Assembly (NCBI GenBank): GCA_965205865.1
Contig: CBDBHR010000023.1
Span: 64,001 to 128,000, forward strand
Direction of reading: 5' to 3'
DNA length: 64,000 nt
DNA from: a bacterium
Lineage (GTDB): Bacteria; SAR324; NAC60-12
In this document: in pieces, positions 1-64,000 of the stretch
How the letters are laid out: every line of letters starts with the position of its first letter
Numbering within the stretch: position 1 is the first letter of the stretch
The notes under the pieces: generated by a model
Databases searched by the model: none
Told to the model about the DNA's origin: nothing
The model's input: the letters and a program-made list of their open reading frames with translations, nothing else
Made by a program: the position numbers and the translations under genes

Positions 1-968
1 GTTCTGCCTTGGTTCCGCCCTATGTCAGAAAAACCAGATCCCTGGAAGCAGCATTACCATGGCTGTACCTGAAAGGTGTTTCTACCGGAGAGATGGAGGA
101 AGCATTAAAAGTCCTGGTCGGTCATGATGCACTGGGCCTCTCAGCCAGCACTGTCTCACGCCTCAAGAGTGAATGGGCAAATGAATATCATCATTGGCGG
201 GAGGCACCACTGGATGAAGACCGCTGGGCCTATGTCTGGGTAGATGGCATCTATTCAGGTCTTCGATCCGAGAAAGATAAACTTTGCGCATTGGTTATCA
301 TTGGAGTCAACGAAAGAGGTCAGAAACGTTTTTTAGCCATCGAAGATGGTGTACGAGAGTCCACTCAGAGTTGGAGAGAAGTTCTGCTGAAACTCAAAAG
401 CCGTGGCATGAATGTTCCTCAGTTAGCTATTGGTGATGGAGCCATGGGGTTTTGGGCTGCCATGGATGAAGTATATCCTCAGACACGTCATCAGCGCTGC
501 TGGGTACACAAAACAGCTAATATCCTTAACTCTCTGCCCAAAAGCTCACAGCCTAAAGCTAAAGAGGCGATACATGAAATCTGGCAGGCAGAGACTAAAA
601 TCAATGCGGAGAAAGCCTTTGAACTCTTCATTGAAACCTATCAGGATAAATATCCAAAGGCCACCCTTTCTCTACAGCAAGATCGTGAAGAGTTACTGGC
701 CTTTTATGATTTCCCTGCTAAACATTGGCAGAGTATACGAACCAGCAACCCGATTGAATCCACCTTTGGTACCATAAGGCACAGAACTAAAAGATCAAAG
801 GGCTGTCTCAATCGTGAAGGAATGCTGCACATGATGTTTAAGCTGGGACAATGCGCAGAAAAGAATTGGAGAAAGTTACGTGGCTTTGATTACCTGGCAA
901 AGGTGATTGAAGGTGTACAATTCTCTGATGGAATCGAGGTGATTCCTGAAATCCGGATTGCCGCTTGA
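1..968 (+). CDS. IS256-family (mutator-type) DDE transposase, 5' part outside window
   Basis: Motifs YVWVDGIY, LAIGDGAMGF, QRCWVHK and RTSNPIES are typical of IS256 transposases. Confidence 0.93.
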   Translation, partial: SALVPPYVRKTRSLEAALPWLYLKGVSTGEMEEALKVLVGHDALGLSASTVSRLKSEWANEYHHWREAPLDEDRWAYVWVDGIYSGLRSEKDKLCALVIIGVNERGQKRFLAIEDGVRESTQSWREVLLKLKSRGMNVPQLAIGDGAMGFWAAMDEVYPQTRHQRCWVHKTANILNSLPKSSQPKAKEAIHEIWQAETKINAEKAFELFIETYQDKYPKATLSLQQDREELLAFYDFPAKHWQSIRTSNPIESTFGTIRHRTKRSKGCLNREGMLHMMFKLGQCAEKNWRKLRGFDYLAKVIEGVQFSDGIEVIPEIRIAA

Positions 969-1002
969 TTTTTAACTCAAACACCACTTTTGACAATAAC
1001 TC
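1..1002 (+). mobile_element. IS256-family insertion sequence (right part, cut by window edge)
   Basis: Carries a transposase ORF. The right end ...CTCAAACACCACTTTTGACAATAACTC (to 1002) is an imperfect inverted repeat (about 20/27) of the left end at 29476. Bases 1-429 match 29857-30285. Confidence 0.9.
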
Positions 1003-1883
1003 ATACGGGTTGCTTCTTCTGCCATAAGGATGGCCCTTAACTGGTCAACATACGGCAAGCGGTTCTCCGGGTATTTCTCGTCGTAGTCCCAGTGGTCAGG
1101 ATTCTTGGTAAAGGTTTTGGAGACACCTTCGACATAGTCGGTCAGCATAAAGGGCCCGCTGCCGACCACGTTCTTCCAATCCTCATAGTTGCCGTAATGC
1201 TCGATCACGTCGCGGGGTAGTATCCAATTCTGATTTGCGTTGAGGATTGGATGTAGCGCGTCGAGGGATAGCCTTGTCATCTTCATGACAACCGTGTATT
1301 TGTCGGTGGCTTCTATCGATTCCCATGGCAGGTTGAAAAGGGGGCCAGGCTTAAGGGGACGTTCGGTGAAGTCACCCTGAGCGGTAAGGCGCTGATAGGT
1401 ATAGACGACATCATCGGCGGTTAGCTCCCGACCGTTTACTAAGCGACTGGCCTCACTGTCCGGATCAAGAGCGTAGTGAACGCCCTGACGGATGTGGAAG
1501 ATGTAAGTTAGTGGGTCGGGCGTTTCCCAGCTTTCCGCCAGATGCCCTGTCAAGAAGCGCGTAGGGACGTAACTGTCTGTCCAGTCAAATTCTTCCCTAT
1601 CCAGTGCCCAGTCCCCGAGGGCGAGCTTCTCATTAACACCGTCTATGAGCCAGCCCGCTTCCCAGGCAACAGCAAAGGGGTCTACATTGTCGCTTACTCT
1701 TCCACCCCAGGCGTAGGTCAATGTCCCGCCATACTCCGGCGCGGTCACCACCTTGCCGGTGCTGGGGTCCGTCACCATCTTTTTATCAGCAGCCACGGCT
1801 GCCGGGCTGACCCAGATTGCGATCACGGCCAGGATGAAGGTTAAAAATATTGATTGGATTTTTCTGTTTTTTCTAGTTTTCAT
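1003..1883 (-). pseudogene. Family-5 (Opp/Dpp) ABC solute-binding protein, truncated by IS256
   Basis: Paralogue of 53719-55554 (VTDPSTGKVVTAPEYGGTLTYAW...MAEEATR). Similarity stops exactly at the IS256 end (1002/1003). The ORF extends in frame upstream to 2063. Confidence 0.88.
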
Positions 1884-1946
1884 ATTTCCTCTTACAATTG
1901 AGGTGAAATAAAAAGATTCACCACACCATTGGACGAATCGGATTTT

Positions 1947-1988
1947 CGCTCCCCGCTTTCGCGGGGACAAGTTTGCGAGGACAAGTTT
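1947..1988. repeat. REP-derived mini-palindrome (TCCCCGCTTTCGCGGGGACAAG unit)
   Basis: Hairpin. The same sequence occurs reverse-complemented at 53614-53655, with related units at about 2570-2592 and 61047-61070. Confidence 0.75.
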
Positions 1989-2459
1989 TTGTACAGCAGA
2001 CCAGATGCCTGCCACTTTCGGCCCCACGAGAGGGGCAAAAAGTTGCTTGAAATACATATCCATGAGAACTCCTTATACAAGAGATTGACAATACTTCACC
2101 CAGCCATTGACCCCATCGAAAGAACGGGGGCTCGAACACCCGGATGAGGAACAAAAGATTCCCGGGGAGGATCCATCGCTTTCACGTTCTCTCACGATAT
2201 TGTTCAATCGATCGATCGGGAACCCTCATTTTTCACTAAAACAACTCAGTGAAGGCATGATCCTAGCACAACAACAACAACCCAATGTCAACCCCCCAAG
2301 GCAAAATAAATGCGGGATTCGCAAAAAAATTATAATATAAAATCGATGATGTTTATTGAAAATGTTGGATGGCAAAGGACTGGGAGTTTCCTTTGACCCA
2401 CGACTCTCTTGTGTTGAATTGTGGGATTTCCGGACCCCATACCTTCCAATGTTAAATTA

Positions 2460-2675
2460 ACCTGAGTGCGACATAAATCTTCAATAATATGAGTATCCTA
2501 GTGTATATGTCATCCTCGCGAAAGCGGGGATCCGGATTTCAGTCCGGCTGCATACCTCTGGATTCCTGCTCCCTGCTTTCGCAGGGACAAGCTTCGCAGG
2601 AATGACAAGCTTTCTCTAAGATATGAAGATTCTATAACATATTGAATTTATTAAAATCTTATCTCGAACTCAGGT
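2460..2675. mobile_element. MITE with ACCTGAGT...ACTCAGGT ends, containing a REP doublet
   Basis: Terminal inverted repeats are flanked by the direct repeat TAAATTA (2453-2459 and 2676-2682). Related copies lie at 9104-9191 and 25078-25130. Confidence 0.8.
2508..2607. repeat. TGTCA-tagged REP doublet (REPIN-like)
   Basis: TGTCATCCTCGCGAAAGCGGGGATCC ... GGATTCCTGC..GCAGGAATGACA in inverted orientation; the right REP carries a nested mini-palindrome. Confidence 0.8.
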
Positions 2676-2968
2676 TAAATTACGCTGCGACGCTTTCTGG
2701 CTTTGGGGAGTAGTCGGGAGTCCTGGAGGGAACCTCGGGTGGCTATTAATTGATGGCAAGCAGCACGAAAAAAAGATAAATTTCGGAGCGTCTTCTGCGA
2801 AGGGTCAATGGAAAGAACACTTGCTTGGTGACGCAGCTTCGGCAATCTCCTGATATTTGTGCTATATTTTTAAATTCTCTATCAAATAGAAGTCATTGAA
2901 ATCGCTTCCCAGTCATACCTTTTCTGGAAATTGTGGATGACAATAAGACAAACAGTAGGAGACTAAAG

Positions 2969-4252
2969 ATGGATTGGGATTTGAACCCGCCTCCCCTTTC
3001 AGAGATGAAAGATCGCGATGTCCGTGAAAGAGGCAATCATCTCAAAGGAAAACGGATTGCGCTTTTGCTCACAGGAAGCATCGCTACCTACCGCGCACCG
3101 GATTTGGTCCGAGAGCTACGTCGCGAAGGAGGCGAAGTTGTGGTCTTTATTACGAAAGAAGGTCTGCGCTATGTGAGCAAGGAAGCTTTGGAATGGACAT
3201 CCCTCAACCGGGTGATTGATGAGTTTACTGCAGATGCGGAGCATTTGAGCGATTCTGCTCCATTTGACGCTTATTTGGTCGCGCCGGCCACTTACAATGT
3301 GATCAACAAAGTCGCCCGAGGAATTGCGGATTGTGTTGTCTCATCCACTTTGGCATCCGCGTTGGGGAAGCTTGAACAAAAGCAGACCACGGTGCTGATC
3401 GCTCCTGCAATGCATGGTAATTTGCACAACAGCATCCTGAGCGACTCATTGAAGAAGCTCCGCTCCATGGCAGTCTCTCTCATTCCACCACGCCAAGAAA
3501 ACGGGAAAAACAATTTACCTTCCAAAGAAATACTGGTTGCTGAGACAATTCGAGGAATCAAGCCCTCTCCCCTGAAAGGGTTGGATATTTTAGTAACGGG
3601 AGGATCGACTCCCGTTTATCTGGATAGCATCCGCCGCATCGTCACTCGTTTTACCGGCGCCTTATCAATCGAGATTGCCAAAGAGGCCTACTTTCAAGGA
3701 GCAACGGTACATCTGGTTATAGACGCTCACAGTCATTCCCCTCCCGATTATCTGAAGAGTCATCTTGTAGAAAACTATGACGATTACGGGGAAACCGTTA
3801 AGCAATTGCTGCAAACCAAGCCGATCTCCGCAGGTATTTTTTCTGCCGCTGTTGCGGATTTTCGTCCGGAAACGGTTTTTCCCGGAAAAATGCCCAGTGG
3901 GCAACCTCAAATGCTCAAATTGGTCACTACGGAAAAAATCACCCAACAAGTCTCTGAACAATTTCCAACACTGCTTATGGTCACTTTCAAGTATGAAGAA
4001 AAGCTCAGCCATGAGAAATTGATGACGATTGCCGAGTTTTATTTGAAAAAAGGATCTTCTATTGTCGTGGCAAACCGGGGGGAAGAAAAAGGAGCGGCTG
4101 GAGAACAAGTGGCTTGGTTGGTTGAACAAGATCTGCCGGCTCAAAAAATGGAGGGAAAACCTCAAATTGCGCATATCCTGCTGAAAAGGCTTGCAGAGAA
4201 ACTATCAGGTTCTCCAATTGCGGATGACCAGCCAGTGTCGTTTTTCTTGTGA
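2969..4252 (+). CDS. coaBC: Bifunctional phosphopantothenoylcysteine decarboxylase/ligase
   Basis: Flavoprotein N-domain (LTGSIA, VAPATYN, APAMH) plus DFP domain (VTGG, SAAVADFRP, VVAN). AGGAG RBS precedes ATG 2969. Confidence 0.85.
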   Translation: MDWDLNPPPLSEMKDRDVRERGNHLKGKRIALLLTGSIATYRAPDLVRELRREGGEVVVFITKEGLRYVSKEALEWTSLNRVIDEFTADAEHLSDSAPFDAYLVAPATYNVINKVARGIADCVVSSTLASALGKLEQKQTTVLIAPAMHGNLHNSILSDSLKKLRSMAVSLIPPRQENGKNNLPSKEILVAETIRGIKPSPLKGLDILVTGGSTPVYLDSIRRIVTRFTGALSIEIAKEAYFQGATVHLVIDAHSHSPPDYLKSHLVENYDDYGETVKQLLQTKPISAGIFSAAVADFRPETVFPGKMPSGQPQMLKLVTTEKITQQVSEQFPTLLMVTFKYEEKLSHEKLMTIAEFYLKKGSSIVVANRGEEKGAAGEQVAWLVEQDLPAQKMEGKPQIAHILLKRLAEKLSGSPIADDQPVSFFL

Positions 4253-4477
4253 TGATCTCTTCCTTTGTCCGGTGACCAGAAAAAGTATTGCGACAAATGT
4301 AAGAAAATGAGCAAAGTTTGGTAAATTTATTGCTTATTTGATTCCATTCCGTATATAGTGGATGCTGATTCGGCGGAGGAGACGCCTCCCTCTGATTCCG
4401 AGCCCTTATGAAGAGAGCTTGAAAATTAATTCTGTTGCTCTTTTACTTATGACAAATCGTATAATTTGGAGAATAAT

Positions 4478-5107
4478 ATGAAAAGGTTGATAGTTGCAGG
4501 AATGACACTCGCACTGAGTCTAGGAATGTCAATTGCGGTTTATGCTGCCGGGGATGCGGAAAAAGGGGAAACCCTTTTTAACGTTTGCGCAGTCTGCCAT
4601 GGCGAAAATGGCGAAGGAAATCCCGCGCTGAATGCCCCGGTTATTGGAGGACAGGAAGTTTGGTACGTTGAGAGGCAATTGCAAAATTTCAAAGCCGGTT
4701 TCCGCGCAGGAGATCCAAGAGATATCTATGGCGCCCAAATGCGCGCAATGTCCATGACGCTGGCCGATGATCAGGAAATTGCAGACGTGGCCGCTTACGT
4801 GAACTCCTTGAAACCTCCTAAACCTCCGAACAGCGTGACAGGCGACGCTGCTTCAGGACAAGCGAGTTTTGCGCTTTGCGTGGCCTGCCATGGGGCAAAA
4901 GGGGAAGGAAACAAAGCCTTGAATTCACCTAAATTGACAAACCAGTACGATTGGTATGCAGTGCGACAACTGAAAAATTACAAAGAAGGTATACGAGGAG
5001 TCAATCCCCAAGATCTATTTGGCATGCAAATGCGTCCCATGGCAATGATACTTATTGATGACGATGCCATCAACAATATGGCCGCATATATCAACACTTT
5101 GGAATAA
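4478..5107 (+). CDS. Di-haem cytochrome c4/c553-like protein
   Basis: Signal peptide, two CxxCH motifs (CAVCH, CVACH) and duplicated QL.N.K.G.R...M..M domains. Confidence 0.9.
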   Translation: MKRLIVAGMTLALSLGMSIAVYAAGDAEKGETLFNVCAVCHGENGEGNPALNAPVIGGQEVWYVERQLQNFKAGFRAGDPRDIYGAQMRAMSMTLADDQEIADVAAYVNSLKPPKPPNSVTGDAASGQASFALCVACHGAKGEGNKALNSPKLTNQYDWYAVRQLKNYKEGIRGVNPQDLFGMQMRPMAMILIDDDAINNMAAYINTLE

Positions 5108-5226
5108 AACTCGAGCACAACGGCTTTCTTCTATAACGATTGAAAGCCGGATTCTCCGTTTCGACTCACTCTTTTTGTTATAAATCCGGCTGGATTCTGA
5201 GAGTCCCCCACTCCAATTTAAAAAAA

Positions 5227-5253
5227 TTAGCACTCACCGGACATTAGTGCTAT
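5227..5253 (+). promoter_or_regulatory. CIRCE operator (HrcA site) 1
   Basis: TTAGCACTC-N9-TAGTGCTAT versus the consensus TTAGCACTC-N9-GAGTGCTAA, upstream of groES. Confidence 0.88.
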
Positions 5254-5259
5254 TTTTTC

Positions 5260-5287
5260 TTGATTTCTGAAAAATATCTGGTATATT
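5260..5287 (+). promoter_or_regulatory. Putative sigma70 promoter of groESL
   Basis: TTGATT-16 nt-TATATT with an extended -10 TG, lying between the two CIRCE sites. Confidence 0.55.
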
Positions 5288-5297
5288 CGTAGGGTTA

Positions 5298-5324
5298 ATA
5301 GCACTCACCTTTGTTGAATGCTAT
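5298..5324 (+). promoter_or_regulatory. CIRCE operator 2
   Basis: ATAGCACTC-N9-GAATGCTAT. Confidence 0.8.
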
Positions 5325-5380
5325 TAATTTGAGTAAATAGTAAGCACATTCATATTAACCCTATTGAAATTAGGAGGAAC

Positions 5381-5665
5381 ATGATTCGTCCCTTACAAGA
5401 TCGAATTATAGTAAAACGATTAGATGCGGAAGAGAAGACCGTTGGTGGTATCTTCATTCCGGACACGGCAAAAGAGAAGCCTCAGGAAGGGGAAGTCATT
5501 GCGGTTGGCAAAGGAAAGCGTTCGGAGAGTGGTGAGATACAGGCATTGGACTTGAAGAAAGGCGATCGTATATTGTTCAGCAAATACGGAGGAACCGACA
5601 TCAAGATCGATGGACAAGAGTATCTTATCATGCGCGAAGACGATGTTTTGGGAGTGATTGAATAA
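5381..5665 (+). CDS. groES: Co-chaperonin GroES
   Basis: [13 protein letters not shown]...[25 protein letters not shown]. Confidence 0.98.
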
Positions 5666-5693
5666 AACATATCCCAAGGATTATTTTCAGTAA

Positions 5694-7388
<1,695 letters not shown>

Positions 7389-7417
7389 TTCCCGTTTTCT
7401 GCTTTTCAAACGATCTC

Positions 7418-7445
7418 GGGCTGGCAACTTGCCAGCCCTTTTTTC
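7418..7445 (+). terminator. Intrinsic terminator after groEL
   Basis: GGGCTGGCA-ACT-TGCCAGCCC stem followed by a T run. Confidence 0.85.
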
Positions 7446-7461
7446 TGAGAAATATTCCCTC

Positions 7462-7812
7462 CTATCGTTCAGTGGCTTCTAATTCGGCCTTGCAATCGAT
7501 GCAAAAAGTGGTAACCGGCCGAATCTCGAGACGTGGCCGTCCAATCATTTTTCCACAGCTTTCACAAAGTCCGAAGGTTTTGTCTTCAATCCGATCAAGG
7601 GCTTCTTGAATTTTACTCAGCAATTTTCGTTCACGGTCTCTAATCCGTAAGACGGTGTTGCGGTCTGTTTCCAGAGAAGCCCGGTCATTGGGATCAGGAA
7701 AAAGGGTGCTTTCGCTTTTCATTTCATGGACAGTGGTAGTACTTTCAGCTAAGAGCGCCTTTTTCATCTCAAGCAATAATTTTTTAAAATATTCTAAATC
7801 TTCCGGAATCAT
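7462..7812 (-). CDS. dksA: RNA polymerase-binding protein DksA
   Basis: DPNDRA coiled-coil tip and 4-Cys zinc finger (CESC...CIDCK). Confidence 0.93.
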   Translation of the reverse strand: MIPEDLEYFKKLLLEMKKALLAESTTTVHEMKSESTLFPDPNDRASLETDRNTVLRIRDRERKLLSKIQEALDRIEDKTFGLCESCGKMIGRPRLEIRPVTTFCIDCKAELEATER

Positions 7813-7943
7813 ATATACCTCGAAACAATCGATTTCCCATGATGCTCTTTTTCAATAAATCGTCAATTCGCTCCCTCGACTACGGAACAATGATAGGATG
7901 AAGGATCGTCTTTGCTAAGCGTTATGGAGGTATCAGCCAAGGA

Positions 7944-8477
7944 TCAAAAACGGAAAAAGATGCGTTCGTATACACGTTTGGCAAATGCATTGGTGACTTC
8001 ATCAAGTCCACGTCCGATCGTTGAGCCAGTCAACCCCGTGCTGGTTTCTCCTTGTTCGTAAAGGAGAATTCCTCTCGCATTCAAGCCTTTTTCACTCCAG
8101 AGGACGATGTTCTGCTTCCTATCGTTGAGAACAACGATTCCTTTCAACTCCAATTGTAGCACGACTGTGGATCCATCTGCGGAAACAGAGGTTTGTTTGG
8201 CATCAAGGGTCTGTAGTTGGATATCTAAAACCAAATCCGCATCTTGTGGCCTGCCTAATTCTACAGAGGAGTTGTTGCGGAACAATTGCCGCAATCGCAG
8301 CATCAGCCGAGTTTCCAACCCTGCCTGAAAAGTCTGGTTTTGGATAGGGACAATCGCCAAGGTTGTCGCATCAGAAGGGAGTTGGGGATTGGTCCCTTCC
8401 AGTTGATAGCCACACGCGGCTAAACCGATTAGCATGACTATGACTAAAATTCGTAAAATACCAAAGGGCTTCATCAT
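7944..8477 (-). CDS. lptE: LptE-like lipoprotein
   Basis: Lipobox LAACGYQL, IQNQT motif and size all fit the LptE family. Confidence 0.7.
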   Translation of the reverse strand: MMKPFGILRILVIVMLIGLAACGYQLEGTNPQLPSDATTLAIVPIQNQTFQAGLETRLMLRLRQLFRNNSSVELGRPQDADLVLDIQLQTLDAKQTSVSADGSTVVLQLELKGIVVLNDRKQNIVLWSEKGLNARGILLYEQGETSTGLTGSTIGRGLDEVTNAFAKRVYERIFFRF

Positions 8478-8776
8478 CGTCCGTCAAAATCTATTACTTG
8501 ATCGGCCTGAAAAATTACTCTTTTGTTGCCATTTTCAATTCTGCGTTTCTTGCCAGCGTCCAAGTTGGCAATTATCGTTATATACGGAAATTTCAGGAAA
8601 TACAAAACCGGAATGTCTGCTCCGTGAGAGTCCCAAAAGGATTGTCCAGCGGCTACAACAAAGAACTTGTCATCCTCGGGTTCATCAAGTATTTTTCAGA
8701 TCTGTCTTTCCAGAGGAAAAGAAGGTCACGCTGTTAAATCCTCCGTTCCCCTCGAATTCCCGCCATATCTGCAATT

Positions 8777-8853
8777 GCGTCCGTAGCTCAGTCGGATAGA
8801 GCAACGGATTTCTAATCCGTCGGTCACAGGTTCGAATCCTGTCGGACGCGCCA
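8777..8853 (+). tRNA. tRNA-Arg(UCU)
   Basis: Cloverleaf with GCGTCCG/CGGACGC acceptor stem, anticodon arm ACGGA-TTTCTAA-TCCGT, GGTTCGAATCC T-arm and encoded CCA. Confidence 0.96.
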
Positions 8854-9103
8854 ATACAATCAATAATTCAAGTGGCCTTTGCGATAGGTCTCTGCTTAAA
8901 GTACAATAACGGCTCTACATCTTTCTGCAAATGCAGTAACTTCTTTGGAAAATTTTCGACGTCCTCCTCCAGCTTTGATAATTATTAAAGGAGAAACCAC
9001 TAGGTGTGGTATGCGGAGTTAAACCCTTCTGCTGTTTCTCGTTGCCATTTTTGCTGACTTATTAGCCCCTTATGGAATGAACGATGCTATGGTGGGAGGT
9101 CGT

Positions 9104-9191
9104 CTGCTTTCGCAGGAATGACAAGGTTTCTCTAAGATATGAAGATTCCATAACATATTGAATTTATTAAATTCTTATCACGAACTCAGGT
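9104..9191. mobile_element. Right half of the ACCTGAGT-type MITE with a partial REP
   Basis: Near-identical to 2590-2675 (..GCAGGAATGACAAG..AACATATTGAATTTATTAAA..CGAACTCAGGT). Confidence 0.75.
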
Positions 9192-9398
9192 GAAATTAGC
9201 TTTTCTGACCTCATGGCTGCTATGGGACGAAAAACCTGGGGTTGTAAATATTTCAACTCGCAAAAATCACCCGAACAAAAGTTATTTTCTCAGGACAACA
9301 TAAAATGCTTGATTTATCAGCTACTGGCAGCAGCATAATTCTCAATATATGTCTGAAGTCCGGCATTCAAGGACTATAAAAAAAACATTCCATTCCTT

Positions 9399-9692
9399 GT
9401 GGTTTCAGGATATATCGAAGAAAAACGAATTTTGTCGAAAGGAAAATATTCCAATGGAAAAATGGGACTGATTCTACTAACAATTTTGGCACTTTTTGCG
9501 GTAGATGGAAGAGTATCCTATGCCTTTGCGGAAGACGAAGATACGGTTGGCTTTGTCAAATCGATAGAATATGGTAATTACACTGTCGGCCTTGGAATCT
9601 TCAATCTGTCCAAATTACCGGCAGAGGTGTTGAACACGCTGAAGGAATTGGGTTTGGAAAAAAATGTTGCTTTAGGAACAAACCTTAAATAA
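9399..9692 (+). CDS. Small hypothetical exported protein or gene remnant
   Basis: ORF with a signal-peptide-like hydrophobic stretch; no family recognised. Confidence 0.3.
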   Translation: MVSGYIEEKRILSKGKYSNGKMGLILLTILALFAVDGRVSYAFAEDEDTVGFVKSIEYGNYTVGLGIFNLSKLPAEVLNTLKELGLEKNVALGTNLK

Positions 9693-10102
9693 CCTGTAAT
9701 TCTTCCAATTGTGTGAGCAAAATTGGGGGACATGTACACCGCTGCGCATCCCAACTCTACTGTTTTATGCCTGCTGTTACGTGTCCCCTAATTTTGCGTA
9801 TCCATACTTCTAACTTATTTAAATTTCATTCCTTAGTCATCGTGACTCCGACGTCTTGGGCGACCGACTCTTCGGATGACCATAGTTGGCTCATCGTCGA
9901 TGCTGATGGGAGCAAATATCGCAGTCTCGATCCTTTTCTCCAGGATGATCTTGCAAAGAAGGTAGAGGTATTAGGGGGATCACATCAAAAGCATAATTTA
10001 CCGCAGCCGTCCCCGCCACACTTTCGCTCCCAAGCAGGCAAATCCCTTATTGGTTTTCTTCTCGGCAGAACTTCCTCCCATTGATTCCTGGAAACGAGCT
10101 TT

Positions 10103-11098
10103 TCAATATGTATAGCTTTTCAGGTCTAACTCTTTAAATCGGTGACAGGCTACAAAGGCTTCTGGTTTTCCGGGAATTGGTTCAAGCTCAGGTAGTACTT
10201 CTTGGCAAATATCTTTTGCATAGGCGCAACGGGGGTGTAATACACAACCAACCGGTGGATTCGAGGGGTCCGGGATACTGCCTTTTAATAAAATTTCCCG
10301 GGTGCTGCCTGCTTTATATTTTGATATGGCTGCCAATAATGCTTCCGTATATGGATGTCTGGGGTTTTCATAAATATCTTGAGAAGAAGCTATTTCAACA
10401 ATCTTTCCCAAATACATGACGATTATTCTTTCGCTGATATATTTCACGACACCCAAATCGTGGGCGATAAACAGGTAAGATAATTGAAACTCATCCTGAA
10501 GATCCAAAAGCAGATTCAATATTTGAGCTTGAACGGATACATCTAATGCCGAAACAGGCTCGTCACAGACTATGAAATCGGGGTTTATGCTCAGTGCTCT
10601 GGTAATTCCAATACGTTGTCTCTGACCGCCACTGAATTGATGGGGATATTTACGTATATCATGTGCCGATAACCCGACTCTTTCCATCAACTCTTCTGCT
10701 CGCTCTATTCTCTCTTTCTTACTGCCAACGTTATGTATTGCCATCGGTTCGGTCACGATATCCGCAACTTTCATTCTTGAATCCAGCGATGAATAGACAT
10801 CCTGAAACAGCATTTGAAAATGTTTTCTCATACTCTTCATTTCCTTCTTCGGAACTTCAGCGATATCTATAACCTTTCCATTTATATTGAATTCAACACT
10901 TCCCTCTGTCGGTTCATACAACCTGACGATACAACGGCCTACAGTTGTCTTTCCGGATCCACTTTCTCCGACTAATCCGACAGATTCTCCTTTTTTTATA
11001 AAAAAATCCACTCCATTAACGGCCTTGTTATAATTCACAATCTTGTAAAAGAAACCTTTGCGGTTGGGAAAGTACTTTTTAAGACCTCTTACCTGCAA
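10103..11098 (-). CDS. Opp/Dpp-family ABC ATP-binding subunit (OppF/DppF-like)
   Basis: GESGSGKT, FSGGQRQR, CDEPVSALD and a C-terminal HPY/Cys domain. The true start may be slightly upstream. Confidence 0.93.
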   Translation of the reverse strand: MQVRGLKKYFPNRKGFFYKIVNYNKAVNGVDFFIKKGESVGLVGESGSGKTTVGRCIVRLYEPTEGSVEFNINGKVIDIAEVPKKEMKSMRKHFQMLFQDVYSSLDSRMKVADIVTEPMAIHNVGSKKERIERAEELMERVGLSAHDIRKYPHQFSGGQRQRIGITRALSINPDFIVCDEPVSALDVSVQAQILNLLLDLQDEFQLSYLFIAHDLGVVKYISERIIVMYLGKIVEIASSQDIYENPRHPYTEALLAAISKYKAGSTREILLKGSIPDPSNPPVGCVLHPRCAYAKDICQEVLPELEPIPGKPEAFVACHRFKELDLKSYTY

Positions 11099-11118
11099 TA
11101 TATTTTCGTTAGGCGTAT

Positions 11119-12132
11119 CTATAACCCCTCCTTGTCATCATATTTCCAACAACTCACAAAATGCCCATCCAGATCAAAAAGCTCCGGGGTTTTCTTTTTA
11201 CAAATTTCCATCGCGACATCACACCTTGGTTCAAAGCTGCATCCTTGCGGGAGCAGGTAAGGATTTGGCACAGACCCTTTAATTGAAGAGAGTCTTCCTT
11301 CCGTTCTGATTTCAGGTCGGGATTTGAATAACGCTTTCGTATAAGGATGCAGAGGTTCTTCAAACAGCTTCCTGGTGTTTGCCTTTTCCACAATTTTACC
11401 AACATACATGACGACGACATCATCCGTCACTTCCCCGATCACACCAAGGTCGTGGGTAATCATCATAAGGGACATTCCCAGTTCTCTTTGAAGGTCTTTT
11501 ATTAAATTCAATATTTCAGCCTCTATGGTAACATCCAGGGCTGTCGTAGGTTCGTCTGCAATAAGTAGATTGGGATTGCATGAAAGTGCTATCGCTATCA
11601 TCACCCTCTGTCTCATCCCTCCACTCAATTGAAAAGGATACTCGTTCGTTCTTTGCTCTGGAGCAGATATTCTCACACGTCGGAGGGCTTCAATTGCAAT
11701 TTCTTTTGCCCTTCTTTTATCCACTTTTTGATGCAATCGTATTGCTTCCATCAGTTGCTGGCCTATTTTGTACACGGGATTCAGGGACATCATGGGTTCC
11801 TGAAAAATCATTGCAATCTCATTTCCCCTCGTGTTACGGATTTGTTTACTATGAATCCCCAATTTTGCAATATCAATACGACTATCGCCATCGGGATAAT
11901 AATATATATTCCCGCTTTCAATCTTACCTTCCGGTTGTGGATGTAGAAGCATAAGAGACAAAGCTGTGATGGTTTTCCCGCATCCGCTTTCACCAACGAT
12001 GCCAAGAGATTTCCCTTTTTCTATTTGAAAACTGAGCCCGTCAATTGCTCTGACAGTTCCCTGCTCAATATGGAAATACACTTTTAAGTCTCTTACATCT
12101 AATAAAACATTTTCCTTTTTCAATTCGTTCAT
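11119..12132 (-). CDS. Opp/Dpp-family ABC ATP-binding subunit (OppD/DppD-like)
   Basis: GESGCGKT, LSGGMRQR and ADEPTTALD. Confidence 0.95.
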   Translation of the reverse strand: MNELKKENVLLDVRDLKVYFHIEQGTVRAIDGLSFQIEKGKSLGIVGESGCGKTITALSLMLLHPQPEGKIESGNIYYYPDGDSRIDIAKLGIHSKQIRNTRGNEIAMIFQEPMMSLNPVYKIGQQLMEAIRLHQKVDKRRAKEIAIEALRRVRISAPEQRTNEYPFQLSGGMRQRVMIAIALSCNPNLLIADEPTTALDVTIEAEILNLIKDLQRELGMSLMMITHDLGVIGEVTDDVVVMYVGKIVEKANTRKLFEEPLHPYTKALFKSRPEIRTEGRLSSIKGSVPNPYLLPQGCSFEPRCDVAMEICKKKTPELFDLDGHFVSCWKYDDKEGL

Positions 12133-12171
12133 CCTTTCAAAACAGGAAGCGATTTTTAAAACATCAGAAAA

Positions 12172-13287
12172 TTAATCGGAATAGGGATCATAAACATCTC
12201 TTAAAGCATCTCCGATAAAATTGAAACAAAGAACTGAGATTACAATTATTCCTGCAGGACTTATCAACCATGGATAATGCTTTAATGTCTGCACTTCTCT
12301 AAGCTTGGTCAAGAGAAGACCCCAGCTTGTCATTGGCGGTTTTATACCCAGACCTAAAAAACTCAATGCCGCTTCACCTATGATCATCATTGGTATACTC
12401 AAGGTGGCAATAACGATGATATGACTCAAAACGTTCGGTATGATATGTTTTATAATAATTCTGCCCGTACCGGCACCGGATACTTCTGCAGCATAAATAT
12501 AATCCGATCGTCGAATGGCCAACACTTTCCCTCTGAGCTCTCTTGCCAGACCGGTCCAACTGATAAATCCAAATATAATGACGATTCCTAAATAGACATA
12601 TGTAGAGGGCCATTCCTTGGGTATTATCGCTGCAAGCGCCATCCAGAGAGCTATTTGCGGAATGATCCTGAAGATCTCGATGATCCTTTGAAGAATATTG
12701 TCAACCCAGCCACCAAAGTATCCGGAAATTGTTCCCACAATTGTCCCGATAGTAACCAAGATAATGACTCCGATGATCCCAATCGACAGCGAAATTCTCC
12801 CGCCAAAGATAATCCTTGTTAACAAATCCCTCCCAATGATATCGGTTCCCAGCAAAAACAATTTTCCTTCTCCGACTCCAAATAAGTGAATGTCACTTTT
12901 GATGAATCCTAACATGGTATATTCTTCACCATGAACAAAAAAATTGAGAAAATCTTTCTGGTTTACATCATCTTTATAAATAAACCTGAGGGTTTTCGGA
13001 TCCCTTGCAGCGATTTGTCTATACATGAATGGCCGGAAGTAAAATTCACCTTCTCTGCCGACAAACCGGATTTTTGTAATCTGTGGGGATGCGTATACAA
13101 AGTATGTATGGTTAGTAAGCATCCCATAGGGAGCAAAAAAATCGGCAAATACGACGACTATGTACAAAATCATCAGAATGATCGCTGAAGCAACAGCAAC
13201 TCTGTGCTTAAAAAATCTCCGCCACATGAGTTGCCCTTCAGACAGAACTATATATTCTTCATTTTCTTGATATTTTTTTAAGAACAC
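12172..13287 (-). CDS. Opp/Dpp-family ABC permease (OppC-like)
   Basis: LGTDIIGRD, EAA-like loop and SFLGLG..PP..SWG. Confidence 0.93.
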   Translation of the reverse strand: MFLKKYQENEEYIVLSEGQLMWRRFFKHRVAVASAIILMILYIVVVFADFFAPYGMLTNHTYFVYASPQITKIRFVGREGEFYFRPFMYRQIAARDPKTLRFIYKDDVNQKDFLNFFVHGEEYTMLGFIKSDIHLFGVGEGKLFLLGTDIIGRDLLTRIIFGGRISLSIGIIGVIILVTIGTIVGTISGYFGGWVDNILQRIIEIFRIIPQIALWMALAAIIPKEWPSTYVYLGIVIIFGFISWTGLARELRGKVLAIRRSDYIYAAEVSGAGTGRIIIKHIIPNVLSHIIVIATLSIPMMIIGEAALSFLGLGIKPPMTSWGLLLTKLREVQTLKHYPWLISPAGIIVISVLCFNFIGDALRDVYDPYSD

Positions 13288-13301
13288 GGTAGGGAAGTTC
13301 C

Positions 13302-14306
13302 TTATATTAATTCAAATCTAATACGAGGATCTGTCAGGGCAAGGACGACATCGGCAATTAAATTACCAATGACGAGGATAACTGAAATAACCAATAAGAT
13401 GGTACCAGCCAAATACATATCCTGAGAAATTAATGAATCGTAAAACAGTGGACCAATCGTGTTCAAATTCAACACAATAGAAACAAGCATTTCAGTAGCG
13501 ATAATCTCGGGAAGATATACGCCAATCCTGCTGATTATGGGATTGATCGCTATTCTTGAAGCATGTTTCCATTGAACGACTGGCTCTGATAGCCCTTTGG
13601 CTCTTGCAGTTTGTATGAAGGGTTGTTTGAGAACATCCAACATATTGCCCCTCATTATACGCATGGTGTTTGAGGTTTGCGCAACGCCAATTGCAATGAT
13701 TGGCGCAGGAAGATGCTTTAAAAAATCAATAGTTTTTGCCATGTCCCAAGGAGCTCCAATAAATTCATTGGAGTATAAACGACCGACGTATGAGGAATCC
13801 ATCCAGAATATTGATATGGCAATGATAAGTACCGCGAGTATAAATCCGGGAATAGCGATACCAATAAAAGCAATAAAGGTTAATAAATAATCCAACAGAC
13901 TGTACTTATGCGTGGCTGAGTACAACCCTATCGGTAAAGCGATCATCAGCGCGAAAAACAATGCACAAAGATTTATAAAGATCGTCATGGGAAGTCTTTC
14001 CTTTAAAAGATCTGCGACAGATGTGCCCTGCAGTGACATCGCAATACCAAAATCTCCTTCAGGAAAGCCTTTCACCCATTTCCAATACTGAATCCAAAAA
14101 GGTTGACCCAGACCATATTTTTGTCTCAGCATTTCTATAAGATCTTTGGAGACACTCCCCCCTCCAGTCATCGTTGCGCGCGCAGCATACGCATCCGCAT
14201 AGTCACCAGGAGGCAACTGAATTATACCAAAACAGATCACTGAGATTATGATGATGACCGGTATTGATATTAAAATTCTTCTCAGCGTGTAGGTCAATAT
14301 GCCCAT
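13302..14306 (-). CDS. Opp/Dpp-family ABC permease (OppB-like)
   Basis: QLPPGD, TARAKGL and DPRIR. Confidence 0.93.
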   Translation of the reverse strand: MGILTYTLRRILISIPVIIIISVICFGIIQLPPGDYADAYAARATMTGGGSVSKDLIEMLRQKYGLGQPFWIQYWKWVKGFPEGDFGIAMSLQGTSVADLLKERLPMTIFINLCALFFALMIALPIGLYSATHKYSLLDYLLTFIAFIGIAIPGFILAVLIIAISIFWMDSSYVGRLYSNEFIGAPWDMAKTIDFLKHLPAPIIAIGVAQTSNTMRIMRGNMLDVLKQPFIQTARAKGLSEPVVQWKHASRIAINPIISRIGVYLPEIIATEMLVSIVLNLNTIGPLFYDSLISQDMYLAGTILLVISVILVIGNLIADVVLALTDPRIRFELI

Positions 14307-14493
14307 TGCGGTATATTTACTCTTTAGATCTTTCTACTATAATCAGGACTCCTTACATACTGTAATTCATCAGGTATTTACTCAACCGTGTAACGATATT
14401 GATAGAGGGTGGTGAATTTAAATCACGTTTCGAAGTTAAAAAAAACACCATAAATATTTTATAATATGCTGACATAAGATAAACGACATGGAT

Positions 14494-14525
14494 CCGGGAA
14501 GCGGTACGTTGCGCCACTTCCCGGA
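14494..14525. terminator. Stem-loop between SBP and permease genes
   Basis: CCGGGAAG...CTTCCCGG inverted repeat just downstream of the SBP stop codon. Confidence 0.5.
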
Positions 14526-14545
14526 AAATTTCCCACTTCTCTTAA

Positions 14546-16396
14546 TTAGGGCCTGTTCGCAGGATGTTTCGCATAGACTTGCATATATCTGAATGGGGGA
14601 TCAAAGTTTCCATATTCCTGGACTCTTGTTGACTCCAAGACCATGTTTCCAAGTCTGTTTGAATTAATGAAAGGACGTTTGCGGACACCGACATGTATCA
14701 TAAATACATTTTCAGCCATAATTCTATTCGCCTCTTTTCCCAGTTTTATACCCTCTTCGATACTTGCGATACTAGCCGTTCTCAGTATTCGGGTAAATTC
14801 ATCGAATTCCGGGGAAAATCCTCCCGTCATATGCGCCTCTTTATGGAAGAATGGAGAACCCGTGTCGGTAGGAACCCACCTATCCACTGCAAGAAGTGGT
14901 TCATTGTAGTTTTCAAAATCCGAAGTAGATATTTCAAAATTTCCTGCATATAAATTTGTGGTGTGAAGAGTCTGGTGGGTTTCATTCAGAATCAAATTAA
15001 TGCCCACTTCTTTAACAGTAGCAACAATTATTTCCGACATTGGAGTAAAGAGATCATGGGCGTACATATCCCAAATCAGTTCCAATTTCTCGCCGGTTGG
15101 AAGTTCTCTGATGCCATCACCATCTCGATCCACAATATTGGCGTCGTTCAGTATCTGTCGCGCCCTATCGGGATCATATTCGGAGTACAGGTATCCATAC
15201 TTCTCGTCAAAATATGGAGAATCAGGAGCCCATGAACAACCTATTGGCGTCATCAGATCAAATGCCAAGCTTCTTGATATGGTCGGTCTATCGATTGCCA
15301 GAGAGAGTGCTCGTCTGAAATTTACATCTCTTTGGACAGCCCTGGCTTCAGCATCCTCGGCATCAAAATTAAAACTTATTTTCATGCCAGGAGCATTTGA
15401 AAAACCGATAGAATAGTCTCTACCCGGTTTACCTTGTTCTTCCAGCCACATCGAATAGTGTGGATAACCCGTCCACATATGATCATGATCATATTCTCCA
15501 GTCATGTTGCCTAAACCAACGGCGGGTCTGTCACCAGCGACCAATATCTCAAATTCATCAAAATAGGGGAGCTGGTTTCCATCGGGGTCAACCTTCCAGT
15601 AATATGGATTTCTTGTCATATGCAGTTTTTCGTCAGGCACATATTCATCGACTACCCAGGCATTCAGAGTGACTCGGCCACCTTCGGAATCGACACCGAG
15701 AATCTTTATTTTTTCATTCAGTGTTTCGTAATCGGAATCCGGGTTATACTTTGGGTGCCACTGGGAGAAATGATGTTTAGGCAACGCGGCCCAGGTGACA
15801 TTCGAATATTTTTTCTCAAAAAGAAAAGCTTTGTCATCATACTCGAACTTTAGCGTGTAATCGTCAACTTTCATGAGAAGAGGAAAATTTCCATTTGCGT
15901 CATAAAAGTTTCCTTCATAGAACCATACATAGGCGACATTATCGTCATCAACTATATCTTCCATGAAGAAAACAACGTCATCCGCAGTAAATGGCATACC
16001 ATCCGACCATTTGATCCCTTTTCTCAGGTTTATGATTAACTCGGTGCCATCGTCGTTCCAATCCCAGGACTCTGCAAGATTGGGCAGTATTGGCCCTTCA
16101 GCAGGAAATGGATAGGTAAATTGAAAAAATCCATTTCTGTCAACCCGGACCGGAAGTCTCTCGTCGTCCAGAAAGAATGCGGTACCGAGAACCAATTTAT
16201 CACCATATGTTCCAATTTCACTTACCGGTACCTCGACTAACGGATTTTCCGGCAACCTCTCCTCAAGAGGCGGCAACTCGCCTGCTTTAACCATTTCAGC
16301 CAGCATCGGCGCTTCCCCGGCAAAAATGGAAGATGCTGAAAAAACAAAACCAATCATAAATACCACACCCGTAATTTTTCTCATTATTCTACTCAT
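14546..16396 (-). CDS. Family-5 ABC solute-binding protein (oligosaccharide/peptide type)
   Basis: EAPMLAEMVKAGELPPLEERLPENP N-terminus, LRKGIKWSDG and RNPYYWKVD. Start placed at ATG 16396, ahead of the signal peptide. Confidence 0.9.
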   Translation of the reverse strand: MSRIMRKITGVVFMIGFVFSASSIFAGEAPMLAEMVKAGELPPLEERLPENPLVEVPVSEIGTYGDKLVLGTAFFLDDERLPVRVDRNGFFQFTYPFPAEGPILPNLAESWDWNDDGTELIINLRKGIKWSDGMPFTADDVVFFMEDIVDDDNVAYVWFYEGNFYDANGNFPLLMKVDDYTLKFEYDDKAFLFEKKYSNVTWAALPKHHFSQWHPKYNPDSDYETLNEKIKILGVDSEGGRVTLNAWVVDEYVPDEKLHMTRNPYYWKVDPDGNQLPYFDEFEILVAGDRPAVGLGNMTGEYDHDHMWTGYPHYSMWLEEQGKPGRDYSIGFSNAPGMKISFNFDAEDAEARAVQRDVNFRRALSLAIDRPTISRSLAFDLMTPIGCSWAPDSPYFDEKYGYLYSEYDPDRARQILNDANIVDRDGDGIRELPTGEKLELIWDMYAHDLFTPMSEIIVATVKEVGINLILNETHQTLHTTNLYAGNFEISTSDFENYNEPLLAVDRWVPTDTGSPFFHKEAHMTGGFSPEFDEFTRILRTASIASIEEGIKLGKEANRIMAENVFMIHVGVRKRPFINSNRLGNMVLESTRVQEYGNFDPPFRYMQVYAKHPANRP

Positions 16397-16549
16397 ATTT
16401 TCACCTTTTGATTTAATGTTATAAAACAAAGATAGATTCAAACCGGAACAAAATTTACTGGAAGAAGCGAAATAAATCAAGAAAAATTCTGGAAGTCGGC
16501 GAAATGTTGTCAGGTCAAAGCGGATTGTATTGAAGAAGGTGCTGGCGTA

Positions 16550-18541
16550 TCAGGCATCAGGTACAATTTCTATCAGTAATTCATTGGCAGCAACTTGTGT
16601 TCCTGCGTCCACATAGATTGCCTGCACGGTTCCCTCGATTTCCGCCAAAATTTCATGTTGTATTTTCATCGCTTCCAATAGGGCGAGACAAGTTCCGATT
16701 TCGACATGATCGCCCAATTCGACAAAGATCTCAAACAGGGCTCCATGCATGGGAGCGACAATATGTCCGCTCCCATCGATTCTTTTTCCGGAAGCAGGAA
16801 AGGCAATCTCATTGCGAAAACGAAATGTTTCGCCTGCGAGTGAAATATGAATGACACCTGCAGAGGGTGCTGAATAGTTGACATCTCGTCGACACCCGTC
16901 AATGCTCAAGCGTGCGACGCCTTCAGCAAACGTCAAGAGTTTGATGGAAAGCGAGGAATCTACTCCGCGAATTTGATAACCCTCTCGAGTCTCGGGTGAA
17001 ACAGTCAGCTCAACACGCTCTCCGTTTGAGAAATAAACATACTGGGTGAGGAGTCGACCGCCATTGGACCAATTCAATAACTCGGAAGAGACGCGCACAC
17101 ATTCTTCCAAGGCGCATTGACGTTCAATGCAGTATTGGAGAAGCGCCGCTGTCGCCATCGATTCAAAGTCAGGTTGGGGATTTGCCAAGTCTTCGGGGCT
17201 CAATTCTTCTGCGATGAATGCCGTTGTTACCTCACCCTTGGCAAACGCCTCTTTGTTCAAAAGCATGCTCAAAAAACTCTTATTCGTGATTAAACCGAAG
17301 ATCTCAGTATGCTCGAGAGCATTGATCAAGCGATGACGGGCAAGTTCCCGGGTTTCCCCCCAAGCAATCACTTTGGCAAGCATCGGATCATAAAAAGGTG
17401 AAATTTCCTGACCCGTTTGAATACCGGAATCGATCCGGATTCCAATTCCTTCGGCAGGCCGCCAATGATCAATGGTGCCTGCGCAAGGCAAAAAGGCTTG
17501 TGCGGGATCTTCCGCATAAAGACGACCTTCAATGGCATGCCCCGCATACGCGACATCGGCTTGGGTCAATTCCAGGGGGAGACCTTCCGCGATTTGAATC
17601 TGCAAGGCTACCAAATCCAGCTTCGTGATCATTTCGGTTACCGGGTGCTCCACTTGAAGGCGGGTATTCATTTCGAGAAAGTAAAAATTTCCTTCCTCAT
17701 CCAGAAGAAATTCGATAGTGCCCACGCCCTTGTATTTTATGCTGCGCGCGGCCTCAACCGCAGCTGCTCCCATTTGTGCTCTCAGTTCATCGGTCATTAC
17801 CGGACAGGGCGCTTCTTCCACTACTTTTTGATACCTGCGTTGTATCGAACAATCGCGCTCCCCCAAATGGATGACGTTTCCATGATTGTCTGCCACTATT
17901 TGAAATTCGACATGACGGGGGCGCAAGATCGCCTTTTCCAAAATTAACTCATGCGAGCCAAAAGCGTTCAAGACTTCAGAACGAGCCGCAGTCAAAGCCA
18001 TTGGTAAATCTTCTGCGCGCTCTACCAGCCTCATTCCCCGCCCTCCACCGCCAGCAGCCGCTTTCACCATCAAAGGACAGCCAATCTCGTTCGCAACGGA
18101 AGACATCGTAGTATCGGATTGATCGGCATCGAAATACCCGGGCAGACAAGGTATCCCGGCCGCAATCATACGCCGTTTGGCCTCTGCTTTATTGCCCATC
18201 AACTCAATCGCATCGGCACCTGGTCCGATGAACACAAGCCCTGCCTGCTCGCATGCTCTCGCAAATTCGGCGTTTTCCGATAAGAATCCATAACCGGGAT
18301 GAATGGCTTCCGCACCCGTTTGCCGGGCGGCTTTCAGTATTCGTTTGATATTGAGGTAGGATGCCGCAATGGGAGGCGGACCAAGCAACGCCGCATCGTC
18401 AGCTATTTGCGCATGAGGCGCTGTGGCATCGGCTTCCGAATAAACAGCGATGGTTCGGAAACTCAACGATCGAGCTGTTTTGACGATACGGACTGCAATT
18501 TCTCCTCTATTGGCAACCAAGATGCTGTTAAAAGCTCTCAT
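16550..18541 (-). CDS. atuF: Geranyl-CoA/acyl-CoA carboxylase alpha subunit (biotin carboxylase plus carrier)
   Basis: ANRGEIA, HPGYGFLSEN, EMNTRLQVEHPVTE and EAMK biotin site; adjacent to atuA and atuC. Confidence 0.8.
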   Translation of the reverse strand: MRAFNSILVANRGEIAVRIVKTARSLSFRTIAVYSEADATAPHAQIADDAALLGPPPIAASYLNIKRILKAARQTGAEAIHPGYGFLSENAEFARACEQAGLVFIGPGADAIELMGNKAEAKRRMIAAGIPCLPGYFDADQSDTTMSSVANEIGCPLMVKAAAGGGGRGMRLVERAEDLPMALTAARSEVLNAFGSHELILEKAILRPRHVEFQIVADNHGNVIHLGERDCSIQRRYQKVVEEAPCPVMTDELRAQMGAAAVEAARSIKYKGVGTIEFLLDEEGNFYFLEMNTRLQVEHPVTEMITKLDLVALQIQIAEGLPLELTQADVAYAGHAIEGRLYAEDPAQAFLPCAGTIDHWRPAEGIGIRIDSGIQTGQEISPFYDPMLAKVIAWGETRELARHRLINALEHTEIFGLITNKSFLSMLLNKEAFAKGEVTTAFIAEELSPEDLANPQPDFESMATAALLQYCIERQCALEECVRVSSELLNWSNGGRLLTQYVYFSNGERVELTVSPETREGYQIRGVDSSLSIKLLTFAEGVARLSIDGCRRDVNYSAPSAGVIHISLAGETFRFRNEIAFPASGKRIDGSGHIVAPMHGALFEIFVELGDHVEIGTCLALLEAMKIQHEILAEIEGTVQAIYVDAGTQVAANELLIEIVPDA

Positions 18542-18598
18542 TTGTTGTTGACCTCTTTATTAATTTCGGTCCTCGGGTGAAGAATTGTACCGGTCGAG

Positions 18599-20221
18599 TC
18601 AGAGGCGAGCTACGCCGAAACAGTTGGGTTGCACTGTTCGGCGTCGTGCTTCCCAGCAGGTGTCCAAGGCAAATCCAATTACTTTTCGTGTATCGCGGGG
18701 ATCAATCACGCCCTGGTCCAGCATGTGCCCGGAGGTGTAGAAGGCATCCGATTGGGAGTCGTAATGTTGGATCAATCGATCCTTTTGGGTTCGAAGCGCT
18801 TCTTCATCCACACGCTCACCCCGCCGTTCCGCGGAGCCCCGCATGACTTGATCCATGGTGAGCGCCGCTTGCTCTCCTCCCATCACTCCCGTCTTAGCAT
18901 TGGGCCAGGTGAACAAAAAATCAGGCTGATAGGCGAGGCCACACATACCATAATTCCCCGCACCAAAGCTTGCTCCGATATAAATCGTAATTTTGGGCAC
19001 GCGGGCGTTGGAGACGGCTTGGATCATTTTCGAACCGTGCTTGATCATCCCGTCTTGTTCATAAACTTTCCCTACCATGTAACCGGTGGTGTTGTTGAGA
19101 AAAATCAGAGGAATATTGGCCTGATCGCAAAGTTGGATAAAATGCCCGGCCTTGGTGGCGCCATCGGGATCAATCGGCCCATTGTTGCCAAGAATGCCAC
19201 AAACTTGACCAAATACATAGGTTTGCAGACAAACGGTGGAGGGGCCGTAGCGTGGTTTGAAATCCTCGAAATCAGAACCATCCACCAAACGGATAACCAC
19301 TTCACGCACATCATAGGGCTTTCGATAATCGATGGGCACGACCCCAGCAATTTCATCAGGATCATAAAGTGGCTGCCGAAATTTTTTTCGTGGAGATTTC
19401 GGACAGTGATCATTCCATCCCAATCGTTTCACCATATCTCGCGCGATCAACAGACCATGGGCATCATCCTCTGCCAAGTATTCCACCGACCCGGTGACAG
19501 TGGCATGCATTTCGGAGCCGGCAAGTTCTTCTTCATCCGAGATTTCCCCAGTGGCCGCTTTAACCAAGGCTGCCCCTCCCAGTGAAGCACGTCCCCGTCC
19601 CCTGATCCCAATCACGTAATCACTCATTCCCGGCATGTAGGCCCCTCCTGCAGTGGAAGGGCCATGCAGTATCACGAATGTCGGGATTCCGGCGGCACTC
19701 AATCTCGCAAGACCGAAGAAGAGTCCGCCTCCATGCGCCCATTGACTGACTTCATACTTCATCAAGTTAGCCCCTGCACTTTCAACCAGGTGGACAAAAG
19801 GCAATTTCTTTTCAAGAGAAATTTTGAGACAAGCTCTGCCCTTCTCCCCGGATTTTGCGGTCGATGCCCCCGCATTGATGCCACTGTCATTGACGCAAAT
19901 CATGCAACGGACACCGCTGACAAATCCAATGCCGGCAAGAGAACTGGCGCCAGGGATGCTTTTTTCCCGGTCCTTTATCTCCACCATATAATTGGCAATA
20001 CCGTAGAGTTCCAGAAATGGCATGCCAGGATCAAGTATGCGTGACAACCGTTCCCGCGGTGTCAGTTGTCCACGCTCTTCAAAGCGGAGACGTCGCCTTT
20101 CGGAAACTAGTTCTGCCCGCTTTTTCAGGGTGTGAAGTTCTTCGACCAATGAAAGCATTTCCTTGCGGTTTGTGGCAAAGGAGTCACTTTTCACGTTAAT
20201 TTTGCTCACAAAAATGCTCAT
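18599..20221 (-). CDS. atuC: Geranyl-CoA/acyl-CoA carboxylase beta (carboxyltransferase) subunit
   Basis: LVESAGANL, TAGGAYMPG and GASFGAGNYGMCG. Confidence 0.85.
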   Translation of the reverse strand: MSIFVSKINVKSDSFATNRKEMLSLVEELHTLKKRAELVSERRRLRFEERGQLTPRERLSRILDPGMPFLELYGIANYMVEIKDREKSIPGASSLAGIGFVSGVRCMICVNDSGINAGASTAKSGEKGRACLKISLEKKLPFVHLVESAGANLMKYEVSQWAHGGGLFFGLARLSAAGIPTFVILHGPSTAGGAYMPGMSDYVIGIRGRGRASLGGAALVKAATGEISDEEELAGSEMHATVTGSVEYLAEDDAHGLLIARDMVKRLGWNDHCPKSPRKKFRQPLYDPDEIAGVVPIDYRKPYDVREVVIRLVDGSDFEDFKPRYGPSTVCLQTYVFGQVCGILGNNGPIDPDGATKAGHFIQLCDQANIPLIFLNNTTGYMVGKVYEQDGMIKHGSKMIQAVSNARVPKITIYIGASFGAGNYGMCGLAYQPDFLFTWPNAKTGVMGGEQAALTMDQVMRGSAERRGERVDEEALRTQKDRLIQHYDSQSDAFYTSGHMLDQGVIDPRDTRKVIGFALDTCWEARRRTVQPNCFGVARL

Positions 20222-22020
20222 CGGAGGGTCTCCACCATTTTGATCGGTATTTTGATCGGATGATCGAGCAGCAATTGCGCATATCCTTTTCCTTGCGCAT
20301 CATCCCGAAGACTAGCCACCCCTCCCCCTCCCAATACTTCGTGCAAAAGGAAATTGACGGCATGGGATCCGGGCAGCAGGTAGCGTTCCACGTTCCCTTG
20401 CAGAAAATGAGCAAAGCGCCCCGCTATAACCTTTTCTGTCAAGGAATCCCAAATATAGGGTAGATATTCCGGTAGACGGGCAATGATTCCTACATTAGCT
20501 TTGTTGCCTTTATCTCCGCTGCGTCCCCAGGCAAGCTCAACCAAAGGTACTTCCATCATTGCCGAATCGTTTCCAAAAACTACTGGTGGGACCGGACGTT
20601 GGATGGCCTGCTCATCAAAAATGGCACTTTGTTTGGGAATGAATGCGATCGATTCCCCCTCTAAATCGATTCGGATGGAGATCTCATTTTTTGGAATGAG
20701 GAATGAGAAAAGCCTGACCACCGGCGAGGGTTTTGGGCGACTTCCCGCAAATCCTGCGCCACCTGGTGGTGTGGCCAACCCCAAACCCGACGCTTCTTTC
20801 AATAGAATACGGATGCCTGTCTGATCCGCATGTTTGGCAGCCAGTTTAAGCACCACCTCGCGAGATCCTTCGATGCGTTTTGACGCCCCATATTGACTTT
20901 CCGCCCCCAGCACTTCGACGCTGGTTTCCGTGAAATCGGCTAAATTTGCGTCTCGTAACGCCTGCCGGGCTCTATTGAAGATGGCCCGGGCAAAGCCGAG
21001 AGCTTTTTTGTCGGCATCCATGCCATAAAATGTTCTGTAGTTCCCACCGCGAAACCCGTCGGAGTGGGTGGCAGATACTTTATAGGTATCAGTCGCCGGA
21101 TAGCCGCACGCACCAGCCACTGAAACTCGATCCGGCGCTTCTTGCCTGATTTCAACTTTTGAAAAATCACAGACCACATCCGGTACGATATAGGCTTGCG
21201 GGTCTCCAATCTCGTAAAGCATTTGCTCGGAAACCGTCCCCACATTGACAATTCCTCCCGTTCCTGCGGCCTTCGTCACCAGAAAACTGCCGTCAGAAGA
21301 AATTTCTGCAATGGGATATCCAATCTGGTCGATGCTATTCACCACCTCTTGCCAATCGGTGAAATTCCCCCCGCTGGCTTGTGGACCACATTCCAGGACA
21401 TGTCCGGCCAAGGTTCCGCTGGCGAGGCGATCCCACGCTTCCTCTGCCCAGCCAAATTCATGGATGCAGGCACCCAAGGTAACGGCACTGTCCACCGCGC
21501 GACCGGTGATCACGATATCCGAGCCCTCATCCAAAGCCAAGGCAATGGGAAACGCCCCGAGATAGGCGTTGACGCTCGCCAGCGTTGCGGATTCGGGGAA
21601 GTCCTCATCAGAATACATTTCCTTTACGCCCCGACGGGATAACGCGTCTCCCATCTCGATCAAATCGTCACCCAGGACGATTGCCACTTTCAAATCCAGT
21701 TTTTGATCGGCAATGAGTTTTCGCACGGCCTGGCCACATGCTCTTGGGTTCACGCCACCTGCATTAGTGATTATTTTTACTCCTTGACGAGCAATTCCTT
21801 TGAGATTGTCCTGCATGACAACCGTCACAAAGTCCCGGGCATAGCCGGCATTCGGGTCTTTCGCTAACGCCCGCGCCATGATCGACATCGAGATCTCGGC
21901 AAGATAATCGTATACGATATAGTCCAAACCTCCTGCAGTTAAGAATTGTGGAGTCGCCATGTTTGATTCTCCCCAATAGCCACAGGCTCCTCCGATACGA
22001 ATAATGTCTTTAGATGCCAT
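20218..22020 (-). CDS. atuA: Acyclic terpene utilisation protein AtuA family
   Basis: IRIGGACGYWG, DYLAE, ITGRAVD, RSGDKG and DAQGK. AAGGAGG RBS precedes ATG 22020. Confidence 0.88.
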   Translation of the reverse strand: MASKDIIRIGGACGYWGESNMATPQFLTAGGLDYIVYDYLAEISMSIMARALAKDPNAGYARDFVTVVMQDNLKGIARQGVKIITNAGGVNPRACGQAVRKLIADQKLDLKVAIVLGDDLIEMGDALSRRGVKEMYSDEDFPESATLASVNAYLGAFPIALALDEGSDIVITGRAVDSAVTLGACIHEFGWAEEAWDRLASGTLAGHVLECGPQASGGNFTDWQEVVNSIDQIGYPIAEISSDGSFLVTKAAGTGGIVNVGTVSEQMLYEIGDPQAYIVPDVVCDFSKVEIRQEAPDRVSVAGACGYPATDTYKVSATHSDGFRGGNYRTFYGMDADKKALGFARAIFNRARQALRDANLADFTETSVEVLGAESQYGASKRIEGSREVVLKLAAKHADQTGIRILLKEASGLGLATPPGGAGFAGSRPKPSPVVRLFSFLIPKNEISIRIDLEGESIAFIPKQSAIFDEQAIQRPVPPVVFGNDSAMMEVPLVELAWGRSGDKGNKANVGIIARLPEYLPYIWDSLTEKVIAGRFAHFLQGNVERYLLPGSHAVNFLLHEVLGGGGVASLRDDAQGKGYAQLLLDHPIKIPIKMVETLR

Positions 22021-22449
22021 CGTCCCCTCCTTCTTGCTGTAATCGTTATCGATCTTTACATCACTCCATTCAATAAATTCCCGGCTTTTTTTTATCAGTA
22101 GCGCAGGCGTCTCGCCCACAAGAGAAGGCTGGAGACGGCCCCTCTGCCAAATTCTATGCCGGAGTACTCTTTGGAATGGCGCTTCAAACAATATGAAACT
22201 TTATAAAACACATTTCTTTAGACCGCGTCAAGTTCAAACTTTGAGAAGGAGTAGAATTTGAAGTTGGCGCAATACTTTGCAGTAAGGCTCGTGCCTTCAC
22301 TTTTGATACTTCTGAAAATGTGCTAGCTTTGATTTCAGAGGGAAATTTTAATGTGTTCTTGGCCTGAAGTTGCGGTGTATGGTTCCGCGTTCCGTAATTA
22401 TTCACTGATGTTACGTGCACGGATTTTGCAGTTATGCGTCTCATCGAGT

Positions 22450-22825
22450 TGTCATTCCTGGCGAAGACCAGGAATCCACAGGGCTGGCGATTCAGGTGAC
22501 TAAAACGTTTCATATAAATCTTTCCATTGAGGATTATTTTTCTCAATGAGTTCGATTTTCCAAGCTCGTTTCCATTTCTTGAGTTGTTTTTCTCTCCGGA
22601 GAGCAGCTGTCACCTCTGAAGCGGTCTCATAGTATACCAATTGATGTACTTGGTATTTACTGGTAAATCCTTCTATGAGATTTTTTTTATGTTCATAAAC
22701 TCTTTTAAGAAGATCATTTGTCACTCCAATATATAGAGTGCCATTTCTTTTACTTGCTAAGGTATAAACGTAGTAGGTTTTCATGATGGCGACTCCCGGA
22801 TTCCTGGTCTTCGCCAGGAATGACA
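22450..22825. mobile_element. REP-bracketed GIY-YIG nuclease cassette (putative mobile unit)
   Basis: Perfect 28-bp inverted repeats TGTCATTCCTGGCGAAGACCAGGAATCC (22450-22477 and 22798-22825), each internally palindromic, enclose a single gene. Confidence 0.7.
22500..22784 (-). CDS. Stand-alone GIY-YIG endonuclease (94 aa)
   Basis: YYVYTL...GTLYIGVT..L.KRVYEH...A..REKQLKKWKRAWKIELIE; conserved Tyr, Arg, His and Glu residues are present. Confidence 0.92.
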   Translation of the reverse strand: MKTYYVYTLASKRNGTLYIGVTNDLLKRVYEHKKNLIEGFTSKYQVHQLVYYETASEVTAALRREKQLKKWKRAWKIELIEKNNPQWKDLYETF

Positions 22826-22929
22826 CACTTGTGGGAAGCGTATTCATGGAAACCGCTGAATGCAAAAAATATACACGTAATATGACTTATTCAAAGAGAA
22901 GGCATAACTTTGGACGGTTGAGAGGGATT

Positions 22930-23832
22930 ATGAAACTGAAAAATCTATTTTTTTTACTGATTCTGACAAGCAGCGCCAGCTTACTATGGGGGACAGCACT
23001 TTACGCTGCCGAGCAGGAGGAAATTGAGCGTGGGGAGTATATTTTCAGAGCCACGGGAGGATGTGGTTGTCATACCGATTATGAGAATGACGGAGCGTTC
23101 CTGGCAGGAGGACGGGCGATCAAAACCCCTTTTGGAACCTTCTATGGAACTAACATCACGCCCGACCGGGAAACGGGAATCGGAGAGTGGAATGAAGAGG
23201 ATTTCATTCGGGCAATGACCCGGGGCACAGGTCCCGACGGCACTCACTATGCGCCTGTCTTCCCTTATACTTCTTTTACACGGATGACTCGAGAAGATCT
23301 ACTTTCCTTGAAAGCATATTTATCTGCCGTCCCTGCGATTCGCCAGGAAAACAAAACCCATGACTTGTTCATCCCTTTTGGGGAACGGCTGGGTTTTTTC
23401 TTGTGGAAAAAAATGTTTTTTCAAGAAAGCTCGTTCCAACCTCAAGCGGACAAATCCCCCCAATGGAATCGTGGAGCTTATTTGGCAGGTGTGTTGGCTC
23501 ATTGTGAAGAATGCCACACTCCCCGGAATATACAGGGTGTTTTGAAAAAAGATATGCGTTATGCAGGCTCGAGAGATGGGCCGGAAGGGGAACTCGCCCC
23601 CAATATCACGCCTGATGATGAGACTGGTATTGGCGAGTGGGTGGTAATCGATATCGTTGATTTTCTACAAAATGGGATCAAACCGGATGGCGATGACACG
23701 CAAGGCCTGATGAGTCAGGTGATCGAGCATGGCTACGCGTATATGACTACGGAAGATCTGCAAGCTCTGGCCGTCTATCTGAAAGCCCTTCCCCCTATTT
23801 ATAACCCTCTGGAGGAAGGGGACGAAGAATAG
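22930..23832 (+). CDS. Periplasmic di-haem cytochrome c (dehydrogenase cytochrome-subunit-like)
   Basis: Signal peptide, CGCH and CEECH haem motifs, duplicated NITPD.ETGIG.W and FPYTSF. Confidence 0.85.
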   Translation: MKLKNLFFLLILTSSASLLWGTALYAAEQEEIERGEYIFRATGGCGCHTDYENDGAFLAGGRAIKTPFGTFYGTNITPDRETGIGEWNEEDFIRAMTRGTGPDGTHYAPVFPYTSFTRMTREDLLSLKAYLSAVPAIRQENKTHDLFIPFGERLGFFLWKKMFFQESSFQPQADKSPQWNRGAYLAGVLAHCEECHTPRNIQGVLKKDMRYAGSRDGPEGELAPNITPDDETGIGEWVVIDIVDFLQNGIKPDGDDTQGLMSQVIEHGYAYMTTEDLQALAVYLKALPPIYNPLEEGDEE

Positions 23833-23833
23833 T

Positions 23834-25078
23834 ATGAATTCTCCAATCCCTGATGAAATCCCGAAGTACGCGTTCATTGAAGATTTTGATCTCTATGGCA
23901 AAAGAGTTCTCATTCGTGCTGATTTCAATGTGCCTTTGGACGAGGATTTGAATATCCGAGATGCAAGCCGAATCAAAAGCAGCCTGAAAACAATCCGATA
24001 CGCCTTGGAACATGGGGCGAAAGTCATTCTCATGTCGCACTTGGGACGTCCAAAAGGCAAGCGGGTCAAAAAGCTCAGTTTGAATCCGGTAGCAATTGCG
24101 TTGACCCAAATGCTCAAACAGCCGGTCCAATTGATGTCGGACTGTGTGGGCCCTGTTGTCGAAATGAGGATTGATCGCATGCAAATCAGAGAAGTTGTGC
24201 TGCTGGATAATCTGCGTTTTCACAGGGAGGAAACAGACAACACGATATGCTTCGCCCACTCGTTGGCCCGATTGTGTGACATCTATATCAACGATGCCTT
24301 TGGCACTGCTCACCGTGCCCACGCTTCCACTGCAGGGATTACCCGTTTCGCTGACGAATCGGCCATGGGTTATCTTTTACAACAAGAAATCCAGTATCTG
24401 GGCAACATCCTTCACAACCCTTCACAACCCTTTGTTGTCATTCTGGGGGGTGCCAAAGTATCGGATAAAGTGAAAGTTATTAAAAACTTGATGCGTTCCG
24501 TCCGGATTCTGATCATCGGAGGAGGGATGGCCTGTACTTTCTACAAAGCCTTGGGTTACGAAATTGGCGACTCCCTGCTGGAAGAAAAAGCACTGCCGAT
24601 TGCTCATGACATCCTGGAACAGGCAGAGAAGCAAAAGGTACCATTGCTCTTCGCAGAAGATTGCGTGATTGCTGAAAACCTGGAAGAAAACGCAACGACT
24701 GAAATTATCCAGGCATCACAGGGAGTTCCTGCCGGATGGAAAATTCTGGACATTGGTCCCCAGGCAACCCAAACTTTCAGCCAAACCCTGCAACGCGCCA
24801 AAACCATTTTTTGGAACGGACCCATGGGAGTCTTTGAATCAGCGCCCTTCGCCCATGGGACTTTAGGCATTGCCAAAGCCATGGCCGAGGTGACAAAAAA
24901 TGACGCAGTGACCGTCGTTGGAGGCGGCGATTCGGTTGCTGCCATCAAAGAGATGGGATTGGCAGACCAAGTTTCTCATATCTCTACGGGGGGAGGGGCT
25001 TCCTTGGAATTTTTAGAAGGACTACTCTTACCAGGAATTGAAGCCATCCCCAAACGCACCCATAATAAGCTAATTTAA
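23834..25078 (+). CDS. pgk: Phosphoglycerate kinase
   Basis: RADFNVP, SHLGRP, NDAFGTAHRAHAS, WNGPMGVFE and STGGGASLE. Confidence 0.98.
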   Translation: MNSPIPDEIPKYAFIEDFDLYGKRVLIRADFNVPLDEDLNIRDASRIKSSLKTIRYALEHGAKVILMSHLGRPKGKRVKKLSLNPVAIALTQMLKQPVQLMSDCVGPVVEMRIDRMQIREVVLLDNLRFHREETDNTICFAHSLARLCDIYINDAFGTAHRAHASTAGITRFADESAMGYLLQQEIQYLGNILHNPSQPFVVILGGAKVSDKVKVIKNLMRSVRILIIGGGMACTFYKALGYEIGDSLLEEKALPIAHDILEQAEKQKVPLLFAEDCVIAENLEENATTEIIQASQGVPAGWKILDIGPQATQTFSQTLQRAKTIFWNGPMGVFESAPFAHGTLGIAKAMAEVTKNDAVTVVGGGDSVAAIKEMGLADQVSHISTGGGASLEFLEGLLLPGIEAIPKRTHNKLI

Positions 25079-25130
25079 CCTGAGTTCGACAACATATTGA
25101 ATTTATTAAATTCTTATCTCGAACTCAGGT
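25078..25130. mobile_element. 53-bp minimal derivative of the ACCTGAGT MITE
   Basis: ACCTGAGTTCGA...TCGAACTCAGGT; the interior matches the right end of 2460-2675. It lies between the convergent pgk and cimA genes. Confidence 0.7.
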
Positions 25131-25167
25131 TGATTTGAGGAGTTGTGAGGCAATCCCCATTCGGGAC

Positions 25168-26742
25168 TCAACCAGAAGCGACTTGCAGATTTTTCGAGGA
25201 TGATTCGGAAGGTGAGACTTCCACAATTTGGAGATTGATCATTTTTATGGTAGCCCGCACTGCTGCCACGACTTGATCGGTATCCACCCCAATTGTTTTG
25301 ATGCGCTTGCCTTTGTTTTCCCAGGTGATGGTCGCCTCTGTCAAGGCGTCGGTTTGGCCACCTTTGGGAATGCGGATTTCATAATCCAGTAGTTTGGGAC
25401 ATTCGATCTCTTTTTTATCCAGAATTTTACCCATTGCCGTCATAAATGCGTCATACCCTCCATCGCCCTCTCCTGTCGCTAAAAATTCTAGGCCATCAAT
25501 TTCCACACAAATGGACGCTGTTGCCCGTAAAGGCCATCCGCTACTCATGGTACAACTCACCAGACGTATGCGGGTATAGGTGTCGCTTTCCAACACTTCG
25601 GTGATGATGAAGGGCAAATCGGTCATGTTGATGTTTGCTTTGCGGTCGCCCAACTCGACGATACGATCCAGAACTTTTTGATAGTGCTCTTCCGAAAGGT
25701 TGAGTCCCAACTGCTCCAGGTTTTTGGCCAACGAGGCTTTCCCACTCATTTTACCGAGGGCATAGGAACGAATCCGTCCAAAACGTTCTGGAAATAAGGG
25801 ATTGTGATACAGTCCTCCTTTTTTGTCCCCGTCGGCATGAATCCCGCTGGTTTGGGTAAAGACATCTTCCCCGATAATGGGAGCATTGCTGGCAATGCGT
25901 TTTCCGGAAAAAATCTCGACGAGTTCACTGATTGGTCCCAGATGGGATTCATCCACCGAAAGTTTCATGCCCAATTTGTCTCGCAATACCACCGTGATTT
26001 CGGCCAGAGACGCATTGCCCGCCCGCTCTCCCAAACAATTCACGGTGCAGTGGATACTGCGCACTCCAGCTTTGACGGCAGCCATGGCATTGGCGGTTCC
26101 CAAGCCATAATCGTTGTGGGGATGGAAATCGAAATGAGCCCAGGGGAAGCGTTGGATCATATCGGAGAGACTCTCATACACTTCGTCAGGTCCCATCACT
26201 CCCAAGGTATCCGGTAGCATGAAATGCCGGATGCCATTGTCTCGCAACAATGCCATCATTTCGTAAACATACCCGGGATTGTCTTGGTAACCATTGGACC
26301 AGTCTTCCAGGTAAATGTTGATCTTGCATCCCTGTTCGTGAGCATATCGAATTGTCTTTCGGATGTCGGAAACATGTTCATGCAAGGTTTTCCTCAATTG
26401 CCGTCGACAATGATTTTCACTGCCTTTGGTGAGAAGATTCAAAACCCGACCTCCTGCAGAGACAATCCAGTCCACACTTCTTCGATGATCCACAAAGCCC
26501 AGCACTTCGACATGGTCCAGAAAGTTTTGACCCCCAGCCCATTCCGTTATACTGCGCACCGCGTCCCGTTCTCCGTCCGAAATTCGGGCAGAGGCGATTT
26601 CAATGCGGTCAACGTTCACTTGCTCCAGCAGAGATTTTGCCAGATGGAGTTTTTCACGAGAATTGAATGCAATCCCTTGTGTCTGTTCTCCATCGCGGAG
26701 GGTGACGTCCATGATTTCGATAGCTTGTCCGGACAATTGCAT
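25168..26742 (-). CDS. cimA: Citramalate synthase / 2-isopropylmalate synthase family
   Basis: DVTLRDGEQ, HPHNDYG, GERAGN, GIHADG and a C-terminal regulatory domain. Confidence 0.8.
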   Translation of the reverse strand: MQLSGQAIEIMDVTLRDGEQTQGIAFNSREKLHLAKSLLEQVNVDRIEIASARISDGERDAVRSITEWAGGQNFLDHVEVLGFVDHRRSVDWIVSAGGRVLNLLTKGSENHCRRQLRKTLHEHVSDIRKTIRYAHEQGCKINIYLEDWSNGYQDNPGYVYEMMALLRDNGIRHFMLPDTLGVMGPDEVYESLSDMIQRFPWAHFDFHPHNDYGLGTANAMAAVKAGVRSIHCTVNCLGERAGNASLAEITVVLRDKLGMKLSVDESHLGPISELVEIFSGKRIASNAPIIGEDVFTQTSGIHADGDKKGGLYHNPLFPERFGRIRSYALGKMSGKASLAKNLEQLGLNLSEEHYQKVLDRIVELGDRKANINMTDLPFIITEVLESDTYTRIRLVSCTMSSGWPLRATASICVEIDGLEFLATGEGDGGYDAFMTAMGKILDKKEIECPKLLDYEIRIPKGGQTDALTEATITWENKGKRIKTIGVDTDQVVAAVRATIKMINLQIVEVSPSESSSKNLQVASG

Positions 26743-26939
26743 AGTGACCCTTCTTGGAACTGAAACAGATTGATTTTAATAGCGAATTCCCGGAAAAAGA
26801 GGCTATACTCGCATATTATCCTGGAAAGTCAACAACTAATAGCAAATTCCAGGCAAAATAGAGGGATAAGGATTCCGTCCATTTTCCTCCATTTTGCTAT
26901 TGGGGCGCCTTGATGAATTGCTCTATTACAATAGCCAGC

Positions 26940-27317
26940 TTATTTTTTTACGAGGAAATGCAAAAGCACACTGCCTGTCAGTACAAAAGTGAGGAAAAAA
27001 TGAATTTCGGTGGAAAAGGCCAGAGGTTGGCTGCCGTAGAGCAATAAAAGGATTCCTGAGAAGATCAACCCGACCCCCGCAATCAGTTGTACAACTCCGG
27101 AAATCGAAACCCCGGACACTGTTTTCAATCGCTGGCGGTTCGTGCGAATATGATCCCATGCGTACATGGGAAAAATCACAATGAAAAATACTCCAGCCCA
27201 GATGTGCAAGGTTGAAATGACTGAAAATCCCGTGAAGACTTCCCATTCCGCTCCAAAACTCAGAATCAACCCGGATATCACTAAAAAAATGCCACTGCCC
27301 ACCACTAGTTTACGCAT
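26940..27317 (-). CDS. Four-helix membrane protein with conserved His (cytochrome b-like)
   Basis: Hydrophobic segments, repeated ISG/FSG motif and His residues in helices (LHIW, IHFF, LHF). Confidence 0.6.
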   Translation of the reverse strand: MRKLVVGSGIFLVISGLILSFGAEWEVFTGFSVISTLHIWAGVFFIVIFPMYAWDHIRTNRQRLKTVSGVSISGVVQLIAGVGLIFSGILLLLYGSQPLAFSTEIHFFLTFVLTGSVLLHFLVKK

Positions 27318-27700
27318 AAAATCGCTCTATGTATTCGGTTGCACTCCCCAAGCAGAATGCATGCTTTTTAAATTTCGCTCGTTTTTACCTGAATTGAGCG
27401 ATTTTGGAAAAGTTTAAATGAATCGCTCAACTCCTGGTCGAGGATTTCGGGAGCAGAGTCCTGCTCAAAAGTATTTTTTTTCGCTGCCACAGGAGGCAGC
27501 GCTACCATTAAAACTGCCATGCCAATGTTTTTTAAGGGTAGCCTCGGCTCCCATCATGGGGATATTCGATTTTGAATTTTGAGAGAAAAGAATAAGGATG
27601 GAAAATTAGGGAAGAAGGAGTGTAATGGCCAAAGACCATTGTGGTTAAACAATGAGGAGTTAAGGGACCCACTGTCGCTATTCGGATCGGGAATGGGATC

Positions 27701-28264
27701 ATGAAAAAATGTCGGATCTTGCTCTTCGCAGCAAGGATCATTGGGCTGCAGACTCTGCAGGTTTATGGACAACCTACCATTGGATTTACCCAGGAAGATC
27801 GAGAGCGCATCATTCGGTTGGAAACCACCTTGACTCTCTTTAGGGAAGCCAACGATCAGCGTTTTATCGAATTACGGGAAGATATGAACAAACGCTTTGA
27901 ACAGATCGATAAACGCTTTGAACAGATCGATAAACGCTTTGAACAGATCGATAAACGCTTTGAACAGATGATGGATACGTTGCAAATGATTGCCGGTATT
28001 TTTACGGTCCTGACCCTGGGAGTGATCGGATTTGCTTATTGGGATCGACGCAGCATTATTCGTAAAGCAAAAGAAGAGACCCTGGCAACGATTGAACAGG
28101 ATGCCTCCACTAACGACCAAGCGATGATCGATCGGGCGGTTGCTCAGGCTGTCCAAGAAATCAAAAAAGACAATCGTCTGCAAGACTTGATGGCTGCTTT
28201 ACGCAAACTGGCCGCCACCGACCTGCCTCTGGCAAACGTGCTCAAAGAATTTCATTTATTGTAG
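27701..28264 (+). CDS. Coiled-coil membrane protein with KRFEQID heptad repeats
   Basis: Heptad repeats followed by a TM helix ending AYWDRR. Confidence 0.7.
   Translation: MKKCRILLFAARIIGLQTLQVYGQPTIGFTQEDRERIIRLETTLTLFREANDQRFIELREDMNKRFEQIDKRFEQIDKRFEQIDKRFEQMMDTLQMIAGIFTVLTLGVIGFAYWDRRSIIRKAKEETLATIEQDASTNDQAMIDRAVAQAVQEIKKDNRLQDLMAALRKLAATDLPLANVLKEFHLL
27890..27969 (+). repeat. 21-bp coding tandem repeat, about 3.8 copies
   Basis: AAACGCTTTGAACAGATCGAT repeated with no spacers. Confidence 0.95.
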
Positions 28265-28290
28265 TTTCTAAAGGAAAATAGGGTCAGACT

Positions 28291-29175
28291 GTGCGCCGGG
28301 AAAGCTGGCAAGAAATAGAGAGTGAAAGTCTCTTACTCGGTAAGGCAGTAACGACCCGCCGAGTCCCCGAGTCATGAGTGGCTGTTCGCAAGGATAGGCG
28401 CTAAGCGTTGACAGGGGAGAACATAGGCTCGGTTTAGATCTATGGGTCCATCAATGGAGAAGGCGAGAAGCTCGCGGGGAAGTTTACATCATTCGCTATG
28501 CGGATGATCTCGTTGTGGGTTTTCAATACTGCGAAGATGGCGAAAAGTTTAATCGCCAACTAAGACAACGCCTTTTAAATTCGGATTAACTTTACATGAA
28601 TGGAAAACACGCCTCATCGAGTTCGGACTATTCGCCGCGATTAACCGGAGGAAGCAAGGTTTGGGAAAACCGGAAAATTTTGACTTTCTAGGATTTACCC
28701 ACGTCTGCGACACTCGGGTAAAGGACGGAAAATTCAAGCTCACCCGTCTCACCATTTCCAAAAGGCTGCGAAAGAAACTGAAAGAAATATATTTTCAGGT
28801 AAAACGCAAACGTCATGAAAATGCGCATGAACAAGGAAAATGGCTTAGTTCTGTTTTAAACGGTCTGTACAATTACTACGGAGTTCCCGGCAACAGGGGG
28901 GCCTTGAATGCTTTTCGTACCGAAATCCATCGGATGTGGTTCAAATCACTAAGACGGAGGAGCCATAAAGCAAAGAGAATGAACTGGAACCACTTCAAAT
29001 TGCTGGTCAAACTACACATTCCTTCTGTCAGGATAACCCACCCGTATCCGAATCAACGTTTGACCGTCTGACTCGGGGCAGGAGCCGGATGCGTTAGTAG
29101 CGCACGTCCGGATCTGTGCCGGAGGAAGGACGAAAGGTGGCTGGAAACCACTATAAGTCAGTTCTTTACGGTGAC
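28291..29175 (+). mobile_element. Group II intron, internally deleted, with RT/maturase remnant
   Basis: Begins GTGCG. The RT fragment DLWVHQWRR..IIRYADD (about 28437-28520) is frameshifted into FDFLGF..HPYP (to 29071). Domain V GAGCCGGATGCG..CGCACGTCCGGATC is present and the 3' end is ..GTGAC. Confidence 0.88.
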
Positions 29176-29324
29176 CTTTTGTGCGTTTACCATTTGAACG
29201 TTTTTAATGAGCAGTTCTGCAAGCCAATTGATAAATGTTGGAAAGGCAAAATGTACGCATAAGACTAATCTTTATCAAAAGCATGCCATTAGCCGATCTG
29301 CTCTATCTTATTTTTCGATGATAA

Positions 29325-29475
29325 TCATGCACTTTTAACTTCAGGAAGAGTATCGATCTTTTCCAATTCTTTTCCAAGTTTACGTTTTGCAATTCTAACG
29401 TCATAATCTGCTTGCAAATTAATCCAAAATCGTTCCGATAGACCAAAAATTTTGGATAATTTGAGAGCTGTTGTC
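29325..29475 (-). pseudogene. HigA-family antitoxin 3' remnant, cut by IS256
   Basis: TALKLSKIFGLSERFWINLQADYD; the 5' part is replaced by the IS256 left end at 29476. Confidence 0.75.
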
Positions 29476-30285
29476 GAGCTATAATCGAATCTAGTGTTTG
29501 AGGAATTGAACAAAGGCGGCATATCTGGTTGACTAGAATTTTCGAATATCAATCAACCAAATAAAAAGGATATGCCACTATGGGAAAGAACAGCATTTTA
29601 GAGTTCGATAATAAAGAGAGTGTTTCAGATGTTCTGAACGAGTTGTTACGAGACGGGGCACAGCAATTAATACGTCAGGCAGTAGAAACAGAATTGAGCG
29701 AGTATTTGTCTCAGCATCAACGCATAGCCGATGATGGAAGGCTTGCGTTGGTACGCAACGGCTACCTGCCAAAACGAGAAATCCTGACAGGTATAGGCCC
29801 AGTCAGTGTCCGCATCCCCAAGGTACGTTCAAAAGATGGGAAGGCACTGACTTTCCGTTCTGCCTTGGTTCCGCCCTATGTCAGAAAAACCAGATCCCTG
29901 GAAGCAGCATTACCATGGCTGTACCTGAAAGGTGTTTCTACCGGAGAGATGGAGGAAGCATTAAAAGTCCTGGTCGGTCATGATGCACTGGGCCTCTCAG
30001 CCAGCACTGTCTCACGCCTCAAGAGTGAATGGGCAAATGAATATCATCATTGGCGGGAGGCACCACTGGATGAAGACCGCTGGGCCTATGTCTGGGTAGA
30101 TGGCATCTATTCAGGTCTTCGATCCGAGAAAGATAAACTTTGCGCATTGGTTATCATTGGAGTCAACGAAAGAGGTCAGAAACGTTTTTTAGCCATCGAA
30201 GATGGTGTACGAGAGTCCACTCAGAGTTGGAGAGAAGTTCTGCTGAAACTCAAAAGCCGTGGCATGAATGTTCCTCAGTTAGCTA
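29476..30285 (+). mobile_element. IS256-family element, left part (transposase from 29580), truncated by a second IS
   Basis: Left IR GAGCTATAATCGAATCTAGTGTTTGAG and RNGY motif. Matches window bases 1-429 until it is interrupted at 30285. Confidence 0.9.
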
Positions 30286-32118
30286 GACCCTAGCCGAAAA
30301 GGGTTTCGAAAATAGTAAATGTAACCAATTTGATTCTATTTGATTCTCTATTTGATTCAATATGACGAGAAAACGATTTTTTTGTTTTTTATTCGCCCAC
30401 AGCACAGTTTTTATAGGGAAAAAATCTTTTTTGGACATACTTTCCTCGCCCCTGCTCATATTTCACACTCCCCCATTGAATATTCAGGCCGCTTGTTTGA
30501 GTTGTCTTTTTTTCAACTCAATCATTTTGCAAAAATTATAGGTTAATGCTTTTTCCAGCAACTCTGCCCGAACGTTTTCAATCCCTCTGCGCATAACTTG
30601 TCCGAAATGGAAACGATGCTTAAGATGAAACATCAACGACTCTGCAGCAGATCTTCCATTTCGTGATTCCAAATAGATTTCACTTTCCCATTCTTCAATC
30701 GGGGTCATCTTTTTTCCCTTTGCCCCACTAATACTAAAAACCTTAACGCCTTTGCCCATCCACTTTTCTCTGATCGCCTGATTGGCATATCCATCATCAA
30801 GGCTCACTTCAGAGGGAATGGTGATGGTGCATCGCAAATGTTCAACAAGGGCAGGGTCGAGTTGCCCTGAATCAGCAGCATTGCCCTCCGGAGTAATTAA
30901 CACGGAAATAAAACCATTTCCGCTCCTTCCTAATTGAGGCTTATATCCGATAAGCGCTTCTCGATCTCCCTTTTGAATATAAGCCGAGCTCTGATCGGAA
31001 AGACTCAATACTTTCTCAGTAGAAGGAACCTTCTTTTCTTCAAAAACTCTTTGATGACAGTAGATGATTACCCGTTGCAAATTAGAAATATCTTCATTCA
31101 TCATTTCAATGAGGCGAATCAAACGCGTTTTCCGAGAAGGGGGGAGAAGAGCTTTTTGGGCACGGATATCCACCTTTGCCATTTCTTTTAAAAATTTCCC
31201 ATGAGCGCTTTGAGCTTTCTTCAATAGGGTTTTGTAATGTTTTTTTCGCTTCGTTTTACTGTCCTTTTTACCTGTCTCAAAAGCCATCATCTTAGAGAGC
31301 TTATTCATCTCCTTGATGAGGAAATCAAAATTTCTTTCACTGATCTCAGCGATTCCAAATGTATCAAGGGAACGCCCTCGATGGTAGCTTCGCTCCACGA
31401 GACGAGTCAATATCGACGAATCAGTAGGCCAAGCTGTATTTCCTTTTACAGAGGTGCTATCCAGTTTTAAAATATCAAAATCGTCCAACTCTTCATCGAG
31501 AACCATTCGAATTTGAGCATCGAAAATAAACTGTCTGCTCTCGTTGCTGACAGCATTGACATTATCAAGGATTGTACTCGCTCCCGGCATTTTCAATCCA
31601 CGGTTGAGCAGAAGCAGATGCAGTGTGATTGACTCTGAAAGAAATATTTGGGCCGTTTGGGATTTGATACTTCCTAAATATCCCCGAATCATCATAAAAA
31701 GGTAGACTAAAAAAGCCGACATCCGAGGACACCCTATTTCCAGCCTCAGTTCTTCCGGCTTCAATTCCTCATCTTCTACGGGAAGATGAGGAAGCCATGG
31801 ATTCCGGGCTTCCTGCCATCGTTTATCCTCTAAACGCTCTTTCTTTTTATTTCTTGCGTATTTCTCCAAATCCTGTTCAATTTTGTCCAATATCTCCGGC
31901 TCTCGCTCAGACAATTGATCAAGTTCTGATAAGAAATTTTCAAATTCTGTATCAGGAGCGCTTAAAATAAGATGTTTTTCTGCTCGAATGAATGGTTTCA
32001 TTTTGGGTGCCATAATTCTTAATATTGAAGTTATTCACAGTTATTTCAATGAATTATGGCACTTTTTAACCTCAAGTTTAAAGATATAATTCTAAAAAAT
32101 ACCTTTTCGGCTAGGATC
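30286..32118 (-). mobile_element. ISNCY/IS5-like insertion sequence
   Basis: Terminal IRs GACCCTAGCCGAAAAGG and CCTTTTCGGCTAGGATC; flanks are TAGCTA and AAGCTA. Confidence 0.85.
30484..32013 (-). CDS. DDE transposase (ISNCY/IS5-like), 509 aa
   Basis: LDSTSV..N..WPTDS, LDDGY and RSAAES..HLK motifs. Confidence 0.85.
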   Translation of the reverse strand: MAPKMKPFIRAEKHLILSAPDTEFENFLSELDQLSEREPEILDKIEQDLEKYARNKKKERLEDKRWQEARNPWLPHLPVEDEELKPEELRLEIGCPRMSAFLVYLFMMIRGYLGSIKSQTAQIFLSESITLHLLLLNRGLKMPGASTILDNVNAVSNESRQFIFDAQIRMVLDEELDDFDILKLDSTSVKGNTAWPTDSSILTRLVERSYHRGRSLDTFGIAEISERNFDFLIKEMNKLSKMMAFETGKKDSKTKRKKHYKTLLKKAQSAHGKFLKEMAKVDIRAQKALLPPSRKTRLIRLIEMMNEDISNLQRVIIYCHQRVFEEKKVPSTEKVLSLSDQSSAYIQKGDREALIGYKPQLGRSGNGFISVLITPEGNAADSGQLDPALVEHLRCTITIPSEVSLDDGYANQAIREKWMGKGVKVFSISGAKGKKMTPIEEWESEIYLESRNGRSAAESLMFHLKHRFHFGQVMRRGIENVRAELLEKALTYNFCKMIELKKRQLKQAA

Positions 32119-32123
32119 AAGCT

Positions 32124-33986
32124 ATGAAAAAAAATACTCCCCTTGCCGGAAAATTGCCTCACCTTCCTGATCTTCCCGGAGTGTATCGGTATCTGGATGA
32201 AAGAGGTGAGATCCTCTACATTGGCAAAGCCAAATCCCTCAAAAACCGTGTACGTTCTTATTTCCGACCTTCTGCGCAGCATAATCTTCGAATCAGCTTG
32301 ATGGTATCGCTGGTTCATGATGTCGATTCGACAGTCACCAATACGGAATCCGAAGCGCTGATTTTGGAAGCCCATGAGATCAAAAACCATCAACCCCGCT
32401 ACAATGTTGAACTCAAAGACGACAAATCCTACCCTTTTTTTAAACTGACTACGCATGAAATGTATCCCCGCTTGCTCTTGGTTCGAGAATCATTTGTCAA
32501 GCATGCGGAATATTATGGTCCTTATCCCTCGGTGCGAAATGCTCGACAGGTCCTGCGCTTGATCAATAAATATTTTTTGTTGCGTACGAGTCGTATGGAC
32601 CTGGATGGCACGAAAACCTTCCGACCCTGTCTCAATTTTCAACTCAAACGCTGCTTGGCACCCTGCCGTGGAACGATCTCCGTAAAACAATATGCTGAGG
32701 AAATGAGACAGGTCCGTTGGTTCCTGCAGGGCAAATACCGTCAATTGATTACTCTGCTTCAAACACGAATGCACGCGGCATCCGCAAATATGGATTTTGA
32801 AAAAGCCGCAAAACTTCGAGACCAGATTCAAGCAATTCAACGGACTTTTGACAGACAGCAGTTTCTCACTCCTGCAAATGAAAATCTGGATGTACTGGCA
32901 CTTTATCGCGAAGCGGATCTGGCAGGAGTCGAGGTCTTGTTCATACGCTATGGAAGATTGCTCTCCAGTGATTTTTTCTTTTTTGAAGAAGTTGAGAACG
33001 CATCAGACGACAACTTGCTCGGACAAGTCCTCAATCGCATATATATGGGGGATCGTTCTGTTATTCCACACAAGATCTTGCTACCTTTTCCCTATTCCGA
33101 CCAAAATGTGCTGGCCCAGGCATTGAGTGAGAAAATTCAGAGAAAAGTTCCCATCTCAATCCCTCAAAGAGGCAACAAAAAACATGCGCTCCTGTTGGCT
33201 TGGCGCAACGCAAAAGTTCACTTGCTCGAAAAGAAACAGCAACAGGTCGACCATGAAGCCCTTTTGCTGAAAATGCGGCAGCTGTTACACTTGAAAAAAT
33301 CTCCTCGAACCATTGAAGCTTTTGATATCTCCAATATTTCCGGAACACATACCGTAGCATCGATGGTATCCTGGAAAGATAACAAACCCGATAAGGAGAA
33401 TTATCGCAAATTCAAAATAAAAAACGTTGCAGGAGCGGATGATTTTATGAGCATGAAAGAGGTTTTAACCAGACGTTACCAACGAAGCGTCTCCGGCGAA
33501 AAACCTCTGCCGGATCTTATATTGATCGATGGAGGCAAAGGGCAACTGAGCATGGCATTGCTTGTTTTGAGCAAACTGGGAATTGATTTACAGCAAGTCG
33601 ATGTGATTGGTTTGGCAAAAGGACGTACGGAAAAAAGAAAAGGTCTGCCTCGTCCACGAGAAGAAGATTTTGAATACGTAGTAAAACCCTATCGGAAAAA
33701 CGAAATTCGGCTCAATCGCTATTCAGGGGTCCTGCATCTACTACAGAAAATCCGTGATGAATCCCACCGCTTCGCTATCACATATCACCGCAACCTACGC
33801 CGTAAAGCAACTCTGCATTCAGTGCTGGATGAGATCGAAGGCGTTGGTCTGACCCGAAAAAAAACGCTTCTGAAACACATCGGAAGTTTGAACAAAATCA
33901 AGGATGCGTCCGTGGAAACCTTAGAAGAAGTTCCAGGCATTTCACAACCCCTGGCTCGCACGATCTACCATTTCTTTCATCAATAG
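32124..33986 (+). CDS. uvrC: Excinuclease ABC subunit C
   Basis: PGVY..YIGKAKSL.NRV, UVR domain, FDISN, DGGKGQ, RDESHRFA and HhH motifs. Confidence 0.97.
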   Translation: MKKNTPLAGKLPHLPDLPGVYRYLDERGEILYIGKAKSLKNRVRSYFRPSAQHNLRISLMVSLVHDVDSTVTNTESEALILEAHEIKNHQPRYNVELKDDKSYPFFKLTTHEMYPRLLLVRESFVKHAEYYGPYPSVRNARQVLRLINKYFLLRTSRMDLDGTKTFRPCLNFQLKRCLAPCRGTISVKQYAEEMRQVRWFLQGKYRQLITLLQTRMHAASANMDFEKAAKLRDQIQAIQRTFDRQQFLTPANENLDVLALYREADLAGVEVLFIRYGRLLSSDFFFFEEVENASDDNLLGQVLNRIYMGDRSVIPHKILLPFPYSDQNVLAQALSEKIQRKVPISIPQRGNKKHALLLAWRNAKVHLLEKKQQQVDHEALLLKMRQLLHLKKSPRTIEAFDISNISGTHTVASMVSWKDNKPDKENYRKFKIKNVAGADDFMSMKEVLTRRYQRSVSGEKPLPDLILIDGGKGQLSMALLVLSKLGIDLQQVDVIGLAKGRTEKRKGLPRPREEDFEYVVKPYRKNEIRLNRYSGVLHLLQKIRDESHRFAITYHRNLRRKATLHSVLDEIEGVGLTRKKTLLKHIGSLNKIKDASVETLEEVPGISQPLARTIYHFFHQ

Positions 33987-34804
33987 CCGCTCCTACTCCA
34001 TTTTTTAGAATCAGTTGCGGGATTAGCGCGAGATTCAAGCAAGGCATGGGATTTTGGGATTTTTCCCAGGTGGTACTGAAAATATGCTACAAACGCCGCG
34101 TCCAACTCTTTTGCATTTTGAGCAGTTGGTCGAATATTTACATGAATGAGGGCATGCTGTTCTAAATGTCGCAAAAAAGTAAGCGTTCCCGGAGACAAAG
34201 GTACGCAAACGGAAAGACGAAGCGTACATTCGGGACAACGAAATCCTCCTTGCGCGCAATCCAACTGGTGAACAGCCTTTTTCCTCAACTGCGGAAGCGC
34301 TCCCGAAGAAAACTCCCACAATTGAACATTGCACTGGATACAGACGTCCGGATTCGGCCAAATTCCCAGCAGCTCGAGAAGGCTCTTTTCAAACTCGACT
34401 TTGATTTTTGTAAAAATTTGTAAAGGTTGCAAACTTTCCAATCCGGAAAGCAACAAATCAAAAAAATGGGGCGCTTCTTGCGAATCGATCGCGCAAAGGT
34501 GAATCCATTCGGTAAAATAGGTGGCATGGAGAATTTTTTCGTAGCTGAGTCGTATCGGATAGAAGCTATTCAAAAGGCCCAGTTTTCGGATCCGCACCAA
34601 TTCTGCATGAGGTTTCTCTACATATTGCACGTTTACATGGGTAAAGGGTTCTGAGAGACCGACATGAGGAGAGTTAATTTTTTTCGCTCCTCTGAGGACG
34701 CCCGTTATTTTGCCCTGATCCTTGGTCAGCAAGGTAATAATCTTATCGCTTTCATGAAAATCGATTTGCTTGATGATCAGCCCTTCCGAGGATTGTGGTT
34801 TCAT
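33980..34804 (-). CDS. recO: DNA repair protein RecO
   Basis: ESDKIITLLT...GKI...RGA OB fold and Zn-finger cysteines (CIQC, CPEC). Confidence 0.9.
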   Translation of the reverse strand: MKPQSSEGLIIKQIDFHESDKIITLLTKDQGKITGVLRGAKKINSPHVGLSEPFTHVNVQYVEKPHAELVRIRKLGLLNSFYPIRLSYEKILHATYFTEWIHLCAIDSQEAPHFFDLLLSGLESLQPLQIFTKIKVEFEKSLLELLGIWPNPDVCIQCNVQLWEFSSGALPQLRKKAVHQLDCAQGGFRCPECTLRLSVCVPLSPGTLTFLRHLEQHALIHVNIRPTAQNAKELDAAFVAYFQYHLGKIPKSHALLESRANPATDSKKWSRSGY

Positions 34805-34827
34805 TTTGGAGTGAGCAAATTGAGTTT

Positions 34828-35438
34828 TCAGGCACTTCCTTCGTTGAAAATTTCGCGCCCTATCAGCATCCGACGGATCTCATTCGTTCCTGCACCTATA
34901 TCATAGAGCTTGGCGTCGCGCAGTAAACGACCGGTCGGATACTCATTGACGTACCCGTTTCCACCAAGACTCCGGATTGCTTCCAAGGAGACTTTCACCG
35001 AATTTTCTGATGCAAAAAGAAGGCAGGCTGCCGTGTCTCGTCGAGAGACCTGGTTCAGGTCACAATTGTTGGCCACTCGGTACACAAACGCGCGGGATGC
35101 CTGCAAAGCGGTATACATATCTGCTATTTTTCCTTGCATCAATTCAAAGGTTCCGATGGGTTGGTTGAATTGGGTGCGTTCATGAAGATAAGGAAGGGTG
35201 ATATCCATGGCGGCTTGCATGATGCCAAGCGCTCCTCCTGCCAGCACGACTCGTTCCAAATTCAAGCCCCGCATCAGCACGCGCGTACCGCGATTTGTCT
35301 CCCCAATTCGATTCTTTTCCGGAATTCGTTTTTTTGATCGATCTCATCTGCAATCGGCGCAATTTCAGTTGCGGCAAACTTACGGGTGGATTCGAGTAGC
35401 AGATCAATCTCTTTATTCAATTGCGTATCCCAGTTCAT
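34828..35438 (-). pseudogene. Isovaleryl-CoA dehydrogenase-like gene with a large internal deletion
   Basis: The N-terminus MNWDTQ..FAATEIAPIADEIDQKNEF is joined out of frame to the C-terminus RIPEKNRIG..GLNLER..LRDAKLYDIGAGTNEIRR. Confidence 0.85.
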
Positions 35439-35440
35439 CG

Positions 35441-36166
35441 TCACTCATTGTTCGAGTTTTTTTTCTCCTCTTGCTCTTCCATTCTTACCTTTAAAAGAGC
35501 GGATGATAACAATCCGGCCGGCACGGCAACGATTCCTAAACCAATCATGAGAATCACAAAGGTGAATATTCGTCCCCCAAGCGTAATTGGGTACATATCG
35601 CCATATCCCACCGTACTCAATGTGGCAACCGCCCACCAAAGGCTATGAAAAACGCTATTAAATACTTCAGGCTGAGCTTCACTTTCAAAATAATAAATTC
35701 CCACTGCAGATATATACAAAAGCATGGCCGTGACCACGCTAAATAAGATGATTTCTTCTCTTGCAATGACAAATGCCCTGGAAAATCTGTGTATTGCCCT
35801 ATTGTATCGAAGTATCTTCAGCAATTGAAAAATTCGCAACATTCGAAATATTCTCAACGATCTCAAATCAATTCCGGATGCGAGATAAAAAGGAACGACG
35901 GCGATTAAATCAATTATTCCGTAAAAGCTCAGCACGTAGTGAATTTTCCTGTCCGCAACGTACAACCTGAGTATATATTCGATGGTGAATATGATGACTA
36001 TCACTATTTCTATGATTCGGAGCACTTCCCGTGTCTTGCTTGAAAGGTCTGGCAGGGTTTCTATGGAAAAGGTGACAATCGACAAAAGTATCAGTGCTTG
36101 TATAAACCAATCGAACGTTTGGCCTGCTCTCGTATCATTTCTCTCAACTATCGTCTTTATGTCCAT
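35441..36166 (-). CDS. Voltage-gated potassium channel family ion transporter
   Basis: S4 motif LRSLRIFRMLRIF and pore WWAVATLSTVGYGD. Confidence 0.93.
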   Translation of the reverse strand: MDIKTIVERNDTRAGQTFDWFIQALILLSIVTFSIETLPDLSSKTREVLRIIEIVIVIIFTIEYILRLYVADRKIHYVLSFYGIIDLIAVVPFYLASGIDLRSLRIFRMLRIFQLLKILRYNRAIHRFSRAFVIAREEIILFSVVTAMLLYISAVGIYYFESEAQPEVFNSVFHSLWWAVATLSTVGYGDMYPITLGGRIFTFVILMIGLGIVAVPAGLLSSALLKVRMEEQEEKKNSNNE

Positions 36167-36294
36167 CGATGGGTTTTACGCATTAAAGGGCAGAACTGAC
36201 ACAGAGCGTCCTGCAAAAGATCCGCACGGTGGTGATAATTGTAACCCCTGATTGCACCGGTTCAATAGCTTTTTACCCATTCAGAGATTTCTCA

Positions 36295-36486
36295 TTCCGA
36301 ACGAATGTGAGGAATCCTGAAGATCTCTTCCTGCGGTCTATCCCAGCTATAGCAGCCGCTATTCCCGAAGAGATGCGCTTCATTTCAAACAGTTTCACAG
36401 CCACCGCCATTCACGCTTCCTGCTCAAACTGCGAACGAGTGGCTTGCAAAATATCAGGCAAATTTGCTGGATATTCAATCGTCATT
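36295..36486 (-). pseudogene. UPF0175-like antitoxin remnant
   Basis: MTIEYPANLPDILQATRSQFEQEA*MAVAVKLFEMKRISSGIAAAIAGIDR, with an in-frame TGA. Confidence 0.55.
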
Positions 36487-36667
36487 TTTGATTCCATCTT
36501 TCCTCTGAGGATGAGTCATTCCACCGAATAAAATTGTAGCAAAGATTTGACAGAGAGACAAGTAGCTCAACGAACTACAACTGCAAAGAGCTTGTTTAAC
36601 AGTGAAAGTATTCCTCCAGTCTGCAAACAATTTTGCTGGTGACCCCTCATTACATTCCCCGTCTTGA

Positions 36668-37296
36668 AAAAAAATTGATCGCGCATAAAAAAATGTTTGC
36701 ATTTTATAATTTTTTTCTATAATCTGTCTCAAAAAGATTATGATAAAAAATATATCGGTTGAAATTGACCGGTTAAAACTATGTCAATATCCATATAAAT
36801 CAATTATTTCTATGATTTATAAGATTATGTTGCTCGAACCGATAATCGGCATCAGATAAAATAAAATTTAATTATTATTTGATTCTTTGAAAATGATTAT
36901 TTATAATAATTGCAGATACAAACAAAAGAAACCTCTCCCCCATGAAGCGAACGACAGCGAAACATTGGCAGCTTCGCTTGGGACTATCGCACCTGAAGAA
37001 GAAATCATCAGGAGCTGAGCTATCAATTTTTGCTAATTTTAAAAAAATTGATCGCGCATAAAAAAAAGTTTGCATTTTACAATTTTTTTCTATAATCTGT
37101 CTCAAAAAGATTATGATAAAAAATATATCGGTTGAAATTGACCGGTTAAAACTATGTCAATATCCATATAAATCAATTATTTCTATGATTTATAAGATTA
37201 TGTTGCTCGAACCGATAATCGGCATCAGATAAAATAAAATTTAATTATTATTTGATTCTTTGAAAATGATTATCTATAATAATTGCAGATACAAAC
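36668..37296 (+). repeat. 256-bp AT-rich direct repeat, two copies (36668-36923, 37041-37296), upstream of blaI
   Basis: Period 373 bp with about 3 substitutions seen. Each copy has TTGCAT..TATAAT and the palindrome ATAAATCA..TGATTTAT. Confidence 0.92.
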
Positions 37297-37322
37297 CAAA
37301 ATAAGAAAAGATAAGGAGATGA

Positions 37323-37691
37323 ATGGCAGAAAAGATCAGCAATGCGGAACGGGTCGTGATGGAGGTTTTATGGGAAAAATCACCGTTATCGGCCCAAGAG
37401 GTGGTTGAAGCCGTTGCCCTGCAAAAGGACATGCATGAGAAGACCGTGAAGACGCTGTTGAACCACTTGTTAAAGAAAAAGATTTTGGGGTTCGATAAGG
37501 AAAAGAGAAAATATCTGTATTATCCCCTGCTCAGCCGAAAAGCGTACGTGCAATTTGAAAATAAAAAATTTTTAGAGAATTGGTTTGGTGACAAAGTCTC
37601 GCATCAATTGCTGGTCAGTTTTGCTGCTAAAGAATTATTGAGCAAGCAAGAAATCGAGGAATTGAAAAAACTATTAGATGAAATGGATTGA
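37323..37691 (+). CDS. BlaI/MecI/CopY-family repressor
   Basis: ISNAERVVMEVLW, TVKTLL.HL.KK, YLYYPL and LS.QEIEELKKLL; AAGGAG RBS. Confidence 0.93.
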   Translation: MAEKISNAERVVMEVLWEKSPLSAQEVVEAVALQKDMHEKTVKTLLNHLLKKKILGFDKEKRKYLYYPLLSRKAYVQFENKKFLENWFGDKVSHQLLVSFAAKELLSKQEIEELKKLLDEMD

Positions 37692-37710
37692 TCCATTGAG
37701 GAGGTGTTGA

Positions 37711-40533
37711 ATGGCAACTCTATTGTACGGATTAGTGGAGGCCACCCTGTGGTCCAGTCTCTTAATCGTTTTCGTGTTCTTGATTCGCAAACCGGTGGTT
37801 CGTTATTTCGGAGCAAAATGGGGTTACGCGCTTTGGTTGCTCCCCGCGCTTAAAATGATGATCATCGTTACCCCCCAAACCCAACTCAGTCTCCTTCCTT
37901 CCTGGCAAACCATCCTTTATAACTTCAAGATGCAGCAAGGGGTGTATGCCCTGCTGCAAAACAAAAAGCCTCTCACGGCTTCCGAAGCATTATTCCAACA
38001 GATCAAAGCAGAGAATACGGCTCGCATAGAAGCCATGAAAACTGCCGTGATGCAGGAGGAGAGATCATCTTTCCCTGCGAATCGCATCAGTGAGCAAAGC
38101 CTCCTTGCCTCAGGTTCCCCATCATCCGACCCGGTTGGCGGGTGGCCTGTTTTTTCCAAAATAGACGGCATGACGATACTCTTCTTCGCGTGGCTTGGCG
38201 GTTTCATGGTGATGGGGCTGATCACCGTAGGCGGGCATGCGCGTTTGCAGAAGCAACTGCAGCGAGAAAAGCGCAAACCTTCCCCGGAAATGAGATGGCT
38301 GATCGAAAAACTGGCTCGCAAAATGGGCTTGAAGTTCCGGGGAGAGGTGCTCGTCTCTGCCCGCATTCAGGCACCGGCGGTGACTGGATGGCTGCATCCC
38401 AAATTGGTGCTGCCCCTCCGGTTTGCCGAATTCTATTCTAAACAAGAAATGGAATTCATGCTCAGCCATGAACTGGTCCATCTGCAACGCAGAGATTATC
38501 TCTTTATCACCTGGGCGTTGTTGCTCAAGTGTATTTATTGGTTCAACCCGTTGGTCTATCTGGCCTATCCCCTCTTCCGCTTGGATCAGGAACTGGCCTG
38601 CGATCAATTGGTTATAACCTCCGTTGCCCCCCAGGAACGGAAATCGTATGGATTGACCATACTCAAAACGTTATCCCAGCCGGAAATGATGTTTGAAAAT
38701 TTCCAGGCGGGGTGCTTTTGGTTTACTTTTTCTCAAATGAAAGAAAGGATTGCTATGATAAATCATCATCGAAACTCAAAAGGGCGTTCCATGCTGGCCC
38801 TCATCAGCATGATTGTACTTGGTTTCACGGCCTTGACCTTTGCCGCCTCCGACATGGTCAAAGACCCCACGACCGGTAAAATGGTCACTGCACCTGAATA
38901 TGGCGGGACAATAACCTATGCCTCAAGAGGCGAGCCGGCGGGTCCTGACGCCTTGGTCTCTGGTCCAAAGGTATTATCGTACGTCTCTGTCGTCAACGAG
39001 AAGCTAGCCATCGGGGACTGGGCAACGCCCAGGGACGAATGGGACTTTACAACCTCATACGTACCATTTTCTGTCCTTAAAGGACAGCTAGCTGAAAGCT
39101 GGGCAACGCCCGACACACTAACTATCGTCGTCCACATCCGCCAGGGCGTTCACTGGCATGATAAGCCGCCGATGAACGGTCGGGAGCTGACTGCCCAGGA
39201 TATCGAGTACAACTATCACCGTTTGTTGGGTATGGGTAGCGGTTTCACCGAACGTAGCGAATGGGCTGCTCAACGCTTCACCGGTGTGCAATTTGAATCG
39301 ATAGAAGCCACCGACAAATGGACGGTTGTTTTTAAGCTGAGGGAGCTAAGCGTCGGTGCGCTGGGGAATATCCTCGACGGCCTGAACACCTGGATATACC
39401 CCCCCGAGGTGATCAAGGAACACGGTGACGTTTCGGATTGGAGGAACCTGGTCGGCACCGGACCCATGATGCTGACTGACTGGGTCAAGGGAAGCAGCTG
39501 GACCTACACCAAGAATCCTGACTACTGGGGCTACGACGAAAAATACCCGGAGAACCGCTTGCCCTATATTGACCAGTTGAGGGCCCTGATTATGCCCGAA
39601 CCGGCAACATCTCTAGCGGCACTGCGCACGGGTAGGATTGATTACATGGGTCCGATCGGCCAAACTCAAATGAGGACTCTCGACCAGGTAGAGAGCCTCC
39701 AGCGGACCAACCCCGAACTCGTGATATTGCCGTTCGCCGAACGGTCGGATAATGGTTTGGGTATGAACGTTCAGTTGCCGATCTTTAGCGACATCAGGGT
39801 GCGCAAGGCAATGCAGATGGCAATAAACCTCGAGGAAATCAACAACGCCTACTTCAAGGGTTATGCAGATATAGTACCTCAGGGGCAGCTAAGCCGGTTT
39901 ATGACAGAGGTTGTCACCCCATTTGAAGAGTGGCCCGAAGATGTCAAGAAGGTCTTTACCTACGACCCGGAAGGTGCCGAAGCGTTGCTTGACGAGGCCG
40001 GATACAAGCGCGGCGCCGACGGCATTAGATTTAAGACCAAGTTGATGCACATCGAGCGGTACGATTTGAGCTATGTAGAATTAGTCGCTTCATACTGGAA
40101 TAAGATTGGCATTGATGTAGAGATTGGTGTAGAACCACTAGCTTCCTTTGTCGCTAGAAGAAATCAGAGGGATTTCGAAATGTCCAGTGCGGAAGCGGCC
40201 GGGCGTGGGGACCCATTGGGATGGCAATATCGCTATATGACGGCCGCAGGACACAACAGCTCCAATGTCAACGACCCGGTTTATGAAGCCATGTATGAAG
40301 CCGGCGCAGCCGCTACCACCCTCGAGGAGCAGAACAGGATAGCTGGAGAGCTGAATCAGTATGGGATAGAGAAGTTCTGGACGATATTTGGTCCTGTGGC
40401 CCCACAGTATCAGGCGATCCATCCGTGGATCAAAGGTTTTAACGGTGAATATCACTTGGGACGCGATCAACACAACACCCTCTTCACCCGCCTCTGGATT
40501 GATAGTGCGCTGAAGAAAGAAATGGGGCATTAG
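37711..40533 (+). CDS. BlaR1/M56 membrane metalloprotease fused to a family-5 ABC solute-binding domain
   Basis: YALWLL, P.VTGWLHPKLVLP, HELVH, WFNPLV, ELACD and KERI, then a TM helix, then a full SBP domain from about 38851 (DPTTGKMVTAPEYGG...RLWID). Confidence 0.9.
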   Translation: MATLLYGLVEATLWSSLLIVFVFLIRKPVVRYFGAKWGYALWLLPALKMMIIVTPQTQLSLLPSWQTILYNFKMQQGVYALLQNKKPLTASEALFQQIKAENTARIEAMKTAVMQEERSSFPANRISEQSLLASGSPSSDPVGGWPVFSKIDGMTILFFAWLGGFMVMGLITVGGHARLQKQLQREKRKPSPEMRWLIEKLARKMGLKFRGEVLVSARIQAPAVTGWLHPKLVLPLRFAEFYSKQEMEFMLSHELVHLQRRDYLFITWALLLKCIYWFNPLVYLAYPLFRLDQELACDQLVITSVAPQERKSYGLTILKTLSQPEMMFENFQAGCFWFTFSQMKERIAMINHHRNSKGRSMLALISMIVLGFTALTFAASDMVKDPTTGKMVTAPEYGGTITYASRGEPAGPDALVSGPKVLSYVSVVNEKLAIGDWATPRDEWDFTTSYVPFSVLKGQLAESWATPDTLTIVVHIRQGVHWHDKPPMNGRELTAQDIEYNYHRLLGMGSGFTERSEWAAQRFTGVQFESIEATDKWTVVFKLRELSVGALGNILDGLNTWIYPPEVIKEHGDVSDWRNLVGTGPMMLTDWVKGSSWTYTKNPDYWGYDEKYPENRLPYIDQLRALIMPEPATSLAALRTGRIDYMGPIGQTQMRTLDQVESLQRTNPELVILPFAERSDNGLGMNVQLPIFSDIRVRKAMQMAINLEEINNAYFKGYADIVPQGQLSRFMTEVVTPFEEWPEDVKKVFTYDPEGAEALLDEAGYKRGADGIRFKTKLMHIERYDLSYVELVASYWNKIGIDVEIGVEPLASFVARRNQRDFEMSSAEAAGRGDPLGWQYRYMTAAGHNSSNVNDPVYEAMYEAGAAATTLEEQNRIAGELNQYGIEKFWTIFGPVAPQYQAIHPWIKGFNGEYHLGRDQHNTLFTRLWIDSALKKEMGH

Positions 40534-40542
40534 AGGTTTCAG

Positions 40543-41502
40543 ATGAGAGCCTATCTCATCAGGCGGTTATTGCTGATCCTGCCCACCCTGTTTCTCTTGA
40601 GCATCCTGGTCTTTCTCTCGGTGCGCTTCATCCCTGGCGATGTGGTGGACGTAATGATAGGTAGGATGGAATACCAAACAACGGGGACGCTTGACCGTGC
40701 AGCCGTTGAGCGCCGGCTGGGATTAGATGTGCCTGTCCATGTGCAGTATGCGCGCTGGATAGGAGGCATTTTCCTGCACGGCAGCCTTGGCGAATCGCTG
40801 ATGGGCCATGGGGCGGTGGAGGAGAAGATCATAGATAGATTGCCGGTCACCCTTGAGCTTGGCCTCCTGGCCATCGTAATCGGGCTCTTGATCGCCCTAC
40901 CGGTCGGCATCTACTCGGCGATTCGCCAGGATACGCTCGCCGACTACCTGGGGCGCTCTCTGGCTGTCATCGGCTTGGCCACGCCGAACTTCTGGCTGGG
41001 AATTATGGTGATGATCTTCCCAGCCATCTGGTGGGGCTGGGCGCCGCCACTGGAACTGGTTGCTTTCACCGAGGATCCGCTGGGGAATCTGGCGGTGTTC
41101 CTCACTCCCAGTCTGATTCTGGGAACAGCTTCCTCTGCCGCCACCATGCGGATGATGCGCACCATGATGCTGGAGGTGCTAAGGCAGGACTATATCAGGA
41201 CCGCCTGGTCCAAGGGACTCAGGGAGCGGGTCGTGGTGATCCGGCACACCCTCAAAAATGCCCTCATCCCGGTTATCACCCTGATTGGTCTGCAGTTGCC
41301 GATCCTGGTCGGGGGCGCCGTGATCATGGAGAACATCTTCAACCTGCCGGGGATCGGTCGTCTCCTGGTGAATGCCCTCAATGAGCGAGACTACCCAATG
41401 GTCTCCGGAATCAACCTCTTTTTCGCCACCGGGGTGGTCCTACTCAATCTCCTCATCGACCTGATTTATCCCTATTTGGATACGAGGGTGCGGTATGAAT
41501 AA
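40543..41502 (+). CDS. Peptide ABC permease (DppB-like), intact
   Basis: RFIPGD, PNFWLG, QDYIRTAWSKGL and RDYPMV. Confidence 0.93.
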   Translation: MRAYLIRRLLLILPTLFLLSILVFLSVRFIPGDVVDVMIGRMEYQTTGTLDRAAVERRLGLDVPVHVQYARWIGGIFLHGSLGESLMGHGAVEEKIIDRLPVTLELGLLAIVIGLLIALPVGIYSAIRQDTLADYLGRSLAVIGLATPNFWLGIMVMIFPAIWWGWAPPLELVAFTEDPLGNLAVFLTPSLILGTASSAATMRMMRTMMLEVLRQDYIRTAWSKGLRERVVVIRHTLKNALIPVITLIGLQLPILVGGAVIMENIFNLPGIGRLLVNALNERDYPMVSGINLFFATGVVLLNLLIDLIYPYLDTRVRYE

Positions 41503-41815
41503 GGCCAGCGGGTGGTCCTTCCAAACACCCGCCATTTTTTGTAACATAATATTCTCCTGGATGAGGGACTGCTTCGAGGTTCCCCTGTCTTCTGCCTTCT
41601 GTGTCACGAAACCACGTCTCATCTTTGCTTTTGTGTGATTTTCAATGGAGGTAAGCGCCATGAGAAATGTTTCCTCCTCAAAGATTTTGCGTTCGCCCTC
41701 TTACGGCCTCTAAAAGTGTCCTTTTGGTCTTCAAAAAGAAGAGACAGAAATGACCGAGTGGCGAGGGATCCTGTGGAGGAGAGGAAACCAGCAGAGGAGA
41801 AGGAACGAGGGGAAT

Positions 41816-42889
41816 TTAAGAAAGTTTTGAGGGAGAGCCCTCCCAGGGAATTCCTTGAAAAATGGCTTCGAGAGAAGATTCTGTCATCAGTCTCTCAATG
41901 AGGATTTCGAGGTCGTCGACCGACAGCGAAGCGAGACGATCTTGATAAGGTTTTGCCGTTTCACCAAATTTCTTTTGGAGTTGTTTATTGAGAATATGCT
42001 GTGCTTCTTCTTGACGACCTTTTTCGATTCCTTTCTCGATTCCTTTCTCGATTCCTTTCTCGATTCCTTTCTCGATTCCTTTTTGTTCTAATTGTTCAGC
42101 GACTGTCATAATGACCTCGTGAGCCTCTTCAAAGCTGAGCAGGGTTTGCACTTGTTGCACCACTTCCTCTTCTTTGAGATGGGAACTGGCTTTAAATAAA
42201 TAATAGAGTACCTCCTCAAGATACCGCAAACCACTGCCTTCTTCAAATAGTTTTTCAAACAAAGGCCAGATGACCGTGGCTAAAAGATCGGAAAGCTCTG
42301 GGGAATCGATATGTTTCATAATCATCAAAAACACTCTCAAAAACAAGGTTCCTTTGATTTGATCATCACTCATTCCTGATAAATCCACCAGGTGATACTC
42401 AAAGGAAGGCACATAGGGTTTGAGGGCCTCGGGAACCTTGAGAAAGTCATGAAAATGCAGGGCGGCGGTCCACTTTTTAGGACCTTGAAAAAGCGTAATG
42501 GGAAAAACAATGGGGAGCCCTTCTTGAGGAAATTGCTTCTGGTATTGCTCATAAATCCCCACTAAATAGCTCAAGTAGCGATAGCTCATCTTGGCTTCCG
42601 GCTCTTTTTGATGCTCGAAATGAATCAGGAAGAAGCCCTTGATTTCCTGGCCAGCGCTTCCTTTAAAACGAGTTTCATAAAGGAGATCACTTTTACGACT
42701 CTTCAACGCTTTTTGCACAAAGTCTCCTGGAGCTAGACGTAATTGGGACCAATCCATAATGGCTTGAATGGAATCAGGCAAATATTCTTTAAAAAAAGCC
42801 TCAGCCACCTTTAAATCGCTCCACTGCTGAATAAAAAAATCATTGTGAGGAGTACCTTTTCGTTTGGAGGGCTTTTTCGATTGGGCCAT
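41816..42889 (-). CDS. Rpn/YhgA-like recombination-promoting nuclease
   Basis: PHNDFF, SDLLY, HFEHQ and P.VFPI, then MTVAEQL followed by GIEK x5 (12-bp repeat at about 42018-42083). Confidence 0.88.
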   Translation of the reverse strand: MAQSKKPSKRKGTPHNDFFIQQWSDLKVAEAFFKEYLPDSIQAIMDWSQLRLAPGDFVQKALKSRKSDLLYETRFKGSAGQEIKGFFLIHFEHQKEPEAKMSYRYLSYLVGIYEQYQKQFPQEGLPIVFPITLFQGPKKWTAALHFHDFLKVPEALKPYVPSFEYHLVDLSGMSDDQIKGTLFLRVFLMIMKHIDSPELSDLLATVIWPLFEKLFEEGSGLRYLEEVLYYLFKASSHLKEEEVVQQVQTLLSFEEAHEVIMTVAEQLEQKGIEKGIEKGIEKGIEKGIEKGRQEEAQHILNKQLQKKFGETAKPYQDRLASLSVDDLEILIERLMTESSLEAIFQGIPWEGSPSKLS

Positions 42890-42999
42890 GGTCCATGATC
42901 CTTTCTTGAGTGGGGAAGCCAGGTTTTATATAGGAAAATCGAAAAATTCGGTTTTTAGGCGCGGGCTCTGCCTTTTTTCTGCATTTCAGGGCTTGCAAT

Positions 43000-43127
43000 C
43001 TAATATGGTGAGCCAGCCGTGGGTCAAAGGTTACAACGGGGAAGATGAGCTGGGAGCAATGAACCGTGTGCTCGTCTTAGCCTGCCTCTGGATTGACCAG
43101 GATCTGAAGCAAGAGATGGGCTTCTAA
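43000..43127 (+). pseudogene. Orphan 3'-end fragment of an SBP gene
   Basis: SQPWVKGYNGE...LWIDQDLKQEMGF*, homologous to the SBP C-termini ending at 40533 and 55554. Confidence 0.8.
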
Positions 43128-43155
43128 CCGAACCACCTACCCACTCACATTAGCT

Positions 43156-43191
43156 ACCCTCCCACCCACAGTGGGGATGGGAGGGTTTTTT
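43156..43191 (+). terminator. Intrinsic terminator-like hairpin
   Basis: ACCCTCCCA...TGGGAGGGT followed by a T run. Confidence 0.65.
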
Positions 43192-43204
43192 ATTTGCTTG
43201 GTGC

Positions 43205-43693
43205 TCATCTCTCTTGGTCATCGCTCGGCTCAGGCTCTTCTTTGATCGGTTCAAACTTGCCATTCATCGGATTCCAGACCTGTATCCCTTCCTTTTTTGC
43301 AGCTGCGTTTAAATCTCGATCACATGAAATCAGCAATTCCGTTCCGTCTATCAAAGCCGAAGCTAATTGAAAGGCATCACTCCCTTTAATTTTATGTTGC
43401 AACCCGATCTGATACGATTTTTCAATAACAGCAAGAGACGCATTGACAATGTTGAAGAGTTTTCATCTTTTCTGAAACCTGCTTACTGCTTCATCTAATT
43501 TTGGTTGGGTCAACTCTCGATTGCGGCGCATTGCTGACAACGCTGCGGCAATCTCGGCTTTTGTAATGACAGCCGTAGAAAATACGACGTCTTCTTGATG
43601 AACCTGCTCCACAACATATTGTTTGACTTCAGCGGAACCGGTTTCATTGACAAATTCTTTGACCAGGGCAGAGGTATCGAAATAGAGCTTCAT
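43205..43693 (-). pseudogene. PIN-domain (VapC-like) toxin with an in-frame TGA
   Basis: MKLYFDTSALVK...RFQKR*KLFNIVN...GSDAFQLASAL...CDRDL; the stop is at 43463-43465 and both halves share one frame. Confidence 0.85.
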
Positions 43694-43694
43694 C

Positions 43695-43919
43695 TTAGGG
43701 TTTACGATGTTCATAGATAATATTCGAAGCCAATCTTGCTCCCGGTTCAGGATCAATTGCCTTAAATTCTTCAAAGGCCGCTTTATCCCCAATTTGAATA
43801 TACGGACTCTTCTGCTCTGCTTGCTCTGCTTCGACAATCACTCGTATCTCAGCATCAGCGGGAAGGTGATGCCGTTGGACTTGTGTGGGAAACTCCTTAA
43901 CCGTTGTGGTAAATTCCAT
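43695..43919 (-). CDS. Putative antitoxin
   Basis: 74-aa ORF immediately upstream of the PIN gene. Confidence 0.6.
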   Translation of the reverse strand: MEFTTTVKEFPTQVQRHHLPADAEIRVIVEAEQAEQKSPYIQIGDKAAFEEFKAIDPEPGARLASNIIYEHRKP

Positions 43920-44030
43920 GCTAACCTTTTTGAAAATCGTTCCTGTGACAAAGGGATTATACCCTACTTTTTCAAATTCTACATGAACCCCGGAATTAAG
44001 CAAATCTAAGCTTCAAAAAAGAAAAGATGG

Positions 44031-44550
44031 GCGGTGGAGGAGAAGATCATAGATGGTGATGATCTACCCGGCCATCTGGTGGGGCTGGACACCGCCGCTG
44101 ACCTACGTCGGCTTCACCGAAGACCCCTGGGCCAATCTGGGCATACTCATCATCCCCGCGCTGATTCTGGGGACCTATCTGGCAGCGAGCACCATGCGCA
44201 TGACGCGCACGATGATGCTGGAGGTGCTGCGCCAGGACTACGTGAGGACCGCGTGGGCCAAGGGCCTCAAGGAGCGCAGGGTGGTGCTGCGCCACGCGGT
44301 GAAGAACGCCCTCATCCCGGTGGTGTCGCTCATCGCCTTGCAGATCCCCATCATCGCCGGTGGCTCGGTCATCATCGAGAACATCTTCAACCTGCCGGGG
44401 CTCGGCCGCTTCATGTTGAGTGCCCTCAACGAGCGCGACTACCCTGTGGTTTCCGGCATCAACCTGCTCTTCGCCTCGGTCGTGGTGGTGATCAACCTGA
44501 TCACCGACCTGACGTACGCCTTCCTCGATCCGAGGATTCGCTATGAGTGA
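44031..44550 (+). pseudogene. DppB-like permease fragment (5' part missing, internal deletion)
   Basis: AVEEKIID is joined directly to MVMIYPAIWWGW...DPRIRYE; high GC. Confidence 0.85.
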
Positions 44551-45526
44551 GCCACTTCCAGTCGATCCTGGCGGCACGGAGGGCGCTCCCGCAGCCGAGC
44601 GCTGCCGGCCCGTTGCAAGCTTCTTCCGCCGGCTCCTGAAGGAGCAACCGCTGGGAACCGTTGGCGGCCTGATCGTCCTGGCGTTGGTATTCATCACCAT
44701 CTTTGCCGACCAGCTGGCGCCCTACGAATTCGACCGAGGACGAGTGCAAGACCGGATGAAGGAACCGTCGGTCGAGCACCTGCTCGGCACCGACCACGTT
44801 GGACGCGATTTTTTGAGCCGTCTCATCATCGGTGCTCGCCTCTCGATTACGGTCGGGCTGGCGGCAACGGTGTTGAACGTCATCGTCGCCCTGCTCGTCG
44901 GTGGCACGACCGGCTTCATCGGCGGGCGGGTGGACATTTACGCGCAGCGGTTCGTCGATGCGTGGATGTCCTTTCCCGGATTACTCCTGCTGCTCACCAT
45001 CATGTCGATCACCGGCCGTGGTGTGTTGCAGATCATCCTGGTGCTTGGCATCACCGGTGGTATCCCCGCCTCGCGGGTGGTACGCGGCGCGGTGATCGGC
45101 ATCAAGGGAAACGACTACTTCCAGGCTGCCAAGGCGCTGGGAGCCCGCAAGAGCCGGATCTTCTTCCGCCATGTGCTGCCCAATATCGCTGCGCCGCTCA
45201 TTGTCATCTTCAGCATCAACGTCGGTGGCGTCATCATCGCGGAGGCTTCGCTGAGCTTCCTGGGCTTCGGCCTGCCGGCGAACATCCCGAGTTGGGGCGG
45301 CATGCTGAGTCGCGAGGGTCGGCAGTACATGGAGGTTGCGCCGCGACTGGCGCTCTGGCCTGGACTGTGCCTGACCGTGACCGTCTACAGCCTCAACCTG
45401 TTCGGCGATGCCATGCGGGATCTGCTCGACCCCAGGCTACGGGGTGCTCAGGGAAGTTACGGCGCCGCAAAGAAGAAACGCAAAAAAGGGTTCCTCACCC
45501 GGCTCCTCTCCTCTTTCAATTGGTAA
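44543..45526 (+). CDS. Peptide ABC permease (DppC-like), high GC
   Basis: LGTDHVGRD, RHVLPN and EASLSFLGFG..SWG. Confidence 0.92.
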   Translation: MSEPLPVDPGGTEGAPAAERCRPVASFFRRLLKEQPLGTVGGLIVLALVFITIFADQLAPYEFDRGRVQDRMKEPSVEHLLGTDHVGRDFLSRLIIGARLSITVGLAATVLNVIVALLVGGTTGFIGGRVDIYAQRFVDAWMSFPGLLLLLTIMSITGRGVLQIILVLGITGGIPASRVVRGAVIGIKGNDYFQAAKALGARKSRIFFRHVLPNIAAPLIVIFSINVGGVIIAEASLSFLGFGLPANIPSWGGMLSREGRQYMEVAPRLALWPGLCLTVTVYSLNLFGDAMRDLLDPRLRGAQGSYGAAKKKRKKGFLTRLLSSFNW

Positions 45527-45693
45527 GCGCATAAAAGCAGCTTCCAGAATAGATCCGCATCATTGGAAGTGATTTTGGAATAGTTCCAAGTCTGCTCCCC
45601 CTGAAAAAACACATTGGAAAGATAGGCTTGAGCTTTTGTTGATCAGGATCGGAAAACGAGCACCACTTGGTGCTGTGAGTTACGAAAGTACTG

Positions 45694-45826
45694 CAGTTCT
45701 CTGCGTCTTGCCCGTGGCTCAAAGGCTATAAAAGGTGAAACCGACTTGTATGATATTTACCATGCTGTTATCGTTTTTTCCCGCCGCTGGATTGACCAGG
45801 AGCTGAAGAAAGAAATGGGGTTTTAG
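45694..45826 (+). pseudogene. Second orphan 3'-end SBP fragment (frameshifted)
   Basis: QF...PWLKGY..GE...WIDQELKKEMGF*. Confidence 0.7.
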
Positions 45827-45934
45827 TATTTTCCGGTTAAACGTATCGTCAAGACGGTGAAGTGCGGGATGGCGGCAGAAGCCCGCCATCCCACGATGGT
45901 GCTGTTCCCTGTAGAAAGGCGAAAACAGAATACG

Positions 45935-46704
45935 CTAATCCTTTTCATTTTTTTGTGGGGCATTGGCTCGACTTCGCTTTTGCCCCTTTTCCAGATACTT
46001 CTGAATCTCTTCCAGAGAAAACCGTTTAAGGATCTCATCGGTCGACAGCACACCTAAATGATCACGCACATAATCTTTTTGAAAATCTTCCATCGTATAG
46101 GCCATTTCTAATCCTTCCAAGTGATAGTTCTCAAAGAGTTGATTTAATATCGTGCTGATTTCCCGGGTATGCCCACGGTTTTGACGCGCGGCAAACTCCA
46201 CTTCTCCGGGAATCCCACTGAATAAATGCCAAATCGTATTATGCTCCGCATGCGCGATCTCACTCAGTACAATCATCCGAATGAGATCACTCCCCCGCTG
46301 AATCTCATAGACTCCCTCTTGTATCGCCTGGAACTCAACCTGTGAAGCGAGTTTCTGTGGATAGCGGGAACTCACGCCATAGAGTTGAAATTCCTCTTCA
46401 GCTAACAGATCCTGGAACGAGGGACTGATCTGCATGCGATAATTCACATAATGCCCGGTCAGTTCTTTCAAGGCCCAATCGTCAAAGGGTTCTCTCAACG
46501 ATTTGTAACTGAGCAGATTATATTGCCTCAGATTGTCCAAGCCATCCGGTAAGGGTTCGATCGGATTGCCTGTATCTTTCCTCAGAATAACGACATCCAG
46601 CAGCTGTCTTTTGAGAGATAGATCTTTTTCCAACTCTACAACCCAGGAGGAATCGGTAAAAAATCGGTGAGCGCCAAGCCAAAGAGGCGATGCCAGTTTA
46701 TCAT
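45935..46704 (-). pseudogene. Frameshifted copy of the 58697-59485 gene
   Basis: Near-identical DNA. An A7 run (about 59438) is A6 here (about 46658), which shifts the N-terminus. Confidence 0.85.
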
Positions 46705-46872
46705 TTTCCTTTCATCGGCTGAATGACAAAATACACTTGATTATCATTTTATTGTGCCAATCTATAGAAAAACGCACAAGTGCAAATTGTCTTTGAAAAG
46801 GAAATTCTTTCTCTCTATTCCTCTTACTCTACGACCATTGGCCTTTTCTTCCTGCTCTTTCTCTGCTCAAAG

Positions 46873-47310
46873 TTCAACGAGGACCCGCTGGGGAACCTCG
46901 GAGTGTTCCTCATTCCCAGCCTGATTCTGGGGACGGCCTCTTCTGCCGCCACCATGCGGATGATGCGCACCATGATGCTGGAAGTGCTCCGCCAAGACTA
47001 TATCCGCGCCGCCTGGTCCAAGGGACTCCGGGAGCGGGTCGTGATTATCCGGCACACCATCAAAAATGCCCTCATCCCGGTGGTGACCCTGATCGGCCTG
47101 CAGTTGCCGATCCTGGTGGGGGGTGCGGTGATCATGGAGAACATCTTCAACCTGCCGGGACTCGGTCGTCTCCTGGTAAATGCCCTCAATGACCGAGACT
47201 ACCCAATGGTCTCCGGAGTCAACCTCTTTTTTGCTACCGGCGTGGTGCTGCTCAACCTTCTCATCGACCTGATTTATCCCTATTTGGACCCGAGAGTGAG
47301 GTATGAATAA
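46873..47310 (+). pseudogene. DppB-like 3' fragment
   Basis: EDPLGNL...DPRVRYE, close to 41070-41502 and sharing about 110 bp of downstream sequence with it. Confidence 0.88.
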
Positions 47311-47622
47311 GGCCAGCGGGCGGTGCCTTCCAAACACCCGCCATTTTTCGTGGCATACTTCCCTCCAGGATAAGGGATTGCTGTGGGGGTCCCCGTCTTC
47401 TGCCTTCCGTGTCACAAAACCATGTCCCATTGAAAAACGCCATCTCTTGTTTATTGTTCTTTATTTCCGTTTTTGCTATAGTGCTGACACGATACAATGT
47501 GAGAAAAAGCAAGAAATTCGATGAACATGATCTGATCAGAGAGGAATTCGAAAAGGTGCGGAAGGAAATTTATCCTCACAAACCTATCACACTATAAACC
47601 AAATCATTCCAGTACGGGAACC

Positions 47623-47886
47623 ATGAAAGTATTATTAGAACTACCGGATGATGTTCGATCTCTGCCTTTGGAAAAGCAGAAAGAAGAGGTTCTAAGAGCC
47701 TATCAAGCACTCCAACCGGAAAAAGAGTCAAAAAATAGACCTATGGAACCTAAAAAATCAAAATGGTCAAGGATTGTGGAAGAAATTGAAAATGATCGTA
47801 CACTGGATTTAAAGGGATACTCTGTATACCTACAAAAAGATATGCAAGAATTTCGCGAAAATTTTACATTCAGTCATGATCAATAA
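47623..47886 (+). CDS. Putative antitoxin
   Basis: 87-aa ORF ending 5 bp before the PIN gene. Confidence 0.6.
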   Translation: MKVLLELPDDVRSLPLEKQKEEVLRAYQALQPEKESKNRPMEPKKSKWSRIVEEIENDRTLDLKGYSVYLQKDMQEFRENFTFSHDQ

Positions 47887-47891
47887 TTTCA

Positions 47892-48341
47892 ATGAAGTAT
47901 TTACTGGATTCCAATACTATCTCCATGCTTTACGATTCTCGAGCAGTAGAACATAGCTCTATTAAATCCAGACTGGAAAGTCTAGATGATGAAGCGGATC
48001 AAGTTTTCGTTTCGGTTTTGACCATTTATGAAATGGAATTTGGGAAGGCCAATGCCCCGGATGATAAAGTAAAGATCATTCAAAAAGACATCCAGCATAC
48101 CTTAAAAAACTTTTCTCTGCTGATCCTCTCTATTCAAGGGGCCTCCCGCTTCGGTGATTTGAAAAAGCGACTAAAGGATTCTAGAAAAATATCTCCTGGT
48201 AATATGAGAAAACACAATGTTGATCTGATGCTCGCTAGTACGGCCATTGTAGAATCTAGTAGTCTTGTTAGTGCAGATAGTATTTATATCGAACTTCAAC
48301 AGCTGGAATCCCAGTTAATAATTGAAAATTGGACGACTTAA
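47892..48341 (+). CDS. PIN-domain (VapC-like) toxin, apparently intact
   Basis: YLLDSN, IYEM, VDLMLASTA, SAD and ENW. Confidence 0.88.
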   Translation: MKYLLDSNTISMLYDSRAVEHSSIKSRLESLDDEADQVFVSVLTIYEMEFGKANAPDDKVKIIQKDIQHTLKNFSLLILSIQGASRFGDLKKRLKDSRKISPGNMRKHNVDLMLASTAIVESSSLVSADSIYIELQQLESQLIIENWTT

Positions 48342-49120
48342 GGGAGAGTCGGAGGGTGTTCCAAGGAATCCTTTGAAAAATAACTTCTGGAGTGGAGGAA
48401 AAGATTATAAAAAGACAGCTGGTCACCCTTGAGTTGGGGATAATGGCCATACTCATTGGGCTGGTTATCGTGCTACCGGTGGGCATCTACTCGGCGATTC
48501 ACCAGGATAAGGTCGCCGACTACTTGTAGAGCTCCATTGCCATCATCGACCTGGCAACGCCGAACTTCTGGCTGTGCGTGATGGTGATGATCTACCCGGC
48601 CATCTGGTGGGGCTGGGCGCCGCCGCTGGAACTGGTTTCCTTCACCGAAGACCCGCTGGGAAATCTGGCGGTGTTCCTCATTCCCAGCCTGATTCCGGGA
48701 ACGGCCTCGGCGGTTGCCACCATACGGATGATGCGTACTATGATGCTGGAGGTGCTCCGGCAGGACTATATCCGCACTGCTTTGTCCAAGGGGCTCCGGG
48801 AGCGGGTCGTGATTATCCGGCACACCATCTAGTATGCTTTCATCCCGGTGGTCACGCGTTCAGCCGGGCTTATTTGCCGCGCTGCGGACGCCCAACCTCT
48901 CTGCGCTTTGAAATTGACGATCCTGGTAGGCGGCGCCGTGATCATGGAAAACATCTTCAATCTGCCGGGGTTCGGGTGTCTCATGTTAGTGGCCCTCAAC
49001 GAGCGCGACTACCCCGTGGTTTCCGGCATCAACCTGCTGTTCGCCTCGGTCGTGGTGGTGATCAACCTCCTCACCGACATGACGTACGCCTTCCTGGATC
49101 CGGGGATCTGCTATGAGTGA
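48342..49120 (+). pseudogene. Degenerate DppB-like permease
   Basis: Homologous to dppB, with premature stops (about 48527 and 48830) and an insertion near 48856-48915. Confidence 0.85.
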
Positions 49121-50102
49121 GACGCTCCCGGTCGACGATGGCGGCGGGACCGGCGCATCGGGCGCTCTCGCTGCCGGGCGCCGCCGACTCGTTGCGAGCT
49201 TCTTGCGCCGGCTGCTGAGGGAGCAACCGCTGGGAGCCGTTGGTGACCTGATCGTCCTGGCGCTGGTGTTCATCACCATCTTTGCGCAGCAGCTGGCGCC
49301 CTACGAATTCGACCGTGGACGGGTGCAAGAGCGCATGCAGGGGCCGTCGGCCGAGCACCTGCTCGGCACCGACCACGTTGGCCGCGACTTTTTGAGCCGA
49401 CTCATCATTGGCGCGCGCCTCTCGATCACGGTCGGGCTGACGGCGACGGTGATGAACGTCATCGTCGCCTTGCTCATCGGTGGCACGACCGGCTTCATCG
49501 GCGGGCGGGTGGACATCTACGCGCAGCGGTTCGTCGATGCGTGGACATCCTTTCCCGGATTACACCTGCTGCTCACCATTATGTCGATCACCGGTCGTGG
49601 CGTATTGCAGATCATCCTGGTGCCCGGCATCACCGGTGGCATTCCCGCCTCGCGGGTGGTACGCGGCGCGGTGATCAGCATCAAGGAAAACGACTACTTC
49701 CAGGCCGCCAAGGCGCTGAGAGCCAGCAAGAGCCGTATCTTCTTCCGCAATGTGCTGCCCAATATCGCCGCATCGCTCATTGTCATCTTCAGCATCAACG
49801 TCGGCGGCGTCATCATCGCTGAGGCTTCGCTGAGCTTCCTGGGCTTCGGCCTGCCGGCGAACGTGCCGAACTGGGGCGGCATGCTGAGTCGCGAGGGTCG
49901 CCAGTACATGGAGATTGCGCCGCGGCTGGCGCTCTGGCCGGGGCTGTGCCTGACCGTGACTGTCTATAGTCTCAACCTGTTCGGCGATGCCATGCGGGAT
50001 CTGCTCGACCCCAGGCTGCGGGGTGCTCAGGGAAGTTACTGCGCCACAAAGAGGAAACGCAAACGAGGATTCCTCACCCGGCTCCTCTCCCCTTTCAATT
50101 AG
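49113..50102 (+). CDS. DppC-like permease, diverged duplicate of 44543-45526
   Basis: Colinear copy with substitutions in TM helices (G>D, L>H, L>P); possibly decaying. Confidence 0.8.
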   Translation: MSETLPVDDGGGTGASGALAAGRRRLVASFLRRLLREQPLGAVGDLIVLALVFITIFAQQLAPYEFDRGRVQERMQGPSAEHLLGTDHVGRDFLSRLIIGARLSITVGLTATVMNVIVALLIGGTTGFIGGRVDIYAQRFVDAWTSFPGLHLLLTIMSITGRGVLQIILVPGITGGIPASRVVRGAVISIKENDYFQAAKALRASKSRIFFRNVLPNIAASLIVIFSINVGGVIIAEASLSFLGFGLPANVPNWGGMLSREGRQYMEIAPRLALWPGLCLTVTVYSLNLFGDAMRDLLDPRLRGAQGSYCATKRKRKRGFLTRLLSPFN

Positions 50103-50344
50103 TGAGCGCACAGAACGCCCCACCCATCCACTGTAGCGCCTTAAAACTGGATGTAGTGTTTCTTCAAAATATTTTATAAAATAGTCTATATTGCTTTTTT
50201 GTTTAAAATGCCGGCAAAGATAGCGGACGAATATCGAGCGACTAGCATCATGACGCTTAAAACCAGCATTTAACTTTCATCCCTTGCATGATTCTATCAA
50301 CGAATCCGAAGGTGGCCCCACTGAGAGGTTGTCCTGTAGGACTC

Positions 50345-50692
50345 CTATAAGGCATCTTGATATATGCATGCATCCAAGATACTCAAAACTTCTTCTAAGA
50401 TTTGAGTTGAAGCTTTTTCAACAAACTTGAGTTTACGACTGTGATAATCAATGGATTTAACTTGTTCTACCATAATGTAACCCGTTAATGATGAGTCATT
50501 TGGTACTGGAACATGGAAAGGAATATTGCGATGAGATTTCGTGATTGGACAGACGATAGTAAGACCTGTTGCCTTGTTAAACACTTCATTGCTAACAACT
50601 ATCGCAGGACACCGTCCCTTTTGTTCATGCCCTGATTGTGAATCGAACGTTATTATTACAAAGTCTCCCTTTTGTGGAATATATCGAGGCAT
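50345..50692 (-). CDS. mazF: MazF/PemK-family toxin (catalytic Arg replaced by Cys)
   Basis: PQKGD...GHEQKGRCPAIVVS..FN..TGL..VCPIT..EQVKSID. Confidence 0.9.
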   Translation of the reverse strand: MPRYIPQKGDFVIITFDSQSGHEQKGRCPAIVVSNEVFNKATGLTIVCPITKSHRNIPFHVPVPNDSSLTGYIMVEQVKSIDYHSRKLKFVEKASTQILEEVLSILDACIYQDAL

Positions 50693-50941
50693 TTACCATT
50701 CCTCCTGCCCAATGGGCTCTCCCCAGTCTTCTTCTTGTGGTTTGTAATCCTTTGGCATCTTTGCAACCAACTCTTTGATATCATACCTTCCATGTACTTT
50801 ATTGATAGATTCAATGATTATTTTCCCTTCTTGAACAGATATATCCACTTCTTCTCCAACTTTGATTTGAGAATCATGAAGAAGGCTTTTAGGAATTCTA
50901 ATCCCCTGACTATTTCCCCATTGCTGAACTTTAGATAACAT
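50693..50941 (-). CDS. mazE: MazE/AbrB-family antitoxin
   Basis: KVQQWGNSQGIRIPK...DWGEPIGQEEW; AAGGAG RBS. Confidence 0.92.
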   Translation of the reverse strand: MLSKVQQWGNSQGIRIPKSLLHDSQIKVGEEVDISVQEGKIIIESINKVHGRYDIKELVAKMPKDYKPQEEDWGEPIGQEEW

Positions 50942-51748
50942 TGTCCATTCTCCTTTCTGCTCTACAAATATTATGTATATCCTTAGTATATACAAGCAAC
51001 TCAAGGTTGCAAGCACTTTTAATCAAGTGAATTTCTCTTGTTAGCTAATGCCGAAGTGAGCGGCGTCCACCATCAGCATTGCTATTGAGATTATTTCATT
51101 TGACGTTTCATTCTTCAAATAAACTATCCCGGAGCAAGCTCTCTCGTTGAGGCTCGATTTTCGCTTCGCACGAGCGGAGAATTTTGTCGGATTATCTTTT
51201 TTTCAATGCAGCAATGGTACGCCGAGCGGCTGCGGCGAGTCAGACCCGAATGAGATTAATAGTTTTTCCTCAATTTCTTTCATCCTGTTTACCAAATCTT
51301 TGTCTGTTTTGACGCGTTTTAGTAAAATTCGAATGGCATTGCTTAAGGTGACGCCATCTCGACCACAACGCTCTCCCCAGACTTCCAATGTTAGATTTTC
51401 TGATTCTCGCACTATCCAGGCAATAACCGACCTTGCTTCAGAGGTTTTCCTTTCTTTCCCCTTGGCAATGAGTTGTTTTTCATTGATGCGACACAATTGA
51501 CAAACCGCCTGAATAATTTCTTCCAACTCCAATGTTTGGTGAATGGGCTCTCCCGCTTGTTGTAATGCACTTTCCGCAAAGTGATCATCTCTCAAAATCC
51601 TTCCTTCTTTATTCCCTATTTCGAACTCAGAGGGTAGGGTGTCCTCCAGGGCTTCCTCAACATAGCGACGATACATCCGGCGAGCATGACCTAGTTTTCT
51701 TGCTATTTTTCCTTCCGGTTGCTCTCAAGTCTGGAACTATGCTAACCA

Positions 51749-52023
51749 CAATGGTTCTGACTTTTTTTTTAATTCTTAATAAATTGAAAATAAATCATTT
51801 CAAATACTTAGAAAAAGTATCTGAATTATTTACAACTCCGAGTCAGTTTCTCAGTTTGAAATAATTCAAGCAATTCCGAAGACTGTGTCATTCCTGGCTT
51901 GCCCAGGAATCCAGAATATTTACTGATGAACTTCTGGATTCCTGGGCAAGCCAGGAATGACATTGATTCTGTGTACAGAACAAAGAATACTTCATAGGTA
52001 TTTCAAAACTGTTAGAAGTATTG
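51749..52023. mobile_element. 275-bp MITE with CAAT ends (IS4-like) and a 7-bp target duplication
   Basis: Ends CAATGGTTCTGAC and GTTAGAAGTATTG, with CTAACCA on both sides. The empty site is visible at about 62674-62680. Confidence 0.85.
51886..51962. repeat. TGTCA-tagged REP doublet
   Basis: TGTCATTCCTGGCTTGCCCAGGAATCCAGAA and its exact reverse complement, separated by a 15-bp spacer. Confidence 0.9.
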
Positions 52024-52090
52024 CTAACCATAGAATTTAACAAAATACAATTTAATCATTTAATCAAAGGCCTGACCCATTTTTTGGATC

Positions 52091-52390
52091 TTAGGCCACT
52101 TCTAAAGGTTGGATTCTTTCAAGAACTCCTATCAGCTCTCGTTCTTTTTTTCGAATTTCCAATTCGGTTTGAATGTTTAACAGGTATTTGGGATCCATTC
52201 CGAAGTATATTCCCAATTTTAAAGCAACTTCCGAAGATAAGGCTCGTTTTCCATGAAGGACATTGCGCAAAGTCATCTGAGGAATTCCCGCCTCTTTACA
52301 AACTCGGTAGGCCGTCACTTCATAAGCTTCGAGCAATTCTTCCTGAATGATCGTTCCAATATGGCCCAGTTCTATCCATTCGTTACTCAT
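52091..52390 (-). CDS. higA: HigA-family antitoxin
   Basis: HIG.IIQEELL, GKRALSSEVALKLG.YFG and LNIQ. Confidence 0.88.
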   Translation of the reverse strand: MSNEWIELGHIGTIIQEELLEAYEVTAYRVCKEAGIPQMTLRNVLHGKRALSSEVALKLGIYFGMDPKYLLNIQTELEIRKKERELIGVLERIQPLEVA

Positions 52391-52399
52391 GCGATTCTC

Positions 52400-52681
52400 C
52401 TAATGATAATCCGTAATTTTCACTTCATGCGCATGGCCTGTTTCCCACTTAAAACAGAGACGCCATTGTTGATTGATTCGTATGCTGTATTGCCCTTGGC
52501 GATCACCCATGAGAGGTTCCAGGTGATTAGCTGGAAAATTTTTAAGGTGCTCCAAGGTGGTTGCTTGATTCAACAAAATCAACTTTCTTAAAGCCCTCTT
52601 GTGAATTTCTCCTGGAAGCCGTTTCGAATGTTGACCCTCGAAGATTTTTTCCGTTTCCTAGTCTTTAAAAGATTGGATCAT
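52400..52681 (-). pseudogene. higB: HigB/RelE toxin with TAG at codon 8
   Basis: MIQSFKD*ETEKIF...RKL..L...GDRQGQYSIRINQQWRLCF.W...TDYH. Confidence 0.88.
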
Positions 52682-53399
52682 GATGACTCATATTTGGTAT
52701 CTCCTAAGAAATTATTACCCAAATTGAGTTGTATATCAAGAGAAAATACTGGTGGGACTAAATTGGGAGGCTAACGAAACACTACCCGGGCGTAGAAGGC
52801 GTAGCGAAATTTATCTTTTTTTCCTTCTGCATGTCATCCATCCTCACCCCCCTGACGTCCCCTCCAGGCCCCGTAAATCCTGCCCAAAACCAGAGAGTGT
52901 CGCAGCGCTATTTCAGGCATCACCCTACATTTTATCATCGGCCAGGGTCACTTCATGGTGGGCAAATCGCGACCGATCAGGTGACCGATTGCCATCAAGA
53001 AGTGGGATGCCGACGAGGTTATCCTCTCCGACCATAGGGGGAACTAGGCCATGGTTTCCAGGTCAAGGCATGAAAACGGAATGGAAACAGGGCAAAAAAA
53101 AAAGAACGGATAGGAACGCCTACCGGGAATTCCACAAATACTCAATTATATAAGTTGCTTGATGGCAAATCGCACCCGGCAATCCAACGCTTTTTGAAAA
53201 AAATGAGCCAAAAAAAAGTTTGACATCCTCCTCCTACTGTTTACTGGAGTCCTGCAGGATGGTTTGGAAAGGCGATAACATGAAAAAAATCACCTTCCTG
53301 AGCAATCTGGTGCTCATCCCCTCTGAATGACTCGTCAGTGGAAAGTTCTCGAGGGTCCTCCGAGAAGGCTTCCCGCTCGAGTGAGTGAAGAAGTTGGGG

Positions 53400-53790
53400 A
53401 GGGAGTCATGTTATGAAACCGCAAAAAATGAAACTTGTTGCCTCAGTCGTGAGGCTGATCCCGGCAGGCGCCTTGTCTGCCGCAAAAAACAGATTCGCTC
53501 CATGGTGGGGTGAATTATTTTCAGTTTCTTGTAAAGGAGTTCATATGTATTTGAAGAAACTTTAAGCCCCCGTCGTGGGGCTTATCGTGGCAGGCGTCGT
53601 GTCTGCTGTACAAAAACTTGTCCTCGCAAACTTGTCCCCGCGAAAGCGGGGAGCGGAGATCCGATTCGCCCCAGGGCGGGTGAATCATTCTCTTCACCCT
53701 CATTTGAAAGAGGTTACTATGGGTATTCTAAAGAAACTTGTCGCTTCCATCGCGGGGCTGAACCTGGCAGGCGCCTGGTCTGCTGCAAAA
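53400..53790 (+). repeat. Three degenerate tandem RBS plus signal-peptide-like units upstream of and within the SBP gene
   Basis: AAACTT..GC..C.GTCG.G.GGCT....GGCAGGCG.C..GTCTGC.G recurs at about 53430, 53557 and 53734; homologous to about 1990-2075 on the minus strand. Confidence 0.7.
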
Positions 53791-55554
53791 CTGCAATCAT
53801 TATTGCTCACCCTCACCCTGATGGTGACCACTTTCTGGGTCAGCCCGGCCGCAGCCCAGAAGTATGTAACCGACCCCACCACCGGCAAGGTAGTAACCGC
53901 ACTCGAGTATGGCGGGACATTAACCTATGCCTGGAATGGAAGAGTAAGCGAAAATGTAGACCCCTTTGCTGTTGGCTACGAAGCGGGCTGGCTCATAGCC
54001 GGTGTTAATGAGCAACTCGCCATCGGGGACTGGGCACTAGATAGGGAAGAATTTGAGTTTAAATCGGGTTACGTCCCTTTGTTTGCCTTTATAGGGTTTC
54101 TGGCGGAAAGCTGGGAAACGCCCGATCCACTGACTTACATCTTCCACATCCGTCAGGGCGTTCACTACGCCCTTAATCCGGAAAGTGAGGCCAGCCGCTT
54201 AGTAAACGGTCGTGAGCTAACTGCCGATGATGTCGAATACAACTTTCACCGTATGTTGGGTCTGGGCGAGTTCACCGAACGTCCCCTTAAGCCTTCTGCC
54301 ACTTTCAACCTGCCATGGGAATCGATAGACGCCACCGACAAATATACGGTTGTTATGAAGATGACGGAGCCATCCCTCGGTGCGCTAAGGACTATCATCA
54401 ACGAAGCTATGCACTTGATATTACCCCCCGAGGTCATCGAGCAATACGGAGACTATGCGGATTGGAGGAACGTGATCGGCACCGGACCCATGATGCTGAC
54501 TGACTACGTCGAAGGCGTCTCTAAGACCTGGACCAAGATTCCTGACTACTGGGGCTACGACACAAAATACCCGCAGAACCGCCTGCCCTATGTTGACGAG
54601 ATAAGGGCCCTCCTTATGGCAGAAGAAGCAACACGTATATCGGCAATGCGTACGGGTAAGGTTGATATACTACACCAGGCCGGCCTCTCTTCCATAGGAA
54701 CCGTCGACGTGGTAAGGAGCCTGCAGCGGACCAACCCCGAAATCGAGGTGGACAGTTTTTACATCCGGGCGTTTCAGGTCTTTGGTCTGAACATTCGCAA
54801 CGCGCCCTTTGACGACGTCAGGGTGCGCCACGCACTGCAGATGGCACTGGACCTCGAGACGATTAACGATACCTACTATGCCGGTTATGCAAGGTGGGAA
54901 GACCCCAGGTGGAGTGGCGGCAAGGGGTATTACACCCCATTTGAAGAGTGGCCTGAAGAGTTCAAGCAATACTACAGGTATGACCCGGAAGGTGCTGAGA
55001 AGCTTCTTGATGAGGCTGGACTTCCGCGCGGCGCGGACGGCGTTCGATTCAAGGTCGACTATCAGCACCGCGACGTCATAGATTTAGGCTATGCAGAAAT
55101 AGCTGTCGGCTACTTTGCTGCGATTGGCGTTGATGTAGAGATTAATATTCTTGACGGGGCGACTTGGTGGAGTAATAGAGGAGAACATAATTATGAGATG
55201 ACCACTGGCGACATGGCCTTTCCTGGGGATTCCTGGAGCATGAACGTTCATCGCGATGACAACCTAAATCTCCGCGAATACTTGGGCGGAGTCGAGACCT
55301 CTGTGCTGAACGCCGCCTCTGATGCCTTTTTCGCTGCTACCACCCTTGAGGAGCAGATGAATGCATCTAGAGAGTTTAATATGGACGTGATAAAGCAGCA
55401 CAATCAGATATGGGGCCCTCTGGCTCCACAGTTTCAGGTGAACCAGCCGTGGGTCATAGGTTTTAACGGTGAATACTCGATAGGAGTTATGCAGTATAAT
55501 ACCATCCTCGCCCGCCTCTGGATTGACCAGGAGTTGAAGGACAGGACCCAGTAA
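53719..55554 (+). CDS. Family-5 ABC solute-binding protein, intact
   Basis: GAGG RBS, signal peptide, VTDPTTGK..EYGG, LAESWE, GTGP, DVRVRHAL and RLWID. Confidence 0.9.
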   Translation: MGILKKLVASIAGLNLAGAWSAAKLQSLLLTLTLMVTTFWVSPAAAQKYVTDPTTGKVVTALEYGGTLTYAWNGRVSENVDPFAVGYEAGWLIAGVNEQLAIGDWALDREEFEFKSGYVPLFAFIGFLAESWETPDPLTYIFHIRQGVHYALNPESEASRLVNGRELTADDVEYNFHRMLGLGEFTERPLKPSATFNLPWESIDATDKYTVVMKMTEPSLGALRTIINEAMHLILPPEVIEQYGDYADWRNVIGTGPMMLTDYVEGVSKTWTKIPDYWGYDTKYPQNRLPYVDEIRALLMAEEATRISAMRTGKVDILHQAGLSSIGTVDVVRSLQRTNPEIEVDSFYIRAFQVFGLNIRNAPFDDVRVRHALQMALDLETINDTYYAGYARWEDPRWSGGKGYYTPFEEWPEEFKQYYRYDPEGAEKLLDEAGLPRGADGVRFKVDYQHRDVIDLGYAEIAVGYFAAIGVDVEINILDGATWWSNRGEHNYEMTTGDMAFPGDSWSMNVHRDDNLNLREYLGGVETSVLNAASDAFFAATTLEEQMNASREFNMDVIKQHNQIWGPLAPQFQVNQPWVIGFNGEYSIGVMQYNTILARLWIDQELKDRTQ

Positions 55555-55655
55555 CAGGTCGGCTGGAAGCATTTGTGGACCGGGCAGGACTGCCTGGTCC
55601 ACTCCAGGATATCCCGCGTTTCCCTGCCAATTTCAAAAATGATGAGGTCCGTCCC

Positions 55656-56612
55656 ATGAGTGCCTATCTCACCAGGCGGCTCTTGCTGCTCATCCCCACC
55701 CTGTTTCACTTGTCTGTCCTGGTCTTTCTCTCGGTGCGTTACCTGCCGGGCGACGTCATAGACGTCATAGCGGGTCGGTCGGAATTTACGGGGGGCAGGG
55801 TTGATCGTGAAGCTGTCGAGCGAAGGCTGGGACTGGACTTGCCGGTCTGGGTCCAGTATGGACGCTGGATAGGCGGGATCTTCCTGCGCGGCAGCCTGGG
55901 CGAATCCCTGATGGGGGGTTGGCCGGTAGAGGAGCGGCTCTTCGATCTTTTGCGCATCACCCTGGAACTGGGTGTCCTGGCCATCCTCATGGGGCTGGTT
56001 ATCGCGCTGCCCGTCGGCATTTACTCGGCAATTCGCCAGGATACGGTCGCGGACTACACGGGCCGCATCCTCGCGATTCTCGGCCTGGCCACACCGAACT
56101 TCTGGCTGGGCATTATGGTGATGATCTACCCGGCCATCTGGTGGGGCTGGTCGCCCCCGATGGAATTGGTGCCTTTTGCCGAAGACCCGTGGGGCCACCT
56201 GGGGATCCTGGTCATTCCCAGTCTGATTCTAGGGACGGCCCTCTCGGCCGGCACCATGCGCCTGACGCGCACCATGATGCTGGAGGTACTGCGGCAGGAC
56301 TATATCCGCACCGCCTGGGCCAAGGGGCTCCAGCAACAAACTGTCGTGCTGAGACACGCCATCAAAAATGCCCTCATCCCGGTCGTCACCCTGGTCGGCT
56401 TGCAGTTGCCTCTCGTGGTCGGGGACGCCATCATCATGGAGAATCTCTTCAATCTACTGGGCTTGGACCGTCTCCTGGTGGATGCCCTCCCGAACCGGGA
56501 TTACCCGGTGGTCTCCGGAGTCAACCTGTTTTTCGCCTGCATCGTTTTGTTGAACAACCTCTTCATCGACCTCCTTTATGCCTATTTGGACCCGAGGGTG
56601 AGGTATGTGTGA
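55656..56612 (+). CDS. DppB-like permease
   Basis: MSAYLTRRLL, PNFWLG, QDYIRTAWAKGL and DPRVRY; some non-conservative substitutions. Confidence 0.85.
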   Translation: MSAYLTRRLLLLIPTLFHLSVLVFLSVRYLPGDVIDVIAGRSEFTGGRVDREAVERRLGLDLPVWVQYGRWIGGIFLRGSLGESLMGGWPVEERLFDLLRITLELGVLAILMGLVIALPVGIYSAIRQDTVADYTGRILAILGLATPNFWLGIMVMIYPAIWWGWSPPMELVPFAEDPWGHLGILVIPSLILGTALSAGTMRLTRTMMLEVLRQDYIRTAWAKGLQQQTVVLRHAIKNALIPVVTLVGLQLPLVVGDAIIMENLFNLLGLDRLLVDALPNRDYPVVSGVNLFFACIVLLNNLFIDLLYAYLDPRVRYV

Positions 56613-56711
56613 AGGGGTTTAGGCTGAAGGGGGAAGGCTGTTAGGGCATCAGTCTAAACTTCAGTCCTCAGTCTAGTAGTACAGGTGTTACGGAGTAATT
56701 AACCCTTTCTG

Positions 56712-56787
56712 TGTCATCCCGGACTTGATCCGGGATCTGGGGAAAGTCGGTAAGCCCCCTGGATTCCTGGGCAAGCCAGGAATGACA
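56712..56787. repeat. TGTCA-tagged REP doublet (empty intron site)
   Basis: TGTCATCCCGGACTTGATCCGGGATC ... GGATTCCTGGGCAAGCCAGGAATGACA. Confidence 0.9.
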
Positions 56788-56928
56788 ATATTTATGCCTA
56801 TTTGGACCCGAGGGTGAGGTATGTGTGAAGGGGTTAGGCTGAAGGGGGAAGGCTGTTAGGGCATCAGTCTAAACTTCAGTCCTCATTCTAGTAGTACAGG
56901 TGTTACGGAGTAATTAACCCTTTCTGTG

Positions 56929-57742
56929 ATAGGGGTCAGGAAGGCATTTGCCTCCCTGCCGTCCGAACCGTGCGTGCGGTTCTCCCGCACACGGCTCTCC
57001 AGTCGTTGGTTTCCTCATCGGGATTGGCTCGCTACCCATCGGGCTTCTTTCATGCTGAAAAGTCCGAGTTGCGCGAAGAACACCTTGACTCCGTTACCCA
57101 GAGCCGCCAACATACGTTTGATCCATATCGTTGTTTCCACCCAACTCCAATGAGGAGAGGCTTCTGTTTCCAGGTTAGTCATCTCCGACACTTTGGAAAC
57201 TCTTTTTTCTTGAGGATCAACTTGATGAACTGCTCGTATCCAACTTCCTACCCCGCTTCCCTCTTCGGGATTTTGCTTCTCCCGCCTTTCATGAAGCCTG
57301 CCTGTCAATTCAGGTTCGTGTTTGTTTTCCCTGTTGGCCATCTGCTTTCCCGATGGTGTCACAATATCCTCACCTTGTTGACAGACACAACTCCATTACG
57401 GTACTATCAGGGTTCTGACTCCTCTACCTCTCACCAAAGGCAGAGGTCTCCCTGCTTCTCTCGCTTAACCTTCCTGATGTTCCGTCCCCAACCACGTTAT
57501 GCGCCTGACCCTCGTTTTATCCACCACCACAACGGGATCAGTGAGTTTCAGACTTCGCCACGAATGAGCAAGCTCGTCGCAAACATGCCGCCGAATCGGG
57601 TTCGTTCTCCTACGGACCACCATTTCGCCTCCGGTTGCTCCCCACCCCGCCTCATGGCGACGCAGTTACCTTCGACTACATGGCTGTGGTTTACCATGAC
57701 ACGGACTTTCACCGTGCTGATTAAGCGCCTTCCCAGGCGCAC
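56929..57742 (-). mobile_element. 814-nt group II intron (IIC-like) with the RT ORF almost wholly deleted
   Basis: 5' end GTGCGCCTGGGAAGGCGC, domain V GAGCCGTGTGCGGGAGAACCGCACGCACGGTTC and 3' end CCCCTAT. The residual ORF joins WSWVE..RMLAALGNGVK to FFAQLGLFSM. Confidence 0.9.
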
Positions 57743-57924
57743 TCATCCCGGACTTGATCCGGGATCTGGGGAAAGTCTGTAAGCCCCCTGGATTCCTGGG
57801 CAAGCCAGGAATGACAATAACGGGAATTGAGTTCTGAATTTAAGAGAATAGTGTGAGATTTGTCGGTCAACCAGCCTAAATACCTAATCTTCGGTCTTCA
57901 GCCTTCAGCCTAAATACCTAAACT

Positions 57925-58675
57925 ATGAACAACACCCAAGAGACACCATCCCCCATCAGTGAGCCCAAGCGACGGGGCCAGTTTGCAGATTTCTTCATCA
58001 GGCTTCTCAAGGAGAAACCCCTAGGGATGCTCGGCGGGGTGATCATCCTGCTCTTGATCGGGATCAGCCTCTTTGCCGATGCGCTGGCGCCTTATCCTTA
58101 TAATAAAATCCACTTGAGAGACCGGATGCAAGAGGCCTCGGCCCAGTATCTCCTCGGAACCGACCACGTCGGGCGGGACTTATTGAGCCGCCTGATCCAC
58201 GGGGCGCGAATTTCCTTAGGGGTCGGTCTGGCGGCAACCACGCTCAATGCGCTCGTCGCGCTGTTAGTTGGCGGCGTTTCCGGATTCCTGGGAAGAAAAC
58301 TGGACCTGGCCATGCAGCGCCTGGTCGATGGTCTCCGGAATCAACCTCTTTTTCGCCACCGGGGTAGTCCTGCTCAATCTCCTCATCGACCTGATTTATC
58401 CTTATCTGGACCCCAGGGTGCGGTATGAATAGTCGCTGGCACTCTGGCCGGAGCTTTGCCTGACGATGGTCGTTTTCAGCCTCAACATGTTCAGCGATGC
58501 CCTGCGAGATCTGCTCGATCCCCGGCTGCGGGGAGGTGAGGGTAGTTATGGCGCCAGGAAACGCAAACGAGGATTTCTGCACCGGGCTTTCCCTGTGCAT
58601 CGTCGTCTGGGGTACCAACATGTTCGGCGACTCGCTGAGAGACCTGCTCGACCCCAGCCTGAGAGGCGGTGTGGG
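57925..58675 (+). pseudogene. dppC/dppB/dppC mosaic pseudogene
   Basis: dppC 5' part to QRLVD (about 58330), a dppB 3' end (to about 58432), then two different dppC 3' ends. Confidence 0.85.
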
Positions 58676-58696
58676 TCGGTTTTGTTGTGGTTGGTT

Positions 58697-59485
58697 TCAG
58701 TCTTTTTTTTGTTTTTCAAGATAGCTCTGAATCTCTTCCTGAGAAATCCGTTTGAGGATCTCATCGGTCGAAAGCCCTTTCAGGCGATCATCGGTCGAAA
58801 GCCCTTTCAGGCGATCATCGATTGGAAGCACACCTAAATGATCACGCACATAATCTTTTTGAAAATCTTCCATCGTATAGGCCATTTCTAATCCTTCCAA
58901 GTGATAGTTCTCAAAGAGTTGATTTAATATCGTGCTGATTTTCCGGGTATGCCCACGGTATTGACGCGCGGCAAACTCCACTTCTCCGGGAATCCCACTG
59001 AATAAATGCCAAATCGTATTATGCTCCGCATGCGCGATCTCACTCAGTACAATCATCCGAATGAGATCACTCCCCCGCTGAATCTCATAGACTCCCTCTT
59101 GTATCGCCTGGAACTCAACCTGTGAAGCGAGTTTCTGTGGATAGCGGGAACTCACGCCATAAAGTTGAAATTCCTCTTCAGCTAACAGATCCTGGAACGA
59201 GGGACTGATCTGTTTGCGATAATTCACATAATGCCCGGTCAATTCTTTCAGGGCCCAATCGTCAAAGGGTTCTCTCAGGGATTTGTAACTGAGCAGATTA
59301 TATTTCCCTAGATTGTCCAAGCCATCCGGTAAGGTTTCGATCGGATTGCCTGTATCTTTCCTCAAAATGACGACATCTAGCAGCTGTTTTTTGAGAGATA
59401 GATCCTTTTCCAACTCTACAACCCAGGTGGAATCGGTAAAAAAATCGGTAAGCGCCAAGCCAAAGAGGCGATGCCAGTTTATCAT
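58697..59485 (-). CDS. Uncharacterised Rpn-like/PD-(D/E)XK-like protein with RLKGLS repeats
   Basis: WHRLFG, LDVVILRK, SYKS and MAYTMEDF, with DDRLKGLS twice. The family assignment is tentative. Confidence 0.7.
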   Translation of the reverse strand: MINWHRLFGLALTDFFTDSTWVVELEKDLSLKKQLLDVVILRKDTGNPIETLPDGLDNLGKYNLLSYKSLREPFDDWALKELTGHYVNYRKQISPSFQDLLAEEEFQLYGVSSRYPQKLASQVEFQAIQEGVYEIQRGSDLIRMIVLSEIAHAEHNTIWHLFSGIPGEVEFAARQYRGHTRKISTILNQLFENYHLEGLEMAYTMEDFQKDYVRDHLGVLPIDDRLKGLSTDDRLKGLSTDEILKRISQEEIQSYLEKQKKD

Positions 59486-59527
59486 TTTCCTTTCATCGGT
59501 TGCATGACAAAATATATTAGATTGTCA

Positions 59528-61223
59528 CCTAAATCCTGCAATTAGATGACAATCAAACATGGAAATGGTAATATACTCAAATAGTTAACACCAGAATCAA
59601 CATTTTAAGAGATCACCATTTCCATGAAAAACAAACGTAGCGCAAGATCGGCAAGAACGACAGCAAAAAACATCCATATCAGCCAGGGAGGCAGAGACCT
59701 GACCGCGCAAGCAGGCTTGATTCCGGTTGTCAAATTTTTTCACAAAGAAGGGATTGTTTCAAAGACAGAGCAGACCGTAGATCATCGGCGTGGCGCCACG
59801 GGTCTTTATGACGCAGTGGACATGGTCATTTTGTCGGTGGTCGGCATTGTTGGCGGCGCCCGTTCGATTCGTTCGATTGTGACAGTTTGGAACGACCGTG
59901 TTTTGAGTCGTGTGGCCGGTTGGCTGAGGATTCCGGATGAAACCACATTCGGCCGGATACTGCGTACTTTCACACAGAAAAACATCAATGAGATGGAGAG
60001 CTTGAACCATCGGATTCGAGCCGGTATCTGGCGTAAGGTGCTTCGAAGTGGGACAAGCATCGTTGGGGTGTTACACTGTCTTGTGATTGACGTGGACTCC
60101 ACTGTGAAAACGGCCTACGGCAAGCAGCAAGGAGTGTCTGTCGGATATAATCCACACAAACGCGGTGCAGCTTCGTATCATCCTCTGCTGGCATTTTGCG
60201 CAGAGACAAAGGAGATTCTTCAGGGTTGGCTTCGTGATGGGAGTGCCTATACCAGCAATGGAGTCGTTGAATTCATGCGGCAACTTCTTGCTCACCTTCC
60301 AAATCGGACTCGCATTCTGTTTCGTGGAGACAGTGGTTTTTTTGTGGGGGATTTGCTGGATTTCCTCGAAGAACGAGGCCATGGCTATCTGATCAAGGTC
60401 AAACTCAAGGGGCTTGTCTCGTTGTTGGAAACCCAAAAATGGCAAAAAGTGAAGGGGCAGCCCGCTTGGGAAGGGTGTGAGTTTTCCCACCAATGTAAAA
60501 CTTGGAGGAGGTCAAGAAAATTCATGGCCGTACGCAGGGAGAAAGAGGAGGAACTCAAAGGGATGGCCACCCTCTTTGAGATGAAGGAGTACGATTATTT
60601 TTGTTATGTTCTCACCGATGCGCTCACTCCCTGGCAGGCTCACAAAGAGTATGGCCAGAGGGCGGTCGCTGAGACATGGATTGAGGAAGCAAAAAATCAA
60701 ACTGCGCTGGCTCAGATTAAAACCGACGATTTTTGGGCCAACAGTGCCTTGTTCCAATGCGCGATACTCGCTTACAACACGCTGCGCTGGATGGCCCTTT
60801 GTAGTGGTAACGCAATACTGCGCCGTTGGGAACCGGCCACCATGCGCACCTATCTTGTCCGAATGGCAGGAAAATGGACGAGTGGCGCTCGTCAACAAAA
60901 ACTGAGAGTTCCGGAAAGAACACTTTACAATGCTCAATGGGATGCATGGGTCGCTGTTGGAGAGACCTAGATCCTTTGTTTCACTCCAGTGGAAACGTTT
61001 TGCTGAGATGTCGATCTCCAAATCGAGGGAGAAGTACGTCTTGAATCTTGTGCCCGCGAAAGCGGGTATCAGATCATCACAAAATATGACGATCAAATGG
61101 AGGGCGGAAAAACCTTTATGAGCAAGGACTGATGGAAATTCAACTCTCAAATCCTTTTTTTTAAAAAAACCTCTCAAAGAGTGAGGGGAAACTCAATCAA
61201 AATATTCAATTGCAGGATTTAGG
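59528..61223 (+). mobile_element. IS1380-family insertion sequence, complete
   Basis: Perfect 16-bp IRs CCTAAATCCTGCAATT and a 5-bp target duplication TGTCA. An empty paralogous site lies at about 46742-46746. Confidence 0.93.
59624..60970 (+). CDS. IS1380-family transposase
   Basis: LTAQAGL, IDVDSTV..YGKQQG, YHPL, LRDGSA, RGDSGF and Y.QR..AE..IEE.K. Confidence 0.93.
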   Translation: MKNKRSARSARTTAKNIHISQGGRDLTAQAGLIPVVKFFHKEGIVSKTEQTVDHRRGATGLYDAVDMVILSVVGIVGGARSIRSIVTVWNDRVLSRVAGWLRIPDETTFGRILRTFTQKNINEMESLNHRIRAGIWRKVLRSGTSIVGVLHCLVIDVDSTVKTAYGKQQGVSVGYNPHKRGAASYHPLLAFCAETKEILQGWLRDGSAYTSNGVVEFMRQLLAHLPNRTRILFRGDSGFFVGDLLDFLEERGHGYLIKVKLKGLVSLLETQKWQKVKGQPAWEGCEFSHQCKTWRRSRKFMAVRREKEEELKGMATLFEMKEYDYFCYVLTDALTPWQAHKEYGQRAVAETWIEEAKNQTALAQIKTDDFWANSALFQCAILAYNTLRWMALCSGNAILRRWEPATMRTYLVRMAGKWTSGARQQKLRVPERTLYNAQWDAWVAVGET

Positions 61224-61352
61224 TGTCATTCAATTATGCCAACCTATAGAAAAACGCACAAGTGCGAATTGTCTTTGAAAAGGAAATTCTTTTTCTCTAT
61301 TCCTCTTACTCTACGACCATTGACCTTTCCTTCCTACTCTTTCTCTACCCAA

Positions 61353-61992
61353 AGTTCAACGAGGACCAGCTGGGGAACCTCGGAGTGTTCCTCATTCCCA
61401 GCCTGATTCTGAGAACGGCCTCGGCGACTGCAACCATGCGGATGGGGGAAAGTGGACCTGGCCATGCAGCGCCTGGTCGATGCCTGGATCGCCTTTCCGG
61501 GACTGCTGTTGTTGTTGACCATCATGTCCATCGTGGGACAGGAGTTGCTCCAGATCATCATGGTGCTGGGGATCGCCGGTGGCGTCGAAGGCTCCCGAGT
61601 CGTGCGGGGCGCGGTGATCGCCATTAAAGAGAATGATTACTTTCTGGTGGCGAAAGCCCTGGGCAGTCCCCTGCCCACCACTCTGAGGCGGCATGTGCTG
61701 CCCAATATCATGCCGCCCCTCATCATCATCTTCTCCATCAACATTGGTGCCGTCATCATATCAGAGGCGGCGCTGAGTTTCCTCGGCTTCGGTCTGCCCC
61801 CGAACATTTCCAGTTGGGGAGGCATGCTCAGCCGCAAAGGACGTCTCTACATGGAGATAGCCCCCTGGCTGGCGCTCTGGCCCAGGCTATGCCTGACGAT
61901 GGTCGTTTTCAGCCTCAACATGTTCGGAGACGCCATGCGTGATCTGCTCGACCCCCGGCTGCGGGGCGGTGAGGGTAGCTACGGCGCCGTAA
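61353..61992 (+). pseudogene. dppB/dppC chimeric fragment
   Basis: dppB EDQLGNL..ATMRM is joined at about 61445 to dppC KVDLAMQRLVDAW...DPRLRGG. Confidence 0.85.
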
Positions 61993-62008
61993 AAATGGGG
62001 TCAGAAAT

Positions 62009-62730
62009 GGGGTCAGGCCTTTTATTATTTCATTTGACGTTTCATTCTTCAAATAAACTATCCCGGAGCAAGCTCTCTCGTTGAGGCTCGACTTTCGTTT
62101 CGCTCGAGCGGAGTATTTTGTCGGATTATCTTTTTTTCAACGCAGCAACGGTACGTCGAGCGGCTTCGGCGAGTCAGACCCGAAAGAGATTAATAGTTTT
62201 TCCTCAATTTCTTTCATCCTGTTTACCAAATCTTTGTCTGTTTTGGCGCGTTTTAGCAAAATTCGAATGGCATTGCTTAAGGTGACGCCATCTCGACCAC
62301 AACGCTCTCCCCAGACTTCCAATGTTAGATTTTCTGATTTTCGCACTATCCAGGCAACAACCAACCTTGCTTCAAAGGGTTTTCTTTCTTTCCTTTGGCA
62401 AAGAGTTGTTTTTCAGTGATGCGATACAATTGACAAACCGCCTGAATAATTTCTTCCAACTCCAATGTTTTGTGAATGGGCTCTCCCGCTTGTTGTAAGG
62501 CACTTTCCGCAAAGTGATCATCTCCCAAAATCCTTGCTTCTTTATTCCCTTTTTCGAACTCGGGGCGTAGGGTGTCCTCCAGGGCTTCCTCAACATAGCG
62601 ACGATACATCCGGCGAGCTTGACCTAGTTTTCTTGCCATTTTTCCTCCCGGTTGCTCTCAAGTCTGGAACTATGCTAACCAGAGAATTTAACAAAATACA
62701 ATTTAATCATTTAATCAAAGGCCTGACCCC
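62009..62730 (-). mobile_element. TIR-bounded, deleted RAYT/Y1-transposase-like element (copy 2)
   Basis: Ends GGGGTCAGGCCTTTTATTA and TAATCAAAGGCCTGACCCC (18/19). Only a frameshifted C-terminal coding remnant remains. Confidence 0.65.
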
Positions 62731-62750
62731 TATCAGCGGAGGCCCGGCGG

Positions 62751-63197
62751 TTGATAGAGTTTGCCAAATTCCACCCCGAAGGAAAGCGTGCGTTTGGCAT
62801 GTACGGGCCCCCTGATATACCGGCAGCGTGCGTTCACGCTAACGCCAACACGTTGCTCGGCCTTATTCTCGAGACTCCGGAGGCACTCAAGCACTTGGAC
62901 GAGATTCTCATCCCCGGGATAGACGTGGTCTGGGTAGGCCATGCCGATCTCTCACAACTGCTGGGTAGAGCCGGCCAGTTTGACTATCTCCGGATAATTG
63001 AAGCCAGAGACCACGTCCGTGCCATGTGCCAGAGGAAAGGGATAGCGTTCTGTCAGTGGGCTATACCGCCCACTGCAAGCAAGGTGAAATCATTGTTGGA
63101 GAGTGGCATTCGTTGGATAGCGTACGGATCGGATTTATTTTTTCTGGAGCGTGAAGCGCGAAATGCGGTCGATGAGATCGCAGCTTGGCGCGGTTGA
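62751..63197 (+). pseudogene. HpcH/HpaI aldolase-family 3' fragment
   Basis: KFHPEGKRAF, ILETPEAL..LDEI..PGIDVVWVGHADLS and GSD; the N-terminal half is absent. Confidence 0.75.
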
Positions 63198-63455
63198 TGA
63201 GGTGAGTGAGCAGGGTTATCTCACCCCGGTAATAGCGGAAAAAAGGGGACTGATTTATTTAAAAATGTGAGATCATTTTCTATCATCAATGATGAATCCT
63301 TTAGAAAAGGGGTCAAGTCTTTTTTAGCTTTAAAGAAAAACCTTACCGAATTAGGGAACGGATTTCCAAGTAGAGGGGTATCGCTTTCCGCTTAAAAACG
63401 ACTGTCTGTTTGTCGGGAGCCGTTATCGCTTCAGAGAACCGATCTTTCAAAAACC

Positions 63456-63540
63456 AGGCAACGCTGAGTTCACCGGTGTCTTTTTGCAGAGCGAGGAACG
63501 AGCAGCGCAGAAAGGCATCCGGCGCAACGTTTTGTTCGGC
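63456..63540 (-). other. attC-like integron recombination site
   Basis: Minus strand GCCGAAC-AAAACG-TTGCGCCGG...CCGGTGAA-CTCAGC-GTTGCCT, 85 bp, 17 bp after the stop codon of the upstream gene. Confidence 0.6.
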
Positions 63541-63557
63541 ATTTTGTTCCAAGAAGT

Positions 63558-64000
63558 TTATTGAAACGATTTAGGATGAAAATTTTCGGGTACTCGAAGT
63601 GCAAAAGTCTCATCATGGATCTTAGCTAAGTAAATCCCTGACTGGATCACTCGTTTTTCTAATTCTTCGAGACTATCTACGCAGGCTAAGATCCCATAGA
63701 GTTCTTTGTCTTGATGTTCAGGAAAGAAGGTAGGAAAGGTTTCTAAGTGTTTTAATATTTGTTGCAGCCCCTCTTCACGTAAGTGGCTTTTTATCTCAAC
63801 TATATAGGCTTGATGAATATCAGAATTGGCATAAGCCAAGACATCTAATTCCATCGTATGACCATTTTTTTTAGATTTGACTCGTAGACCAACCACATCC
63901 ATTTTAAATTGTTCACGCAACAATTTTTCCATCGAAGGGACAGCGATCCCTTCTGTGAAGCTTCCAAATTTTTCTCCAAGTCCTCCAATTTGTTTGCCAA
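63558..64000 (-). CDS. PD-(D/E)XK-like protein (DUF3782-associated type), 5' end outside window
   Basis: GKQIGGLGEKFGSFTEG...ELDVLAYAN...IVEIKSHL...FPTFFPEH; the frame stays open to the window edge. Confidence 0.75.
   Translation of the reverse strand, partial: GKQIGGLGEKFGSFTEGIAVPSMEKLLREQFKMDVVGLRVKSKKNGHTMELDVLAYANSDIHQAYIVEIKSHLREEGLQQILKHLETFPTFFPEHQDKELYGILACVDSLEELEKRVIQSGIYLAKIHDETFALRVPENFHPKSFQ

Follow-up and report, generated by a model that had tools for sequence, protein, structure and literature searches.

Ssn nucleases are GIY-YIG proteins of about 94 aa, which bind a CGTC-tagged hairpin (NTS or SRM) in single-stranded DNA, where they cleave a few nucleotides upstream of the hairpin (Chenal et al., 2025, PMC11893778). 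For SsnA of Neisseria meningitidis (cd10448) the cut site was placed about 3 nt upstream of the motif, double-stranded DNA was not cut by this enzyme, and cleavage of ssDNA upstream of the own motif was demonstrated for four Ssn homologues (PMC11893778). SRMs occur on both sides in 42% of the homologues, and the IS-like layout, together with the analogy to IS200/REP (IS/RAYT) systems, was already raised in the Discussion of the same paper; the homologues collected there were limited to one per genome, and neither mobility nor a target duplication, an empty site or an expansion to many copies is shown in the accessible portions (PMC11893778). REPs with the CGTC/TGTC tag possess an 8-9-bp stem and a short tail and are mostly arranged in doublets, and the accessible portions of the study which described them report that no dedicated transposase was found (Di Nocera et al., 2013, PMC3733652). 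MITEs and mobile insertion cassettes (MICs), in turn, are moved in trans by the transposase of a cognate IS, the pair IS231-MIC231 being cited as an example (PMC3129680).

The window, i.e., the whole stretch of 64,000 nucleotides analyzed here, belongs to a SAR324 genome (GenBank assembly GCA_965205865.1, contig CBDBHR010000023.1; hereafter the source genome) and contains a GIY-YIG gene between two TGTC-tagged hairpins. Like the RAYT/REPIN systems, the locus has a nuclease gene flanked by its own hairpins, but it differs from them in the GIY-YIG (not HUH/Y1) type of the nuclease, in the TGTC tags instead of GTAG ones, and in the position of the element ends, which do not lie at the REPs. Our analysis points, with good probability, to the capture of an SRM-ssn-SRM cassette by a MITE and to the later spread of the composite 482-bp element in trans by a transposase, presumably of the DDE type. 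The features of the locus, in window coordinates, are as follows.

22398-22404, no strand: first copy of the 7-bp target-site duplication, TTATTCA on the plus strand; the empty-site joint of run X6 keeps one copy
22405-22886, minus strand: 482-bp TIR element (MITE/mobile insertion cassette), non-autonomous, with SRM-ssn-SRM inside; the true mobile unit
22405-22430, plus strand: terminal inverted repeat downstream of ssn, begins CTGATGTTACG; loose ends of other insertions abut it in three of the four sequencing runs
22450-22477, plus strand: SRM hairpin, a TGTC-tagged REP of the CGTC family, tag directed away from ssn (published degenerate SRM pattern and predicted fold)
22500-22784, minus strand: ssn gene for the 94-aa single-domain GIY-YIG nuclease (ORF, Pfam, homology)
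22798-22825, minus strand: SRM hairpin upstream of ssn, tag outward (inverted repeat, pattern, predicted fold)
22861-22886, minus strand: terminal inverted repeat upstream of ssn, begins GTCATATTACG; identical to the other end at 18 of 26 positions
22887-22893, no strand: second copy of the 7-bp target-site duplication, TTATTCA on the plus strand

Identity of the nuclease and its hairpins

The protein encoded by the minus-strand ORF 22500-22784 contains the Pfam GIY-YIG domain (PF01541) over residues 4-77 (E 1.1e-15). Its comparison with the NTS-flanked homologue from N. gonorrhoeae, which served as a proxy for N. meningitidis SsnA in both the homology and the residue comparisons, gave 61.6% identity over 91% of the length (E 3e-30), i.e., values inside the limits of the strict rule for Ssn homologues (E<1e-10 and at least 60% identity over 75% of the length; PMC11893778). 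Through the same proxy, the catalytic residues Y7, Y18 and E65, all of them intact, align to Y6, Y17 and E64. Matches to NCBIfam profiles were all below the cut-offs, and a PDB sequence search with the protein returned only 1zg2 (E 0.08). The two SRM arms form a perfect 28-bp inverted repeat; both fit the published degenerate pattern without mismatch, and each is predicted to fold with an 8-bp stem and a 6-nt loop (z -2.1 and -1.8, which is modest). The cassette is located between divergent atuA and cytochrome c genes. A GGAG motif resembling a ribosome-binding site lies just upstream of ssn, within the SRM tail, and a promoter scan of the locus did not exceed the chance level. Only 0.05-0.09 of the words were recovered from three RNA runs. 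In all these respects, namely the 94-aa GIY-YIG gene, the paired hairpins with outward tags and the divergent neighbors, the original prediction described the locus accurately.

Homology identifies the 94-aa protein as an Ssn nuclease and its hairpins as the SRMs of an Ssn system: the single-domain GIY-YIG protein of the same length, the Y/Y/E positions, the SRM-gene-SRM layout and the SRM-pattern hairpins are all shared with it (PMC11893778), and the hairpins are likewise CGTC/TGTC-tagged REPs of the kind described by Di Nocera et al. (2013, PMC3733652). In contrast to the described system, the window cassette has 12 full-length copies and is surrounded by an outer TIR element. By analogy with the four assayed homologues, the window Ssn probably cuts single-stranded DNA beside the TGTC tag (PMC11893778), and the nicking or ssDNA-cutting activity that had been supposed to act at the tag is probably right. 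The association of the nuclease with the C/TGTC-tagged hairpins was also rightly proposed but is not new, because the Ssn/SRM system, two-sided SRMs included, has been published (PMC11893778). This was the only paper linking GIY-YIG with REP or dRS3 as a topic in our literature search, whose field was open-access main texts. The setting, a multicopy ssn cassette within a TIR element, is one for which we found no description there, the Ssn/SRM family itself being known.

Boundaries, copies and target duplications of the element

The source genome contains 12 near-full-length copies of ssn, along with fragments, with a median pairwise identity of 95%. The homology among the copies does not stop at the REPs, as it should have if the unit were the predicted 376 bp made of the gene and the REPs only, but continues for another 45 bp on one side and 61 bp on the other, to sharp coverage edges. 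The outer ends form an imperfect 26-bp terminal inverted repeat (18/26 positions), which is conserved across the copies; 16 left and 20 right ends were counted in the source genome, and 13 loci on six contigs possess both. Exact duplications of 7 bp were found at seven of these two-ended loci and one of 8 bp at an eighth, two more loci have 7-bp duplications with one mismatch, and three have none, as compared with an exact duplication in 3 of the 180 crossed pairings of left and right ends that served as a control; the chance of a match among AT-rich 7-mers is 0.0017. The seven exact 7-bp targets are AT-rich and all end in A. In the window itself, where no target duplication had been noticed previously, the direct repeat is situated outside the REPs, at 22398-22404 and 22887-22893. 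A duplication of 5 bp was considered and dropped, since moving both ends in by one base gave consistent 7-bp duplications; this setting also accounts for the variant terminal base in the C3 copy, and the empty site described below confirms the length of 7 bp.

The mobile unit is the segment 22405-22886 (482 bp), with its ends outside the REPs and with 7-bp duplications, and the view that the gene sits in mobile DNA is borne out by the 13 two-ended loci, the 7-8-bp duplications and the empty site. The GIY-YIG gene is the only gene inside the element, which carries no transposase. Gene-less derivatives with the wings retained also exist, e.g., a 185-bp copy with an exact duplication of its own. 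Every end of this TIR family found in the source genome lies in an ssn-element copy or remnant. An exact-string search of the literature on four TIR strings, with the same scope as above (open-access main texts), did not retrieve the family. In its terminal inverted repeats, target duplication, lack of a transposase, passenger gene, many sharp-ended copies and empty site the element resembles MITEs and MICs, and it is unlike them in its passenger, SRM-ssn-SRM, which may be a selfish unit in its own right.

According to the original prediction, SRM-ssn-SRM would be the autonomous element here, and Ssn would move both the cassette and the gene-less doublets as RAYT does REPINs. The tight coupling of the gene and the hairpins, as well as the cutting by Ssn next to its own motif (PMC11893778), would agree with such a role; nevertheless, it appears improbable. 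When the REP ends are taken as boundaries, all 12 pairings that could be placed have essentially the same flanks beyond them and no duplication there, and a REP-to-REP unit moved by Ssn is not supported at this locus, where the moved unit ends farther out, at the duplications. It also counts against this role that a 94-aa GIY-YIG domain is not known to perform strand transfer.

The empty site and the atuA-cytochrome interval

Four sequencing runs from four studies were compared with the window positions 21700-23600 at a likeness threshold of 88%. In run X6, one contig joins 22397 to 22887, so that 489 bp are skipped and 7 letters fit either side; the skipped length equals the 482-bp element plus one 7-bp target copy. 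The empty site was seen in this one run of the four, on a single contig of depth 16.6, whose shorter side measures 47 letters and whose letters between the sides are not known. Contigs of runs X1 (which may represent the source sample), X2 and X3 enter the element from both flanks, and 6, 4 and 4 records, respectively, have loose ends just before 22404, which represent other insertion sites. The site opens at the outer TIRs, and, if it holds, autonomous movement of the SRM-ssn-SRM cassette is refuted for the window insertion. The search for an empty atuA-cytochrome site, suggested earlier as a check, had a further outcome in the same-genus sister genome G001: its atuA and cytochrome genes are adjacent, with two SRMs and neither ssn nor TIR between them, the interval being too diverged for a base-level alignment with the window.

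Termini without ssn in related genomes

Exact TIR pattern ends numbered 33 in genome G016, five in G008, two in G010 and two in G001. At least one match to the pattern was present in 9 of the 88 genomes of the phylum, some of these being chance matches inside genes, and it also occurs in named records whose titles give SAR324 cluster and Deltaproteobacteria. G008 and G016 together contain 12 paired TIR-bounded elements of 108-331 bp with varied interiors, four of them with exact 7- or 8-bp duplications, three with one mismatch and five with none. The MITE loci are given below.

L062, L068, L072, L073, L075, L077, L128, L129, L131, L134: MITEs with the same TIRs in G016 and G008

No match to ssn was obtained in G016, G008 and G010 (88%, 100% and 95% complete, respectively), where the only GIY-YIG matches fall within frames of 634-658 aa, and no SRM was detected within 600 bp inside any TIR end among the 30 loci screened in the relatives. 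The outer ends do not need Ssn, because the same TIRs and duplications are borne by MITEs without hairpins in genomes that yielded no ssn.

These data bear on another mechanism, in which Ssn would mobilize the whole 482-bp element: its nicks at the SRMs would initiate the reaction, and the ends would be set by the outer TIRs. The confinement of the source-genome TIR ends to ssn-element copies and remnants and the failure to find a cognate transposase (see below) would both be expected from it. However, the same ends with 7-8-bp duplications are found in G008 and G016, from which ssn was not recovered at the completeness given above, the predicted Ssn cuts would fall within the wings, about 42 and 58 bp away from the true element ends, and SsnA does not cut double-stranded DNA (PMC11893778), all of which makes this mechanism very improbable.

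The wings of the 482-bp element total 106 bp, which is similar to the smallest MITEs of G008 and G016 and suggests that the cassette was captured by a MITE; as no empty MITE with exactly the same wings was found in the source genome, we infer the capture step from this likeness. If the cassette was captured by a MITE and then moved in trans, as we prefer, the inner layer would be the Ssn gene between its two SRM hairpins (376 bp), where Ssn, to judge from SsnA, would bind the hairpin on ssDNA and cut about 3 nt 5' of the TGTC tag. This cassette would have come to lie inside a MITE of about 106 bp, a member of a TIR family existing also without the cassette, and a trans-acting transposase would then have inserted copies of the 482-bp composite at no fewer than 13 sites. 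A related ssn cassette in G001 (85%) matches the window element only over query positions 71-446, i.e., from REP to REP, and lies at another place, hence the cassette changed place at least once; this would also suit autonomous movement by Ssn.

Since the cassette travels as cargo of a 482-bp mini-transposon, the locus does not show the nuclease moving itself. Such hitch-hiking can mimic self-mobility, and termini farther out should be looked for around multicopy ssn genes before mobilization is ascribed to Ssn. The locus provides a base-pair-level case of a mobile ssn, with many copies, target duplications and an empty allele, which goes beyond the accessible content of the founding paper on Ssn (PMC11893778), and the 482-bp element with its defined ends and the same-ended MITEs in which no ssn was detected make a natural test pair.

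Six of the 12 full-length ssn copies are broken. Among 11 copies, 28 nonsynonymous and nine synonymous mutations gave a pN/pS of 0.77 (p 0.53 against neutrality), as calculated without one rearranged copy and one garbled 3' end, and 0.88 was obtained with all 12 copies. The comparison of the window ssn with that of G001 gave a ratio of 17:17 (0.25), differing from the among-copy ratio with p 0.03. The checked catalytic-core codons are unchanged, five of five in the 11 copies covering them and four of four in the twelfth, for which the probability by chance is about 13%. The mutation ratios, with selection not detectable among the copies, are weak evidence that ssn behaves as a passenger in this expansion, because pN/pS of young copies tends towards 1 anyway and because the core codons are unchanged.

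Search for the mobilizing enzyme

An autonomous element with these termini was found neither in the source genome (92% complete) nor in its relatives, nor in the genome, metagenome, viral and plasmid scans. The source genome is IS-rich (97 PF01609 matches). Its DDE families, repeat families and ORFs bounded by inverted repeats and target duplications were tried as parents and rejected, their ends being unlike the TIR; the elements recovered with 8-bp duplications also have other ends than the 482-bp element, and a search of this genome for transposase-like elements combining a 7-bp duplication with perfect 9-bp ends gave none. An IS3-like element, upstream of which a TIR occurs at locus L039, was rejected as well, as it has its own ends and no relative in the source genome. 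Plasmid matches to the wings were at the chance level (E of 0.6 or more); only one of them overlapped a transposase, and it lay within the coding sequence. On the viral contigs, a single TIR match, located within a gene, and three protein matches, all weak and 20 residues long, were obtained. The window itself carries transposase genes of the IS256, DDE_Tnp_1 and IS1380 types at 9-968, 29580-30293, 30484-32013 and 59624-60970.

Staggered duplications of 7-8 bp are typical of DDE enzymes, not of HUH or IS110 enzymes. The evidence points to a transposase with a 7-bp AT-rich target; such an enzyme would make staggered cuts of 7 bp (sometimes 8 bp), would presumably be of the DDE type, and would be most like the ISPepr1 subgroup of IS4. 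This subgroup, defined by YT-AA-YTT ends and a DDE transposase with the YREK motif, has in common with the element the 7-8-bp duplications, the AT-rich targets and the 5'-CT on one end, whereas its end consensus is only partly matched and the other end of our element begins with G (De Palmenaer et al., 2008, PMC2266710).

The 15 Y1_Tnp matches in the source genome, and the presence of an IS110 element and its 88-92-bp derivative within the element termini in many copies, might suggest an HUH Y1 (TIRYT-type) transposase, or else the IS110 recombinase resident in this genome, as the mobilizing enzyme. We regard this as quite improbable: none of the 30 Y1 loci inspected (54 matches, five genomes) is enclosed by the TIRs, and the element is thereby unlike a TIRtron (TIRYT), having no Y1 transposase gene between its TIRs, while the IS110 pieces are inserted at a GTTAC core, and the copies without them have the same duplications.

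The IS110-family element itself, 1.6 kb in length with a 419-aa frame (PF01548/PF02371), occupies C23:185650-187268 and C28:49466-51076 (L180) in the source genome. Together with its short derivative, which occurs in many element copies, it is inserted within the TIR at either end, sometimes in tandem, and is a target-specific IS110 living on the termini of another element.

SRM doublets, subtypes and arrays

The source genome contains 126 SRM-like hairpins, as compared with 29 in a reversed-sequence control. The doublets in the window other than that of the ssn cassette are listed below.

2508-2607, no strand: composite SRM doublet nested in an unrelated inverted-repeat element (2453-2682)
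51886-51962, no strand: gene-less SRM doublet of another subtype with perfect 31-bp arms, without TIR wings or duplication; not derived from the 482-bp element
56712-56787, no strand: gene-less SRM heterodimer of another subtype, without duplication
56924-57816, no strand: SRM heterodimer split at the tag by a group II intron-like remnant of about 815 bp (about 56928-57742, minus strand)

All these doublets, the intron-split one included, and a half copy near 9104-9123 had been noted before as the same architecture without the gene. Their presence was confirmed, but they belong to other SRM subtypes and have no TIR wings. Neither does their proposed role as non-autonomous partners of the gene-bearing unit fit the data, as they lack TIR ends, belong to subtypes other than the gene-flanking one, and not one of 20 outward-tag doublets has a duplication, which also argues against autonomous movement by Ssn. 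The gene-flanking subtype was found in or beside element copies or remnants in 45 of 45 cases, as against 69 hairpins of other subtypes elsewhere, a split that is partly by construction, the anchor regions having been taken from earlier matches. Covariation of REP copy number with the nuclease, which the original prediction had offered as a check, was not observed: the common subtype counts 59 in the source genome, 176 in G001 and 32 in G016, and does not follow the ssn dose (one broken and one divergent ssn in G001; none found in G016, which is 88% complete), again contrary to what autonomous Ssn would predict.

A second SRM-flanked ssn, whose product is 57% identical to the window protein, is present in the source genome (L114, C30:870856-871131) and in G001 (L104, C1:3293836-3294111), the two cassettes being closely alike. 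It sits between genes for an ABC binding protein and a permease (dppA-dppB-like), in different paralogous operons in the two genomes, and the best-matching source-genome site (C29:476203-476527) has SRMs and no gene. These positions would favor autonomous movement of the cassette by Ssn; against this, the orthology of the dpp-like operons between the source genome and G001 is ambiguous, the binding-protein gene at L104 having dozens of paralogues. The window itself harbors, at 37711-62700, several partly decayed paralogous operons resembling those of ABC peptide transporters.

Tandem SRM arrays occur at some element copies, their junctions lying often 3-17 nt outside the tag and near the position of the SsnA cut (about 3 nt upstream). 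The units are short, so that both junction ends are bound to fall close to the hairpin; moreover, the arrays have a common ancestry, and slippage induced by the hairpins would look alike. BIME-like arrays made of ssn-element pieces, with units of about 16-74 bp, were recorded at C28:58338-58751, C30:58180-59860 and C30:64120-65000 in the source genome. The growth of the arrays would be in line with autonomous movement; it would also be in line with a different role, in which Ssn drives the multiplication of the CGTC/TGTC REPs by nick-and-repair homing, not as a transposase, within a two-tier element nested in a DDE-moved MITE. In that case, Ssn would nick ssDNA within a few bases on the 5' side of the tag, the SRM arrays would arise as the flap with the hairpin is displaced by DNA synthesis and joined again, and repair on SRM-flanked templates would copy SRM-ssn-SRM into new hairpin sites in a homing-like manner; the cassette might have entered the MITE in this way, the MITE then giving the long-range spread. 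The junctions 3-17 nt outside the tag, the REP-to-REP match in G001 and the different position of the second cassette in the two sister genomes, at an SRM-containing site, hint at this, but all three fit Ssn-independent slippage or gene conversion as well, and we consider such a role of Ssn possible, if rather unlikely. If true, it would answer the question posed in 2013 of how CGTC REPs multiply (PMC3733652). A dedicated transposase for these REPs is not supplied by the window locus.

The SRM hairpins also serve as sites for other elements. The element at 56928-57742, which by its end motifs resembles a group II intron, occupies the same SRM-tag position in all five copies (the window and four other source-genome sites), directly after the hairpin on the intron's strand. 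Class C introns insert directly after hairpins. A 1.74-kb IS with a 530-aa DDE frame (PF13751, PF05598), presumably IS1182-like, is present at C28:594299-596035 (L181) and in seven more copies in the source genome; most of its 16 ends fall in SRM-like hairpins, either in the loop or in the stem. The window also contains a further family resembling MITEs, with AACCTGAG-type ends, at 2453-2682, 9109-9198 and 25079-25137; one copy encloses the doublet 2508-2607, and a piece of this family interrupts the ssn copy at C30:970706.
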